From NCBI RefSeq assembly GCF_044324875.1, contig NZ_CP172185.1: a stretch of DNA of 64,000 nt. One strand, given 5' to 3'. Below, one piece after another: positions 1 through 64,000 of this stretch. The stretch comes from Escherichia coli (GTDB lineage Bacteria > Pseudomonadota > Gammaproteobacteria > Enterobacterales > Enterobacteriaceae). A program made the position numbers and the translations under genes. Within the stretch, counting starts at the first letter, position 1, and each line of letters starts with the position of its first letter. The notes below the pieces were generated by a model. That model was not told the DNA's origin. It was given only the letters and a program-made list of their open reading frames with translations, and did not search any database.

Positions 1-358
1 CTAATGTATTAACAATAAAAGAGGTGAGATCCTGCATACGCGCGGCAACCTTTTCGGCACGTGATGCCCATTCAGGCTCATCCGCCAGATACGTTGGGTA
101 ACTTTTTACGGCATAGGTACAGGAGCCAGCCGGTGAAATAATGGGATCGTCGTTATCCTCCAGTGCGGCGATCAGATTTTTCATCCCTGGAATCGCTTCT
201 TTGATATAACCACTATTGATCGCAGGCTGACCGCAGCATCCCTGTTTCTCCGGGAAATTTACGCGACAGCCGAGTTTTTCCAGTAGCAGCACGGAGTCTC
301 GTGCCATTCTTGATTTCAGGGCGTCACCAATACAGGTGACAAAGAAATTGACATTCAC
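1..358 (-). CDS. ykgE: Cys-rich LutA-like oxidoreductase subunit YkgE, 5' portion only (GTG start at 358; gene runs off the window start)
   Basis: Minus-strand translation VNVNFFVTCIGDALKSRMARDSVLLLEKLGCRVNFPEKQGCCGQP... matches YkgE N-terminus; not in ORF track because it is truncated by the window edge. Confidence 0.8.
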   Translation of the reverse strand, partial: MNVNFFVTCIGDALKSRMARDSVLLLEKLGCRVNFPEKQGCCGQPAINSGYIKEAIPGMKNLIAALEDNDDPIISPAGSCTYAVKSYPTYLADEPEWASRAEKVAARMQDLTSFIVNTL

Positions 359-875
359 AACTAATACTCCATTACTTCATGCCCATTTATGCCCGATGGT
401 TCCCCCCTTCCGGGGGATCAATCATCAATAAATATGGCGTTCTTTTTTAATTGGCTAGCAACATACCACCCCTCATTTGTATGACAAATGATAATCTTTG
501 ATCCAAACTTCAAATGCAATAACTAATTTTATTTCTTTCGGCATCGCTCACATTTTATAGGGAAATCGACGATCATTTTTGGCATAAGAAATCCATTTAA
601 AAAGGCTACATCCCTTATACCTATTCAGTGCTACTTATTCAGGGGTTATTGAGATATACACTGATGGTGTACAAACAAAATCACCAACAATAATTACGTA
701 TCAAGTAATAATCGGCATTTTATTTAATTGAAGCAATTTAGTTTGTATCTTTTATTTAATTACTAAGCCAGACCACTTCAAAAAAATATATAAAAAACTT
801 GGAAATAGAAATAGTTGAAAGGCTCACAACTCCCGGAATGCGGATTATCTTTGCCCTGATTTCTGGCGGTTTTAT

Positions 876-1730
876 TCAGGGTGCAAGCTGTCTGACCCTT
901 TCCCGATATTCTCCCGGGGTACAACCAAACTCGCGAACAAACGCCTTGTGAAAAGATGATTCACTGGCATAGCCTACTGACTCAGCGATCACCACAACAG
1001 GGAGCGTTTCCCGGGAAAACATCTGGGCCGCTATTTGTAGACGCAACTTTGTTAATACAGCCAGCGGCGTGGTTCCGGAAACATCACGGAAAAGCTGGGC
1101 AAAACTTGCCCGGGACATGTGGGCGATGCTGGCCAGCGATTCGACGGTCCAGGCGTGTCCTGGCATTTCCAGCATTTGCTGTATTACCGCACCAAGACGT
1201 GGATGCAGAAGCAAACTGAGAATGTTTTTCTCTGTATTAACCTGTGCAATCCACTCACGCACCGCGAGGATAAAGAATGTAGCGCAGATCTGGCTACACA
1301 GTGCATCCACTCCCGGCATTGCCGATCTGGATTCCTGTTGTAAAAACGGGATCGCCTCCCTCAGCCAGTTATATTCCACGCTATGGTTCACTGGTGCTAC
1401 AAACAGCGTTTCCGGCAAAGACGTTAAAAAATAACGCGCCGAATGTTGCAGCCGAAGAGTGCCACAGACAATATAGGTCGATTCATTATCGACATGACTC
1501 AGGCGATGAGCTGAATTTTGTGGTAGCAGGACCACATTTCCCGGGCGTAATGTAAAAATCTCTCCCGTCGGCATTTCCAGCTTCGCCGCTCCTTGCGTTA
1601 ACGCATGCCAACGAATAACCGACAATTCCCCGGCACCATGTGGAAGTTGCCAGTCACTTCCTAACACGCAATTCTTATCGATCGTTCCTTGTGGAGCGTT
1701 AAGCATCAACAAACGGCTAAGAGCATCCAT
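876..1730 (-). CDS. rclR: AraC-family redox-sensing regulator RclR (284 aa from MDALSRLL; the track ORF extends 17 codons further upstream)
   Basis: ORF 876..1781; C-terminal AraC HTH; divergent from rclA. Confidence 0.85.
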   Translation of the reverse strand: MDALSRLLMLNAPQGTIDKNCVLGSDWQLPHGAGELSVIRWHALTQGAAKLEMPTGEIFTLRPGNVVLLPQNSAHRLSHVDNESTYIVCGTLRLQHSARYFLTSLPETLFVAPVNHSVEYNWLREAIPFLQQESRSAMPGVDALCSQICATFFILAVREWIAQVNTEKNILSLLLHPRLGAVIQQMLEMPGHAWTVESLASIAHMSRASFAQLFRDVSGTTPLAVLTKLRLQIAAQMFSRETLPVVVIAESVGYASESSFHKAFVREFGCTPGEYRERVRQLAP

Positions 1731-1956
1731 ATCAGACTCCTGAGTGGTTTTTTGATTACAAACACCAACAATCTTAGTCAATAATTAATCTAATACCATC
1801 AAATAGTTAATCATGATTTTTGTTTTGTGATTCTGATTAAGAAAAAGAAAATACCAGACGATAAGACAAAATATCAAGCGTTGTGAAGAAATGTTATTTG
1901 CTCTTTTGCGTCTATAGTCATGATGTCAAATGAACGCGTTTCGACAGGAAATCATC

Positions 1957-3282
1957 ATGAATAAATATCAGGCAGTTATTATTGGTTTTGGCAAGGCTGG
2001 AAAAACATTAGCCGTCACGCTGGCAAAAGCAGGTTGGCGTGTGGCTCTCATCGAACAATCAAATGCAATGTATGGCGGGACCTGTATTAATATCGGCTGC
2101 ATCCCAACCAAAACATTGGTTCATGACGCACAGCAGCACACAGATTTTGTCCGTGCCATACAGCGTAAAAATGAAGTGGTTAATTTTTTACGTAATAAGA
2201 ATTTTCATAATCTTGCGGATATGCCCAATATCGACGTGATCGACGGCCAGGCGGAGTTTATCAATAATCATAGCCTGCGTGTTCATCGGCCTGAGGGAAA
2301 TCTGGAAATTCATGGCGAGAAAATTTTTATTAATACCGGTGCACAAACCGTGGTTCCGCCAATTCCTGGAATTACCACCACGCCAGGAGTATATGACAGC
2401 ACCGGATTACTTAATCTAAAAGAATTGCCTGGGCATTTAGGTATTTTGGGCGGCGGATATATTGGCGTTGAGTTCGCCTCTATGTTCGCTAATTTTGGCA
2501 GCAAGGTAACCATTTTAGAAGCAGCTTCGCTGTTTTTGCCTCGGGAAGATCGGGATATTGCTGATAATATCGCGACGATTTTACGCGATCAGGGCGTCGA
2601 TATAATCCTCAATGCCCATGTGGAGCGAATCAGTCACCATGAAAATCAAGTGCAAGTGCATAGCGAGCACGCCCAACTGGCGGTGGATGCACTGTTAATA
2701 GCTTCCGGTCGTCAACCGGCTACCGCTTCGTTACATCCAGAAAATGCCGGTATCGCAGTAAACGAGCGCGGGGCAATTGTCGTTGACAAGCTATTACATA
2801 CCACCGCAGACAATATTTGGGCGATGGGAGATGTTACCGGCGGGCTGCAATTTACTTATATTTCACTGGATGATTACCGCATTGTGCGTGATGAGTTGCT
2901 GGGAGAAGGCAGACGTAGTACTGATGATCGGAAAAATGTGCCTTATTCCGTATTCATGACACCGCCACTGTCCCGGGTTGGTATGACAGAAGAACAGGCC
3001 AGAGAGAGTGGTGCTGATATTCAGGTGGTGACATTGCCTGTAGCTGCAATTCCGCGTGCCAGAGTGATGAACGATACCCGTGGGGTATTAAAAGCGATTG
3101 TTGATAATAAAACCCAACGTATATTAGGGGCATCACTGCTGTGTGTTGACTCCCACGAGATGATCAATATAGTGAAAATGGTGATGGATGCCGGGCTGCC
3201 TTATAGCATATTACGCGATCAGATATTTACTCATCCGTCGATGAGCGAATCACTCAATGATCTATTTTCATTAGTCAAATAA
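1957..3282 (+). CDS. rclA: Pyridine nucleotide-disulfide oxidoreductase RclA (441 aa from MNKYQAVIIGFGKAG)
   Basis: FAD-binding GxGxxG at N-terminus, CxxxxC redox motif (GTCINIGCIPTK), dimerisation domain. Confidence 0.9.
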   Translation: MNKYQAVIIGFGKAGKTLAVTLAKAGWRVALIEQSNAMYGGTCINIGCIPTKTLVHDAQQHTDFVRAIQRKNEVVNFLRNKNFHNLADMPNIDVIDGQAEFINNHSLRVHRPEGNLEIHGEKIFINTGAQTVVPPIPGITTTPGVYDSTGLLNLKELPGHLGILGGGYIGVEFASMFANFGSKVTILEAASLFLPREDRDIADNIATILRDQGVDIILNAHVERISHHENQVQVHSEHAQLAVDALLIASGRQPATASLHPENAGIAVNERGAIVVDKLLHTTADNIWAMGDVTGGLQFTYISLDDYRIVRDELLGEGRRSTDDRKNVPYSVFMTPPLSRVGMTEEQARESGADIQVVTLPVAAIPRARVMNDTRGVLKAIVDNKTQRILGASLLCVDSHEMINIVKMVMDAGLPYSILRDQIFTHPSMSESLNDLFSLVK

Positions 3283-3390
3283 ACTCAAAATCAGACGCCA
3301 GAACAAATATTCTGGCGTCTCAGAGAAAAGAATCTTATTAATTCCCTGTTACTTTATAACTTCTTAATCACTTCATTGATGGTATTTTAT

Positions 3391-3627
3391 ATGTTTAAAA
3401 AATCTGTTTTATTTGCAACACTATTATCTGGCGTTATGGCATTTTCCACCAATGCAGATGATAAAATAATTCTGAAACATATCAGCGTCTCGTCAGTATC
3501 AGCATCACCGACAGTTCTTGAGGATGCCATTGCTGATATAGCCAGAAAATATAATGCTTCATCCTGGAAAGTCACATCGATGCGAATTGATAATAATTCA
3601 ACCGCAACAGCAGTATTGTATAAATAA
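3391..3627 (+). CDS. rclB: Small periplasmic DUF1471-type protein RclB (78 aa, signal peptide)
   Basis: ORF 3376..3627, start trimmed to MFKKSVLFATLLSGVMAFS; follows rclA. Confidence 0.8.
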   Translation: MFKKSVLFATLLSGVMAFSTNADDKIILKHISVSSVSASPTVLEDAIADIARKYNASSWKVTSMRIDNNSTATAVLYK

Positions 3628-3638
3628 GGATGTTCACA

Positions 3639-4232
3639 ATGGAAAAATACCTGCACCTGTTAAGTCGGGGAGATAAAATTGGCCTGACATTGATTCGTCT
3701 GAGTATTGCGATTGTTTTTATGTGGATTGGGTTATTAAAGTTTGTCCCTTACGAGGCAGACAGCATTACACCATTCGTCGCAAACAGTCCACTAATGTCG
3801 TTCTTTTATGAACACCCGGAAGACTATAAACAGTATCTGACTCACGAAGGCGAATACAAACCAGAAGCAAGGGCATGGCAAACGGCCAATAATACCTATG
3901 GTTTTTCCAACGGTCTTGGCGTCGTGGAGGTGATTATTGCTCTGCTGGTTTTGGCTAATCCTGTCAATCGCTGGTTAGGTTTATTGGGAGGGCTGATGGC
4001 ATTTACCACACCGTTGGTAACACTCTCATTTTTAATCACCACCCCGGAGGCATGGGTACCCGCATTGGGTGACGCTCATCATGGTTTCCCTTATTTATCC
4101 GGTGCTGGTCGCCTGGTATTGAAAGATACTCTGATGCTGGCAGGTGCTGTCATGATAATGGCAGATTCGGCGCGGGAAATTCTTAAACAACGCAGTAATG
4201 AATCCAGTTCAACGTTAAAAACTGAATATTGA
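3639..4232 (+). CDS. rclC: Inner-membrane protein RclC (197 aa)
   Basis: ORF 3630..4232, start trimmed to MEKYLHLL; hydrophobic segments. Confidence 0.8.
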   Translation: MEKYLHLLSRGDKIGLTLIRLSIAIVFMWIGLLKFVPYEADSITPFVANSPLMSFFYEHPEDYKQYLTHEGEYKPEARAWQTANNTYGFSNGLGVVEVIIALLVLANPVNRWLGLLGGLMAFTTPLVTLSFLITTPEAWVPALGDAHHGFPYLSGAGRLVLKDTLMLAGAVMIMADSAREILKQRSNESSSTLKTEY

Positions 4233-4265
4233 TAATCCGAACACTGTCTGTTGTTCACTTTTGCA

Positions 4266-4303
4266 GGCGTCAGGCCCCCTTTCTGATGATGAAGCCTGAC
4301 GCC
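4266..4303. terminator. Bidirectional hairpin between convergent rclC and the aldo-keto reductase gene
   Basis: Inverted repeat ggcgtcaggc ... gcctgacgcc. Confidence 0.5.
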
Positions 4304-4391
4304 ATATTACCGGAGATATGACAGAGTGAAGATCAATATCACTCCCCTGTTAAAAGATTCTTGTCGTCTCAGGTAAAATACATGATTAATA

Positions 4392-5276
4392 TCAATCATG
4401 TATTTTTACAGCAAGACAACCACGAACAAATTCAGGATTAAAATGTTTTACCGACTCCCCAACATAACCCAAATCAAGCGAACTAATTTGTGCCATTTCT
4501 TTCTCTGTCAGTGAGAAATCCCAGATAGCAAAATTTTCTTCGATACGCTGTTGATGTGTCGATTTCGGAATAACGACCACTCCCCGTTGAATATTCCAAC
4601 GCAGAATGACCTGAGAAATCGATTTTTGATGGGCATCTGCAATACTCTGAAGCAGATTATTTTCAAAGGGTTTATGTCGTCCACCACCTAACGGAGCCCA
4701 TGCTTCAGGCTGCACGTTATAATACTTCATGGTTGCCAGCGCCTCTGGTTGGGCAAAATAGGGATGCAACTCGACCTGGTTGACCATCGGTTTAACTCTT
4801 ACCGTTTCACAAAAGTTCGCCAGAACATGAGGATAGAAATTGGAAACCCCAATCGCTTTTAATTTGCCCTCTTCATAGGCATCTTCGAGTGCACGCCACG
4901 CACTGAAATAATCGCGCATGGCCTGGTGCAATAAAAAGAGATCGAAGTATTCTAGCCCCGATTTTTTTAATGATGCTTCAATACCTGCTGCTGCAATATC
5001 CTGATTCAACATATCCTGCACCCACAATTTAGACGTTATAAATAACTCTTCTCGGGTACATAAACCTTCAGATATGGCTTCACGAACGGCTTCACCGACG
5101 GCATCTTCATTACCGTATACCGCTGCAGTGTCGATGAGTCGATAACCCGTGCGGATAGCATTCAACACTGACTGTTTGCACACGTCTTTATCGGTAACCT
5201 GAAAAACACCAAATCCCATCATCGGCATTTTCAGATTGTTACTTAATACGGAAAATTCCACTGTCAGTCCCTCCAT
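4392..5276 (-). CDS. Aldo-keto reductase (294 aa; start uncertain)
   Basis: AKR signatures GFGVFQ, LIDTAAVYGNE, IGVSNF, VLRWNIQRGVVVIPKS; paralogous to the 11306..12157 product. Confidence 0.75.
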   Translation of the reverse strand: MEGLTVEFSVLSNNLKMPMMGFGVFQVTDKDVCKQSVLNAIRTGYRLIDTAAVYGNEDAVGEAVREAISEGLCTREELFITSKLWVQDMLNQDIAAAGIEASLKKSGLEYFDLFLLHQAMRDYFSAWRALEDAYEEGKLKAIGVSNFYPHVLANFCETVRVKPMVNQVELHPYFAQPEALATMKYYNVQPEAWAPLGGGRHKPFENNLLQSIADAHQKSISQVILRWNIQRGVVVIPKSTHQQRIEENFAIWDFSLTEKEMAQISSLDLGYVGESVKHFNPEFVRGCLAVKIHD

Positions 5277-5508
5277 TAGGTATGAACAATGAGTCTACGT
5301 TAAAACGTAACCTCAAATTAGTATGTGGATTTTGATATCACTTATGCAAAAAATTCATTAATAATGTAGGACTGAAACCTCTCTATTTTTGGGGCAATGA
5401 AGCAGACGCTATCAGTGCTTTTGCCTTGGGACTTGCTATTTTTGATACACTTAGGGCCCAGGACATAACGAAAATGTGCGATATGACAAAGAATTAACGG
5501 AGAATGTG

Positions 5509-6366
5509 ATGATCAGGCAGAAGATTCTACAGCAGCTCCTGGAGTGGATTGAGTGCAATCTTGAGCACCCTATTTCAATCGAAGATATCGCACAGAAATC
5601 TGGCTACAGCAGGCGCAACATCCAGCTTCTGTTCCGAAATTTCATGCATGTGCCTTTAGGAGAATACATTCGCAAACGAAGGCTTTGTCGTGCCGCCATT
5701 CTTGTCCGACTCACCGCGAAATCTATGCTTGATATTGCACTCTCTTTGCATTTTGACTCACAGCAGTCATTCAGCCGCGAATTTAAAAAGTTATTCGGCT
5801 GCTCTCCCCGTGAATACCGCCACCGTGATTATTGGAATCTCGCAAATATCTTCCCTTCTTTTTTAATACGTCAACAGCAAAAGACGGAGTGTAGATTAGT
5901 CAACTTTCCTGAGACACCTATTTTTGGCAATTCATTTAAATATGATATTGAAGTGTCGAATAAATCACCGGATGAAGAAGTCAAACTGTGACGTCATCAT
6001 TTAGCCAGATGTATGAAGAATTTTAAGACGGATATCTATTTCGTCTCCACGTTCGAACCGTCAACAAAATCGGTCGATTTGCTCACAGTTGAAACTTTTG
6101 CCGGTACGGTATGCAAACAAACCGATTCAGAGATGTCGAAAGAGTGGACAATTAACCGAGGACTGTATGCCTCTTTCCGCTATGAAGGTGAGTGGGAGCA
6201 CTACCCTGAATGGGCGCGAAACCTCTATCTGATGGAATTACCCGCCAGGGGGTTAGCCAGAGTGAACGGCAGTGATATTGAGCGGTTTTATTACAATGAA
6301 GATTTCGTAGAAAAGGATAGCAATGATGTTGTTTGCGAAATTTTTATCCCCGTTCGTCCGGTTTAG
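5509..6366 (+). pseudogene. ykgA: Rob-like AraC/GyrI-domain regulator YkgA with a single in-frame TGA at 5989..5991 (would be 285 aa if read through)
   Basis: Track ORFs 5476..5991 and 6013..6366 are in the same frame and separated only by one TGA; GGAGA ribosome-binding site before ATG 5509; GyrI-like domain spans the stop. Confidence 0.6.
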
Positions 6367-6420
6367 TTGTCGCTATATCTAAATGAAAATATAACGAGAC
6401 TACTGTCAGGCAATTCAATA

Positions 6421-6453
6421 AATAATGGCGTTGAAGATGTCAACGCCATTATT
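6421..6453. terminator. Hairpin downstream of eaeH
   Basis: aataatggcgttgaagatgtcaacgccattatt perfect inverted repeat. Confidence 0.5.
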
Positions 6454-6486
6454 GTTTATTAGAATGTTACTTTCATATTCTCAATA

Positions 6487-9400
6487 TTATTTCATCGCCT
6501 CCTCGCCCTTTGCCGTATCGGCATCCACCGCGGTAATGGTCACCGTCACTGGCTTCATTTCGTACCCGCCATACGTCAGGGCGTTAAATGTAAACGTATA
6601 GACACCTGGCTTGTTGGTACTAAATGTACGCGTGATTTTTCCGCTCACGAAATGGTCATTTTTCGACGGCAGGAATTGATAATCCTTCTCCGTCACTCCT
6701 TCCGGCGTCTGAATGTCGACCCACACATTCCCCCCAACAGGGTTATTTGCCGAGAACAGGGTCACCTCCAGCTTCGCAGTCGATTTCCCATCCGCCACCA
6801 GCGATTGCACATCAGATGATGCGGCGAGCACCGCGTTTTTATCATCCGCGACGAATTTAGATTCAGCAGTTTTCGTCGATTCCTGACCGTTGGCCTGTTC
6901 CACTTTCGCCGTGAGTGTATATTTCGCTGCGACAGTGGTCGTGGCGGTGAAAATAGCCTGCCCTTGCTCATTAGTTTTCGCCGTCCCATCGGGATCCAGA
7001 GCTAAATTTGCCGGGCTGGCAGTCAGCGTCACCTCGCTATCTTTCAACAGGTTGTTATTGGCATCAGTCACCGTAACTTTATACGTCTGTTTGGCTTTGC
7101 CATCCGCCAGTGCATAGTTGCCAATCACCTCAATACCGGAGACGGTTGCGGTCGCCTTATCGGCCACAAACGTTATAGTCTGCGCATCCGAAGGCTGGTC
7201 ATTTCCTGCCGACGCCGTGATCTCATAGGTTCCGGCAGTCACGGAAACCACCTGCAACTCTGCTTTCCCCTCATCGTTGGCTTTCACCCAGACATTATCG
7301 CCAGTAAGCGGCTTGACACCTCGGGGCAGATTAAAGGTCACCAGAGTGCCTGGAACAGGGTTACCGTTTTTATCCTCAACGGTCGCCGTCAGCGTAAAGG
7401 CATCTTTGCCGTTTGCCACTTTTTGAGCAGCGGCGTCTACCTCCAGGCTCGCCTGACCGGTGCTGGCATCCGCGTTGAATTTCACCGTGACCGTCTTCTG
7501 AGAGTTTTTCACCGCGGCCTCGATCTCAAGTTCCCCGGCAACCGTTGACATCAGCTCAATGTCAGCTTTACCTGCCGTATTGGTTGTTACCGTATTCCCC
7601 GTCTTGCTGGTCACACCCTGCGGTAAAGTCAGCGTAACTTCTTGCCCCTGCAACGGGTTACCATAGCTGTCCACGACGGTCAGGGTTATCTGGTTAGCAG
7701 ACTGTCCATTTGCCAGTTGGTTATTCACCTTCACCGCCATATCACTGATCACTGCCCGGGAAGCGTCGCCTGCAACATTCAGCACCAGTGGCTGAGCAAC
7801 GGCATTTAGGCCGTTCACGCGTGGCATCACAGACAACTGACCCGCGGCAGATCCCAGCGTTAAGGTCGACACGTAGACCCCATTACCTTTCTCTGTCCAG
7901 TTTCCTGCTGAAGGACGCTCACTCCCCGTGCTGGCGGCACCGCTAAACACTGGTGCATCTGGCTTCAGCCCGGTGACCGGGTTCCCGTACGCATCCTTCA
8001 CGGTGAAGGTGAGTTCCGTCGTCGTTTTAACCGTTGGAGTCTTATTGTCCGCAACAAGCGTAGAGTTAGCTGATGACATCTCTCCAGCGATGACCGTCAA
8101 CTGCGCGGCTTCGGTGGCTGCTGGCTGGCCGTTGAAGAGAGGCATGACGCGAAGCTCGCCCGTCTTTCCGCCTGTAGTCAACGTAGCAACATAGGAACCG
8201 TCACCTTTTTCGGTCCAACTGGAAACGGTCGCCCCTTCAGAGGCGGTCCCCGTCAAACTTGCCGACAACGAAAGACCACTGATAGCGTTGCCATGTGCAT
8301 CTTTTGCAATAAGCGTCACGGTTGTGCTTTCGCCGGCTTTTACGTGATCTTCTGCGACGGAGACTTTCGACTGGTTTGAAGATAACGCATCAGCCACCAC
8401 GGTTACTTTTGCCGCATTTGCTGCCGCATCCTGTCCATTTAGCTTCGGCATAACTTCTAATTCACCCGCCGTAGAGCCGAGAGTAATCTGCGCAGTCCAC
8501 GTCCCATCACCATTATTTGTCCAGCCCGATGCCGTAGAACCTACAGCAGCGGCACCCGCTAATGACGGCGCTTCCGGCGTGAGGCTGGTCACTGGGTTGT
8601 CATAGGCATCTTTTGCCGTCCAGATTGCCGTAACTGTACCGCCAACCACCGGTTTATCAGGATTCAGTGTGATGGACGAATGTGCTGCATCAAGCGGCCC
8701 GGCAACAAACTTCAGCGTTTGTTGTAATGTGCCCAGCTGATACTGCTCGCTGAAAGCACGCACAACAACGTTTCCGGCACGGGTCGAAGAAACCGTGGCG
8801 CTGTAAACGCCTGGTTTTATTTCCGAAATGGCACCAACGGTTACACCATTAGTGTCTTGCGGAACAAATCGCAAGCGGCTGGCTTCTCCCGTCACCGGAT
8901 TACCCTCGGAGTCCACCGCAGTCAACGTCAACGTATAGGCTTGCTGACCATCAGCAACCACGTCACCTGACGGCTCGTTAGCGCTCAGGGTGGAGTTTGC
9001 CACATCCATCATCGTGGCCCGCAGTTCTGCAGTGACGGTTTTGCTCATGCCATCAACGCTAACAGTAATCGTTGCCTCACCTGACTGCGTTCCGGTAGTA
9101 AAGACAGACTGATACACCCCTGCTTCAGTTTCGGTGAACTCACCCAGTGTTGGCTTTGCCTGTGATTTAGTGGCCTTCAGGGAACGAGTCACAATATTTC
9201 CAGCCGGTTTGAAAGTTAGTTCAGTCTTGATCTGATCTTTCATGCCCGTGACTGGCTGGCCCTCGGCGTCGCGCAGAGACAGCACCAGCGGCTTTTGCTC
9301 ATTACCGTTAGCAAGCATTTGAATACGGCTCTGACCGTCAAGCGTTAACGCCGTACGATCGGCGCTCATACCAGCTCCGGTAATAACCACTTCTGTCTGC

Positions 9401-10740
9401 ACACGTTTCGAGGCATTGCCTTTGTTATCGTAGGCAACTGCTGAAATCGCATAATAATTGTCTTTGCCTGGACGGTAAGCCGGGAGCGTCACTTGCCACT
9501 GATTGCCCTGTCCCGTAATTTTTCCGCCAGCGGCCAGCAAAGACGGCGCTTCCCATTGCACATTTTTCAGACCGTGAGTTGCTTTGCTGACCACAAGCCC
9601 CAGGGAAACCGTCTGGCCGCCCTTGCCTTCAATACGCTCAGGCAGAGCAATACGAATCACTTCAGATTTGCGGTACTCAAGAACGATGTTGTTATTACGC
9701 TCAACCAGGTCATAGCGGCTGCCTGCCAGCATTCGACGCTCGCGAATACTGTCTGTATCGAGTTGTTTTTCCAGAGGTTCGCCAATCCGATAATTAACTT
9801 CCAGGCCAAAGCGAGTGTCATTCTCACCACTCTTGCCCTGCTTATGCCCAGCACTCAGGGTCAGAAGAGGCACTGGCGTGTAATTCACTTCAGCGGTAAT
9901 CGCATGTGGATCTTTCTGGCGTTTATCTTTACCAAACAGCCCGACTTCATCGCCATAATACTGTTCATACATCAGGCTTGCGCCAAGCTGCGGCCAGGCA
10001 GGTAAATAGCCCTCAGCACGAATATCCCAGCCATTCGCCGGGCGTTCCTGATAATCCTCAACATCCGGCGATTTTTTCCAGCCAGAAGCCCGGATATAAC
10101 CATTGGCGCTCAGTTTCAAATAATCACGCCAGTATTCCGCACCAACACCAATGCGGGTATGACTACGGGATAAATCATGGTCGATAAAGGTGTTCACCCC
10201 CGCCATCCAGTCATTTCCTGAAAAATGACGCCAGCCAAAACCAATATTTGACTGAGTACGATCGTCGGTACGATGTATTGCCCCCTGAGTGAACAACATA
10301 TTTGTCGGCGTATCATAAATCGGATAAAGCATTTCCAGCGAAGAGTCCTTCAGCGAGAATTCTTTATCGACATTCAGTTTGACGCGCGCAGTACCATATT
10401 TCCCGAGCCACTCCTGTATTTCCTGGTTAGCTTTAGCTGTGGCCATTCCGGTAATAAAGTTACGTGTCGCATCGCTATCTGGCTGACTGCTTAAAAATGT
10501 CCCGGCATTTGCGGCAAACGACGCGACATTTTTCTCCACATTATTATCAGCAGCTACTGTGGTATTTTCCATGCTCAAACGTGGCTGAACTGCATGCTGC
10601 GCGCGTGCTGCCATTACTGGGGTAAAGGTGACAGCGAGTGGGAAAAGAACCTGAACAGAGATATTTGCCCACGCCACGCAGCGGGCCAGAACTGAATAAC
10701 GAAATCGTGGTTGTTTATGACCTGTTTTATAACGTGACAT
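6487..10740 (-). CDS. eaeH: Intimin/invasin-family outer-membrane adhesin, full length (1417 aa)
   Basis: N-terminal signal peptide, beta-barrel region, long run of Ig-like repeats rich in TLT/VTA motifs; one uninterrupted ORF. Confidence 0.85.
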   Translation of the reverse strand: MSRYKTGHKQPRFRYSVLARCVAWANISVQVLFPLAVTFTPVMAARAQHAVQPRLSMENTTVAADNNVEKNVASFAANAGTFLSSQPDSDATRNFITGMATAKANQEIQEWLGKYGTARVKLNVDKEFSLKDSSLEMLYPIYDTPTNMLFTQGAIHRTDDRTQSNIGFGWRHFSGNDWMAGVNTFIDHDLSRSHTRIGVGAEYWRDYLKLSANGYIRASGWKKSPDVEDYQERPANGWDIRAEGYLPAWPQLGASLMYEQYYGDEVGLFGKDKRQKDPHAITAEVNYTPVPLLTLSAGHKQGKSGENDTRFGLEVNYRIGEPLEKQLDTDSIRERRMLAGSRYDLVERNNNIVLEYRKSEVIRIALPERIEGKGGQTVSLGLVVSKATHGLKNVQWEAPSLLAAGGKITGQGNQWQVTLPAYRPGKDNYYAISAVAYDNKGNASKRVQTEVVITGAGMSADRTALTLDGQSRIQMLANGNEQKPLVLSLRDAEGQPVTGMKDQIKTELTFKPAGNIVTRSLKATKSQAKPTLGEFTETEAGVYQSVFTTGTQSGEATITVSVDGMSKTVTAELRATMMDVANSTLSANEPSGDVVADGQQAYTLTLTAVDSEGNPVTGEASRLRFVPQDTNGVTVGAISEIKPGVYSATVSSTRAGNVVVRAFSEQYQLGTLQQTLKFVAGPLDAAHSSITLNPDKPVVGGTVTAIWTAKDAYDNPVTSLTPEAPSLAGAAAVGSTASGWTNNGDGTWTAQITLGSTAGELEVMPKLNGQDAAANAAKVTVVADALSSNQSKVSVAEDHVKAGESTTVTLIAKDAHGNAISGLSLSASLTGTASEGATVSSWTEKGDGSYVATLTTGGKTGELRVMPLFNGQPAATEAAQLTVIAGEMSSANSTLVADNKTPTVKTTTELTFTVKDAYGNPVTGLKPDAPVFSGAASTGSERPSAGNWTEKGNGVYVSTLTLGSAAGQLSVMPRVNGLNAVAQPLVLNVAGDASRAVISDMAVKVNNQLANGQSANQITLTVVDSYGNPLQGQEVTLTLPQGVTSKTGNTVTTNTAGKADIELMSTVAGELEIEAAVKNSQKTVTVKFNADASTGQASLEVDAAAQKVANGKDAFTLTATVEDKNGNPVPGTLVTFNLPRGVKPLTGDNVWVKANDEGKAELQVVSVTAGTYEITASAGNDQPSDAQTITFVADKATATVSGIEVIGNYALADGKAKQTYKVTVTDANNNLLKDSEVTLTASPANLALDPDGTAKTNEQGQAIFTATTTVAAKYTLTAKVEQANGQESTKTAESKFVADDKNAVLAASSDVQSLVADGKSTAKLEVTLFSANNPVGGNVWVDIQTPEGVTEKDYQFLPSKNDHFVSGKITRTFSTNKPGVYTFTFNALTYGGYEMKPVTVTITAVDADTAKGEEAMK

Positions 10741-11290
10741 TGAGATAATTTCCTGATGAACGAATTAACGAACATAGGCAGACACAAATAATGGCGTCTG
10801 CTTGTCAGAAAAACCGGGGATTTCCCGGTTTCCTTTTCCGCAGAAAAGGAAATACCTTTATGTAAGAAAGTACACCGCCACCTAATATATCCAGTGTCTG
10901 TAGCCACTCATCAGGTGGTTGGGCGCGGGATTATATTTTTATTTATGGGTAAAAATTTAGCTTTTTGTGCAAGTTATTAAATAGATACTTAAGTTATATT
11001 TCTTACTCTGCGGGCAGTGAATAATTCATTATTAAGAGTGAATAATAATGACCTGTCTTTAATTAATCGCTATTGGGAATACGTCGAAGTAGGTATATAC
11101 ACCAGGATAAACCAATATATTTTTTATGGATATTCATTTTTCTTCATCAGACTGTGAATTGCAGGGATATCGAACTTGCACGACTCATCGCAACACTCAA
11201 GCAGATTTATGAATTTCGTTCATAACCCCTGACAAATCCTGCCGTCTAATCGAGCTCTTCCCTTTACGTTATGCTTCTCATGAACGATAA

Positions 11291-13581
<2,291 letters not shown>

Positions 13582-13591
13582 CTACCGCTTT

Positions 13592-14347
13592 TTAACGCGT
13601 TTTTTCGCTGCTTTCCACTACCGGGGGATTTTTCCTCAGTGACTCTCCCTGAAGGACCACTCGGTGTGAGTTATGTACCAGTCTGTCCAGGATGGCATCT
13701 GCTGTTGTTGGGTTCTCCATCAGACCATGCCATTTATCTACCGGGAACTGGCTTACCACTATCGTGCTGCTTTGTCCGTAACGATCCTCTATGAGCTCCA
13801 GAAGGTCATTACACTGGGCGTTACTTAACTGTTCCAGCCCCAGATCGTCCAGGATTAGAACCTGTATTTTTTGCAACTGTTTCAGATATTTCAGCCAGCT
13901 GCCATCAACACGTCCCTGAGCCAGTTGTTCCAGTAATCGCCCGGTTCTACAGTACCGGACGCTGTGTTTCTGTCGACATGCCTGTTCGCCCAGCGCATTG
14001 GCTATCCAGCTCTTGCCACATCCTGTCGGACCGGTTATCAGCAGGTTTTTCCTGTGGGTTATGTAGTGGCCGTTCAGCAGTTCTCTCATCTGTTCAGCCC
14101 GCAGACCTCTTGAGGCCGGATAGCGCAGCCCTTCCGGTGTTGCCTGGTATTTCAGGCCGGCATTTTTTCTCAACCGTGCCACACGGCTGTTTTCCCTGCT
14201 CAGAAGCTCGTCATCAACCAGCAGCGTCAGCCTTTCCTCGAACGACAGTTCGTCGTAGGTCTGAGGCGTTTCCCGCTGCCGTATCAGGCTCCCGGCCATC
14301 GCCGGGAGTTTCAGTTGGGTCAGTTTGTTTAACAGGTTATCACTCAT
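13592..14347 (-). CDS. istB: IS21-family helper ATPase IstB (251 aa from MSDNLL)
   Basis: Walker A GPTGCGKS, DnaC-like; start overlaps istA stop. Confidence 0.8.
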   Translation of the reverse strand: MSDNLLNKLTQLKLPAMAGSLIRQRETPQTYDELSFEERLTLLVDDELLSRENSRVARLRKNAGLKYQATPEGLRYPASRGLRAEQMRELLNGHYITHRKNLLITGPTGCGKSWIANALGEQACRQKHSVRYCRTGRLLEQLAQGRVDGSWLKYLKQLQKIQVLILDDLGLEQLSNAQCNDLLELIEDRYGQSSTIVVSQFPVDKWHGLMENPTTADAILDRLVHNSHRVVLQGESLRKNPPVVESSEKTR

Positions 14348-14363
14348 ACTGTTGTTCCTTCTG

Positions 14364-15899
14364 TCAGTGGTAGTAGCCCGGACCACGCAGGTTTTCATGC
14401 TCTGAAGCATATGCCGGATGTTGTTCGCCCTGGCGGGATAATGGAAGCTCCAGGTTCTCCCGATGGTGACGCAGCAGATTGTCGATAAAGCGTCTGTCAG
14501 GGGCGTTATAGTGCAGGGCAACGTAACAGGCCTTTTCCAGCCGTTCCGGGCCGTATTTTTTCTGAAGTGCCAGCAGCCCCAGAACTGCACGATAAGCCAG
14601 TTCCGGATGGGGTTTTGCCTTCAGCATGGATTCAACCACCCGGCCTGTGGACGGGCCCGTACGTTTTCCCTGCTCGATCAGGCGTTCCGGTGTCCATGTC
14701 CCGTGCTGCCGGTGGCGCTCTGGCATGTGAAGCGGATTGGTTGTGTGTTTATATTCATGTGTGCTGCGCGGATGTTGCGCCACACACTGCCCCTTGTGCC
14801 AGAGCTGTACCACCGACTGCCCCGCCTTCAGTGACAGACGCTGACCGACCAGTTCGTGTGGAACGGAGTACCAGTGACGGGCATATTCAACGTGGTAGTC
14901 AGGGCCAACCTTCACAGCTTTGTATTCCGTGTATTCATAAGGTGCCAGAGGCAGCGGAGAGAGTGCTGGCGCATCCAGTATGCGGAAGCGTTCTGCACGG
15001 GTTTGATTGCCGTACCCCTTCATTGGCCGGTTATTCATGTCTGTCAGTAACTCCCTAAGGCGCGCATTCAGCGCCCTGAGCGTGTGGAAGGTTTCATTAC
15101 GGATGCGGGCAAGAAGCCATCGTTCAACGATGAGGACGCCGTTTTCTGCTTTTGGTTTATCTTTAGGTTTGCGTGGTCGGGCCGGGATGATAACCGTGCC
15201 ATAGTGCTCAGCCAGTGCCTGATAACTGTCGTTGATGACAGGCTCATATCGATCGGCCTTTTTCACTGCGCTTCTGAGGTTATCGGGGATGAGCAGCTTC
15301 GGTACGCCGCCCAGGAAGGTCAGGCAACGGCTGTGGGCATTTAACCATGACATCATGTCCTGACCTTCGCACGCTTCAACGTAGGTATAGTTGGACGCCC
15401 CCATTACGGCCACGAAGATTGCCACGCGGCGTATCTCACCGGTGTCCGGATTAATAACAGGAACCGTAGGACCACAGAAGTCGATAAAAAGCTTTTCGCC
15501 GGCACGATGCTCCTGGCGCATGGAGAGACGTCGCGTTTTTTTCCACTCCCGGTAGCAACGGCAGAAGTGCGAGTATCCCATCGCTTTGTTACCCGCCTGT
15601 GCCTTGTATTCCATCCACAACAGTTGCCGCGTCACACCTGGTTTTCTCATTTCCGTATCGAAGTACAACATGTCAGGCATTACAAGCTCTGATGCAAAGG
15701 TGTCTTTGGGCGGAAAAATGAGTTTCTCCAGCGTGTCATGGGATATATCAGCAGGTAATGGCCATGACAGAGAAGAGGCTTTGAAGCGGGCAAGAACCTC
15801 AAAAACGGTTGAGGCGCTGATGTGTAACGTCAGTCCGATACAACGGTTAGTCAGCTTCTTGTCGAACTTGAGCTGAAGGATCTTAAAACAGGTTTCCAT
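14364..15899 (-). CDS. istA: IS21-family transposase IstA (start uncertain; track ORF extends to 16010)
   Basis: N-terminal HTH and DDE transposase core; gene order typical of IS21 family. Confidence 0.75.
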   Translation of the reverse strand: METCFKILQLKFDKKLTNRCIGLTLHISASTVFEVLARFKASSLSWPLPADISHDTLEKLIFPPKDTFASELVMPDMLYFDTEMRKPGVTRQLLWMEYKAQAGNKAMGYSHFCRCYREWKKTRRLSMRQEHRAGEKLFIDFCGPTVPVINPDTGEIRRVAIFVAVMGASNYTYVEACEGQDMMSWLNAHSRCLTFLGGVPKLLIPDNLRSAVKKADRYEPVINDSYQALAEHYGTVIIPARPRKPKDKPKAENGVLIVERWLLARIRNETFHTLRALNARLRELLTDMNNRPMKGYGNQTRAERFRILDAPALSPLPLAPYEYTEYKAVKVGPDYHVEYARHWYSVPHELVGQRLSLKAGQSVVQLWHKGQCVAQHPRSTHEYKHTTNPLHMPERHRQHGTWTPERLIEQGKRTGPSTGRVVESMLKAKPHPELAYRAVLGLLALQKKYGPERLEKACYVALHYNAPDRRFIDNLLRHHRENLELPLSRQGEQHPAYASEHENLRGPGYYH

Positions 15900-16013
15900 A
15901 GTGCTCCTGGATTTTCTCTTTCTGGACATTGACGTCTCCACTGGTTTAAACACGGCAATGGAGACTGTGGTGAAAAGAGTTAATTCCCGGAGTGACTGGC
16001 AGGATGCCAATCA

Positions 16014-16859
<846 letters not shown>

Positions 16860-16941
16860 CTAAACTTTCAGGAGATTTATTATGAATAAACGTATCCTCA
16901 CGATTGCGCCATTCTTCTTACCGATATTCTGACACACATCA

Positions 16942-17868
16942 TTAACTTTCTATTTTTACTCTTTTCTCCACCATAAAATCAATAAAAGCACGAACTTTAG
17001 AGGGCATTCTCACCCGTGATGAAACATATATATAAAATCCAGGAAATGAAACGGCCCAATCCTCAAGAATCGGCTGTAACTTGCCCGCATTGATATGTTC
17101 AGCGATTGCAAAATCCAGATGTTGAATGATACCCGTTCCATTCAGCGCCATTCGTATCATGCTTTCGTCATCATTAGAAATATACTTACCTGAAACCTCT
17201 ATTTCGAACTCTTCATTACCCCCCACAACATTAGAAAACTCCCATGCAGAGAGTGCACCGCTACTTTTATGCCGCAACCGAAGGCAATTATGGTTACTCA
17301 GTTCCTGAGGCGTTTCAGGAATACCGTGTTCTTTTAAATAATCTGGCGATGCCACAGTAACCAGTTTAATAAGCGGAGAAACAGGAACGGCAGTCATATG
17401 CTCATCCAGTCCTTGCTCAAGACGTATGCCCACATCACAGCCGTCCGCAATAATGTTAGATAAACCGTCATCCATAATGAGTTCTATCTTTGTTTTGGGG
17501 TAACGAGTAAGAAACTCGCCAATATGAGGCTCAACAAGCATCCGTGCTGCAACACGGGAGGAATTTATTCTCAACAGGCCTGTAGGTTCAAGTTGGGTAT
17601 CACCAACATCTTTCAAAGCATCATCAATTTGCCCCAAAGCCGACACCAGCACTTCATACAGACGCTGTCCTTCCTCAGTAAGCGACATATTGCGGGTCGT
17701 ACGGTATATCAGCTTGGTGTTAAGACGTTCCTCAAGAGATTTTAAATTCTGGGACAATGCGGCCCGCGTAATACCCATTTCAGAAGCGGCTCTGGAAAAA
17801 CTGCCGGCACGAACAATAAGCGCAAACCAGGCAAGAGAAGGCAAAATTGAAGGCTCTATTTTCATCAT
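16942..17868 (-). CDS. LysR-family transcriptional regulator (start uncertain)
   Basis: N-terminal LysR HTH (FSRAASEMGITRAALSQNLKSLEERL), C-terminal substrate-binding domain; divergent from hydrolase gene. Confidence 0.75.
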   Translation of the reverse strand: MMKIEPSILPSLAWFALIVRAGSFSRAASEMGITRAALSQNLKSLEERLNTKLIYRTTRNMSLTEEGQRLYEVLVSALGQIDDALKDVGDTQLEPTGLLRINSSRVAARMLVEPHIGEFLTRYPKTKIELIMDDGLSNIIADGCDVGIRLEQGLDEHMTAVPVSPLIKLVTVASPDYLKEHGIPETPQELSNHNCLRLRHKSSGALSAWEFSNVVGGNEEFEIEVSGKYISNDDESMIRMALNGTGIIQHLDFAIAEHINAGKLQPILEDWAVSFPGFYIYVSSRVRMPSKVRAFIDFMVEKRVKIES

Positions 17869-18024
17869 TGTAAACCTTAACTTAACACTGTGATAGATAT
17901 TAGACCATTGATGATAACCAATACAAGTCATACTATTACGCCGTTCTCGATATGAACACGAATGCCAGTTGCGGATAATAGAAATGATATTTAAATCTGT
18001 TTAGGCAAATCCCCGGAGCTTGAA

Positions 18025-18945
18025 ATGAAAACTGTTTCGATAAAACATACTTACTGGGATATAGCTGCTGATATCTATTTCCCTGACGATTTTAATAGTG
18101 AAAAAAAGTATCCTGCCATTATCAGCGCCCATCCAATTGGAAGCTGCAAAGAACAGACATCGGGTAGTGTGTATGGTGCCGCCCTGGCAAAAGCTGGCTT
18201 TATCGTCATTGCTTTTGATGCCAGTTTTCAGGGAAGCAGCGGTGGAGAACCGCGTTATCTGGAAGATCCAACAATGCGAGTAAAAGACTTCAGCATTGTC
18301 GTTGATTACCTTACCACCTTACCTTACGTTGATGCCGGGCGTATTGGTGTACTGGGTATTTGTGGTGGAGGTGGATATGCCATTAATGCCGCAATGACAG
18401 AACGTCGAATTAAAGCTATTGGTACTGTCACGGGTGCAAACTACGGGCGTCTTATGCGTGAGGGATTTACAGCGTTTAATCCTATCGGAGCACTCGAAGC
18501 GATGGCGCAACAAAGAACAGACGAAGCTAACGGCGCAAAACTTCGCGTAGATGATTTACTCCCCTCTTCTCCGGATGCAGCTCTTGAAGCGGGATTAACA
18601 GAAATAGACCTTTTTGAAGCCACAGAATATTATCGTTCGCCACGAGGCTGTGCACCTAATGGGGTAAATCGTTCGCTATTCTCACATCAGACTGTTGCCG
18701 TGGGTTGGGATGCATTTCATCTTGCAGAAGTCCTGTTAACTCAACCAATAATGGTTGTGGTGGGCGATAGAGTGGGCGCATTTGGTGCCTACCGTGACGG
18801 CTGCGAAATTATTGGCCGCGCTGCCTCAAAACATAAAGAGCTGGTCGTGGTTGAAGGTTATTCACATTACGACCTGTATGATAAGCCAGAACCTGTGAAA
18901 CAGGCACTCGAAAAATTAATTCCTTTTTATAAAACACATTTGTAA
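18025..18945 (+). CDS. Alpha/beta-hydrolase fold protein, cytoplasmic (306 aa)
   Basis: Nucleophile elbow GICGGGG and C-terminal GYSHYDLYD; paralog of the 38418..39575 product. Confidence 0.65.
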   Translation: MKTVSIKHTYWDIAADIYFPDDFNSEKKYPAIISAHPIGSCKEQTSGSVYGAALAKAGFIVIAFDASFQGSSGGEPRYLEDPTMRVKDFSIVVDYLTTLPYVDAGRIGVLGICGGGGYAINAAMTERRIKAIGTVTGANYGRLMREGFTAFNPIGALEAMAQQRTDEANGAKLRVDDLLPSSPDAALEAGLTEIDLFEATEYYRSPRGCAPNGVNRSLFSHQTVAVGWDAFHLAEVLLTQPIMVVVGDRVGAFGAYRDGCEIIGRAASKHKELVVVEGYSHYDLYDKPEPVKQALEKLIPFYKTHL

Positions 18946-19117
18946 TAATCTTACAGGGAGATTCCTTATCTCCCTGACATTTATCCTTTATTGACTACAC
19001 AACAATAATAAAATTACTCAAAAAGAATTCTATTAAAGGAAAAAAGCATCAAAAAGTAGCAACTCAACTTATTAAGATTATACGCATTAAAATCAGATAA
19101 ACATTTGAGGTATTGTT

Positions 19118-20260
19118 ATGACAAATAAACACCCATCATTGTTTTCTCCTTTTATGCTGACAGAAAAAATAAAGCTACGTAATCGTATCGTTATGGCCCC
19201 TATGACGACCTGGTCAGCGAATCCTGATGGAACCATCTCTGAGCAAGAACTCGAATTTTATAAACGCCGCTCACAAAATGTTGGTTTAGTAATAACAGGA
19301 TGTACCTATGTCACGCCAAGCGGCATTGGGTTTACTCATGAATTTGCCGCGTATGACGACCGTTTCATTAACAGCCTTGAAAAGTTAGCAGCGGCAGCCA
19401 AAAGTGGCGGTGCTCCGGCTATTTTGCAGATTTTCCACGCCGGTAATAAAGCCATCCCGGAGCTTGTACCAAATAACGATGTTATTAGTGCCAGCGCATC
19501 AAGCGTAAAATCTGGTGACTTTATGAAGAGAGTGGTACAAAGCAGGGAAATGACTGAAAACGAAATTCAGGAAACCATTAGAGCATTCGGAGATGTCACA
19601 AAAAGGGCGATTAAAGCAGGTTTTGATGGCATTGAACTTCATGGTGCGCACGGATTCCTTCTACAGAATTTCTTCTCCCCTCTATTTAACCAGCGTAATG
19701 ACCGATGGGGAGGAGATCTCGAAAGACGTATGCGATTCCCGCTGGCCGTATTACAGGAAGTAAAAAATGTAGTCTATGAATATGCGACAAAGCCCTTTGC
19801 CATCGGTTACAGAATATCTCCTGAAGAATCTGCAACAGGGGGGCTGCGGATAGAGGATACTTATAAACTCCTTGATCGGCTCATTGCATCCGGTATTTCG
19901 TATATACATACCTCGCTGGTCAGTATTAACGATAGCTACCCTGTTGAGTCGCCAAATGGCCCCCGAACTATTGAATTGATTTTAAATCATATTGCAGGCA
20001 GAGTGCCGGTAATCGCTGCAGGTAAAATACGCACACCGTCTCAGGCTCAAGAAGCAATTTCCACTGGCCTGCCACTTGTTGCGATCGGTAAAGGGCTGGT
20101 GATAAATCCAGAATGGGTGACTTTAGCTGAATCAGGTAGAAGCCATGAAATTCAAACAACCCTTAATCCACAACTTGTTCCTGAATTAACCATTCCGGAT
20201 AAACTATGGGATCAAATTCAGGCATCGAAAGGAACTGGCTGGTTTCCGTTAATGGATTAA
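19118..20260 (+). CDS. Old Yellow Enzyme-family NAD(P)H:flavin oxidoreductase (380 aa)
   Basis: TIM-barrel OYE motifs (RIVMAPMTT, GFDGIELHGAHGFLL, IAAGKI). Confidence 0.75.
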   Translation: MTNKHPSLFSPFMLTEKIKLRNRIVMAPMTTWSANPDGTISEQELEFYKRRSQNVGLVITGCTYVTPSGIGFTHEFAAYDDRFINSLEKLAAAAKSGGAPAILQIFHAGNKAIPELVPNNDVISASASSVKSGDFMKRVVQSREMTENEIQETIRAFGDVTKRAIKAGFDGIELHGAHGFLLQNFFSPLFNQRNDRWGGDLERRMRFPLAVLQEVKNVVYEYATKPFAIGYRISPEESATGGLRIEDTYKLLDRLIASGISYIHTSLVSINDSYPVESPNGPRTIELILNHIAGRVPVIAAGKIRTPSQAQEAISTGLPLVAIGKGLVINPEWVTLAESGRSHEIQTTLNPQLVPELTIPDKLWDQIQASKGTGWFPLMD

Positions 20261-20731
20261 ATATCTATTACTCTCCCGAGTGTAAAACTATCAAACCAAT
20301 GAGTAACCGATACAGCCTCGCAAATTCTTTCAGATAATTAACCCGTCACTGCGGCACGTTCTCTCATAAGGCGTGCCTGCTGTGTAATCCAGTATGGATC
20401 CAGCATAGTTGACGGCTTAATAGACTCAATTCCTTTCCCAGGTTACCAACAACGATATCTTGTATAACACCCCAGAAGATACGACATTATGATGAGATGA
20501 GGTATGCTCCTCAGCGCCAATCAACGCCAGGGCTGGGCCAGTTTTGAGATCAGACTCATTCCCGGACTGACTTCAGGCGACATATATCAATGACGTTGGG
20601 GCAATAAAAGATAGCCGATGTAATACATCTATTCAAATTTGTGATACATGTCAAAAAATTGGTTGACCAAACTCGTTATTTATATAAGGGCACTTACGAA
20701 GTGCACTCTTTTTTAAAGCGAGGAAGTACCA

Positions 20732-20833
20732 ATGAAAGAGAATAAAGTACAACAAATCAGTCATAAACTGATTAATATCGTTGTTTTTGTCGCAATTGTA
20801 GAATACGCCTATTTATTTCTCCATTTCTATTAA
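20732..20833 (+). CDS. ykgR: Small hydrophobic protein YkgR (33 aa)
   Basis: MKENKVQQISHKLINIVVFVAIVEYAYLFLHFY; GAGG 7 nt upstream of ATG. Confidence 0.6.
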   Translation: MKENKVQQISHKLINIVVFVAIVEYAYLFLHFY

Positions 20834-21162
20834 TAACGGCAATAAACTGTTCACTTCAGTGATATTAAAAAATATGCATCCTCTCCCTTTTTTGTAAGTA
20901 ATTATTATATCCGTGGGAGAGGAATACACGCTGTCCGGCAATCAATCAAACTGCGATAAATCATCGGCCAGTAAAATGGAGATAGCCTCCATTCTCGAAA
21001 AATTCATACTCTCAGCGAAACCATCACTCATCAAGGCGTTTATGGGAGCGTCGCCAATGGCTGCTAACAATGCCAGACTTCCCCGTTGCCGAAATTCCAC
21101 ATACCACAAATGGTCACAGGGATTGGGTGTTGAAATGATCCGGATGAGCATGTATCTTTATG

Positions 21163-21180
21163 GTTATGTTATAACATAAC
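21163..21180. promoter_or_regulatory. Zur box upstream of ykgM-ykgO
   Basis: Perfect palindrome gttatgttataacataac 9 bp before the rpmE2 start. Confidence 0.7.
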
Positions 21181-21188
21181 AGGTAAAA

Positions 21189-21455
21189 ATGATGAAGCCC
21201 AATATCCATCCTGAGTATCGTACTGTGGTGTTCCACGACACCAGTGTTGATGAGTACTTTAAAATCGGCTCGACTATCAAAACAGACCGTGAGATTGAGC
21301 TGGATGGCGTAACGTATCCGTACGTGACAATTGATGTCTCTTCTAAATCGCACCCGTTCTATACAGGGAAGCTGAGAACAGTGGCATCAGAAGGAAATGT
21401 TGCACGATTCACCCAACGTTTTGGTCGTTTTGTTAGCACGAAAAAGGGGGCATGA
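21189..21455 (+). CDS. ykgM: Zinc-independent ribosomal protein L31 paralog (type B)
   Basis: [19 protein letters not shown]...; lacks CxxC zinc ribbon. Confidence 0.85.
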
Positions 21456-21595
21456 TGAAAGTCCTTAACTCTCTGCGTACCGCAAAAGAACGCCATCCAG
21501 ACTGTCAGATTGTGAAGCGAAAAGGACGGCTATATGTGATTTGTAAATCTAATCCACGTTTTAAGGCCGTTCAGGGTCGTAAGAAAAAACGTTGA
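21455..21595 (+). CDS. ykgO: Zinc-independent ribosomal protein L36 paralog (46 aa)
   Basis: [46 protein letters not shown]; ATG overlaps ykgM stop (ATGA); below track size cut-off. Confidence 0.85.
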
Positions 21596-22172
21596 TTCAA
21601 AATTCGACGAATTAACGATATTTGTCTGATTAATAATCAGACCGGATTAATGTTGGTGTATTTATTACACCAGCATTAATTTTCCTGAGGATGTATCTTC
21701 CTGTTCATTTAAGGTCAACTGCCTGACGTTTCTCTCCGAATATTCCATTATATTAATGTTGACTTGTTGACCAGGTGCGCCCTGTATGCTGGCATCAACT
21801 CTCTTTTAGACTGAACACGCCACTCAGTTTCCTCCCTTTGCGACGCAGCCTGCATTTACACTCAAACGGTTAAGATGATAAATGTGGTAAATCTGTTGGT
21901 ACTGACATAAAAACGTTTACGCCACAGGAACGGCCTGATCCACCGGTAACCCCATCGCCGACGTTCGAGTGCCAGTTAGAGTAACGCGCACAGATGACTG
22001 AATGCAGTGCCCTGGCAAAGAGGCCATCGTTCCTGTGACAACTGGCAGTCTTCGTTTAACTTCACTTAATTTGGCTCTTAGGGGGCTTACCGGACAGATG
22101 ACGTACTTACACCTGTTTAATTTTTCATCACTTATTGGGATGAACACCCATAACCATGGTAATGACTCCAAC

Positions 22173-22676
22173 TTATTGATAGTGTTTTATGTTCAGATAA
22201 TGCCCGATGACTTTGTCATGCAGCTCCACCGATTTTGAGAACGACAGCGACTTCCGTCCCAGCCGTGCCAGGTGCTGCCTCAGATTCAGGTTATGCCGCT
22301 CAATTCGCTGCGTATATCGCTTGCTGATTACGTGCAGCTTTCCCTTCAGGCGGGATTCATACAGTGGCCAGCCATCCGTCATCCATATCACCACGTCAAA
22401 GGGTGACAGCAGGCTCATAAGACGCCCCAGCGTCGCCATAGTGCGTTCACCGAATACGTGCGCAACAACCGTCTTCCGGAGCCTGTCATACGCGTAAAAC
22501 AGCCAGCGCTGGCGCGATTTAGCCCCGACATAGCCCCACTGTTCGTCCATTTCCGCGCAGACGATGACGTCACTGCCCGGCTGTATGCGCGAGGTTACCG
22601 ACTGCGGCCTGAGTTTTTTAAGTGACGTAAAATCGTGTTGAGGCCAACGCCCATAATGCGGGCAGTTGCCCGGCAT
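22173..22676 (-). CDS. insB: IS1 transposase InsB frame (made as InsAB by -1 frameshift)
   Basis: 167-aa ORF overlapping insA 3' end. Confidence 0.85.
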
Positions 22677-22870
22677 CCAACGCCATTCATGGCCATATCA
22701 ATGATTTTCTGGTGCGTACCGGGTTGAGAAGCGGTGTAAGTGAACTGCAGTTGCCATGTTTTACGGCAGTGAGAGCAGAGATAGCGCTGATGTCCGGCGG
22801 TGCTTTTGCCGTTACGCACCACCCCGTCAGTAGCTGAACAGGAGGGACAGCTGATAGAAACAGAAGCCAC
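22595..22870 (-). CDS. insA: IS1 protein InsA
   Basis: 91-aa ORF with zinc-finger CPSC...CSHC and HTH. Confidence 0.9.
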
Positions 22871-23396
22871 TGGAGCACCTCAAAAACACCATCATACACT
22901 AAATCAGTAAGTTGGCAGCATCACCCATGAACACCCATAACCATTTTGTGCGGCATGTTAATCCATTAAAACACCTTACTGATTGGCAAATCATCTTTAA
23001 TTATGACTCATGATAGTTTTATATTCTATTTATTATCATTTAAACTTGTTTTTTTACTAGTCCATTACACAACACATTAAGACTATTCCTAACACCTCAG
23101 GGCAAAGTTCCTGGCTAATATAAAATGCAAGTAAGAATTGAACGTTATATTGCCAATAACCTTATGAAACTGAATGTCTTTTTCTTCTTATCAAAAAAGC
23201 AATATTTTCATTTTTTGTAAATATTGACTTAACCATGGAATTCCTTTTCTGTTCACATATTGACACTCATCAGGAAAAAAACATAAATTTAAACCTAATC
23301 GAAATAATTAAAACTTAATCTCGTTTAACCTATATTGATATGTGCTACGTATCTTATTTACTTCCGATTTACTAAAGAAACTGAATGTACCTGTAA

Positions 23397-24008
<612 letters not shown>

Positions 24009-24082
24009 ACTCCAGGCAAGTTAGTTTTAAAAAATGACTCACAGGGACATCACGTCCTCAATTCAACTCGGGAAGAAAAGCA

Positions 24083-24670
24083 ATGAAAAAAAAGGTTCTG
24101 GCAATAGCTCTGGTAACGGTGTTTACCGGCATGGGTGTGGCGCAGGCTGCTGACGTAACAGCTCAGGCTGTAGCGACCTGGTCAGCAACAGCCAAAAAAG
24201 ACACCACCAGTAAGCTGGTTGTGACGCCACTCGGTAGCCTGGCGTTCCAGTATGCCGAAGGCATTAAAGGTTTTAACTCACAGAAAGGTCTATTTGACGT
24301 AGCTATCGAGGGTGACTCAACGGCTACCGCCTTTAAACTGACCTCACGTCTTATCACCAACACCTTAACCCAGTTGGATACCTCAGGTTCCACACTGAAT
24401 GTGGGCGTGGATTATAACGGCGCGGCAGTCGAAAAAACTGGCGATACCGTGATGATCGATACCGCCAACGGCGTACTGGGCGGCAACCTTAGCCCACTGG
24501 CTAACGGTTACAATGCCAGCAATCGTACCACCGCACAGGATGGTTTCACTTTCTCCATCATCAGCGGCACCACCAATGGTACCACCGCAGTAACCGATTA
24601 CAGCACTCTACCGGAAGGCATCTGGAGCGGCGACGTTAGCGTACAGTTCGACGCGACCTGGACCAGTTAA
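24083..24670 (+). CDS. ecpA: E. coli common pilus major subunit
   Basis: Signal peptide, pilin-like T/S-rich sequence, first gene after ecpR. Confidence 0.85.
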
Positions 24671-24685
24671 TCTCTCTGATGTACC

Positions 24686-24711
24686 AGCAGGGGTAGCCCC
24701 CCTGCTTTATT
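24686..24711 (+). terminator. Hairpin between ecpA and ecpB (partial terminator/attenuator)
   Basis: agcaggggtagcccccctgct followed by ttatt. Confidence 0.55.
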
Positions 24712-24727
24712 CCTGGACGGAATTGTT

Positions 24728-25396
24728 ATGAAAAAGCACCTTCTGCCTCTCGCTCTGCTGTTTTCCGGAATATCTCCGGCCCAGGCGCTGGATGTCGGCG
24801 ATATATCATCGTTTATGAACAGTGACAGCAGCACGCTGAGCAAAACGATCAAAAACAGTACCGACAGTGGTCGCCTTATCAATATCCGTCTCGAACGGCT
24901 CTCTTCACCGCTTGACGACGGGCAGGTTATCTCAATGGACAAGCCGGATGAGTTGCTACTCACTCCCGCCAGCTTGCTGCTACCCGCCCAAGCCAGCGAA
25001 GTGATCCGCTTCTTCTATAAGGGACCCGCAGATGAAAAAGAGCGCTACTACCGCATTGTCTGGTTTGATCAGGCCCTCAGTGATGCGCAGCGCGATAATG
25101 CCAACCGTAGCGCTGTGGCCACTGCTTCCGCCCGCATCGGCACCATTCTGGTCGTCGCCCCTCGCCAGGCGAACTACCACTTTCAGTACGCCAACGGCTC
25201 CCTGACAAATACAGGAAATGCGACGCTGCGGATCCTCGCCTACGGCCCCTGCCTGAAAGCCGCCAATGGTAAGGAGTGTAAAGAGAATTACTACCTGATG
25301 CCGGGCAAGTCGCGTCGTTTTACCCGCGTGGACACGGCGGATAACAAAGGACGGGTTGCACTTTGGCAGGGTGATAAGTTCATTCCCGTGAAATAG
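24728..25396 (+). CDS. ecpB: Pilus chaperone EcpB
   Basis: Signal peptide; operon position. Confidence 0.8.
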
Positions 25397-25421
25397 ATAG
25401 CTGTGCAGATGGATAACGACA

Positions 25422-27947
25422 ATGCCTTTACGACGGTTCTCCCCAGGACTGAAAGCCCAGTTTGCCTTCGGCATGGTCTTTTTGTTCGTTCAGCCCGATG
25501 CCAGCGCTGCTGACATAAGTGCGCAGCAAATAGGTGGGGTGATTATTCCGCAGGCCTTCAGTCAGGCGCTCCAGGACGGCATGAGCGTCCCGCTTTATAT
25601 TCATCTCGCCGGTAGCCAGGGTCGCCAGGACGATCAGCGAATCGGAAGCGCTTTTATCTGGCTGGATGATGGACAGCTACGCATCCGGAAAATACAGCTG
25701 GAAGAGAGTGAAGATAACGCCAGTGTCAGCGAACAAACTCGACAGCAGCTGATGGCTCTGGCGAACGCCCCGTTCAATGAGGCCCTTACCATCCCCCTGA
25801 CTGACAACGCGCAGCTGGATCTCAGCTTGCGCCAACTGCTGCTGCAGCTAGTGGTCAAGCGCGAAGCGCTGGGCACCGTACTACGCTCACGTAGCGAAGA
25901 CATCGGGCAGTCCAGTGTTAACACCCTCAGCAGTAATCTGAGCTATAACTTCGGCGTCTATAACAACCAGTTGCGTAACGGCGGGAGCAACACATCCAGC
26001 TATCTGTCGCTGAATAACGTTACTGCACTGCGCGAACATCACGTGGTGCTCGACGGCTCGCTGTACGGGATCGGTAGCGGTCAACAGGACAGTGAATTAT
26101 ATAAAGCGATGTATGAACGCGATTTTGCCGGTCACCGATTTGCCGGTGGAATGCTCGACACCTGGAACTTGCAGTCCTTAGGGCCGATGACCGCCATTTC
26201 AGCAGGGAAGATTTACGGCCTTTCCTGGGGAAACCAGGCCAGCTCCACCATCTTCGACAGCAGCCAGTCAGCCACGCCAGTGATCGCCTTTTTACCGGCG
26301 GCGGGCGAAGTACATCTCACCCGTGATGGGCGGCTATTAAGCGTTCAGAACTTCACCATGGGCAATCATGAAGTGGATACCCGGGGTCTACCGTACGGTA
26401 TTTACGATGTGGAAGTTGAGGTGATCGTTAACGGTCGCGTGATCAGCAAACGTACTCAACGGGTCAATAAGCTGTTTAGCCGGGGGCGCGGCGTCGGTGC
26501 ACCACTGGCGTGGCAGATATGGGGCGGTAGCTTTCATATGGATCGCTGGTCGGAAAACGGGAAAAAGACGCGACCAGCTAAAGAGAGTTGGCTGGCAGGT
26601 GCCTCGACCTCCGGCTCACTGAGTACGCTTAGCTGGGCGGCAACGGGATATGGATACGATAATCAGGCGGTGGGTGAAACCCGTCTGACGCTGCCGCTTG
26701 GGGGGGCGATCAACGTTAACCTGCAAAACATGCTGGCCAGTGACAGCTCATGGAGCAACATCGCCAGCATCAGCGCCACTCTACCGGGAGGCTTCAGTTC
26801 GCTGTGGGTTAACCAGGAAAAAACCCGCATTGGCAATCAATTGCGACGTAGCGATGCCGACAACCGTGCAATCGGCGGCACACTCAACCTGAACTCACTG
26901 TGGTCGAAGCTGGGTACGTTCAGCATCAGCTACAATGATGACCGCCGCTACAACAGCCATTATTACACGGCAGATTACTATCAAAGTGTCTACAGCGGTA
27001 CCTTTGGTTCGCTTGGCCTGCGGGCCGGTATTCAGCGCTATAACAACGGCGACAGCAGCGCCAATACAGGGAAATATATCGCTCTCGATCTCTCGCTACC
27101 ACTGGGCAACTGGTTTAGCGCAGGGATGACCCATCAAAACGGCTACACCATGGCAAACCTGTCAGCACGCAAACAGTTTGATGAAGGAACCATTCGCACT
27201 GTTGGTGCCAATCTGTCACGAGCCATCTCCGGCGATACCGGTGATGACAAAACCCTCAGCGGTGGGGCGTATGCACAGTTCGACGCTCGTTACGCCAGCG
27301 GAACGCTGAACGTTAATAGCGCGGCGGACGGCTACATCAATACCAATTTGACCGCCAACGGCAGCGTCGGCTGGCAGGGTAAAAACATCGCTGCCAGCGG
27401 GCGGACCGATGGCAACGCTGGGGTGATATTCGACACTGGCCTGGAGAACGATGGTCAGATCAGCGCCAAAATCAACGGGCGGATTTTCACGCTTAACGGC
27501 AAGCGTAACTATCTCCCGCTCTCTCCCTATGGAAGATATGAGGTGGAGTTGCAGAACAGCAAAAACTCACTCGACAGTTACGATATCGTCAGCGGTCGCA
27601 AAAGCCATCTGACTCTCTATCCAGGCAATGTCGCTGTCATTGAGCCAGAGGTGAAGCAGATGGTTACCGTCTCCGGTCGTATCCGTGCGGAAGACGGCAC
27701 ACTGCTGGCTAACGCACGGATTAACAACCATATCGGCCGAACCCGAACCGATGAAAACGGCGAGTTTGTCATGGACGTAGATAAGAAATACCCCACTATC
27801 GATTTTCGCTACAGTGGCAATAAAACCTGCGAAGTGGCACTGGAACTCAACCAGGCGCGCGGTGCCGTCTGGGTCGGTGATGTGGTCTGCAGCGGCCTCT
27901 CATCGTGGGCGGCGGTGACGCAGACAGGAGAAGAGAATGAGAGTTAA
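25422..27947 (+). CDS. ecpC: Outer-membrane usher EcpC (841 aa)
   Basis: Large beta-rich ORF with signal peptide. Confidence 0.85.
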
Positions 27948-29580
27948 CCTACTGATAGCGATGATAATATTTGCGCTAATCTGGCCTGCAACCGCGCTCA
28001 GAGCTGCAGTGAGCAAAACAACCTGGGCGGATGCACCGGCAAGCGAGTTTGTGTTTGTCGAAAACAACTCAGACGACAACTTTTTCGTCACGCCTGGCGG
28101 GGCGCTGGATCCGCGCCTGACCGGTGCCAACCGCTGGACCGGTTTAAAATACACTGGCTCAGGAACCATCTATCAACAAAGCCTCGGCTACATTGATAAC
28201 GGTTACAACACCGGCCTCTATACCAACTGGAAGTTTGATATGTGGCTGGAAAATTCGCCGGTTTCATCTCCTTTAACTGGCTTACGCTGCATCAACTGGT
28301 ACGCAGGGTGTAATATGACCACCAGTCTTATCCTGCCGCAAACCACCGACGCCAGTGGATTTTATGGCGCGACGGTGACCAGCGGCGGCGCGAAGTGGAT
28401 GCACGGCATGTTGTCAGACGCGTTTTACCAGTATATGCAACAAATGCCCGTCGGCAGCAGCTTTACAATGACCATCAATGCCTGCCAGACCTCAGTGAAC
28501 TATGACGCCAGCAGCGGCGCGCGTTGTAAGGATCAGGCCTCCGGAAACTGGTATGTTCGCAATGTCACCCATACAAAAGCAGCAAATCTGCGGTTGATAA
28601 ATACCCACTCGCTGGCGGAGGTGTTTATCAACAGCGACGGAGTACCGACTCTGGGCGAAGGGAACGCCGACTGCCGGACACAAACCATCGGCAGCCTTTC
28701 AGGATTAAGTTGTAAGATGGTTAACTATACCCTGCAAACAAACGGACTCAGCAACACCTCAATCCATATCTTCCCGGCGATCGCCAACTCGTCGTTAGCC
28801 TCGGCCGTCGGGGCGTACGATATGCAGTTCAGTCTGAATGGCAGTTCATGGAAACCGGTGAGCAATACTGCCTATTACTACACCTTCAACGAGATGAAGA
28901 GCGCAGACTCGATCTATGTTTTCTTCTCGAGCAACTTCTTTAAACAGATGGTGAACCTCGGGATCAGCGATATCAACACCAAAGATCTGTTCAACTTTCG
29001 CTTTCAGAACACCACATCACCGGAGTCTGGCTGGTATGAATTTTCTACCTCCAACACGCTGATTATCAAACCCCGTGATTTCAGCATCAGTATTATCTCC
29101 GATGAATATACTCAGACACCGTCGCGGGAGGGATATGTCGGCAGCGGCGAGTCGGCACTCGATTTCGGCTATATCGTAACCACCAGCGGTAAAACAGCTG
29201 CCGACGAAGTGCTGATCAAGGTGACCGGACCCGCGCAGGTGATTGGCGGGCGCTCCTATTGTGTCTTCAGCTCCGATGACGGTAAGGCGAAAGTACCGTT
29301 CCCGGCGACGCTTTCCTTTATTACCCGCAACGGAGCTACAAAAACCTACGATGCCGGGTGCGATGATAGCTGGCGGGATATGACCGATGCGCTGTGGCTG
29401 ACCACACCGTGGACTGATATCTCTGGCGAAGTGGGGCAGATGGATAAGACCACAGTCAAATTTTCGATTCCAATGGATAACGCCATTTCGCTGCGTACGG
29501 TAGATGATAACGGCTGGTTTGGCGAAGTCAGCGCTTCAGGAGAAATTCATGTTCAGGCGACGTGGCGTAACATTAACTAA
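27937..29580 (+). CDS. ecpD: Pilus tip adhesin EcpD (547 aa)
   Basis: Signal peptide; overlaps ecpC stop. Confidence 0.8.
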
Positions 29581-30259
29581 GGCCCTGCTGACAGCGGTCT
29601 GTATGCTGGCGGCACCTTTGACACAGGCGATTTCGGTCGGCAATCTGACATTTTCGCTGCCGTCCGAGACTGACTTTGTCAGCAAACGTGTAGTGAATAA
29701 CAACAAAAGCGCACGGATATACCGTATTGCCATCAGTGCTATTGATAGCCCGGGCAGCAGTGAATTGCGCACCCGACCGGTGGATGGTGAACTACTTTTC
29801 GCCCCCCGCCAGCTGGCGTTGCAGGCTGGTGAGAGCGAGTATTTTAAATTTTACTATCATGGTCCACAGGATAACCGCGAGCGCTACTACCGGGTCTCAT
29901 TTCGCGAGGTCCCCACTCGCAACCAGACAAGACGCAGCCCAACCGGCGGCGAGGTCAGCACGGAGCCGGTGGTGGTGATGGATACCATTCTGGTAGTACG
30001 ACCACGTCAGGTTCAGTTTAAATGGTCCTTCGACCAGGTGACAGGAACGGTAAGTAACACCGGCAACACGTGGTTTAAGCTACTGATTAAACCAGGATGT
30101 GATTCGACCGAAGAGGAAGGCGACGCCTGGTATCTACGTCCGGGAGACGTTGTTCATCAGCCTGAGTTACGTCAGCCGGGGAATCATTATCTGGTCTATA
30201 ACGACAAATTCATTAAGATTAGCGATTCCTGTCCGGCTAAGCCCCCTTCGGCGGACTAA
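29549..30259 (+). CDS. ecpE: Second pilus chaperone EcpE (start set at MFRRRGVTL; track ORF starts at 29504)
   Basis: Signal peptide; resembles EcpB (YYRVSF..., NTGNT motifs). Confidence 0.75.
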
Positions 30260-30571
30260 GACTTATCCATCGGTCGAGGGAAGAACTCCACCTCAGAGCC
30301 CCAAAAATCGTTTAAATGATGTGGAAGCGATCGTCAATATCACCTGTAACGATGGGCTTTCTCATATGCACACAATAGTGTTCAGGAGACACGGAAAGGT
30401 ACCAGGCAGCCTGCTAACGAGTGGTTTATTCACGAATTAGTACGTAAAATCGGTAACGGCTGGAAATCATTCAATACTCACACTATCGAAAGTTCCCCAG
30501 CCAACCGCGGTACGTTCTTACATACGATGTACCGCTGTTCTCTTTACGATTTATAGCTGTACTGGTGAATT

Positions 30572-30901
30572 ATGAGCAATCTGAATCCATGCATGACGTG
30601 TGGTGCCTGTTGTGCATTTTTCCGCGTCTCTTTTTACTGGGCCGAAGCCGACGATGCTGGCGGTACCATTCCCGCCAGGCTCACTGAACAAATATCCCCT
30701 TTTCACCGATGCATGAGCGGTACCAATCAGAAAAACCCCCGATGTATTGCCCTTGCAGGAACACCGGGCAAAAATGCCTGCTGCACGATATATAAAAATC
30801 GATCGTCCACGTGCAGAGAATTCGCCATGTCTGGTGAGAACGGAGTCGTCAATGAGGCTTGCAATCGTGCAAGAGCTAAATACGGGCTGACACCGTTATA
30901 A
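30572..30901 (+). CDS. ykgJ: Cys-rich YkgJ-family putative zinc/iron-chelating protein
   Basis: CMTCGACC ... CCTIY ... CREF motifs; hairpin-T run terminator downstream. Confidence 0.8.
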
Positions 30902-31149
30902 ATATGCAATAATTAATTGCACTGCCCCGCCAGCTATAATCGCGGGGCTTCGTTTTTCAGGGATAACAAAACCCGAAACTTCTTCCATCTGCCAGCAACA
31001 ATGCCTCTTCCTCTATAGTGTTCTCCGGATCTACAGCATCCTGAAGTAGCGCGATGTACTCATTGGCTATCTGCATCAGAAAGTTAAAAACAATGTTTTT
31101 AACCTATAAAAATGGCGCTGTATTTGCGCCATTTTTATCATTCAATGCA

Positions 31150-31764
31150 TTATCTGTTTGAGCCTAAAGGGATCTCAGGGTCTGGCTCATGAGTAATTCT
31201 GTTTCGTAAATCTCTGCGAATAATTTCAATGGACCAGAACCAGACTAAATGTCCAAAAATTTCAGAAACATTCTCATACCACGGGAGATCAAACAGAGGT
31301 GGCGTCAGTCCCATGAGAGGGAATGAAATCATATGAACAAAAAGTTGGGCTAAAGCACCTGCCAGTAAGCCCTGCCAGAGTTTAATTTTTGGAAATACTT
31401 CAGCGACCACACAATAACCGACAGCAAACACTATCGAAAAGATAATGTGCGTAACACCAACCCAGTTAAAGACATGCCCGGCAAAGGTATAAACAGCCGC
31501 ATTGGGATCTGTCAGCCCCAACCAGTCTCGAAGAAAAATATACGGAGGATTGAGAAAATTACGGGAGCAATCAATTTGCCCAGCAGCCCTGATTAATGAT
31601 TCCGGGCCACACGCTGCATTAAACATATCCACCGGGCTACGTGGCGGCAATGGAACTTCAGCCCCCCACTTCACAAATGCGGAAACAACGCCAGCAATCA
31701 GCCCAATGAATGCAGCAAGACCATAACGTCTGCGGTTCGGTGGAGTTTGTTCAAATATATTCAT
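31150..31764 (-). CDS. yagU: DUF1440 inner-membrane protein YagU
   Basis: 204-aa hydrophobic ORF. Confidence 0.8.
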
Positions 31765-32169
31765 ATCTACCCTGCTTGTACCATTATGTTATACACCTCT
31801 TCAGGAGTATTCATAAAACAAGGCAAATGTAAAGAACTGTATTGTTTTGTATAATGCAATGGTGACTAATCGCCAATTAATATAAGCACCATCATTTCTC
31901 CCTATTTTTATGTTAGAAGTGACAAAGATTTGTAGGGTGATGTAGAGCTGACAATCACAGGTTTCCTTATCGGTTTTTGCATCGCACAACTAAAGCAATA
32001 AACGAGCTCCCGTCATCGGCGAATATGAATTAATTAGCCGGGCTCATAGCTGCATTCGCGTTTTAAGAATAATCCTCCTGCTCTCACCGACTATGCTTAA
32101 CGTTTAAAAAAGCATCAGCACTCTCGCAACGCTCTCTTATTTTCCCCTTTAGAATACCGGAGGCCTGGT

Positions 32170-32859
32170 ATGAGCAACCAAGGCGAATACCCCGAAGATA
32201 ATCGGGTTGGGAAGCACGAGCCGCACGATTTTAGTTTGACCCGTCGCGATCTGATTAAAGTCAGCGCCGCAACGGCGGCGACCGCCGTGGTTTATCCTCA
32301 TTCTACGCTTGCAGCAAGCGTTCCGGCAGCTACACCCGCGCCAGAGATAATGCCCCTGACACTTAAGGTGAACGGCAAAACCGAGCAGTTGGACGTTGAT
32401 ACCCGAACCACGCTACTGGACGCTTTGCGTGAAAATCTGCTTCTGATCGGTACCAAGAAAGGTTGCGATCACGGGCAGTGCGGAGCCTGTACCGTGCTGG
32501 TCAATGGTCGCAGGCTTAATGCCTGCCTGACGCTTGCAGTCATGCATCAGGGGGCCGAGCTCACCACCATTGAAGGCCTGGGTTCACCAGAGAATCTTCA
32601 CCCCATGCAGGCGGCCTTTATCAAGCATGATGGCTTCCAGTGCGGCTACTGCACCTCCGGGCAAATTTGCTCATCAGTAGCGGTGCTAAAAGAGATTCAG
32701 GACGGCATTCCCAGTCACGTCACGGTCGATTTGGTTTCCCCTCCAGAAAGAACTGCCGATGAGATCCGTGAACGTATGAGCGGCAACATCTGTCGCTGTG
32801 GTGCATACGCTAACATCCTTGCCGCCATTGAAGATGCTGCGGGGGAGATAAAATCATGA
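32170..32859 (+). CDS. paoA: Periplasmic aldehyde oxidoreductase, 2Fe-2S subunit
   Basis: Tat motif TRRDLIK; 2Fe-2S cysteine motifs CDHGQCGAC and CGYC...CRC. Confidence 0.9.
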
Positions 32860-33812
32860 AGGCGTTTACCTATGAACGAGTGAACACCCCGGCCGAGGCG
32901 GCACTTAGCGCTCAGCGCGTACCCGGCGCAAAATTTATCGCTGGCGGGACCAATCTGCTGGACCTGATGAAGCTGGAAATTGAAACGCCAACCCACCTTA
33001 TCGATGTGAACGGGCTCGGGCTCGATAAGATTGAAGTGACCGACGCGGGTGGGCTGCGCATCGGCGCACTGGTACGGAACACCGACCTGGCAGCTCACGA
33101 GCGCGTGCGTCGTGATTACGCGGTACTCTCCCGCGCCCTGCTCGCTGGCGCGTCTGGTCAGTTACGTAATCAGGCAACCACCGCAGGTAATCTGCTCCAG
33201 CGCACGCGCTGCCCCTATTTTTACGACACCAATCAGCCCTGCAATAAGCGCCTGCCCGGGAGCGGCTGCGCGGCACTTGAAGGCTTTAGCCGTCAGCACG
33301 CGGTGGTAGGCGTAAGCGAAGCCTGCATTGCCACCCATCCGAGCGATATGGCGGTCGCAATGCGGTTGCTGGATGCGGTGGTGGAAACCATCACGCCGGA
33401 GGGAAAGACTCGCAGTATCACACTGGCTGATTTTTATCACCCTCCGGGAAAAACGCCGCACATTGAAACCGCCCTGCTTCCCGGTGAGCTTATCGTTGCG
33501 GTGACGTTACCTCCGCCGCTCGGCGGAAAACATATTTACCGTAAGGTGCGCGATCGCGCCTCCTACGCCTTTGCCCTGGTATCGGTCGCAGCGATTATTC
33601 AGCCTAACGGCAGCGGGCGCGTCGCGCTGGGCGGAGTAGCACATAAGCCCTGGCGCATTGAGGCTGCGGATGCTCAGCTATCCCAGGGGGCGCAGGCCGT
33701 GTATGACGCGCTGTTCGCCAGCGCCCATCCCACCACTGAAAACACCTTTAAACTCCTGTTGGCGAAGCGAACGCTTGCCTCCGTACTGGCTGAAGCGAGG
33801 GCACAGGCATGA
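32856..33812 (+). CDS. paoB: Aldehyde oxidoreductase FAD-binding subunit
   Basis: CO-dehydrogenase-flavoprotein-like ([11 protein letters not shown]). Confidence 0.9.
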
Positions 33813-36007
33813 AATTTGATAAACCCGCAGGGGAAAACCCGATTGATCAGCTGAAGGTTGTCGGTCGTCCCCATGACCGCATCGACGGACCGCTGAAAAC
33901 TACCGGCACGGCACGCTACGCCTACGAATGGCATGAAGAAGCCCCCAACGCCGCCTATGGTTATATCGTCGGTTCCGCCATTGCCAAAGGATGCCTCACC
34001 GCCCTCGATACGGACGCCGCGCAAAAAGCGCCGGGCGTACTGGCTGTCATTACCGCCAGTAACGCCGGGGCACTCGGCAAAGGCGACAAAAACACCGCCA
34101 GGCTGTTAGGCGGCCCCACTATTGAGCACTATCATCAGGCCATTGCGCTGGTAGTGGCCGAGACCTTCGAACAGGCACGAGCGGCGGCCTCGCTGGTGCA
34201 GGCGCACTATCGCCGTAATAAAGGAGCTTACTCCCTGGCGGACGAGAAACAGGCCGTCAGTCAGCCGCCGGAAGACACGCCCGATAAAAATGTTGGTGAC
34301 TTTGACGGGGCTTTCACCTCCGCTGCGGTGAAGATTGATGCTACCTACACGACCCCGGACCAGAGCCATATGGCGATGGAACCGCATGCCTCGATGGCCG
34401 TCTGGGATGGAAATAAGCTTACCCTCTGGACCTCAAATCAGATGATTGACTGGTGCCGCACCGATCTGGCAAAAACGCTGAAAGTGCCCGTGGAGAATGT
34501 GCGTATTATCTCCCCGTATATCGGTGGAGGGTTTGGCGGCAAGCTGTTCCTGAGAAGCGATGCGCTGCTGGCGGCCCTCGCCGCCCGTGCGGTGAAACGT
34601 CCGGTTAAAGTGATGCTCCCCCGCCCCACTATTCCCAATAACACAACGCACCGCCCCGCCACCCTTCAGCACCTGCGTATCGGTGCCGACCAGAGCGGGA
34701 AAATCACTGCTATCTCACATGAAAGCTGGTCCGGAAACCTGCCCGGCGGCACGCCGGAAACGGCGGTACAGCAAAGCGAATTTCTTTACGCAGGGGCGAA
34801 TCGTCATACAGGCCTGCGGCTCGCCACGCTTGATTTGCCGGAAGGGAACGCCATGCGTGCGCCCGGCGAAGCCCCCGGTCTGATGGCGCTCGAAATCGCG
34901 ATCGACGAACTGGCGGAAAAAGCGGGCATCGATCCCGTCGAGTTTCGCATCCTGAATGACACTCAGGTTGACCCCGCCGACCCGACGCGCCGCTTCTCTC
35001 GCCGTCAGCTTATCGAGTGCTTGCGCACCGGAGCGGATAAATTTGGCTGGAAGCAGCGCAACGCCACACCCGGACAGGTACGCGACGGGGAGTGGCTAGT
35101 CGGCCACGGTGTTGCGGCGGGCTTTCGCAATAATCTGCTGGAAAAATCGGGTGCGCGGGTTCACCTAGAACAAAACGGCACCGTTACCGTGGAAACGGAC
35201 ATGACCGATATTGGCACTGGCAGCTACACCATTCTGGCCCAGACGGCAGCGGAAATGCTTGGCGTACCGCTGGAGCAGGTTGCGGTTCACCTCGGCGATT
35301 CCAGTTTCCCGGTTTCTGCGGGTTCTGGTGGACAATGGGGCGCGAATACCTCCACCTCCGGCGTTTACGCCGCCTGTGTGAAGCTTCGCGAAATGATTGC
35401 CTCGGCAGTCGGGTTTGATCCTGAGCAGTCGCAGTTTGCCGACGGCAAGATTACCAACGGTACCCGAAGCGCCATGCTACATGAGGCCACCGCAGGCGGC
35501 AGACTGACAGTGGAAGAGAGCATTGAATTCGGAACACTGAGCAAGGAGTACCAGCAATCGACCTTTGCCGGGCATTTTGTGGAGGTCGGAGTGCATAGCG
35601 CGACGGGAGAAGTTTGGGTCCGGCGTATGCTCGCCGTGTGCGCAGCGGGGCGCATTCTGAATCCGAAAACTGCACGCAGCCAGGTCATTGGCGCGATGAC
35701 TATGGGCATGGGCGCGGCACTGATGGAGGAGCTGGTGGTAGATGACCGTTTGGGCTACTTCGTTAATCACGATATGGCGGGGTATGAGGTGCCGGTTCAT
35801 GCGGATATCCCAAAACAGGAGGTGATTTTCCTGGATGATACCGACCCCATATCCTCCCCGATGAAGGCCAAAGGTGTCGGTGAGCTGGGCCTGTGCGGCG
35901 TGAGCGCGGCTATCGCCAACGCGGTGTATAACGCCACCGGTATTCGGGTACGGGATTATCCCATCACTCTGGATAAGCTGCTCGATAAGCTGCCGGATGT
36001 GGTTTAA
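33809..36007 (+). CDS. paoC: Aldehyde oxidoreductase molybdopterin-binding subunit (732 aa)
   Basis: Xanthine-dehydrogenase-family molybdopterin domain; overlaps paoB stop. Confidence 0.9.
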
Positions 36008-36016
36008 GGAGGAACA

Positions 36017-36970
36017 ATGTCATACCCACTTTTTGACAAAGACGAGCACTGGCATAAGCCAGAGCAGGCGTTTCTCACCGATGACCACCGGACCATTCTG
36101 CGCTTCGCCGTAGAGGCGCTAATGTCCGGTAAAGGAGCGGTGCTGGTGACGCTGGTGGAAATACGCGGCGGCGCGGCGCGCCCGCTCGGGGCTCAGATGG
36201 TGGTGCGCGAAGATGGTCGTTACTGCGGTTTTGTCTCTGGCGGCTGCGTGGAGGCCGCTGCCGCTTTTGAAGCGCTGGAGATGATGGGCTCAGGCCGCGA
36301 TCGCGAAATTCGCTATGGCGAAGGTTCGCCGTGGTTTGACATCGTTCTGCCCTGCGGCGGTGGGATCACGCTGACGCTCCATAAACTACGCTCGGCACAG
36401 CCTCTGCTCGCCGTGCTGAACCGCCTGGAACAGAGAAAACCGGCGGGTCTGCGCTACGATCCGCAAGCACAATCGCTGGTGTGCCTGCCCACGCAAACCC
36501 GGACAGGCTGGAATCTCAATGGCTTTGAGGTGGGGTTCAGGCCATGCGTCAGGCTGATGATTTACGGACGTTCTCTTGAGGCGCAGGCAACCGCGAGTCT
36601 TGCAGCAGCCACAGGCTATGACAGCCATATCTTCGATCTTTTTCCGGCCTCAGCCAGCGCTCAGATCGATACCGATACGGCGGTCATTTTGCTGTGCCAT
36701 GATCTCAACCGGGAGCTGCCAGTGTTGCAGGCCGCGCGAGAAGCAAAACCCTTTTATCTCGGCGCATTGGGCAGCTATCGAACCCACACTTTACGTCTGC
36801 AAAAGCTCCACGAGCTGGGATGGTCCAGGGAGGAGACAGCGCAAATCCGGGCACCCGTCGGGATATTCCCCAAAACCCGGGATGCGCATACTCTGGCACT
36901 CTCCGTGCTGGCAGAAGTCGCCGCTGTACGTCTCCGTCAGGAGGATTCATGCCTGCCCCCATCGTCCTGA
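36017..36970 (+). CDS. paoD: XdhC-family molybdenum cofactor insertion chaperone
   Basis: XdhC/CoxI family; last gene of pao operon. Confidence 0.85.
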   Translation: MSYPLFDKDEHWHKPEQAFLTDDHRTILRFAVEALMSGKGAVLVTLVEIRGGAARPLGAQMVVREDGRYCGFVSGGCVEAAAAFEALEMMGSGRDREIRYGEGSPWFDIVLPCGGGITLTLHKLRSAQPLLAVLNRLEQRKPAGLRYDPQAQSLVCLPTQTRTGWNLNGFEVGFRPCVRLMIYGRSLEAQATASLAAATGYDSHIFDLFPASASAQIDTDTAVILLCHDLNRELPVLQAAREAKPFYLGALGSYRTHTLRLQKLHELGWSREETAQIRAPVGIFPKTRDAHTLALSVLAEVAAVRLRQEDSCLPPSS

Positions 36971-37056
36971 TCCTCGCGGCGGGGCGTGGGGAGCGCTTCC
37001 TCACCTCCGGGGGAAATACCCATAAATTAAGAGAAAAATCTGCAGTAGCCGTTTAA
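36949..37056 (+). pseudogene. 35-codon remnant of a MobA/MocA-like molybdopterin nucleotidyltransferase gene
   Basis: MPAPIVLILAAGRGERF (NTP-transferase LAAGxGxR motif) then unrelated tail and stop; ATG overlaps paoD 3' end; hairpin terminator at about 37085..37110. Confidence 0.45.
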
Positions 37057-37148
37057 GAAAATCACCTAAATCGTTTAAAAGAGCGCCCAACCCATAGTGG
37101 GCGCTTATCGCCTTGTGTAACTTATTCAGCAACGCGCGCCTCGCCGGA

Positions 37149-38342
37149 CTAAAGCGCACCGGCCTTCTGGCGTGCGGTAACAAAGGTCAGTACGCCAGCG
37201 CAAAGGAGCAGCACGCTACTCATAGCAAACGTGCTCTGCCAGCCAAGGCGGTCAAACACAATGCCTCCTGCCGTTGATCCAAGGGCGATGGCGAGCCGAA
37301 TCACCGCGACCATGAGCCCGCCTCCGGCTTCGGCGTTGTCAGGCAACGTACGCGCAATCCATGTCCACCATCCGGTTGGCGCGGCGGTGGCCAGCATGCC
37401 CCAGAGTCCTAACAGCAGCGAGACCGTCCAGACGTGATGCCCGGTAAGCATCAGACCGATGGCAATGACGGCCATCAGTCCGGGTATGGCCATCAGCGTG
37501 GGGTAGAATTTTCTGTTGAGAAATGCCGAAACAACCAGCGTGCCAATAAAACCGGCCACGCCGATAATCAGCAAAATCGACGACAAGCCTAAGGAATTAA
37601 CCCGTGTCACCGACTCCAGAAACGGGCGCACATAGGTGAATAGCGCAAACTGCCCCATGAAAAACAGGCCACAAGCTATCATGCCGACCACAACCATGCG
37701 GCGGCTAAATAAGCGGAATACCGCGCCACATGAAGTGTGGCTTTTATTCGCATCCATGCTTGGCAGGCTGATGCACTGCCAGATAAAGGCGACAACCGCG
37801 ATGGGCACCAGGCACAAGAAAGCGCCTCGCCATCCGACCGTAGCCCCCAGATAGCTTCCCAGCGGTGCGGCCACGACCGTCGCCAGCGCATTACCGGCGT
37901 TGAAAATTGCCAGCGCACGCGTGACCTGATGCTGCGGCACCAGACGAATCGCCGTTGCCGCTGACATCGACCAGAATCCGCCAATAGCCACACCAATCAT
38001 CGCACGACCGACCATATACATCAGATAACTGGAAGCCAGCGCAATAATAAGCCCCGATACGGCCATCAGAACCGTCATCCCCAGCAGCAGGAACTTACGA
38101 TTCATCTTTCCAGCTAGCGTTGAAAGCGTCAGGCTGGTCAGAACCGCCAGCGCGCCGGAGATAGCAATCCCCTGCCCTGCCAGCCCCTCCGTCACGCCTA
38201 AATCGCGGGTAATCGGCGTGAGCAGGCTGACGGGCATGAATTCAGAAGCAATCAGCACAAACACGCACAGGGTCATGGCAAAAATACCGCCCCAGTATGC
38301 GCGCTGATGATGAGGTGATAGTGTTTGGCTTAGTGTCGACAT
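37149..38342 (-). CDS. MFS-family transporter (397 aa)
   Basis: About 12 hydrophobic segments. Confidence 0.75.
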   Translation of the reverse strand: MSTLSQTLSPHHQRAYWGGIFAMTLCVFVLIASEFMPVSLLTPITRDLGVTEGLAGQGIAISGALAVLTSLTLSTLAGKMNRKFLLLGMTVLMAVSGLIIALASSYLMYMVGRAMIGVAIGGFWSMSAATAIRLVPQHQVTRALAIFNAGNALATVVAAPLGSYLGATVGWRGAFLCLVPIAVVAFIWQCISLPSMDANKSHTSCGAVFRLFSRRMVVVGMIACGLFFMGQFALFTYVRPFLESVTRVNSLGLSSILLIIGVAGFIGTLVVSAFLNRKFYPTLMAIPGLMAVIAIGLMLTGHHVWTVSLLLGLWGMLATAAPTGWWTWIARTLPDNAEAGGGLMVAVIRLAIALGSTAGGIVFDRLGWQSTFAMSSVLLLCAGVLTFVTARQKAGAL

Positions 38343-38417
38343 AGTGAAATTTCACAAAGATCAGGATAAAAGCCACCAGCCTATGGCCGGTGGCTTTGCA
38401 TCAATTCAGGAGAGGTT

Positions 38418-39575
38418 TTATTTCAGTTTGGTCTGGAAAAATTGTTCGAACTTCGCGAAAGGTATTTTTCCGGCCACGTTATCGTACAGGTCCACGTGAT
38501 TTGCCCCTGGTACCACCACCAGCTCTTTGTCTTTACTGCCAACCGCCTTGTAAGCATCTTCAGCAAAATAGCGTGAATGCGCTTTCTCACCGGTCACAAT
38601 CAGCGTCGGGATGGTGATTTCACTGGCGTAGCTCAACAGCGGCATATTCATAAATGACAGCGGCATCGTTGCCGTCCACGCCCCGGTAGAGTTAACGGAA
38701 CGTTCGTGGAAGCCGCGCGGCATGCGATAGTAGTCAAAGAACTCTTTCAGTACCGGATGAGGATTTGCCGGCAGCGTTTCTGGCAGAATGCGCTCGCCCG
38801 CACTGACCTTGCCGTTGCTGTCGACATTAATATCATGACCACCGTGAGCGAACGTTCCGCTCTGCGCATCCTTCCAGCGCTGTTCATTCAGATATTGCAG
38901 AACAGCACGACGGTCGGCGGTAGAATAACGGTCTTTGCCATCCCCCACACCATGCCCCATCGCCCGGCTCATGTCATACATCACGCTGGTAGCTACCGCT
39001 TTAACGCGGGTATCCATCGCCACGTCGTTCAGCGCCATGCCGCCCCAGCCACAAATACCGAGCAGCCCGATACGGTTGCGATCTACCTCTTTTTGCAGCC
39101 CTAAGAAATCCACCGCCGCGCTGAAATCTTCAGTGTTGATATCCGGTGAGGCGACGTTTCGCGGATAGCCGCCGCTTTCCCCGGTGTAAGAAGGATCGAA
39201 CGCCAGGGTAACAAACCCTCGTTCCGCCAGCGTCTGCGCATACAGGCCGCTGGATTGCTCTTTCACCGCGCCAAATGGCCCACTGACCGCAATCGCCGCC
39301 AGCTTGCGATCGCCACGGTCTTTAGGCAGGTAAAGATCGCCCACTAAGGTGATGCCATATCGGTTCGGGAACGAGACTTTACGGTGATCGACTTTCTGGC
39401 TCTCGGCGAACGTTTTATCCCATTTATCTGTCATGGACACAGGGGCATTAGGATTGGTTGAATCAGCATAACTCATTGTCGTGACTCCACTTAATGATGC
39501 GAAAAGCAGCATGGTCGGCATCGCGGTTTTTAGCGTGCGGGTGAAGGCTTTCATAAAAATCCCCATAAAAAACAA
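38418..39575 (-). CDS. Secreted alpha/beta-hydrolase fold protein (385 aa; start uncertain)
   Basis: Signal peptide; GICGWGG nucleophile elbow; paralog of 18025..18945. Confidence 0.65.
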   Translation of the reverse strand: MFFMGIFMKAFTRTLKTAMPTMLLFASLSGVTTMSYADSTNPNAPVSMTDKWDKTFAESQKVDHRKVSFPNRYGITLVGDLYLPKDRGDRKLAAIAVSGPFGAVKEQSSGLYAQTLAERGFVTLAFDPSYTGESGGYPRNVASPDINTEDFSAAVDFLGLQKEVDRNRIGLLGICGWGGMALNDVAMDTRVKAVATSVMYDMSRAMGHGVGDGKDRYSTADRRAVLQYLNEQRWKDAQSGTFAHGGHDINVDSNGKVSAGERILPETLPANPHPVLKEFFDYYRMPRGFHERSVNSTGAWTATMPLSFMNMPLLSYASEITIPTLIVTGEKAHSRYFAEDAYKAVGSKDKELVVVPGANHVDLYDNVAGKIPFAKFEQFFQTKLK

Positions 39576-39740
39576 CAGAGAGATACAGGTTTCCGACGGA
39601 CAACGCTGCGGTGCTTTACTTTGATGGGGTCATTATAGTGAGCAGAATTAGTGCTGATTAGTGGGCGATTAATGCTAAGATTAATACCATATTGTTATAA
39701 ATTAATGCGGAGATTGCCGGCATGAAGGGGGGATGTTTCA

Positions 39741-40625
39741 ATGGCGAAAAGGGAGAACTACAACGAGCTGTACCTGTTTATGCAGGTGGTGCGGGAAGGC
39801 AGCTTTACCGCAGCGGCTCAGCGGCTGGGTCTTGCTCAGTCAGGAGTCAGCCGTTCTGTTCGCGAGCTTGAAGAAAGGCTGGGCGTCCAGCTGCTAGTGC
39901 GCACCACGCGTAAACTGTCGCTGACACAAGCAGGCGAGCAGCTCTACCAGAAGACGGCATCTGGATTTGAAATGTTAGATCTTGGGCTTGCCACGCTGGC
40001 GCACTATCGAGAGACGCCCTCCGGCACGGTGCGTATCAATGCCAGCCAGCACGCGATTGATAAATGCCTGCTGCCAAAGCTGGCGGTATTTAAACAGAGA
40101 TATCCTGATATCCGGCTTGAACTGATAAATGAGAGCCGGTTCGTCGATATCATCGAGGAAAGATTCGATGCAGGTGTCCGCCTGGGGCCTGAAGTCGGCC
40201 AGGGTATGGTCGCGGTACGCATCACGCCCGATATGGAGATGGCAATTGTGGGGACTCCGGAACATTTTCGTCGCTATGGTTTTCCGCAAACCCCGGCGGA
40301 TTTAAAGGCGCATCCCTGTATCGCCTATCAGTTTGCCGACGGCAGCGTATACCAGTGGGAACTCAATCAGGATGATAAAAAAATCACTCATCGCCCTGAA
40401 GGGCAATGGGCCCTATCCGACAGCTATATGGAAGCAGAAGCCGCCCGGCTGGGCCTCGGATTGGCCTATGTTCCTGTTGAACTGGTCGCGGATGATTTAG
40501 AACACGGTAAGCTTATCAGGGTGTTGCAGCGTTACAGCCTGCGAATGGAGGGATTGTTTCTCTATTACCCTCATCGCAACGTCTCCCCCGCCCTGCGGAT
40601 GGTCATTGATACATTGAAAATCTGA
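39741..40625 (+). CDS. LysR-family transcriptional regulator
   Basis: LysR HTH (FTAAAQRLGLAQSGVSRSVRELEERL); close paralog of the IS-split LysR gene. Confidence 0.8.
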   Translation: MAKRENYNELYLFMQVVREGSFTAAAQRLGLAQSGVSRSVRELEERLGVQLLVRTTRKLSLTQAGEQLYQKTASGFEMLDLGLATLAHYRETPSGTVRINASQHAIDKCLLPKLAVFKQRYPDIRLELINESRFVDIIEERFDAGVRLGPEVGQGMVAVRITPDMEMAIVGTPEHFRRYGFPQTPADLKAHPCIAYQFADGSVYQWELNQDDKKITHRPEGQWALSDSYMEAEAARLGLGLAYVPVELVADDLEHGKLIRVLQRYSLRMEGLFLYYPHRNVSPALRMVIDTLKI

Positions 40626-40839
40626 ACGTTAACAACGACCGACTCTTCACTGTGCAAAATTGTGTCAGGTAGTCCCTCTGCGTTCAATTCCAGGGTCTGC
40701 TTTGAGCGAGAAAGAGGGGACTATCCAGCAATGGAGATCACCCAAAAGAAAAAACCACCTGACTCCCTCGACAACCTTCATCCGGGCATTTAGCCTCAAT
40801 CAACATGTTTATATCTGTCAGGTTACTTCATGATGAAAA

Positions 40840-40989
40840 CTGATCATCATCGTTGTTTTTGTTGCAATAGTAGAATACGCGTATTTATTCCTCCATCTCT
40901 ATTAATAACGGCAATAAACTGTTCACTTCACTGATATTTAAAATATGTATCCTTTTCAAGCTGTTCAGCGGCGTAAGAAAAAGTATTAA
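40840..40989 (+). pseudogene. Decayed remnant of a ykgR-like gene fused to the 3' end of an rpmJ2-like gene
   Basis: 40840..40905 encodes LIIIVVFVAIVEYAYLFLHLY* with no start codon; 40945..40989 encodes MYPFQAVQRRKKKY* (compare RpmJ2 ...[11 protein letters not shown]); flanks align with 20768..20880 and 21558..21710. Confidence 0.5.
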
Positions 40990-41306
40990 TTATGAATTCG
41001 ACGATTTAACCATTTCAGTCTGATTGGTAATCATCTATGATTAATGCTGGTCTATTGATTACGCCAGCATTAACCGCTTAGGGATGTATTCTTCCTGTCC
41101 ATATAGCCCTCGAAAAAGAGAGAAAATAAAACTGTGTCCAATATTAATTTACCACTTCAGACCGAAACATCGGTGGAATTAGCAGGACGACTGGTACAGA
41201 AGGATGGTATAGCGTCATTTGTCGGGCATTCCATTGCCATAATAATGACAATTTTGAAGCAATAGCCGTGCTTCTTGATCATGTCTTAAAAATTATACCA
41301 TGAGCC

Positions 41307-41537
41307 TTATGAGGCATCATTTTTACTGACTGGTGTTAACTTTGCTATCATATAAACTCTGTTCTTAAAAAACGCGCCCAGAATTTTATATGATTTTCCT
41401 TGTTTTGCTGCCTGTAAAGAAATTTCTTTTTCAGTGCTGTCGATGGTTGAACCGACGGCAGTAATCGTTTTGGCGACGCTACTGAAGGATATTAAAGACA
41501 GTGTAACCACAACAATTAAAGAATAGATAATATTCAT
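41307..41537 (-). CDS. DUF1471 (YhcN/BhsA-like) small periplasmic protein
   Basis: Signal peptide then ...ITAVGSTIDSTEKEISLQAAKQGKSYKIL...; AGGAG ribosome-binding site. Confidence 0.55.
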   Translation of the reverse strand: MNIIYSLIVVVTLSLISFSSVAKTITAVGSTIDSTEKEISLQAAKQGKSYKILGAFFKNRVYMIAKLTPVSKNDAS

Positions 41538-41752
41538 GCTAATTCTCCTGACAATTGAGAGGATGAGTTTAATATACAAAGGCATTAAATATGAGTCATG
41601 TTTACTCCCTGTGAAAATAACCTTACTGTAATTAAACCTTCATCTCCTTCGGGGTGAGCAATGCAAAATATAATGCATCTTGCTATGCAAAACAGTGGAT
41701 ATAAATTTTCCTCGCGACCTATTTAATAAAACGTGAATATAAAAGTTAGTCT

Positions 41753-42304
41753 TCAGTTTGCAGATGCAGTAGGTCTGATGGTAATTTCGGTTGTATCAAC
41801 GCTTTCGGGAGATTCAATAATATGCCTTACAGCACGGGCAATATCCGCAGGTTGAAGTGCAACAGAACGGTAGGCGTCCATTGACTTCATGGTTTCCACA
41901 TGGGTAATGGTTGAAGCCAGTTCACTTTCTACAACCCCAGGATTTACGCAGGTCACACGGATTTTCGAGCTTTCCTGCCGTAAGCCATCCGAAATAGCCC
42001 GTACTGCAAATTTTGATGCGCAATAGACTGCGCCTGTGGGCACAACAGAAAGGGCACCAATAGAACCAAGATTGATTATCTGACCGGAACCCTGTGCTTC
42101 CATCACCGGAAGTACAGCGCCAATTCCCCAAAGTACACCTTTGATATTCACGTCAATAGTGAGCTCCCATTCATCTTGTTTTCCTGCTGCAAGCGGTGAA
42201 AGCGGCATAACGCCCGCATTATTGATAAGAACATCAACTCGCCCCCAGCTATCCAGCGCTACTTGCACGAAATCTGCCATGGACTGTCGGTCTGTGACAT
42301 CCAA
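41753..42304 (-). pseudogene. 5'-truncated short-chain dehydrogenase/reductase gene
   Basis: Has NNAG and YxxxK (YCASKFA) motifs but no N-terminal TGxxxGxG Rossmann segment; 5' end abuts the integrase remnant. Confidence 0.55.
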
Positions 42305-42475
42305 CTTGCATTTTCAGAAATGGGAGGCTGGGAGTCTATCGAAATGGTTCGTCGATATGCTCACCTTGCACCTAATCACCTTACCGAACACGCACGGCAA
42401 ATAGACTCAGTCCTGAACCCATCGGTCCCAAATTTGTCCCAGTCAAAAAAAAAGGAAGGTACTAATTATGTGTAA
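42263..42475 (+). pseudogene. C-terminal remnant of a tyrosine integrase gene beside thrW
   Basis: ...[21 protein letters not shown]... (catalytic Tyr region); ends 15 bp from the tRNA 3' end. Confidence 0.65.
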
Positions 42476-42489
42476 CTTATTGATTTAAA

Positions 42490-42565
42490 TGGTGCCGATA
42501 ATAGGAGTCGAACCTACGACCTTCGCATTACGAATGCGCTGCTCTACCAACTGAGCTATATCGGC
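42490..42565 (-). tRNA. thrW: tRNA-Thr (anticodon CGU)
   Basis: 76-nt cloverleaf GCCGATATAGCTCAGTTGGTAGAGCAGCGCATTCGTAATGCGAAGGTCGTAGGTTCGACTCCTATTATCGGCACCA. Confidence 0.9.
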
Positions 42566-42679
42566 CCTGAAAGGACATGTTCACGAACGTGAATCACGGT
42601 GGACAAGGTTAAAACTAACCGGGCGATGCGTCAATGGCCTTGTGAATCAAATGGCTACTTTTGCATCACCCGGTTTTAT

Positions 42680-43933
42680 TTACGCACGAATGGTGTAATC
42701 ACCAATGCCGATCCACTTGTAAGTGGTCAGCGCTTCCAGCCCCATTGGGCCACGCGCGTGGAGTTTTTGTGTGCTTACCGCCACTTCCGCGCCCAGTCCA
42801 AACTGGCCGCCGTCGGTAAAACGCGTAGAGGCGTTAACGTAAACAGCGGACGAATCCACTTCGTTAACAAAACGCTGGGCGTTGCGCATATCGCGGGTCA
42901 GGATCGCATCGGAGTGTTGTGTGCCGTGTTCACGAATATGGGCGATGGCATCGTCAAGATCGCTGACGATTTTGACGTTCAAATCTAATGACAGAAACTC
43001 ATCGTCATACTCTTCGGCTTTAACAGCCACCACCTTCGCGGGGCCTGCCTGCAACTGCGCCAGCGCAGCTACATCTGCGTGTAATGTCACGCCGCTTTCC
43101 GCCATTTGCTTGCTTAATGCGGGCAGGAAGCTATCGGCGATGTTTTTATTTACCAGCAACGTTTCTACCGTATTACATGTGCTCGGACGCTGAGTTTTCG
43201 CGTTGACAATTACTTTCAGGGCTTCAGCGATCTCTGCACTTTCATCAACGTAAATATGGCATACGCCTATACCGCCTGTGATCACCGGAATTGTCGACTG
43301 TTCGCGGCACAGCTTATGCAAACCAGCGCCACCGCGCGGGATCAGCATGTCGATGTATTTATCCATACGCAGCATTTCACTGACCAACGCGCGGTCAGGA
43401 TTATCAATCGCCTGTACTGCACCTGCCGGTAAACCGCAGGATTTCAGGGCGTCCTGAATCACCGCCACCGTTGCAGCGTTAGTGCGGCAGGTTTCTTTGC
43501 CGCCACGCAGGATCACTGCGTTACCGGTTTTCAGGCACAGCGAAGCGACATCAACCGTCACGTTCGGCCGCGCTTCATAAATCACGCCAATCACGCCCAA
43601 CGGTACGCGACGACGCTCCAGACGCAGGCCACTGTCCAGCACGCCACCATCGATTACCTGCCCCACCGGATCGGCGAGGTTACACACCTGGCGCACATCA
43701 TCGGCAATGCCTTTCAGCCGTGCGGGCGTCAGAGCCAGACGGTCAAGCATCGCTTCGCTAAGGCCATTGGCACGCGCGTCAGCAACATCCAGGGCGTTAG
43801 CGTTGAGGATGATTTCGCTTTGTGCTTCCAGTTCATCGGCGATTTTTTCCAGCACGCGATTTTTTTCGCGGCTGGAGAGTTGCGCTAATTTATACGAGGC
43901 TTGCTTCGCGGCAATGCCCATTTGTTCCAGCAT
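42680..43933 (-). CDS. proA: Gamma-glutamyl phosphate reductase
   Basis: 417-aa aldehyde-dehydrogenase-family ORF. Confidence 0.95.
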
Positions 43934-43944
43934 CAGCCTGCTCC

Positions 43945-45048
43945 TTAACGGGTAATCATGTCATCACGGTGAACGGCAACCGGGCCATATTCATATCCCA
44001 GTATTGCATCAATTTCTTGCGAGTGGTGTCCGGCAATGCGGCGTAATGCATCGCTGTTGTAACGACTGACGCCGTGGGCGATATCGCGACCTTCGAGGTT
44101 GCAAATGCGGATGACTTCACCACGCGAGAAATTGCCAGTCACGCTTTTAATACCTTTCGGCAACAGGGAGCTGCCGCGTTCAAGAATGGCGGCGGTTGCC
44201 CCTTCATCTACCGTGATTTCACCCGCAGGTGGTGCACCGAAAATCCAGCGTTTGCGGTTTTCAAGCGGAGTCGCCTGGGCATGGAACAACGTACCGACGG
44301 AGATGCCTTCCATCACATCACCAATAACGCCCGGCTTGCTGCCCGCGGCAATAATGGTGTCGATACCCGCACGGCAAGCCACGTCTGCGGCCTGCAATTT
44401 GGTACTCATGCCGCCAGTTCCGAGGCCTGAAACGCTGTCGCCAGCAATCGCGCGCAGTGCGTCATCAATGCCGTAAACATCTTTAATCAGTTCTGCCTGC
44501 GGATTGCTGCGCGGGTCAGCGGTATACAAACCTTTTTGATCGGTCAGCAGCAACAGTTTATCGGCACCCGCCAGAATCGCCGCCAGCGCAGAAAGATTGT
44601 CGTTATCGCCGACCTTAATCTCTGCAGTAGCGACAGCATCGTTCTCATTGATTACCGGAACGATATTGTTATCGAGCAACGCACGCAGGGTGTCGCGGGC
44701 GTTCAGGAAGCGTTCACGGTCTTCCATATCAGCACGGGTCAGCAGCATTTGCCCGACGTGAATGCCATAAATAGAAAACAGCTGTTCCCACAGTTGAATC
44801 AGTCGACTCTGCCCTACCGCCGCCAGCAGTTGTTTCGAGGCGATAGTCGCTGGCAGTTCCGGGTAACCCAGGTGCTCACGTCCGGCGGCGATCGCGCCCG
44901 ACGTCACAATAACAATCCGATGCCCGGCGGCATGTAACTGCGCGCACTGGCGAACAAGTTCAACGATATGGGCACGGTTCAGACGGCGCGATCCGCCTGT
45001 TAGCACACTGGTGCCGAGTTTTACCACCAGCGTCTGGCTGTCACTCAT
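43945..45048 (-). CDS. proB: Glutamate 5-kinase (367 aa from [10 protein letters not shown]; track ORF extends upstream)
   Basis: Kinase domain plus C-terminal PUA domain. Confidence 0.95.
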
Positions 45049-45236
45049 GATTCTCTGCCATTCAATTTTAGGAAAAATGATATCAAACGAACGTTTTAGC
45101 AGGACTGTCGTCGGTTGCCAACCATCTGCGAGCAAAGCATGGCGTTTTGTTGCGCGGGATCAGCAAGCGTAGCGGCAGTTGTTTACGCTTTTATTACAGA
45201 TTTAATAAATTACCACATTTTAAGAATATTATTAAT

Positions 45237-45262
45237 CTGTAATATATCTTTAACAATCTCAG
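45237..45262 (+). promoter_or_regulatory. Pho box (PhoB site) in phoE promoter
   Basis: ctgtaatatatctttaacaatctcag, direct CTGT(A/C)A repeats about 70 bp before the start. Confidence 0.6.
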
Positions 45263-45335
45263 GTTAAAAACTTTCCTGTTTTCAACGGGACTCTCCCGCT
45301 GAATATTCGCGCGTTAATTAAAATCAGGAATGAAA

Positions 45336-46391
45336 ATGAAAAAGAGCACTCTGGCATTAGTGGTGATGGGCATTGTGGCATCTGCATCCGTACAGGCCGC
45401 AGAAATATATAACAAAGACGGTAATAAACTGGATGTCTATGGCAAAGTTAAAGCCATGCATTATATGAGTGATAACGACAGTAAAGATGGCGACCAGAGT
45501 TATATCCGTTTTGGTTTTAAAGGCGAAACACAAATTAACGATCAATTGACCGGTTATGGTCGCTGGGAAGCAGAGTTTGCCGGTAATAAAGCAGAGAGTG
45601 ATACTGCACAGCAAAAAACACGTCTCGCTTTTGCCGGGTTGAAATATAAAGATTTGGGTTCTTTCGATTATGGTCGTAACCTGGGCGCGTTGTATGACGT
45701 GGAAGCCTGGACCGATATGTTTCCGGAATTTGGTGGCGACTCCTCGGCGCAGACCGACAACTTTATGACCAAACGCGCCAGCGGTCTGGCTACTTACCGT
45801 AACACTGACTTTTTCGGCGTTATCGATGGTCTGAACTTAACCCTGCAATATCAAGGGAAAAACGAAAACCGCGACGTTAAAAAGCAAAACGGCGATGGCT
45901 TCGGCACGTCATTGACATATGACTTCGGCGGCAGCGATTTCGCCATCAGTGGAGCCTATACCAACTCCGATCGCACCAACGAGCAGAACCTGCAAAGCCG
46001 TGGCACAGGCAAGCGTGCAGAAGCATGGGCAACAGGTCTGAAATACGATGCCAATAATATTTATCTGGCAACTTTTTATTCTGAAACGCGTAAAATGACG
46101 CCAATCTCTGGCGGCTTTGCCAATAAGACACAGAACTTTGAAGCGGTCGCCCAATACCAGTTTGACTTTGGTCTGCGTCCGTCGCTGGGTTATGTCTTAT
46201 CGAAAGGGAAAGATATTGAAGGCATCGGTGATGAAGATCTGGTCAATTATATCGATGTTGGTGCTACGTATTATTTCAACAAAAATATGTCGGCATTTGT
46301 TGATTATAAAATAAACCAACTGGATAGCGATAATAAGCTGAACATCAATAATGATGATATTGTCGCGGTTGGCATGACCTATCAGTTTTAA
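45336..46391 (+). CDS. phoE: Phosphate-starvation outer-membrane porin
   Basis: Signal peptide [21 protein letters not shown], porin beta-barrel, C-terminal ...GMTYQF. Confidence 0.95.
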
Positions 46392-46429
46392 TGGATATTG
46401 CCGGATGTGATGCATCCGGCACATTTCAC

Positions 46430-46888
<459 letters not shown>

Positions 46889-48133
46889 TTAACACAATCG
46901 TTTTTCGATCCAGTCGGTGATTTCCTGAAGACCTTTGTCAAAATTCCGATACACCGGGTTAAATGGGATCTCTAACAATTTACCGTCAGCAGATGATGAG
47001 GTGATTAAGCGTGAGTCCTCTTCCGGGCTGAACGGATCGTTCTTCCAGTAGCCTGATAACATTGGCGTTGGGCAGCGACGTCCCAGCAATCCTTGCACTT
47101 TTAATGAATAGCGATTCAGCTCCACGCGCAACGCTTCGTCGGAAGCATCATGCATCCCCAAACGGCTCGCCAGAACGTCAAGATACATTTCCGGCACCTG
47201 TTGCTGGCACTTAAAATCACTCAACAGGGTATGAACTACCGGACCAAGACAGGCAACCGCTTTCAGACGCGGCGATTCAAGGTATGCCAGACGCACGGCA
47301 ACGTTAGCGCCGAAACGGAAACCAAAGGCCGCGACGCGAGTGTGATCTACCCACGGTACGTTAGGCAGCGCCTTTAAGACGTGCTGATGCAACAGGCTGG
47401 AGTCCTGGGTGAGCTTCCATTTTGAAGAAAAGCCCACCGACGGCATATCAATAGTCAGCATCGCAATGCCGCGCGGCGCAAAATAACGTTCATACAGGCT
47501 GTAATAGTCCGTCTGCATCGCATCCAGACCACCACACATTAATACTGTCGGGAACGGGCCATCGCCTTTCGGCATATGCAAAAAGCCGGTGATGGGCGCA
47601 CCGCCGGGTACGGTAAACTCCATCTGCCGCATGGTGCCCGGCAGACGCTGAGCGGCCTCTTCATAGGCGCGGTTTGACAAAGCCTGCGCTTGCTCGGCCA
47701 GGTCATCTCCTTTCAGATGAGGATAGGCGGCAATGTTGTACAACGTAGCCGCATGCAGCCAGTGACGACCACTGAGTTGCGGATCTTCTTCCGCACAGGC
47801 TTTTTGTTGCCACACCATCGCCTGGGTGGCCCACTCATAAATCCAGTTGCCACCACGGTAGCCAATCACCGTATCGTATAAATCATCGTCGGTACGTTCG
47901 GCATCGCTCATCACAATACGTGCCTGGACGTCGAGGATTTCACGTGGGTCAATGCCGCGCCAGATCCACATCAGACGGTTAATCATGCGATACCAGTGAG
48001 GGATGGTTTTACCATCAAGGGCCGACTGCACAGGCGGTTGTGCGCCGTGATTAAAGCGGCGAACTAGCGTCGAGGTTTCAGGATGTTTAAAGCGGGGTTT
48101 GAACAGGGTTTCGCTCAGGTTTGCCTGTGTCAT
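46889..48133 (-). CDS. frsA: Esterase FrsA
   Basis: 414-aa alpha/beta hydrolase. Confidence 0.9.
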
Positions 48134-48224
48134 GGATGCAGCCTCCAGAATACTTACTGGAAACTATTGTAACCTGCCTGAAGTTAAAAAGAACAACGCC
48201 CGGCAGTGCCAGGCGTTGAAAAGA

Positions 48225-48683
48225 TTAGCGACCGGAGATTGGCGGGACGAATACGACGCCCATATCCCACGGTTGTTCGATCCAGGTATCTTGCGGGATA
48301 TCAACAACATAATCATCAACCAGCGGACGACCAGCCGGTTTTGCGAAGATGGTGACAAAGTGCGCTTTTGGATACATTTCACGAATCGCAACCGCAGTGC
48401 CACCGGTATCCACCAGGTCATCAATAACGATGAAGCCTTCGCCATCGCCTTCTGCGCGTTTTAGCACTTTAAGCTCGCGCTGGTTGTCGTGATCATAGCT
48501 GGAAATACAAACGGTATCGACATGACGAATACCCAGTTCACGCGCCAGTAACGCACCCGGTACCAGACCGCCACGGCTTACGGCAATAATGCCTTTCCAT
48601 TGTTCAGAAGGCATCAGTCGGCTTGCGAGTTTACGTGCATGGATCTGCAACATGTCCCAGGTGACGATGTATTTTTCGCTCAT
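48225..48683 (-). CDS. gpt: Xanthine-guanine phosphoribosyltransferase
   Basis: 152-aa PRTase, [13 protein letters not shown] motif. Confidence 0.95.
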
Positions 48684-48943
48684 GTGAAGTGTCCCAGCCT
48701 GTTTATCTACGGCTTAAAAAGTGTTCGAGGGGAAAATAGGTTGCGCGAGATTATAGAGATCTGGCGCACTAAAAACCAGTATTTCACATGAGTCCGCGTC
48801 TTTTTACGCACTGCCTCTCCCTGACGCGGGATAAAGTGGTATTCTCAAACATATCTCGCAAGCCTGTCTTGTGTTGACAACATTTTCTGCTAACCCTGTG
48901 ACCTGCAATACTGTTTTGCGGGTGATCGACAAGGAGACTTAAC

Positions 48944-50401
48944 GTGTCTGAACTGTCTCAATTATCTCCACAGCCGCTGTGGGATATTTTTGCCAAAATT
49001 TGTTCTATTCCTCACCCGTCCTATCATGAAGAGCAACTCGCTGAATACATTGTTGGTTGGGCAAAAGAGAAAGGTTTCCATGTCGAACGCGATCAGGTAG
49101 GTAATATCCTGATTCGTAAACCTGCTACCGCAGGTATGGAAAATCGTAAACCGGTCGTCTTGCAGGCCCACCTCGATATGGTGCCGCAGAAAAATAACGA
49201 CACCGTGCATGACTTCACTAAAGATCCTATCCAGCCTTATATTGATGGCGAATGGGTTAAAGCGCGCGGCACCACGCTGGGTGCGGATAACGGCATTGGT
49301 ATGGCGTCTGCGCTGGCGGTTCTGGCTGACGAAAACGTGGTTCACGGCCCGCTGGAAGTGCTGCTGACCATGACCGAAGAAGCCGGTATGGATGGTGCTT
49401 TTGGCTTACAGAGCAACTGGTTGCAGGCTGATATTCTGATTAACACCGACTCCGAAGAGGAAGGTGAAATCTACATGGGTTGCGCGGGGGGTATCGACTT
49501 CACCTCCAACCTGCATTTAGATCGTGAAGCAGTTCCAGCTGGTTTTGAAACCTTCAAGTTAACCTTAAAAGGTCTGAAAGGCGGTCACTCCGGCGGTGAA
49601 ATCCACGTTGGCCTGGGTAATGCCAACAAACTGCTGGTGCGCTTCCTGGCGGGTCATGCGGAAGAGCTGGACCTGCGCCTTATCGATTTCAACGGTGGCA
49701 CACTGCGTAACGCCATCCCGCGTGAAGCCTTTGCGACGATTGCTGTCGCAGCTGATAAAGTCGACGCACTGAAATCTCTGGTGAATACCTATCAGGAGAT
49801 CCTGAAAAACGAGCTGGCAGAGAAAGAGAAAAATCTGGCATTGCTGCTGGACTCTGTTGCGAACGATAAAGCTGCCCTGATTGCGAAATCTCGCGATACC
49901 TTTATTCGTCTGCTGAACGCTACCCCGAACGGTGTGATCCGCAACTCCGACGTGGCAAAAGGTGTGGTCGAAACCTCCCTGAACGTCGGTGTGGTGACCA
50001 TGACTGACAATAACGTAGAAATTCACTGCCTGATCCGTTCTCTGATCGACAGCGGTAAAGACTACGTGGTGAGCATGCTGGATTCGCTGGGTAAACTGGC
50101 AGGCGCGAAAACCGAAGCGAAAGGCGCATATCCTGGCTGGCAGCCAGACGCTAATTCTCCGGTGATGCATCTGGTACGTGAAACCTATCAGCGTCTGTTC
50201 AACAAGACGCCGAACATCCAGATTATCCACGCGGGCCTGGAATGTGGTCTGTTTAAAAAACCGTATCCGGAAATGGACATGGTTTCTATCGGGCCAACCA
50301 TCACCGGTCCACACTCTCCGGATGAGCAAGTTCACATCGAAAGCGTAGGTCATTACTGGACACTACTGACTGAACTGCTGAAAGAAATTCCGGCGAAGTA
50401 A
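48944..50401 (+). CDS. pepD: Cytosol non-specific dipeptidase
   Basis: 485-aa M20-family peptidase; hairpin gtccacgcctgcgggcgtggac at 50412..50433. Confidence 0.95.
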   Translation: MSELSQLSPQPLWDIFAKICSIPHPSYHEEQLAEYIVGWAKEKGFHVERDQVGNILIRKPATAGMENRKPVVLQAHLDMVPQKNNDTVHDFTKDPIQPYIDGEWVKARGTTLGADNGIGMASALAVLADENVVHGPLEVLLTMTEEAGMDGAFGLQSNWLQADILINTDSEEEGEIYMGCAGGIDFTSNLHLDREAVPAGFETFKLTLKGLKGGHSGGEIHVGLGNANKLLVRFLAGHAEELDLRLIDFNGGTLRNAIPREAFATIAVAADKVDALKSLVNTYQEILKNELAEKEKNLALLLDSVANDKAALIAKSRDTFIRLLNATPNGVIRNSDVAKGVVETSLNVGVVTMTDNNVEIHCLIRSLIDSGKDYVVSMLDSLGKLAGAKTEAKGAYPGWQPDANSPVMHLVRETYQRLFNKTPNIQIIHAGLECGLFKKPYPEMDMVSIGPTITGPHSPDEQVHIESVGHYWTLLTELLKEIPAK

Positions 50402-50448
50402 TTACAATAATGTCCACGCCTGCGGGCGTGGACTACTGTTTGAAGCCA

Positions 50449-50691
50449 ATGGCTATCTATATCGAAATAACAAAACATTATGAAACTCATGAAAAGGTCG
50501 CATATTTATATAGCTGCGACCATATTTCATGGGGAGAATTTCTGATCACCAAAGAAGGTTTTGCGCTGGAATCCGTGAAAGAACTTAAGGGTGAAAAGCA
50601 GAAATTTTATATGTTCAGAGCCTGGGGCAAAGTCAGGAGAGCATACTTAACCACGGGAGAATTTCCCCAGGAAACATGTTACGCCGCTTAA
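50449..50691 (+). CDS. Hypothetical 80-aa protein (start uncertain; track ORF starts at 50410 inside the pepD terminator hairpin)
   Basis: ORF only; no motif recognised; convergent with the DUF457 gene. Confidence 0.3.
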   Translation: MAIYIEITKHYETHEKVAYLYSCDHISWGEFLITKEGFALESVKELKGEKQKFYMFRAWGKVRRAYLTTGEFPQETCYAA

Positions 50692-50707
50692 AGTCAGAAT
50701 AATTTTT

Positions 50708-51217
50708 TCATGCATTTACCATTTTGGCATTACGCCTGCACCACATGGCAATGGCGGCAACCACTAATGCCAGTTCCAGTAAAAACGACCAGTGTAATAA
50801 AAAATTGAGCCACCACGGATGATGTACCGCCGTAATATGAAAGAATGCAAACGGTTGGTTAACGAAAGGCATCAGCCACCAGATATCACCGACCAGCGTA
50901 TCGAGTAATAAATGCGCGATACTATTCAGGCAAAACACCACGCCCAGCCACGCCGGAAGTTTATTCTTCGCAATTCCTGCCCAGACTAATGTCGCCGCCA
51001 GCAGAGCAAACCATAATAATGGCCAATGAGACGGGTAAAGATGATGATGTCGTTGCCCGTTATCAACCAGATAGCACCAAAAAAGATCAAAATCGGGCGC
51101 AACGGCCCCAAGTAAGCCAATAACCATCGCCCAGCGCGCATGACGAGCAATCAGTGGCAAGCGTTTCATTAAAGTACAAGTTATTAAATAACCAGCCGGA
51201 AGATGACCGATAAACAT
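50708..51217 (-). CDS. DUF457 (YdjM/YbcI-like) membrane-bound metal-dependent hydrolase family protein
   Basis: Starts MFIGHLPAGYLI; His-rich hydrophobic ORF; 61 bp downstream of prfH on the same strand. Confidence 0.55.
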   Translation of the reverse strand: MFIGHLPAGYLITCTLMKRLPLIARHARWAMVIGLLGAVAPDFDLFWCYLVDNGQRHHHLYPSHWPLLWFALLAATLVWAGIAKNKLPAWLGVVFCLNSIAHLLLDTLVGDIWWLMPFVNQPFAFFHITAVHHPWWLNFLLHWSFLLELALVVAAIAMWCRRNAKMVNA

Positions 51218-51278
51218 GACTATTCCTTTCGTTTTTCCCGCCGCTTTCATATAGAAAACGGCGGGAGACATTCCTCAA

Positions 51279-51893
51279 TTACACAGCGACAAAAGCCATC
51301 CCTGTAAACGTTCGTCGCGGGTTGCCACGTTCAATCTGGTGATGGAACATTCGCCGCTGCGATTTCAGCGCCGCGCTATTTTCCTGTTGCTGTTGCTCCA
51401 GCTTCCAGGCAATCAGCAATCGCGCCAGCCGTTTGTTGGCATGTTGGCTGCGCTCTGACTGAACCTTCACGCTAATCCCGGATGCCAGATGCGTGGCGCG
51501 TACCGCCGAGTCGGTTTTATTGACATGTTGACCGCCCGGCCCCGACGAACGCAGCGTCTCATAACGGATTGCATCCGATTGTTCCTGCTCATCAGCAGTA
51601 AAACGCCCAATGCCCAGAAACCAGTTTTTGCGCCCATGATGAGGCCGATACGGACTCGGACAAATCCACTGGATAGTGCCGCACCAACTTTCGCTTAATG
51701 CCCATGCGTTATCGCCATCCAGAGAAATCAGCGCTGAACGCAACGTGTCAGAGTAGCGACCCGTTTCTGTTTCCAGCACCGTTATCGCGACGTCTTGTCG
51801 GGTAGCTTCTTTAATCAACCTGTCCAGCGCCTTTTTCACTGCGAGGCAACATTCTTCCGGCCCCTGCGCTGAGGAGAGTTGTAGCAAGATCAT
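51279..51893 (-). CDS. prfH: Peptide chain release factor homolog PrfH, full length (204 aa)
   Basis: GGQ motif ([16 protein letters not shown]); ATG overlaps rtcB2 stop (ATGA). Confidence 0.85.
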
Positions 51894-53041
51894 CCTTTTT
51901 TCCCTCCACTGTTTTTGAGCGTTAGCACCGGACGCAGCCGCGCGACAGGAATAATTAAACCGGCTTGCACCAGACATTGCACCACGCTTTCAGCCGATTT
52001 ATAGGCTTGTGGCGCTTCTTCAAAGATGAGTTGTTTATCGCGACAAATTACCCGACTGCCAAGTTCAGTACGCGAGAGTTGCGTCGCCGTGCATTTCGCT
52101 GCCAGACGCCCTTTACACTCGGTGCGCCCCCATTTACGCCCTGCCCCATGCGCCAGCGAGTGGAGCGTTTTTTCGTTCGCAACAGGCTGTACAAGCCAGG
52201 AGTAATCACCGCGTGAACCGGGAATAATCACCAGACCGTTGTCATCCGGCGTGGCACCTTTACGATGCAACCAACCCTGTTGATCGCCGATTTGGCACGC
52301 GCTAACAAAGTTATGCGCCACATCCAGAACCGGACTTCCGGTGGCCTTAACTTGTTGCATTATGCGCAAAGCAATCATCTGGCGATTAATACGCGCAAAC
52401 GCTAGCACATCGTCATGTTCCGCAATATACCGTAGCGCGTCGTCACTGCCTTCAGGCAAACCATGATGCGAAAACGAGGCAATATGCCGCTGTAAAATAG
52501 ACTGCCCCAACCCCCTCGAGCCGCTATGAACCAGCAGTTGCAGATGCTGCGCATCCAGACCTGCCAGTGCAAACAGTTCAGCGTCGATGATTTCATCAAC
52601 TTGTTGCAGTTCTGCGAAGTGGTTTCCGCCACCGATAGAGCCAAGCGAGCTGCGCCACGGATGCTGTGCAAATGCTGACGGCAGGTTTTCCTCCAGCCAG
52701 CTTTCTTCAGCAACGTCATCCAAAGCTGATAATCGCTTTTCAAACTTATCGGCGTTGTATTTGCGAGCGAGAATATCTGTTTGCCATAGCGCCATGCCGC
52801 AGCCGATATCATTGCCGACCAGTGCCGGGTAAAAACGGCCTGCGGAGAAGAACGCTGCGCCAATCGGGTAGCCGCGTCCGGGATGTAAATCTGGCATCCC
52901 TACTACGCGCTGCATGTTGGGTAAATTTGCCGTGGTGTGTAATTGTTGGATCGCTAAACTCTCGATCCACAGGTCATCAGATGCGATGGTAAATACCGCA
53001 TCGGATAAGGGACGAATATATTTGCCCATAAACCATTCCAT
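51890..53041 (-). CDS. rtcB2: RtcB-family RNA ligase paralog RtcB2, full length (start may be 53029)
   Basis: RtcB motifs ([38 protein letters not shown]). Confidence 0.8.
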
Positions 53042-53219
53042 TTATGAATAAAAATCAGGAAATGGCAGACGAATCCAGGGCAAGAAAAAAAGAATTAATC
53101 CTGGAAAGGTCTGCAAAGAGTCATTGATAAAGGATTTGTCATGATTTACCTCCTTGCAGTTTGTGGAATAAGAAAACGCGCACATACTAGGCGGGCGTTA
53201 TTTTCATTGCAAGCTGGAT

Positions 53220-53672
53220 TTAATGTTGCGGTTTATATCGCATATAAAAATTAGTAAACCACGCTCCCCGGCATTCAACGCACTGCTGCTTAACTGTCTG
53301 AAAACCATAACGTTCAAAAAAGGGCTTTGCGGTTATGCTGGCGTCCACCGTAAGTTCGGATTCAGACTTAATCAAAGGTTTTAACAAAGCGCTGGCAACC
53401 CCACGGCGGGTGTATTCAGGGTCAACAAATAACATATCGATATAATGTTCAATGCGGGAAATAAAACCAACCGGTTGTGCATTAATGACTGCAACCCGCA
53501 CTTGTGATTTCGCGAGTTTATCTTTCCAGCGAGATTCGTCAATCTGCGCCCAGGCGGCAATTTGCTGTGGAGAATAGTGCTGACTGGCAGTCATCGTAAC
53601 CGCTCGAAGGAAAATAGCGCATAGTTGCTGAAAATCGCCAGGCTGATAGTTTCTTATATGTATGTTATTCAT
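53220..53672 (-). CDS. yafP: GNAT-family N-acetyltransferase
   Basis: 150-aa ORF; last gene of dinB operon. Confidence 0.85.
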   Translation of the reverse strand: MNNIHIRNYQPGDFQQLCAIFLRAVTMTASQHYSPQQIAAWAQIDESRWKDKLAKSQVRVAVINAQPVGFISRIEHYIDMLFVDPEYTRRGVASALLKPLIKSESELTVDASITAKPFFERYGFQTVKQQCVECRGAWFTNFYMRYKPQH

Positions 53673-53684
53673 AATATAAATTCA

Positions 53685-54080
53685 AAAACGCATGCGAAAC
53701 GCTTCTGCCATTTTCCCAATTTTATGCATTTGGTTGTTATCTCGAGCCAGTTTATGAGGTTCAGGTTTCAGAATGGCAATGAGCAACCATGCTTGCTCAT
53801 CAAACGCACCCTGACAATATACCAAATGCGCTTCGTCATTCGTTCTGCTGAATTGGCGCAACTGTGGCGGAAATGGATTATTCTAATTTGCCAGATGAAT
53901 ATGAGCAACTCGCTCAAATTTGATTAATGGCCAGGTAAACGAGTCGTCGTAGAGTGCATCGCGACCAAATATATCTGGCAAAACACCGTCACGCTTATAG
54001 GAAATAAAATCCGCCGTTAACGCTTCAAGTTCCTCTGCTGTAAGTTGCAGGCGAATGAGTTTTGTTTTGAATACCCGCAT
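53685..54080 (-). pseudogene. yafO: YafO toxin gene with in-frame amber codon at codon 66 (65 + 66 sense codons either side of TAG)
   Basis: MRVFKTKLIRLQ...IHLAN then TAG at 53883..53885, then same-frame NNPFPPQL...AEAFRMRF*; total 132 codons. Confidence 0.7.
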
Positions 54081-54082
54081 CC

Positions 54083-54376
54083 TTATTCCTTAAAGTCATT
54101 GAAATCATCATCCGTCATATCATTAAGATATTTTTCAGCTCGGCGTGTAATTTCCTCTAATCTTGCAGCACTTGGACGGAAGCGCGCCTTTATAGGCTTT
54201 TTCTCCTCTTGTTCAGTAAGCATGTCCATTAACGCTTCGAATGCGCTGGCACTTAAGAGATATCCTGCGGGGCGATTATTAGAAAGAACCGCAACTGGTT
54301 GATCAATAAAGTATTTAGCTGGGTTTTTACGTAACTCAGTGATATTGACCGATTTTTCCGCAAGAATTCGATGCAT
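54083..54376 (-). CDS. yafN: Antitoxin YafN
   Basis: 97-aa Phd/YefM-type ORF directly upstream of yafO. Confidence 0.85.
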   Translation of the reverse strand: MHRILAEKSVNITELRKNPAKYFIDQPVAVLSNNRPAGYLLSASAFEALMDMLTEQEEKKPIKARFRPSAARLEEITRRAEKYLNDMTDDDFNDFKE

Positions 54377-54427
54377 ACAGTGATCCCCTCATAATAATGC
54401 ACACCAGAATAGACATAATAGTATACA

Positions 54428-55483
54428 TCATAATCCCAGCACCAGTTGTCTTTCCATTTGAGGGTCAAGCAACGTCACATGCAGCCCCACCAGTCGCACA
54501 CCGCGCCCGCCGCGGCGTTCATCCCAGGTTTTACGCGCGGTGGCGATTAGATCAGCTTTATTCAGCCGTGGCCAGACGTGCTCCTGAGTGGTTTGCTGGA
54601 AATCGTCGAACTTTAATTTCACTCCCTGACGGGCAATCAGTAAATCAGGTTTTACCTTTGCCAGACGGCGTTCAAGTTCCGGGTACAGCCGCTCGATAAT
54701 CGCTTCACATTCAGACCAGTGATGAATATCTTCCGCCATCGTGCGTTCCACGCCGACGGATTTTCGCAACCGTTCGCTGTTAACGTCGCGCTCGTCAATC
54801 CCCTGACTACGCTCCCACAAAATGCGGCCAAATTTGCCAAAACGTTTGAGCAGAGTCACCAGATCACACTTTTGCACATCACCGCAGGTCCGCAGCCCCA
54901 TCGCTTCCAGTTTTGCCGCCGAGACTTTGCCGACGCCAGGAATTTTTGCCAGCGGTAAGGTTTGCAGAAATGCCGGAACTTCTGCCGGAGTAATCACAAA
55001 CTGACCGTTGGGTTTATTCATGTCGGAAGCGATTTTAGCGAGAAACTTTACCGGCGCAACGCCCGCAGACGCCGTCAGTTGCAGCTCGTTGAAGATTGTC
55101 TGGCGGATTTCCTGGGCGATGAGGGTCGCAGAACCGTGGCAATGCACACTATCGGTGACGTCGAGATAGGCTTCATCCAGTGATAACGGTTCAATGCGCG
55201 AGGTATAGCGCGAGAAAATTTCGCGGATATGATTTGAGGCTTCTTTGTAGGCGTCAAAGCGCCCTGGAAGCAGCGTGAGATGTGGGCAAAATTTGAGCGC
55301 CATCCCTGTCGGCATAGCGCTACGTACGCCAAATTTACGCGCGGGATAATTGGCGGTGCTGATCACCCCCCGACGTTCGCGGCTGCCGCCAATAGCAATA
55401 GGGATATCGCGCAGGGCAGGATTGTCGCGCATCTCCACCGCTGCGAAAAAGCAGTCCATATCCACATGAATGATTTTACGCAT
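54428..55483 (-). CDS. dinB: DNA polymerase IV
   Basis: 351-aa Y-family polymerase ([17 protein letters not shown]). Confidence 0.95.
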
Positions 55484-55497
55484 TGCTCACCTCTCAA

Positions 55498-55517
55498 CAC
55501 TGGTAAAGTATACAGTG
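55498..55517. promoter_or_regulatory. LexA box upstream of dinB
   Basis: cactggtaaagtatacagtg = CTGT-N8-ACAG palindrome 15 bp before the dinB start. Confidence 0.75.
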
Positions 55518-55553
55518 ATTTCAGAGTTTGAGAAATGCATAAAGATTCAGCAT

Positions 55554-56300
55554 TTAACGCGTTCGCTGCGAAAGCACCTGCTGCTTATCCAGCTTTTGCA
55601 CCAGCGGTTGCACCACTTTATCCCCATGCTGACCAAAGTATTGATACAGCGTATCGGACGCACTTTTGGTCAGCACCATAATCTCAATGCGCCGGTTGCC
55701 CGCGCTTTGCGGATTTTTGGCATCCAGCAGCATCTGGTCCGCCATTGCACTTACCTGCATCACTTTATCTTCCGGCATTCCGGCCTCTTCCAGCACCCGA
55801 CGAGCTGAAAGCGCGCGATCGCCCGAAAGGTTCCAGTTGTTGTAGATATTGTTTTTGTAGGCCATCGCATCGGTATGCCCGGTGATGATGATCTTATTGT
55901 CGAGCGAATCAAAAACCGGTGCTAACTCCACCAGCAAAGTTTTAAAGAACGGCATAATCTGCGCGCTGCCGCGTTCAAACATATTGCGGTTCTGGTCATC
56001 TTTAATCAGCACGCGCAGTCCCTGGGGAACAATCTCCATCTCCAGATTCGCTTCCATATGCGCATCACGGGCAATGGTGTTGATACTGGTTGCCAGCTCG
56101 CCAAGCTCAGTAGCGGATTTCTTCTTCAGCAGCGCCGTTTTCTCGTTGACGTCATGCGCTTTTTTCTCCGTCTCTTCCGGCACCGCCACGGTGGCAGGTT
56201 TTGGCGGATGAGACGGTCTGATTTTATTTAACGGCGACAGCCCGCCACCGTTAAAAATCGACTGCCCGTGCAGCGCGGCGATAATGCTTTCACGCTCGGA
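55554..56300 (-). pseudogene. lafU: 3' remnant of a lateral-flagellar MotB-like gene (OmpA-like domain only; junction approximate)
   Basis: ...NWNLSGDRALSARRVLEEAGMP... peptidoglycan-binding domain; no N-terminal transmembrane segment; upstream part of ORF is antisense to the fhiA remnant. Confidence 0.65.
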
Positions 56301-56309
56301 TTTACTGAC

Positions 56310-58023
56310 GCTGTTGACAATCAACTTTATCGTCGTCACCAAAGGGGCCGAGCGTATTTCCGAGGTTTCTGCCCGCTTTACCTTAGACGCGATGCCTGGC
56401 AAACAGATGGCGATTGACGCCGATCTTAACGCCGGGTTGATCAACCAGGCGCAGGCGCAAACCCGGCGCAAAGATGTTGCCAGCGAGGCCGATTTCTACG
56501 GCGCGATGGACGGGGCATCGAAGTTTGTGCGCGGGGATGCCATCGCCGGGATGATGATTCTGGCGATCAACCTGATCGGCGGCGTCTGTATCGGGATCTT
56601 CAAATACAACCTGAGCGCCGACGCCGCCTTCCAGCAGTATGTACTGATGACCATCGGCGACGGGCTGGTGGCGCAGATCCCTTCTCTGCTGCTCTCCACC
56701 GCAGCGGCGATTATCGTCACCCGCGTCAGCGACAACGGCGATATCGCCCATGATGTGCGCCACCAGCTGCTGGCAAGCCCGTCGGTGCTCTACACCGCCA
56801 CCGGGATCATGTTTGTGCTGGCGGTTGTGCCGGGGATGCCGCATCTGCCGTTTTTGCTGTTCAGCGCCCTGCTTGGTTTTACCGGCTGGCGGATGAGCAA
56901 ACGCCCGCAGGCGGCGGAGGCGGAAGAGAAAAGCCTCGAAACACTGACCCGAACCATCACCGAAACCAGCGAGCAACAGGTCAGTTGGGAAACTATTCCG
57001 CTGATCGAGCCCATCAGCTTAAGCCTCGGCTACAAGCTGGTGGCGCTGGTGGACAAAGCACAGGGTAACCCGCTCACCCAGCGGATTCGCGGCGTGCGGC
57101 AGGTGATTTCTGACGGCAACGGCGTGCTGCTGCCGGAGATCCGCATTCGGGAAAACTTCCGCCTCAAGCCCAGCCAGTACGCCATTTTCATCAATGGCAT
57201 TAAGGCTGATGAAGCGGATATTCCGGCGGATAAACTGATGGCCCTGCCCTCCAGCGAAACCTACGGCGAGATTGACGGCGTGCTGGGGAACGACCCGGCG
57301 TACGGGATGCCGGTGACCTGGATCCAGCCCGCGCAGAAAGCGAAGGCGCTGAATATGGGGTATCAGGTGATCGACAGCGCCAGCGTGATTGCCACCCATG
57401 TGAACAAGATTGTCCGCAGCTATATTCCTGATTTGTTTAACTATGATGACATCACGCAGTTGCATAACCGTTTGTCGTCGATGGCACCGCGCCTGGCGGA
57501 AGATTTGAGCGCGGCGCTCAATTACAGCCAATTGCTGAAAGTGTACCGGGCGCTGCTGACCGAAGGCGTTTCCCTGCGCGATATTGTCACCATCGCCACC
57601 GTGCTGGTCGCCAGTAGCACAGTGACCAAAGATCATATCCTGCTGGCGGCCGATGTGCGCCTGGCATTGCGGCGCAGCATTACCCATCCGTTCGTTCGCA
57701 AGCAGGAGCTGACGGTGTATACGCTGAATAATGAGCTGGAAAATCTGCTCACCAACGTGGTGAATCAGGCGCAACAGGGCGGGAAAGTGATGCTCGACAG
57801 CGTGCCGGTTGACCCGAATATGCTCAACCAGTTCCAGAGTACGATGCCGCAGGTGAAGGAGCAGATGAAAGCAGCGGGGAAAGCCCCTGTGCTGCTGGTG
57901 CCGCCGCAGCTGCGTCCTTTGCTGGCGCGTTATGCAAGGTTGTTTGCGCCGGGTCTGCATGTGCTGTCGTATAACGAAGTGCCGGATGAGCTGGAGTTGA
58001 AGATTATGGGGGCGTTGAGTTGA
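56310..58023 (+). pseudogene. fhiA: 5'-truncated FlhA-family flagellar export gate gene (about 130 N-terminal codons missing; junction approximate)
   Basis: FlhA motifs from ...VTKGAERISEVSARFTLDAMPGKQMAIDADL to C-terminus; ORF begins without transmembrane segments 1-3. Confidence 0.65.
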
Positions 58024-58029
58024 TGGCCT

Positions 58030-58360
58030 TTGGGGCGAATCCGGCATCGGTGCACAATTGCCGGATGCGGCGTGAACGCCTTATCCGGCCTACCGATCCG
58101 GCACAAGTTTGTAGGCATGATAAGACGCGTCAGCGTCGCATCAGGCATCTGCGCACAATTGCCGGATGCGGTGTGAACGCCTTATCCAGCCCACCGATCC
58201 GGCACAGGTTTGTAGGCATGATAAGACGCGCCAGCGTCGCATCAGGCACCGGTGCACAATTGCCGGATGCGGTGTGAACGCCTTATCCGGCCCACCGATC
58301 CGGCACAAGTTTGTAGGCATGATAAGACGCGCCTGCGTCGCATCAGGCATCCGCGCACAA
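58030..58360. repeat. Tandem REP/BIME array, about 3.3 copies of a 92-101 bp unit
   Basis: Repeated gcacaattgccggatgcgg(c/t)gtgaacgccttatccggcc...tgtaggcatgataagacgcg...cgtcgcatcaggca. Confidence 0.85.
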
Positions 58361-58858
58361 TTATAAAATAATACGCTCCCCGGCACTAAAATCCGTTATG
58401 TCTCCCGCCCAATCAATGGGATATAACCCTCGCGCTACATCGCGATGGAACGTTGAGAATGGCCAATCACTCACCTGCTTTACCCAGCCATGTTTCACTG
58501 GATTTATATAAATATAATCAACATGATGGCGATAATCTTTTGTATTGCGAATGGCATGCTCCCAAAAACGCGGTTGCCAGATATTTTTCAATCCGCAAGC
58601 ATGGGTGAACTGCTTTTTAATCTCCCGCCAGCGAGAGGAAAAATCATCATCGCTTTCGGGTAATGTCCAGATACAGTGCATATGCTCTGGCAAAACTACC
58701 CAGGCGTTAATTTCAAAAGGTCTGGCCTGCTTAACTTTAATAATGGCGTTACGGAGTGTCTGGTACTGGGTGGTCAAAAGTTGGCTTCGACGATTCCGTA
58801 AATTTACCGTGAAAAACCATGTTCCCCCCTTGATGTAATAACGACGATATTCAGACAT
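58361..58858 (-). CDS. rayT: REP-associated tyrosine transposase (RAYT)
   Basis: HuH motif (HMHCI) and catalytic Tyr region; flanked on both sides by REP sequences. Confidence 0.75.
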   Translation of the reverse strand: MSEYRRYYIKGGTWFFTVNLRNRRSQLLTTQYQTLRNAIIKVKQARPFEINAWVVLPEHMHCIWTLPESDDDFSSRWREIKKQFTHACGLKNIWQPRFWEHAIRNTKDYRHHVDYIYINPVKHGWVKQVSDWPFSTFHRDVARGLYPIDWAGDITDFSAGERIIL

Positions 58859-58952
58859 GGCGACTCCTTTTTCTCAACGATAAGAAGAAAAGGAAAAGTC
58901 GACAATGAAGTTGTGTTATATCGGGAAAGCAGCTCGCAAAAAATTCGCAGAC

Positions 58953-59034
58953 TCGTAGGCATGATAAGACGCGGCAGCGTCGCATCAGGCATCGGTGCAC
59001 TATTGCCGGATGCGGCGTGAACGCCTTATCCGTC
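58953..59034. repeat. REP/BIME element
   Basis: tgtaggcatgataagacgcggcagcgtcgcatcaggcat...gccggatgcggcgtgaacgccttatccg. Confidence 0.8.
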
Positions 59035-59784
59035 CTACAAAATCGTCTCTTCCGTCAAAATCCTGCGCGCGCCTAAAAAATGATCCTGCCAGAAAGGTTC
59101 AGCTAACCGACTTACCCGAATGGTTTCCCCGGTGCGCGGCGACTCGATAAACTGACCGTCTCCCAGATACACGCCCATATGATCGGCAATCTCACGGCTG
59201 TGAATATGGAAAAACAGCAAATCTCCCCGGCGCAGGTCGTTATTCGCCACAATCGTTGCCCGATGGTAGTGATACATCTCATTGGCCGTGCGCGGGAGCT
59301 TCGCCTCGAGGATCTTGTTGTAGGCATAAAAAACCAACCCGCTACAGTCGAAGCCTTGATCGGGCCGCGTGCCGCCCCAGACGTAAGGCTTACCAAGCTG
59401 CTGCTCCAGGCGGTGAATCGCCACTTCGGTGATGTTGTGCAGATGGTCGCTGCTTAAGAAATGGTTGTTCTCCGCCAGCGCCTGCCAGCGTCTGTCACTC
59501 GCCTTGAGCGGCGCAGGAAACCATTCTGGATGCTGTTTTATCTGTTCGCGGTTGTGCTGGCGCAGCGCCTTTCTGCTTTCGGCATTGCCTTCCACAATAT
59601 AGCTGGCCTGTTTTTTCAGATGGGTTTGGTACTGTTTTAATAAACGCGCACGGTTTTGCATCCGCTGGCGGGCGGCGTAGCTGAAAGAGATATGTGATGT
59701 GGTGGCGCTGGCGAGTAAAGGGAGCAAAACGCATAACGAAAACACGCCTGGATGCAGAAATCTGCCGTGAAAGAACGAAGACAT
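59035..59784 (-). CDS. yafL: NlpC/P60-family putative lipoprotein peptidase (249 aa)
   Basis: NlpC/P60 motifs (WGGT...GFDCSGLV, HMGVYLGDGQFIES). Confidence 0.8.
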   Translation of the reverse strand: MSSFFHGRFLHPGVFSLCVLLPLLASATTSHISFSYAARQRMQNRARLLKQYQTHLKKQASYIVEGNAESRKALRQHNREQIKQHPEWFPAPLKASDRRWQALAENNHFLSSDHLHNITEVAIHRLEQQLGKPYVWGGTRPDQGFDCSGLVFYAYNKILEAKLPRTANEMYHYHRATIVANNDLRRGDLLFFHIHSREIADHMGVYLGDGQFIESPRTGETIRVSRLAEPFWQDHFLGARRILTEETIL

Positions 59785-60084
59785 GAAGGACATAAACCGG
59801 CTGAATGAAGGGGAGAATTTTAAAAGACCGGAGGAGTAAGCGGGATTATTAATTGCTTATTTGCATATTACTATTGAGGTTTCATAATCTTAGGAAATAA
59901 ATGATACATGCGCTTTTCGGACTAATGAAAACTGCCCCTGTGCTAAATTTGTAAACCCTGCGCCGACAGGCTTGCGTAAAACTCTTTTGGTGATAATGTG
60001 AGCCTTCCAAATCCAGACTATTCCGATTTGGGATCCATTTTGCCGTCCTGGCGTGTGTAACCGTTTTATCAAGGAATAAGCAGT

Positions 60085-60825
60085 ATGCGTAAAATCGCAT
60101 TAATTCTTGCGATGTTGTTGATCCCGTGCGTTTCGTTTGCCGGTTTGCTGGGCAGCAGTAGCTCGACCACGCCAGTGAGCAAAGAGTATAAGCAGCAGTT
60201 GATGGGATCCCCTGTCTACATCCAGATCTTCAAGGAAGAACGTACGCTCGATCTCTACGTCAAAATGGGCGAGCAATATCAACTGCTCGACAGCTATAAA
60301 ATCTGTAAATATTCCGGCGGCTTAGGACCAAAACAGCGTCAGGGCGATTTCAAAAGCCCGGAAGGGTTTTATAGCGTCCAGCGTAATCAGTTAAAACCAG
60401 ACAGCCGTTACTACAAAGCGATTAATATTGGATTCCCCAATGCCTATGACCGTGCGCATGGTTATGAAGGGAAATACCTGATGATCCACGGCGATTGTGT
60501 TTCCATCGGCTGCTACGCGATGACCAATCAGGGTATTGATGAGATCTTCCAGTTCGTTACTGGTGCGCTGGTGTTTGGTCAGCCGAGCGTGCAAGTGAGT
60601 ATTTACCCGTTCCGTATGACCGACGCTAATATGAAGCGCCATAAGTATTCCAACTTTAAGGACTTCTGGGAGCAACTGAAACCGGGCTACGACTACTTTG
60701 AGCAAACCCGTAAGCCACCGACCGTTTCTGTGGTCAATGGCCGTTACGTGGTCAGCAAGCCGTTAAGCCACGAAGTTGTGCAACCACAGCTGGCATCAAA
60801 CTACACGCTCCCCGAGGCAAAATAA
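60085..60825 (+). CDS. yafK: YkuD-fold L,D-transpeptidase-like protein
   Basis: Signal peptide; [13 protein letters not shown] catalytic Cys motif. Confidence 0.85.
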
Positions 60826-61563
60826 GCGCCATTCGCCTGGCATAATCTTTTGCCAGGTTTCATTGCCCGTCAGCGGCTGTGTCGCAATCACCGTGACCAC
60901 ATCATTAGGTGTGGTCTGCGAGCTGAAGTCGATTTCCACATCCTGATCCAGCAACGTTGCCACGCCAAACGGCGCGCGGCGGGTGATCCAGTGTAAATTA
61001 GTCGAGCAATACGCCATTACATAGCGCCCGTCTGAAAGCAGCATGTTGAAAACGCCCTTCTGCCGCAGTTCATCCGCCAGTGAGGCGATATATTTAAACA
61101 CTGCCGCCATGTTGCCCGGTGTGCGCGGGTAACGCTGCGTTAATTTATGCAGGAGCCAGCAAAAGGCTTTTTCGCTATCGGTTTCACCGACCGGGCGGAA
61201 GTTGCCGGTTTCCAGTGATTTGTAGCCCGTCAGTTGCCCGTTATGGGCATAAGTCCAGTTGCGTCCCCATAACTCGCGGGTAAACGGGTGAGTATTTTCC
61301 AGCGCCACCTCGCCCCGATTGGCCTGCCGAATATGAGCCACAACCGAACAGGATTTTATCGGGTAGTCCTGGACAAGTTTGGCGATGGGGGAATTAAAGC
61401 TGGGTTGTGGATCTTTAAATGTGCGACAGCCTTTACCTTCGTAAAAGGTGATGCCCCAGCCATCTTTATGTGGCCCGGTTCCACCACCACGCTGTACAAG
61501 CCCGGTGAAACTAAAGCAGATATCGGTAGGGACGTTGGCGCTCATCCCGAGCAATTCGCACAT
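60796..61563 (-). CDS. yafJ: Class-II glutamine amidotransferase-like protein (255 aa from MCELLG)
   Basis: Met-Cys start typical of Ntn amidotransferases. Confidence 0.85.
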
Positions 61564-61599
61564 GGGTAACCTCCACAACAGCGGGAGCGCATGGCCCCC

Positions 61600-61745
61600 G
61601 GCGAAGATTGATTTAAGTATTTTCAGGTCGGATGCGGCGTAAACGCATTATTCGGCCTACGGTTCGGGTACAGATTTGTAGGCATGATAAGACGCGTCAG
61701 CGTCGCATCAGGCATCAGCGCACAAATGCCGGATGCGGCGTAAAC
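61600..61745. repeat. REP/BIME cluster; its last palindromic unit carries the IS insertion
   Basis: ggtcggatgcggcgtaaacgc..., tgtaggcatgataagacgcg..., gccggatgcggcgtaaac. Confidence 0.8.
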
Positions 61746-62500
<755 letters not shown>

Positions 62501-62604
62501 ATCAGCATACTTGTCCTTAGCCTTCTGCAGTGACAGCTGGTAGTACAGCGTGCTTCTGGCCAGCCCTGCAGCCTTTAACAGGTCAGACTGGCAGTGTCCG
62601 CACC

Positions 62605-63135
62605 TCAGGCTCCGGATGACTTTCGTTTTTTCTCCAGCTCCTGGCGCTTTTTTTCCAGGAGATGCTCCTGCATGGCTTTCAGATATGCATTTTCTGCGCG
62701 AAGATAACGCAGCTCATTCTTCATCTCTTCCGGCGTCATGTTTGCCTCGTTTTCATGGGTATCATCAGAACGGGTCATGCTTTTCTCCTTCCAGCGCCTG
62801 ATAAAGGCCTCATTACCAGATTTGCGGTAGCCTTTTATCCAGTTTTTAACCGTGTTGTGGCTGGGAATGTTAAACCGGGCAGCTACCCGGGGTAGAGACT
62901 CAGAATGCCCGAGAGCATAAAGAACCACGCAAAGTTTATCTTCAGGAGAATAGCTACGCTTGTGTCTGCAATCCAGTGCCCGAGGACCGTGAAGAAGAAA
63001 AAGATTAATCCAGTGTGAGAGGCTGGTGTGAGAAAGTTGAAAGAGTTTTGCCGTAGAAATGATGCCTGCATGACCGGCCAGGTAGTGATTTACAGCGGCA
63101 AGTTTTACTTCAAATGAATGTTTCATAAACTGCAC
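62605..63135 (-). CDS. IS3-family transposase OrfA (HTH)
   Basis: 176-aa ORF ending at the GGAAAAAAAG frameshift window. Confidence 0.7.
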   Translation of the reverse strand: MQFMKHSFEVKLAAVNHYLAGHAGIISTAKLFQLSHTSLSHWINLFLLHGPRALDCRHKRSYSPEDKLCVVLYALGHSESLPRVAARFNIPSHNTVKNWIKGYRKSGNEAFIRRWKEKSMTRSDDTHENEANMTPEEMKNELRYLRAENAYLKAMQEHLLEKKRQELEKKRKSSGA

Positions 63136-63203
63136 CTTCAGATGTCAGATTATGTCCAACATTTGGGGTGCAGTTCAAACGCCTTATCCGGCCTACGCCA
63201 GAC

Positions 63204-63782
63204 TTACTTAACCATCTCTTTTTCAATTAACTGGATCAGGATATGGATCACTTTAATGTGGATCTCCTGAATGCGGTCGGCATAACCAAAGTGCGGTACG
63301 CGAATTTCGATATCCGCTGTGCCAGCCATTTTACCGCCGTCTTTACCGGTCAGGGTGATCACTTTCATCCCCTTCTCACGCGCCGCCGCGATCGCTTTGA
63401 TCACGTTTGCAGAGTTACCTGAGGTGGAGATCCCCAGCAGTACATCGCCTTCGCGACCTACCGCTTCAACGTAACGGGAGAAAATATCATTGAAACCAAA
63501 ATCGTTACCGACGCAGGAAATATGACTAACGTCGGAAATGGCAATCGCCGGGTAGCCCGGACGGTTTTCACGGTAGCGACCGGTCAACTCTTCGGCAAAG
63601 TGCATAGCGTCGCAATGGGAGCCGCCGTTGCCGCAGGAAAGCACTTTGCCACCAGCTTTAAAGCTGTCTGCTAACAGGACCGCCGCGCGCTGAATGGCGT
63701 GAATATTGGCGTCATCTTTTAAAAAGTTAGCCAGCGTTTCCGCCGCTTCGTTCAGTTCGTTACGAATAAGATCCTGGTACAT
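63204..63782 (-). CDS. gmhA: Phosphoheptose isomerase (192 aa from [10 protein letters not shown])
   Basis: SIS-domain protein; track ORF 63204..63944 extends upstream of the true start. Confidence 0.9.
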
Positions 63783-64000
63783 GAGGATATCCTTCAGCAT
63801 AAATGTAATAGACAAAATGCAGTGTACCGGATACCGCCAAAAGCGAGAAGTACGGGCAGGTGCTATGACCAGGACTTTTTGACCTGAAGTGCGGATAAAA
63901 ACAGCAACAATGTGAGCTTTGTTGTAATTATATTGTAAACACATTGCTAAATGTTTTTACATCCACTACAACCATATCATCACAAGTGGTCAGACCTCCT

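Follow-up and report, generated by a model that had tools for sequence, protein, structure and literature searches.

The 64,000-nucleotide stretch of Escherichia coli DNA analysed here (the window) carries the E. coli REPtron, i.e. the fixed, domesticated HUH/Y1 nuclease gene rayT, present in a single copy according to the literature, together with its cognate Y and Z2 REPs, an assignment to which we give a probability of about 0.93. The locus is one further allele, with three REP pairs, of an array known to be polymorphic in length. Both the structure of the REPtron and its variability from strain to strain have been known since the papers of 2010-2012 (Nunvar 2010, Ton-Hoang 2012, Messing 2012). 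Of the enzymes that might have spread several hundred REP hairpins in the E. coli genome, RayT is the best candidate, and it serves as a textbook example of how a transposase is domesticated in bacteria. The residual value of the instance in the window is a small argument on the mechanism by which the array changes. The original prediction, made from the sequence alone, of an intact rayT embedded in REP/BIME repeats was confirmed by the matches to the structure 4ER8 and to the family NF047646 and by REP typing.

Chromosomal position of rayT

The site holding rayT is bordered by flhA' (fhiA) and yafL. The three genes of the locus are the following.

56284-58023, plus strand: flhA' (fhiA/lfhA), N-terminally truncated remnant of the Flag-2 gene flhA, left border of the REPtron (Pfam FHIPEP)
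58361-58858, minus strand: rayT (yafM, tnpA_REP), REP-associated tyrosine transposase of 165 aa, intact (PDB 4ER8, NCBIfam NF047646)
59035-59793, minus strand: yafL, C40/NlpC-P60 peptidase, right border of the REPtron (Pfam NLPC_P60, E=3.2e-33; RefSeq yafL)

The match of flhA' to Pfam FHIPEP is highly significant (E=3.4e-189) and covers positions 99-656 of the 657 of the profile. Its counterpart in strain M7424, which shows 99.7% identity to a 1.6-kb query around the locus, is a partial FlhA pseudogene according to RefSeq, and the annotation of M7424 over the whole matching stretch comprises partial FlhA, rayT and yafL in this order. The same position of rayT between FlhA and yafL was found in every rayT-carrying RefSeq genome that we fetched, and the 64-kb window contains one copy of the gene.

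This agrees with the literature. The E. coli RAYT gene yafM was described as delimited by Y and Z2 palindromic units, with BIME-2 elements on both sides (Nunvar 2010, PMC2817692). The position of tnpA_REP between yafL and fhiA is unique and the gene is present in a single copy; a single BIME is invariably found at its 5' side, and the 3' side is variable (Ton-Hoang 2012, PMC3333891). The same study reported a precise loss of tnpA_REP with retention of the BIMEs in some B2 strains, and a replacement of the whole REPtron structure by hicA-hicB in B1 strains.

The RayT protein

A phmmer comparison of RayT with PDB 4ER8_A ("TnpArep") gave an E-value of 8e-114, with residues 1-164 aligned and 6 substitutions. 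Of the 165 residues, 159 (96%) are identical to the K-12 protein. The substitutions of the window protein relative to K-12 (T34M, N37H, Q44R, A45D, S69G, I154V and L165S) all lie outside the active site. RayT of the window is identical to WP_000006263.1, the RefSeq protein of M7424, SW070910 and MINF_7C. The active site of E. coli TnpA_REP is formed by H59-M60-H61, Y115, N119, H123 and E161 (Messing 2012, PMC3479197). These seven residues, the integrity of which had been singled out for checking in the original prediction, are all kept in the window protein as well as in 15 of 15 other rayT loci compared.

The NCBIfam equivalog NF047646 (REP_Tyr_transpos) recognizes RayT with 178.3 bits (cutoff 80). 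A Pfam search at the default threshold returned no match for RayT; when matches up to E<=10 were considered, Y1_Tnp scored 17.3 bits, which is below its cutoff of 23. The identification of RayT rests on NCBIfam and PDB, because Pfam provides this sub-threshold Y1_Tnp match only. The NCBIfam model transpos_IS200 gave 13.9 bits (cutoff 55). Sub-cutoff scores for Y1_Tnp and IS200 fit the view of RAYTs as a clade apart from the IS200/IS605 transposases.

An autonomous insertion sequence of the IS200/IS605 type instead of a domesticated, fixed gene is very improbable at this locus. A HUH/Y1 nuclease gene between inverted hairpin repeats does resemble the architecture of such elements, and the similarity to the Y1_Tnp and IS200 models, weak as it is, points in the same direction. 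Against this, both scores stay below the cutoffs, rayT occupies the flhA-yafL position in all rayT-carrying genomes fetched, the literature gives a single copy at a unique locus, and the repeats belong to genome-wide REP families and are not element-specific ends. The low scores and the fixed position across genomes effectively refute this reading.

RayT shares with the transposases of IS608 and ISDra2 (IS200/IS605) the HUH/Y1 single-strand nuclease, the recognition of hairpins and a guide-like tetranucleotide that precedes the hairpin on its 5' side. Unlike these enzymes, RayT is a monomer encoded at one fixed locus, it recognizes genome-wide REPs in trans, and it possesses a C-terminal extension contributing E161 to the metal site.

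In vitro, the K-12 protein exhibits REP-dependent binding of single-stranded DNA, cleavage at C|T and strand transfer (PMC3333891). Judging from the 96% identity and the intact active-site residues, the RayT allele of the window should be capable of the same three reactions.

REPs flanking rayT

REPs were typed against the E. coli Y, Z1 and Z2 consensus by a fuzzy regular-expression scan with overlapped matching. The Y and Z2 consensus sequences used for this purpose are those which we take to be valid for E. coli. The rayT-flanking REPs in Table 1 of Nunvar 2010 are in agreement with them. The following elements were found on the two sides of rayT (Y> and Z2< give type and orientation).

58060-58362, no strand assigned: BIME-2 array 3' of rayT, three 101-bp units (Tandem Repeats Finder and REP typing)
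58060-58093, Y>: Y REP 1 (REP typing)
58111-58146, Z2<: Z2 REP 1 (REP typing)
58161-58194, Y>: Y REP 2 (REP typing)
58212-58247, Z2<: Z2 REP 2 (REP typing)
58262-58295, Y>: Y REP 3 (REP typing)
58313-58348, Z2<: Z2 REP 3, the REP nearest to the 3' end of rayT (REP typing)
58955-59038, no strand assigned: single BIME 5' of rayT, consisting of an inverted Z2 REP, a 14-nt linker and a Y REP (REP typing, naRNA4)
58955-58990, Z2<: Z2 REP of the 5' BIME (REP typing)
59005-59038, Y>: Y REP of the 5' BIME (REP typing)

Tandem Repeats Finder reported a repeat at 58039-58362 with a period of 101, 3.2 copies, 92% matches, no indels and a score of 564. The tandem array had thus been recognized correctly in the original prediction, but its period of roughly 97 bp and its 3.3 copies had to be replaced by 101 bp and 3.2 copies. 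A second repeat search returned the 101-nt register again, plus a fifth, dispersed copy at 58948-59038.

Each unit is a double-REP unit, as had been proposed, and is built of a Y REP, a 17-nt S linker, an inverted Z2 REP and a 14-nt s linker, so that the array reads Y> Z2< Y> Z2< Y> Z2< with head-to-head linkers of 17 nt and tail-to-tail linkers of 14 nt. The "few point changes" between the units turned out to be pairwise differences at 5-8 positions, corresponding to 92-95% identity, and the REPs of the array depart from the Y and Z2 consensus by 0-3 mismatches. With one mismatch at most allowed, a scan of the 64-kb window gave 10 occurrences of the REP head motif GTAGGCNKGATAAG (0.06 expected by chance), and 8 of these 10 occurrences are situated at the rayT locus.

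BIME-2 elements are defined by alternating Y and Z2 REPs, short linkers and tandem copies (PMC3333891). The array of the window exhibits this alternation, short linkers without a long L linker containing an IHF site, and tandem copies. Binding and cleavage of BIME-2 by DNA gyrase is a property known from the literature (cited in PMC2817692).

As DNA, the canonical REPs of the locus fold into the expected imperfect hairpins, with energies of about -9 to -12 kcal/mol. The head of Y REPs 2 and 3 is degenerate: both terminate with ...GCCCAC, so that the minus strand has GTGG in place of GTAG. This change also destroys the plus-strand iREP-II site, turning CC|TAC into CC|CAC. In addition, the inner stem of both REPs is altered by a C>T change, and their predicted folding (-6.2 and -9.4 kcal/mol) is weaker than that of Y REP 1 (-12.2 kcal/mol).

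GTAG/CTAC heads are present in the Z2 REPs at 58313-58348 and 58955-58990 and in the Y REP at 59005-59038, and rayT is therefore flanked on both sides by cognate inverted REPs. The minus-strand sequence of the right-hand Y REP, GTAGGACGGATAAGGCGTTCACGCCGCATCCG, is one loop base different from the oligonucleotide co-crystallized in 4ER8 (sequence according to PMC3479197). Its CTAC head overlaps the stop codon of yafL. The REP pair on this side of the gene had been predicted as well, although with an end at 59034, which cuts off the last 4 nt of the pair, i.e. this CTAC head. A single Z2/Y pair on the 5' side is common to 16 of 16 rayT-carrying loci compared, including the window.

On the other side, the array is enclosed by the convergent stop codons of flhA' (58021-58023, plus strand) and rayT (58361-58363, minus strand). 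Open reading frames running through the array (e.g. 58020-58277 on the plus and 58141-58386 on the minus strand) consist of REP sequence and were discarded as spurious.

Tandem repeats of 101 bp are prone to mis-assembly from short reads, and the three-unit array could in principle be an assembly or collapse artefact hiding a different copy number. This is most improbable here: the 337-bp spacer is base-for-base the same as in the complete genome of M7424, 3 further complete genomes match a whole 737-nt query with the identity (99.6%) and span of M7424, and the order of the units is anchored by the substitutions that distinguish them.

The REPtron of K-12 MG1655 corresponds to that of the window in the gene, the site between flhA' (fhiA) and yafL, the Y/Z2 types, the catalytic residues and the presence of just one Z2/Y BIME 5' of the gene. 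It differs in the number of 3' pairs (2 compared to 3 in the window) and in the spacer (223 compared to 337 bp). The two Y REPs with a GTGG head and the seven RayT substitutions set the window apart from MG1655, too, and the neighbouring dinJ-yafQ module of MG1655 is absent from the window.

Variation of the array among strains

To obtain pair counts, 21 loci from complete RefSeq genomes were fetched and their REPs typed. The numbers of pairs on the 3' side of rayT were as follows.

1 pair, spacer 144 bp: O157:H7, the rayT of which carries W99*
2 pairs, spacer 223 bp: K-12 derivative, EC2, ST536 isolate
2 pairs, spacer 219 bp: Ec394, MNCRE44
3 pairs, spacer 337 bp: window, M7424
3 pairs, spacer 317 bp: RM13745, with one Z1-like REP and canonical heads
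3 pairs, spacer 319 bp: NCTC11151
4 pairs, spacer 417 bp: SCU-125
5 pairs, spacer 516 bp: 998, M-17
5 pairs, spacer 539 bp: MINF_7C

The 3' array is a length-polymorphic minisatellite with 1-5 pairs in the species. The REP copy number at this locus had been expected to vary between strains, and it does so over this range. An array "expanded" by one pair over K-12, as had been stated, is present in the window; three pairs lie in the middle of the 1-5 sampled, and the term holds in this relative sense only.

Closely related loci differ as well. MINF_7C encodes a RayT identical to that of the window and shows 1 mismatch in 1400 nt of rayT-yafL, yet it possesses 5 pairs compared to 3. Likewise, one RayT sequence is common to NCTC11151, SCU-125, 998 and M-17, the arrays of which comprise 3, 4, 5 and 5 pairs, respectively.

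Among the BLAST matches listed, spacers of about 122, 144, 192, 208, 215-232, 317-319, 337, 417, 516 and 539 bp were found; these spans are rough classes only, as the right-hand BIME is sometimes joined in. Two pairs are the commonest class by BLAST span among the matches listed, and the exact array of the window was detected in 4 of 5426 complete genomes, again among the matches listed. Other published alleles were also recovered, namely the hicAB allele (L014), rayT-less BIME arrays (L012, L016, L019) and a 97-bp filler (L013). Sequence comparison ruled out that this 97-bp "empty" allele is the hicAB allele minus hicAB.

Mechanism of array length change

We lean to the view that unequal homologous recombination between the direct repeats of 99-101 bp, or replication slippage between them, most likely accounts for the gain and loss of whole units.

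The second mechanism compatible with the data, the local RAYT-mediated proliferation put forward in the original prediction, is in our estimation less likely than recombination or slippage and rather doubtful; as a cause it has the standing of a hypothesis from the literature, for which sequence data cannot furnish proof. According to this model, RayT itself would add the extra units by REP binding, C|T cuts in iREP and linker, and strand transfer, acting on replicating or extruded single-stranded DNA and lengthening the array by a BIME unit (Ton-Hoang 2012, Fig. 7B/C). Published biochemistry has shown that RayT binds the single-stranded REP hairpin via the 5' GTAG and a stem mismatch, that it cuts at C|T in the linker or in the inverted REP next to it, and that it can rejoin strands; the spread of REPs and BIMEs in trans has been proposed to originate from this activity.

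Several observations suit such an activity at the locus. BIMEs taken from the REPtron itself are cleaved and recombined by TnpA_REP in vitro on either strand, tandem BIMEs can be put together by strand transfer, and the enzyme accepts y as well as z2 REPs and can act over some distance (PMC3333891). The rayT gene of the window is intact, the varying array lies on its proximal 3' side, so close to the gene that an action in cis would be favoured, and a canonical REP with GTAG is retained on one strand of every unit. The O157:H7 allele with the W99* mutation in rayT has one pair only, but O157:H7 represents a single young clone, so that one pair there says little.

The structure of the varying units is more difficult to combine with RayT catalysis. 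Binding as well as cleavage by TnpA_REP strictly depends on the GTAG located 5' of the REP (PMC3333891), and no mutation of GTAG is tolerated in the E. coli system (PMC8266576). Cleavage requires a central C|T, either in TGCC|TGAT (iREP-I, in z iREPs) or in CC|TAC (iREP-II) (PMC3333891). In the varying units, one REP lacks GTAG and the matching iREP C|T sites, i.e. features reported as indispensable. The unit of the window with the GTGG head is present four times in MINF_7C. In the other, B2-like lineage, the Z2 of the repeated unit has the head GTCG and the tail ...ATCTGGCA; one strand has thereby lost the head, and the opposite strand has lost both iREP sites. In both lineages at 3-5 pairs, the varying unit thus appears, from its motifs, to be half-disabled as a substrate of RayT, and recombination or slippage is therefore easier to reconcile with these arrays.

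Changes of the array in genomes without rayT point in the same direction. The rayT-less strains KE48 and APEC 102026 (Nissle 1917 type) are nearly identical in the flanks of the locus (2 of 900 and 0 of 620 positions differ), but their arrays differ by exactly one 99-bp unit, KE48 being the shorter one. This is suggestive of a RAYT-independent change. Alternatively, rayT could have been deleted independently in KE48 by a Y-Y event, which would give the same array in place of a later loss of a unit.

Observations beyond this locus likewise argue against RayT catalysis. The number of BIME-2 units varies between strains at other loci, too, far from rayT (PMC3333891), and only minor differences in REP/BIME numbers exist between strains with and without tnpA_REP (Ton-Hoang 2012, PMC3333891). 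The REPtron papers considered here do not demonstrate an activity of E. coli RayT in vivo; Ton-Hoang 2012 (PMC3333891) stressed that both the mechanism and the in vivo frequency are not known.

The hybrid units of MINF_7C fit two out-of-register crossovers plus one substitution. The crossover interval deduced for them (unit positions 73-89) includes a minus-strand TGCC|TGAT, which makes the pattern non-discriminating between the two mechanisms.

A further reading, which we hold to be improbable, is that long rayT-adjacent arrays mark an escape from RayT and not RayT-driven proliferation. A unit that has lost one GTAG head would no longer be processed or excised by RayT and would behave as a plain minisatellite, the number of which drifts upward. 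The observation behind this reading is a single one, the presence of degenerate heads (GTGG in Y, GTCG in Z2) in both lineages with 3-5 pairs. The link between degenerate heads and amplification comes from two lineages, and RM13745 has 3 pairs with canonical heads.

Possible roles of the array in transcripts

As the array forms the 3' untranslated region of both convergent genes, flhA' and rayT, it probably acts as a terminator and mRNA-stabilizing element, too, by analogy with other REPs. The distance between the rayT stop codon and the nearest Z2 REP stem is 12 nt. Liang, Rudd and Deutscher reportedly found in 2015 that expression is lowered via ribosome stalling if a REP is situated no more than about 15 nt from a stop codon. 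REPs in general have been characterized as local terminator-stabilizer elements, which correlate with higher expression of both genes if located between convergent genes (2026 preprint). Promoter and terminator consensus scans of 57900-59200 revealed none.

The Z2-s-Y pairs on the minus strand score above the gathering threshold (59.5) of the Rfam family RF02564, naRNA4, which is derived from REP325.

58215-58292, minus strand: naRNA4 match, 75.9 bits
58958-59035, minus strand: naRNA4 match, 73.1 bits
58114-58191, minus strand: naRNA4 match, 72.1 bits

These matches reflect homology of the REP pairs and are not evidence of an RNA gene.

Comparison with other REP systems

REP325 (yjdM-yjdN), the source of naRNA4, resembles the array of the window in the alternation of Y and Z2 REPs, the short linkers and a tandem number that varies between strains. 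Unlike BIME-2 elements of the REP325 type, the array of the window abuts rayT and lies between convergent genes. The role of REP325 in nucleoid compaction is now disputed (2026 preprint).

In the REPIN-RAYT systems of Pseudomonas (Bertels and Rainey 2011), a single-copy RAYT is flanked by cognate REP doublets as in E. coli, and in both systems the doublet of inverted REPs is the presumed mobile unit. The RAYT group and the REP sequences differ between the two, and the Pseudomonas REPINs are dispersed and symmetric, whereas the E. coli units are heterologous Y/Z2 pairs in tandem arrays.

Sequence divergence of the REPtron and its upstream flank

Compared to the locus of strain M7424, the REPtron of the window differs at only 5 of 1598 positions, whereas the flhA' pseudogene directly upstream of it differs at 45 of 1500. 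From these sequences, the few differences in the REPtron against the many in flhA' indicate a recombination breakpoint near the end of flhA', inside its final few hundred bases. The genes on this side of the REPtron are:

54428-55483, - strand, dinB, upstream of flhA'
55554-56471, - strand, lafU, upstream of flhA'
56284-58023, + strand, truncated flhA' pseudogene

The truncated flhA' ORF begins inside that of lafU, and this arrangement is the usual Flag-2 deletion scar, as in K-12-like genomes.

On the other side of the REPtron, the toxin-antitoxin pair dinJ-yafQ is found between yafL and dpaA/yafK in K-12, EC2, HeN100 and O157:H7. No dinJ-yafQ pair lies between these genes in the window, M7424, RM13745, Ec394 and NCTC11151.

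59794-60084, yafL-dpaA/yafK spacer of the window without dinJ-yafQ, about 300 bp

Alleles of the flhA-yafL spacer

In O157:H7 strain Balcarce_14.2 (locus L005, 1969-2466) the rayT reading frame is interrupted early by a stop codon, W99*; a single Y/Z2 pair remains in the 3' array. The span is equal in other O157:H7 genomes among the matches listed.

The rayT-less arrays are:

L012, strain 2022H048, spacer of 151 bp
L016, APEC 102026/Nissle 1917, spacer of 274 bp
L019, strain KE48, spacer of 175 bp

All three share the derived change GCCAGATG in the last Y REP, and a hybrid Z2 junction, gtagtgtcgcatcagaca, is common to L012 and L016. The KE48 array is identical to the Nissle-type one except that exactly 99 bp are missing from it.

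A fourth spacer allele of 97 bp was detected in strain LCP30S3_I5 (L013, 1825-1921), containing neither rayT nor hicAB nor any intact REP. Its end, reading tattgccg/tcctacaa, looks like the right-hand Y REP minus the hairpin interior, and a short G/C-rich palindrome, cccctcgcccctttggggagaggg, lies within the spacer. By comparison, this allele does not correspond to the hicAB allele with hicAB taken out.

ORFs annotated across BIME arrays

The RefSeq "hypothetical protein" CDSs WP_014639450.1, WP_139059028.1 and WP_125093574.1 lie wholly within long BIME arrays and are almost certainly spurious, repeat-made ORFs. In the fetched flhA-yafL loci, RefSeq annotates CDSs across BIME arrays at:

L008, 1903-2061
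L010, 1982-2425
L015, 1779-2123
L018, 1779-2222

The window's own array is crossed by ORFs of 85 and 81 aa, too, almost certainly spurious products of the repeats of the same kind.

A second BIME interrupted by an insertion sequence

In the interval from yafJ to the following gene, we detected a second BIME in the window with the order Y> Z2< Y>.

61627-61745 and 63179-63197, second BIME
61746-63178, IS3-family element, 1433 bp

The element interrupts the loop of the third Y REP and shows 99.9% identity to RefSeq-annotated IS1397. REP loops are a known target of IS1397. The junctions read gccggatgcggcgtaaac/IS/aacgccttatccggcctac, with the 3-bp AAC present twice as a duplication.

Elsewhere in the window, Rfam gathering-level matches were obtained for IS009 (30944-31144, - strand, 192.9 bits) and for a tRNA (42493-42565, - strand, 71.8 bits).

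Follow-up and report, generated by a model that had tools for sequence, protein, structure and literature searches.

The 300-bp interval between yafL and dpaA (yafK) in this E. coli chromosome appears to be the ancestral form of the intergenic region, never occupied by the dinJ-yafQ toxin-antitoxin cassette, which would have been inserted in another lineage and spread by recombination; we put the probability of this reading at about 0.9. The absence of dinJ-yafQ from the gap is confirmed, and it is an ordinary, already documented presence/absence polymorphism. The analysis concerns a stretch of 64,000 nucleotides, here called the window, and DinJ and YafQ were sought in the source strain within these 64 kb.

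Layout of the locus

Gene order around the gap matches that of K-12 but runs in reverse orientation. The window reads yafP, yafO, yafN, dinB, a lafU/lfhA remnant, a REP cluster, rayT, yafL, dpaA, yafJ, an insertion element and gmhA. The features at and beside the gap are as follows.

59035..59784, minus strand: yafL, an NlpC/P60 (C40) peptidase of 249 aa, from the open reading frame list (Pfam NLPC_P60, E = 3e-33)
59721..59944, no strand assigned: cassette-free Escherichia block, 224 bp, made up of the yafL upstream region and the yafL signal-peptide codons
59785..60084, no strand assigned: yafL-dpaA intergenic region, 300 bp, the unoccupied form of the K-12 yafQ-dinJ site
59945..60084, plus strand: dpaA upstream block, 140 bp, the presumed dpaA promoter and 5' leader
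60085..60825, plus strand: dpaA (yafK), a peptidoglycan meso-diaminopimelic acid protein amidase of 246 aa, annotated as in K-12 and M7424

The start of yafL at 59784 on the minus strand agrees with the 750-nt RefSeq yafL of M7424, the nearest complete genome, and together with the dpaA start at 60085 on the plus strand it makes the gap exactly 300 bp. The best match among complete genomes reached 99.4% identity over 88% of 12 kb, none being identical to the source strain, and phylogroup D strain 042 is among the closest matches to the 701-bp junction. The DpaA protein is 100% identical to that of K-12. Identity to K-12 is 97.6-97.8% for dpaA, yafJ and gmhA and approximately 93% for rayT and the part of yafL from nucleotide 65 onward (58361-59720; 93.4% for yafL from nucleotide 65 to its end), so that yafL and rayT form a local patch of divergence adjoining the cassette site.

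Several other features of the neighborhood were recorded. REP/BIME arrays lie on both sides of rayT, a REP-associated tyrosine transposase gene (58018-58378 and 58958-59035), and match Rfam naRNA4 (RF02564) at 72-76 bits, as expected for rayT. Positions 55554-58023 hold what remains of the Flag-2 lateral flagellar cluster (lfhA/lafU), and the deletion scar there is identical to that of K-12; SMS-3-5 (L084) has kept the complete Flag-2 cluster at this place. Between yafJ and gmhA, within a REP/BIME cluster, there is an IS3-family element (approximately 61630-63200) with minus-strand open reading frames at 62605-63135 and 61778-62500. Its identification as IS150 was dropped because the matching copies bear the RefSeq annotation IS1397-like. 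The IS1397-like element occupies the same site in two complete genomes (NRZ14408 and LT599825) and is missing from the four closest genomes. IS1397 targets REP palindromes.

Absence of dinJ-yafQ from the window

The K-12 record has the order dpaA(yafK)-yafQ-dinJ-yafL, which bears out the initial annotation's statement that dinJ-yafQ lies between yafK and yafL in that strain. Its observation that the 300-bp interval holds no open reading frame resembling either protein also held up, both in tblastn searches over the 64-kb window and in Pfam searches of the open reading frames in the gap. With the K-12 proteins as queries against the whole 64-kb window, DinJ and YafQ returned only chance matches (best E = 4.9 and 0.3, the latter outside the gap), and positions 59785-60084 yielded zero matches to either protein. 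The two mechanically called open reading frames that overlap the gap, of 72 and 60 aa, had a best Pfam E value of 0.15, to an unrelated family; as positive controls, K-12 DinJ and K-12 YafQ were recognized in the same search at E = 1.3e-34 (PF04221) and E = 1.6e-31 (PF15738). The window contains no open reading frame for a RelB/DinJ-family antitoxin (PF04221), nor one for a YafQ toxin of RelE-like fold (PF15738) directly downstream of an antitoxin. A blastn comparison at word size 11 of window positions 59721-59944 with K-12 245946-246775 found no similarity that would mark a remnant of cassette DNA.

Anatomy of the difference from K-12

When the interval was aligned with its K-12 counterpart, the comparison that the initial annotation had proposed, homology broke off toward dpaA at 59944/59945 and, within yafL, at 59720/59721. 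Between these breakpoints, placed by blastn and by alignment, 224 bp of the window (59721..59944) replace 830 bp of K-12 (record 245946-246775). The K-12 block is made up of 15 bp, yafQ, dinJ, a 209-bp dinJ-yafL spacer and the first 64 nt of yafL, and the window block of a 160-bp spacer and the first 64 nt of yafL (59721-59784), which are signal-peptide codons and belong to the allele-specific sequence. The site is thus the same chromosomal site that holds dinJ-yafQ (b0226-b0225) in K-12, between yafL and dpaA, with flanks shared to 59945 on the dpaA side and to 59720 on the yafL side, but in the window it is without coding sequence for DinJ (PF04221) or YafQ (PF15738).

A multi-genus alignment revealed that the yafL-proximal parts of the two blocks are one region, highly divergent, comprising an AT-rich upstream motif and the signal-peptide codons. 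The two alleles align in register and at equal length, and Cys18 and an Ala-Ser-Ala site are kept, yet only 68 of 174 positions (39%) are identical between K-12 and the window. Because these parts are the same region, the toxin-antitoxin insert proper amounts to approximately 620 bp. In the yafL-proximal part K-12 is 50-58% and the window 47-49% identical to Citrobacter. With the two types at roughly the same distance from that genus, the upstream and signal-peptide region of yafL cannot polarize the change; for the same reason we dropped the idea that the window-type YafL N-terminus is Citrobacter-like and hence ancestral. The two in-register yafL 5' alleles (window 59610-59944 against L001 4565-4776) both resemble Citrobacter more than they resemble one another, and their split is fully linked to cassette absence and presence. 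A search of 80 loci for the origin of the K-12-type yafL 5' region gave, beyond Escherichia sp. MOD1-EC7003, only one match, of 48 bp at 81% identity, between the sequence upstream of yafL in Citrobacter amalonaticus S646 and the K-12 dinJ-yafL spacer; it is the sole match outside Escherichia. In C. amalonaticus S646 (L020, approximately 3620-4000) most of the conserved dpaA upstream block is missing from the 140 bp before dpaA, and something different lies between yafL and dpaA.

It is conceivable, if on balance doubtful, that the yafL-dpaA locus exists as two ancient, hyper-divergent haplotypes fully linked to the presence and absence of the cassette, and that the 830-bp block (an insert of approximately 620 bp plus a yafL 5' allele of approximately 210 bp) moves in one piece between yafL backgrounds that differ, such as those of K-12, SMS-3-5 and Escherichia sp. 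MOD1-EC7003. Were this so, a gain of dinJ-yafQ would also swap the promoter and export signal of yafL, the neighboring peptidoglycan hydrolase gene, and the pair would come to lie immediately upstream of the control region of dpaA. Far from being a neutral passenger, the cassette would in that case alter the wiring of two cell-wall genes. The linkage of the cassette to a hyper-divergent yafL upstream and signal-peptide allele is only a mildly new detail, and it concerns the K-12-type haplotype, not the window.

Distribution among related genomes and within E. coli

Only one of 80 genomes with a dpaA homologue carries dinJ-yafQ, namely Escherichia sp. MOD1-EC7003. In E. albertii, Escherichia sp. 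E1V33, strain SCPM-O-B-8794 (labelled E. coli, yet with flanking genes only 93-95% identical to those of K-12), ten Citrobacter genomes and Phytobacter massiliensis, yafL adjoins dpaA and the toxin-antitoxin pair is absent. The pair is missing from every Citrobacter and Phytobacter genome in which the two genes are adjacent, and in most other genera the neighbor of dpaA on that side is dinB or something unrelated. The window gap aligns end to end with the intervals of E. albertii, Escherichia sp. E1V33 and SCPM-O-B-8794, to which the window-type block (59721..59944) is 78-83% identical.

Within E. coli the two arrangements are both common. The window-type block was found in 2,084 of 5,426 complete genomes and the dinJ-yafQ cassette in 3,340, which corresponds to approximately 38% without the cassette and 62% with it. 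The two counts add up to 5,424, the number of genomes that have the flanks of the locus, and are consistent with two mutually exclusive alleles as well as with no second copy of the cassette elsewhere at a DNA identity of at least 85%. Identity of the empty block to the window lies at 90-95% in 1,231 genomes and at 80-90% in 30 (1,261 genomes at 80-95%), whereas all but 3 of 3,347 cassette records match K-12 at 95% identity or more. By these figures, which are identities to one query each and not a full estimate of diversity, the empty allele far exceeds the cassette allele in diversity and would be at least as old.

Comparisons of two genomes indicate that the cassette moves independently of its background. 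Between Escherichia sp. MOD1-EC7003 and K-12, identity is 99.3% for yafQ and 98.1% for dinJ, against 95-96% for the flanking genes and 89% for yafL, and in SMS-3-5 (phylogroup F) the cassette sits on flanks that are nearer to the window than to K-12. RelB/RelE pairs on plasmids of approximately 40 kb match the yafQ-dinJ-promoter part, that is, the insert of approximately 620 bp, at 68% nucleotide identity. The genome of IAI39 is rearranged at this locus, and SMS-3-5 was taken in its place.

A published reconstruction places yafQ-dinJ in every E/B1/A genome and, as regards the F/G/B2 lineage, in F only, and lists it among acquisitions relative to phylogroup D, with gain in E/B1/A and F (PMC6896753). 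YafQ has likewise been described as prevalent in A, B1 and F (PMC10790755), and chromosomal toxin-antitoxin pairs as cassettes that were acquired horizontally and whose sites of insertion are conserved (PMC7167474, PMC5120126). For example, yafNO within dinB-yafP and mazEF within relA-mazG (PMC7167474) are also small, lineage-linked cassettes between core genes, with the junction undisturbed elsewhere. Unlike those sites, the dinJ-yafQ cassette is tied to a strongly divergent yafL upstream and signal-peptide allele, a feature of which we found no description in the literature examined.

Gain elsewhere or loss here

The outgroups, the population counts, allele depth, mobility and the literature favor the conclusion that the cassette was never acquired over the conclusion that it was lost, and this is the simplest reading. 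The direction of change, a gain elsewhere and not a loss here, is one that we infer from parsimony and allele depth. The accessory cassette dinJ-yafQ would have been inserted between the control regions of yafL and dpaA in another lineage, and recombination would then have carried it to approximately 62% of E. coli, K-12 included. The lineage of the source strain, whose closest relatives include phylogroup D strain 042, would have kept the original arrangement, in which the interval would contain only two divergently oriented control regions, that of yafL on the minus strand and that of dpaA on the plus strand. A counterpoint is that one non-coli Escherichia lineage carries the cassette, which is therefore not confined to E. 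coli.

The initial annotation described dinJ-yafQ as apparently lost or disabled. Under such a secondary loss, an ancestor of the strain had dinJ-yafQ, and the pair either was deleted or gave way to a cassette-free allele through recombination. Modules of this kind do undergo decay in E. coli, as illustrated by the amber codon of yafO in this same window and the frameshift of yafQ in SMS-3-5, and recombination clearly shuffles the locus, so that an empty allele could, mechanistically, have replaced an occupied one. Nonetheless, we consider loss very unlikely. The gap contains no remnant or scar, and it is full-length and collinear with the intervals of E. albertii and of the two other cassette-free Escherichia lineages. 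Of the two alleles the empty one has the greater depth and diversity, all Citrobacter and Phytobacter genomes with the same gene order are empty, and the published reconstruction (PMC6896753) calls the cassette a gain. In SMS-3-5 (L084 12903-13180) dinJ is intact and yafQ is annotated as frameshifted, a real decay of the module. The locus and its neighbors are the same there as in the window, but SMS-3-5 has a truly inactivated dinJ-yafQ and no trace of dinJ or yafQ exists in the window.

Contents of the 300-bp gap

The gap is made up of two parts. Positions 59785-59944 are 160 bp of Escherichia-specific sequence upstream of yafL. Positions 59945-60084 are 100% identical among the window, K-12 and SMS-3-5, and conservation of this dpaA upstream block extends from approximately 59948 across 81 enterobacterial genomes. 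The conserved boxes in it include TGTAAAC, CTTGCGAAAAA, GGTGCTAATGTGAGCG, GCCGTCCTGGC and TTTATCAAGGAA. The boundary of the K-12 cassette falls exactly at the upstream edge of the 140-bp block. On the strength of conservation alone, 59945-60084 is presumed to be the dpaA promoter and leader.

That the gap instead encodes an unrecognized small gene or small RNA, or the degenerate remains of a toxin-antitoxin pair, is extremely improbable: the 140 bp adjoining dpaA are indeed very strongly conserved and two mechanically called open reading frames run through the gap on the minus strand (72 aa, 59882-60100; 60 aa, 59890-60072), but neither has a significant Pfam match, both run antisense to the conserved leader of dpaA and across its start codon, conservation reaches no further than that codon, as would be expected of a promoter and leader, an Rfam scan of the gap gave no match at E <= 1, and RNAalifold applied to the dpaA leader of 81 genomes found only four nearly invariant pairs with essentially no covariation.

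The yafN-yafO module

The window also carries a second toxin-antitoxin module, with the following features.

53682..54080, minus strand: yafO toxin pseudogene, with TAG at codon 66 of 132 (window 53883-53885)
54083..54376, minus strand: yafN antitoxin gene, intact, with an open frame and 97.9% identity to K-12 YafN over 97 aa

Translation and a codon check found TAG in the window at yafO codon 66, where K-12 has GAG. An intact open reading frame for the YafN antitoxin is thus present and an intact one for the 132-aa YafO toxin is not. The same stop occurs in yafO of M7424, where the gene is annotated as an "internal stop" pseudogene. In the initial annotation both toxin modules appeared lost or disabled. 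This is correct for yafO, but dinJ-yafQ was probably never acquired rather than lost. Only yafO represents a true inactivation, and its stop codon and the empty dinJ-yafQ site are independent events, not a common trend.

Implications

The absence of dinJ-yafQ carries little biological weight, since the pair is already known as an accessory module whose distribution is lineage-specific, and the window represents the cassette-free state. To group the empty dinJ-yafQ site with the genuine nonsense mutation in yafO as a trend of toxin loss would mislead. K-12 is not an ancestral reference, and a gene that is missing relative to K-12 has therefore not necessarily been lost; the "missing" genes at this locus probably reflect a gain on the K-12 side.
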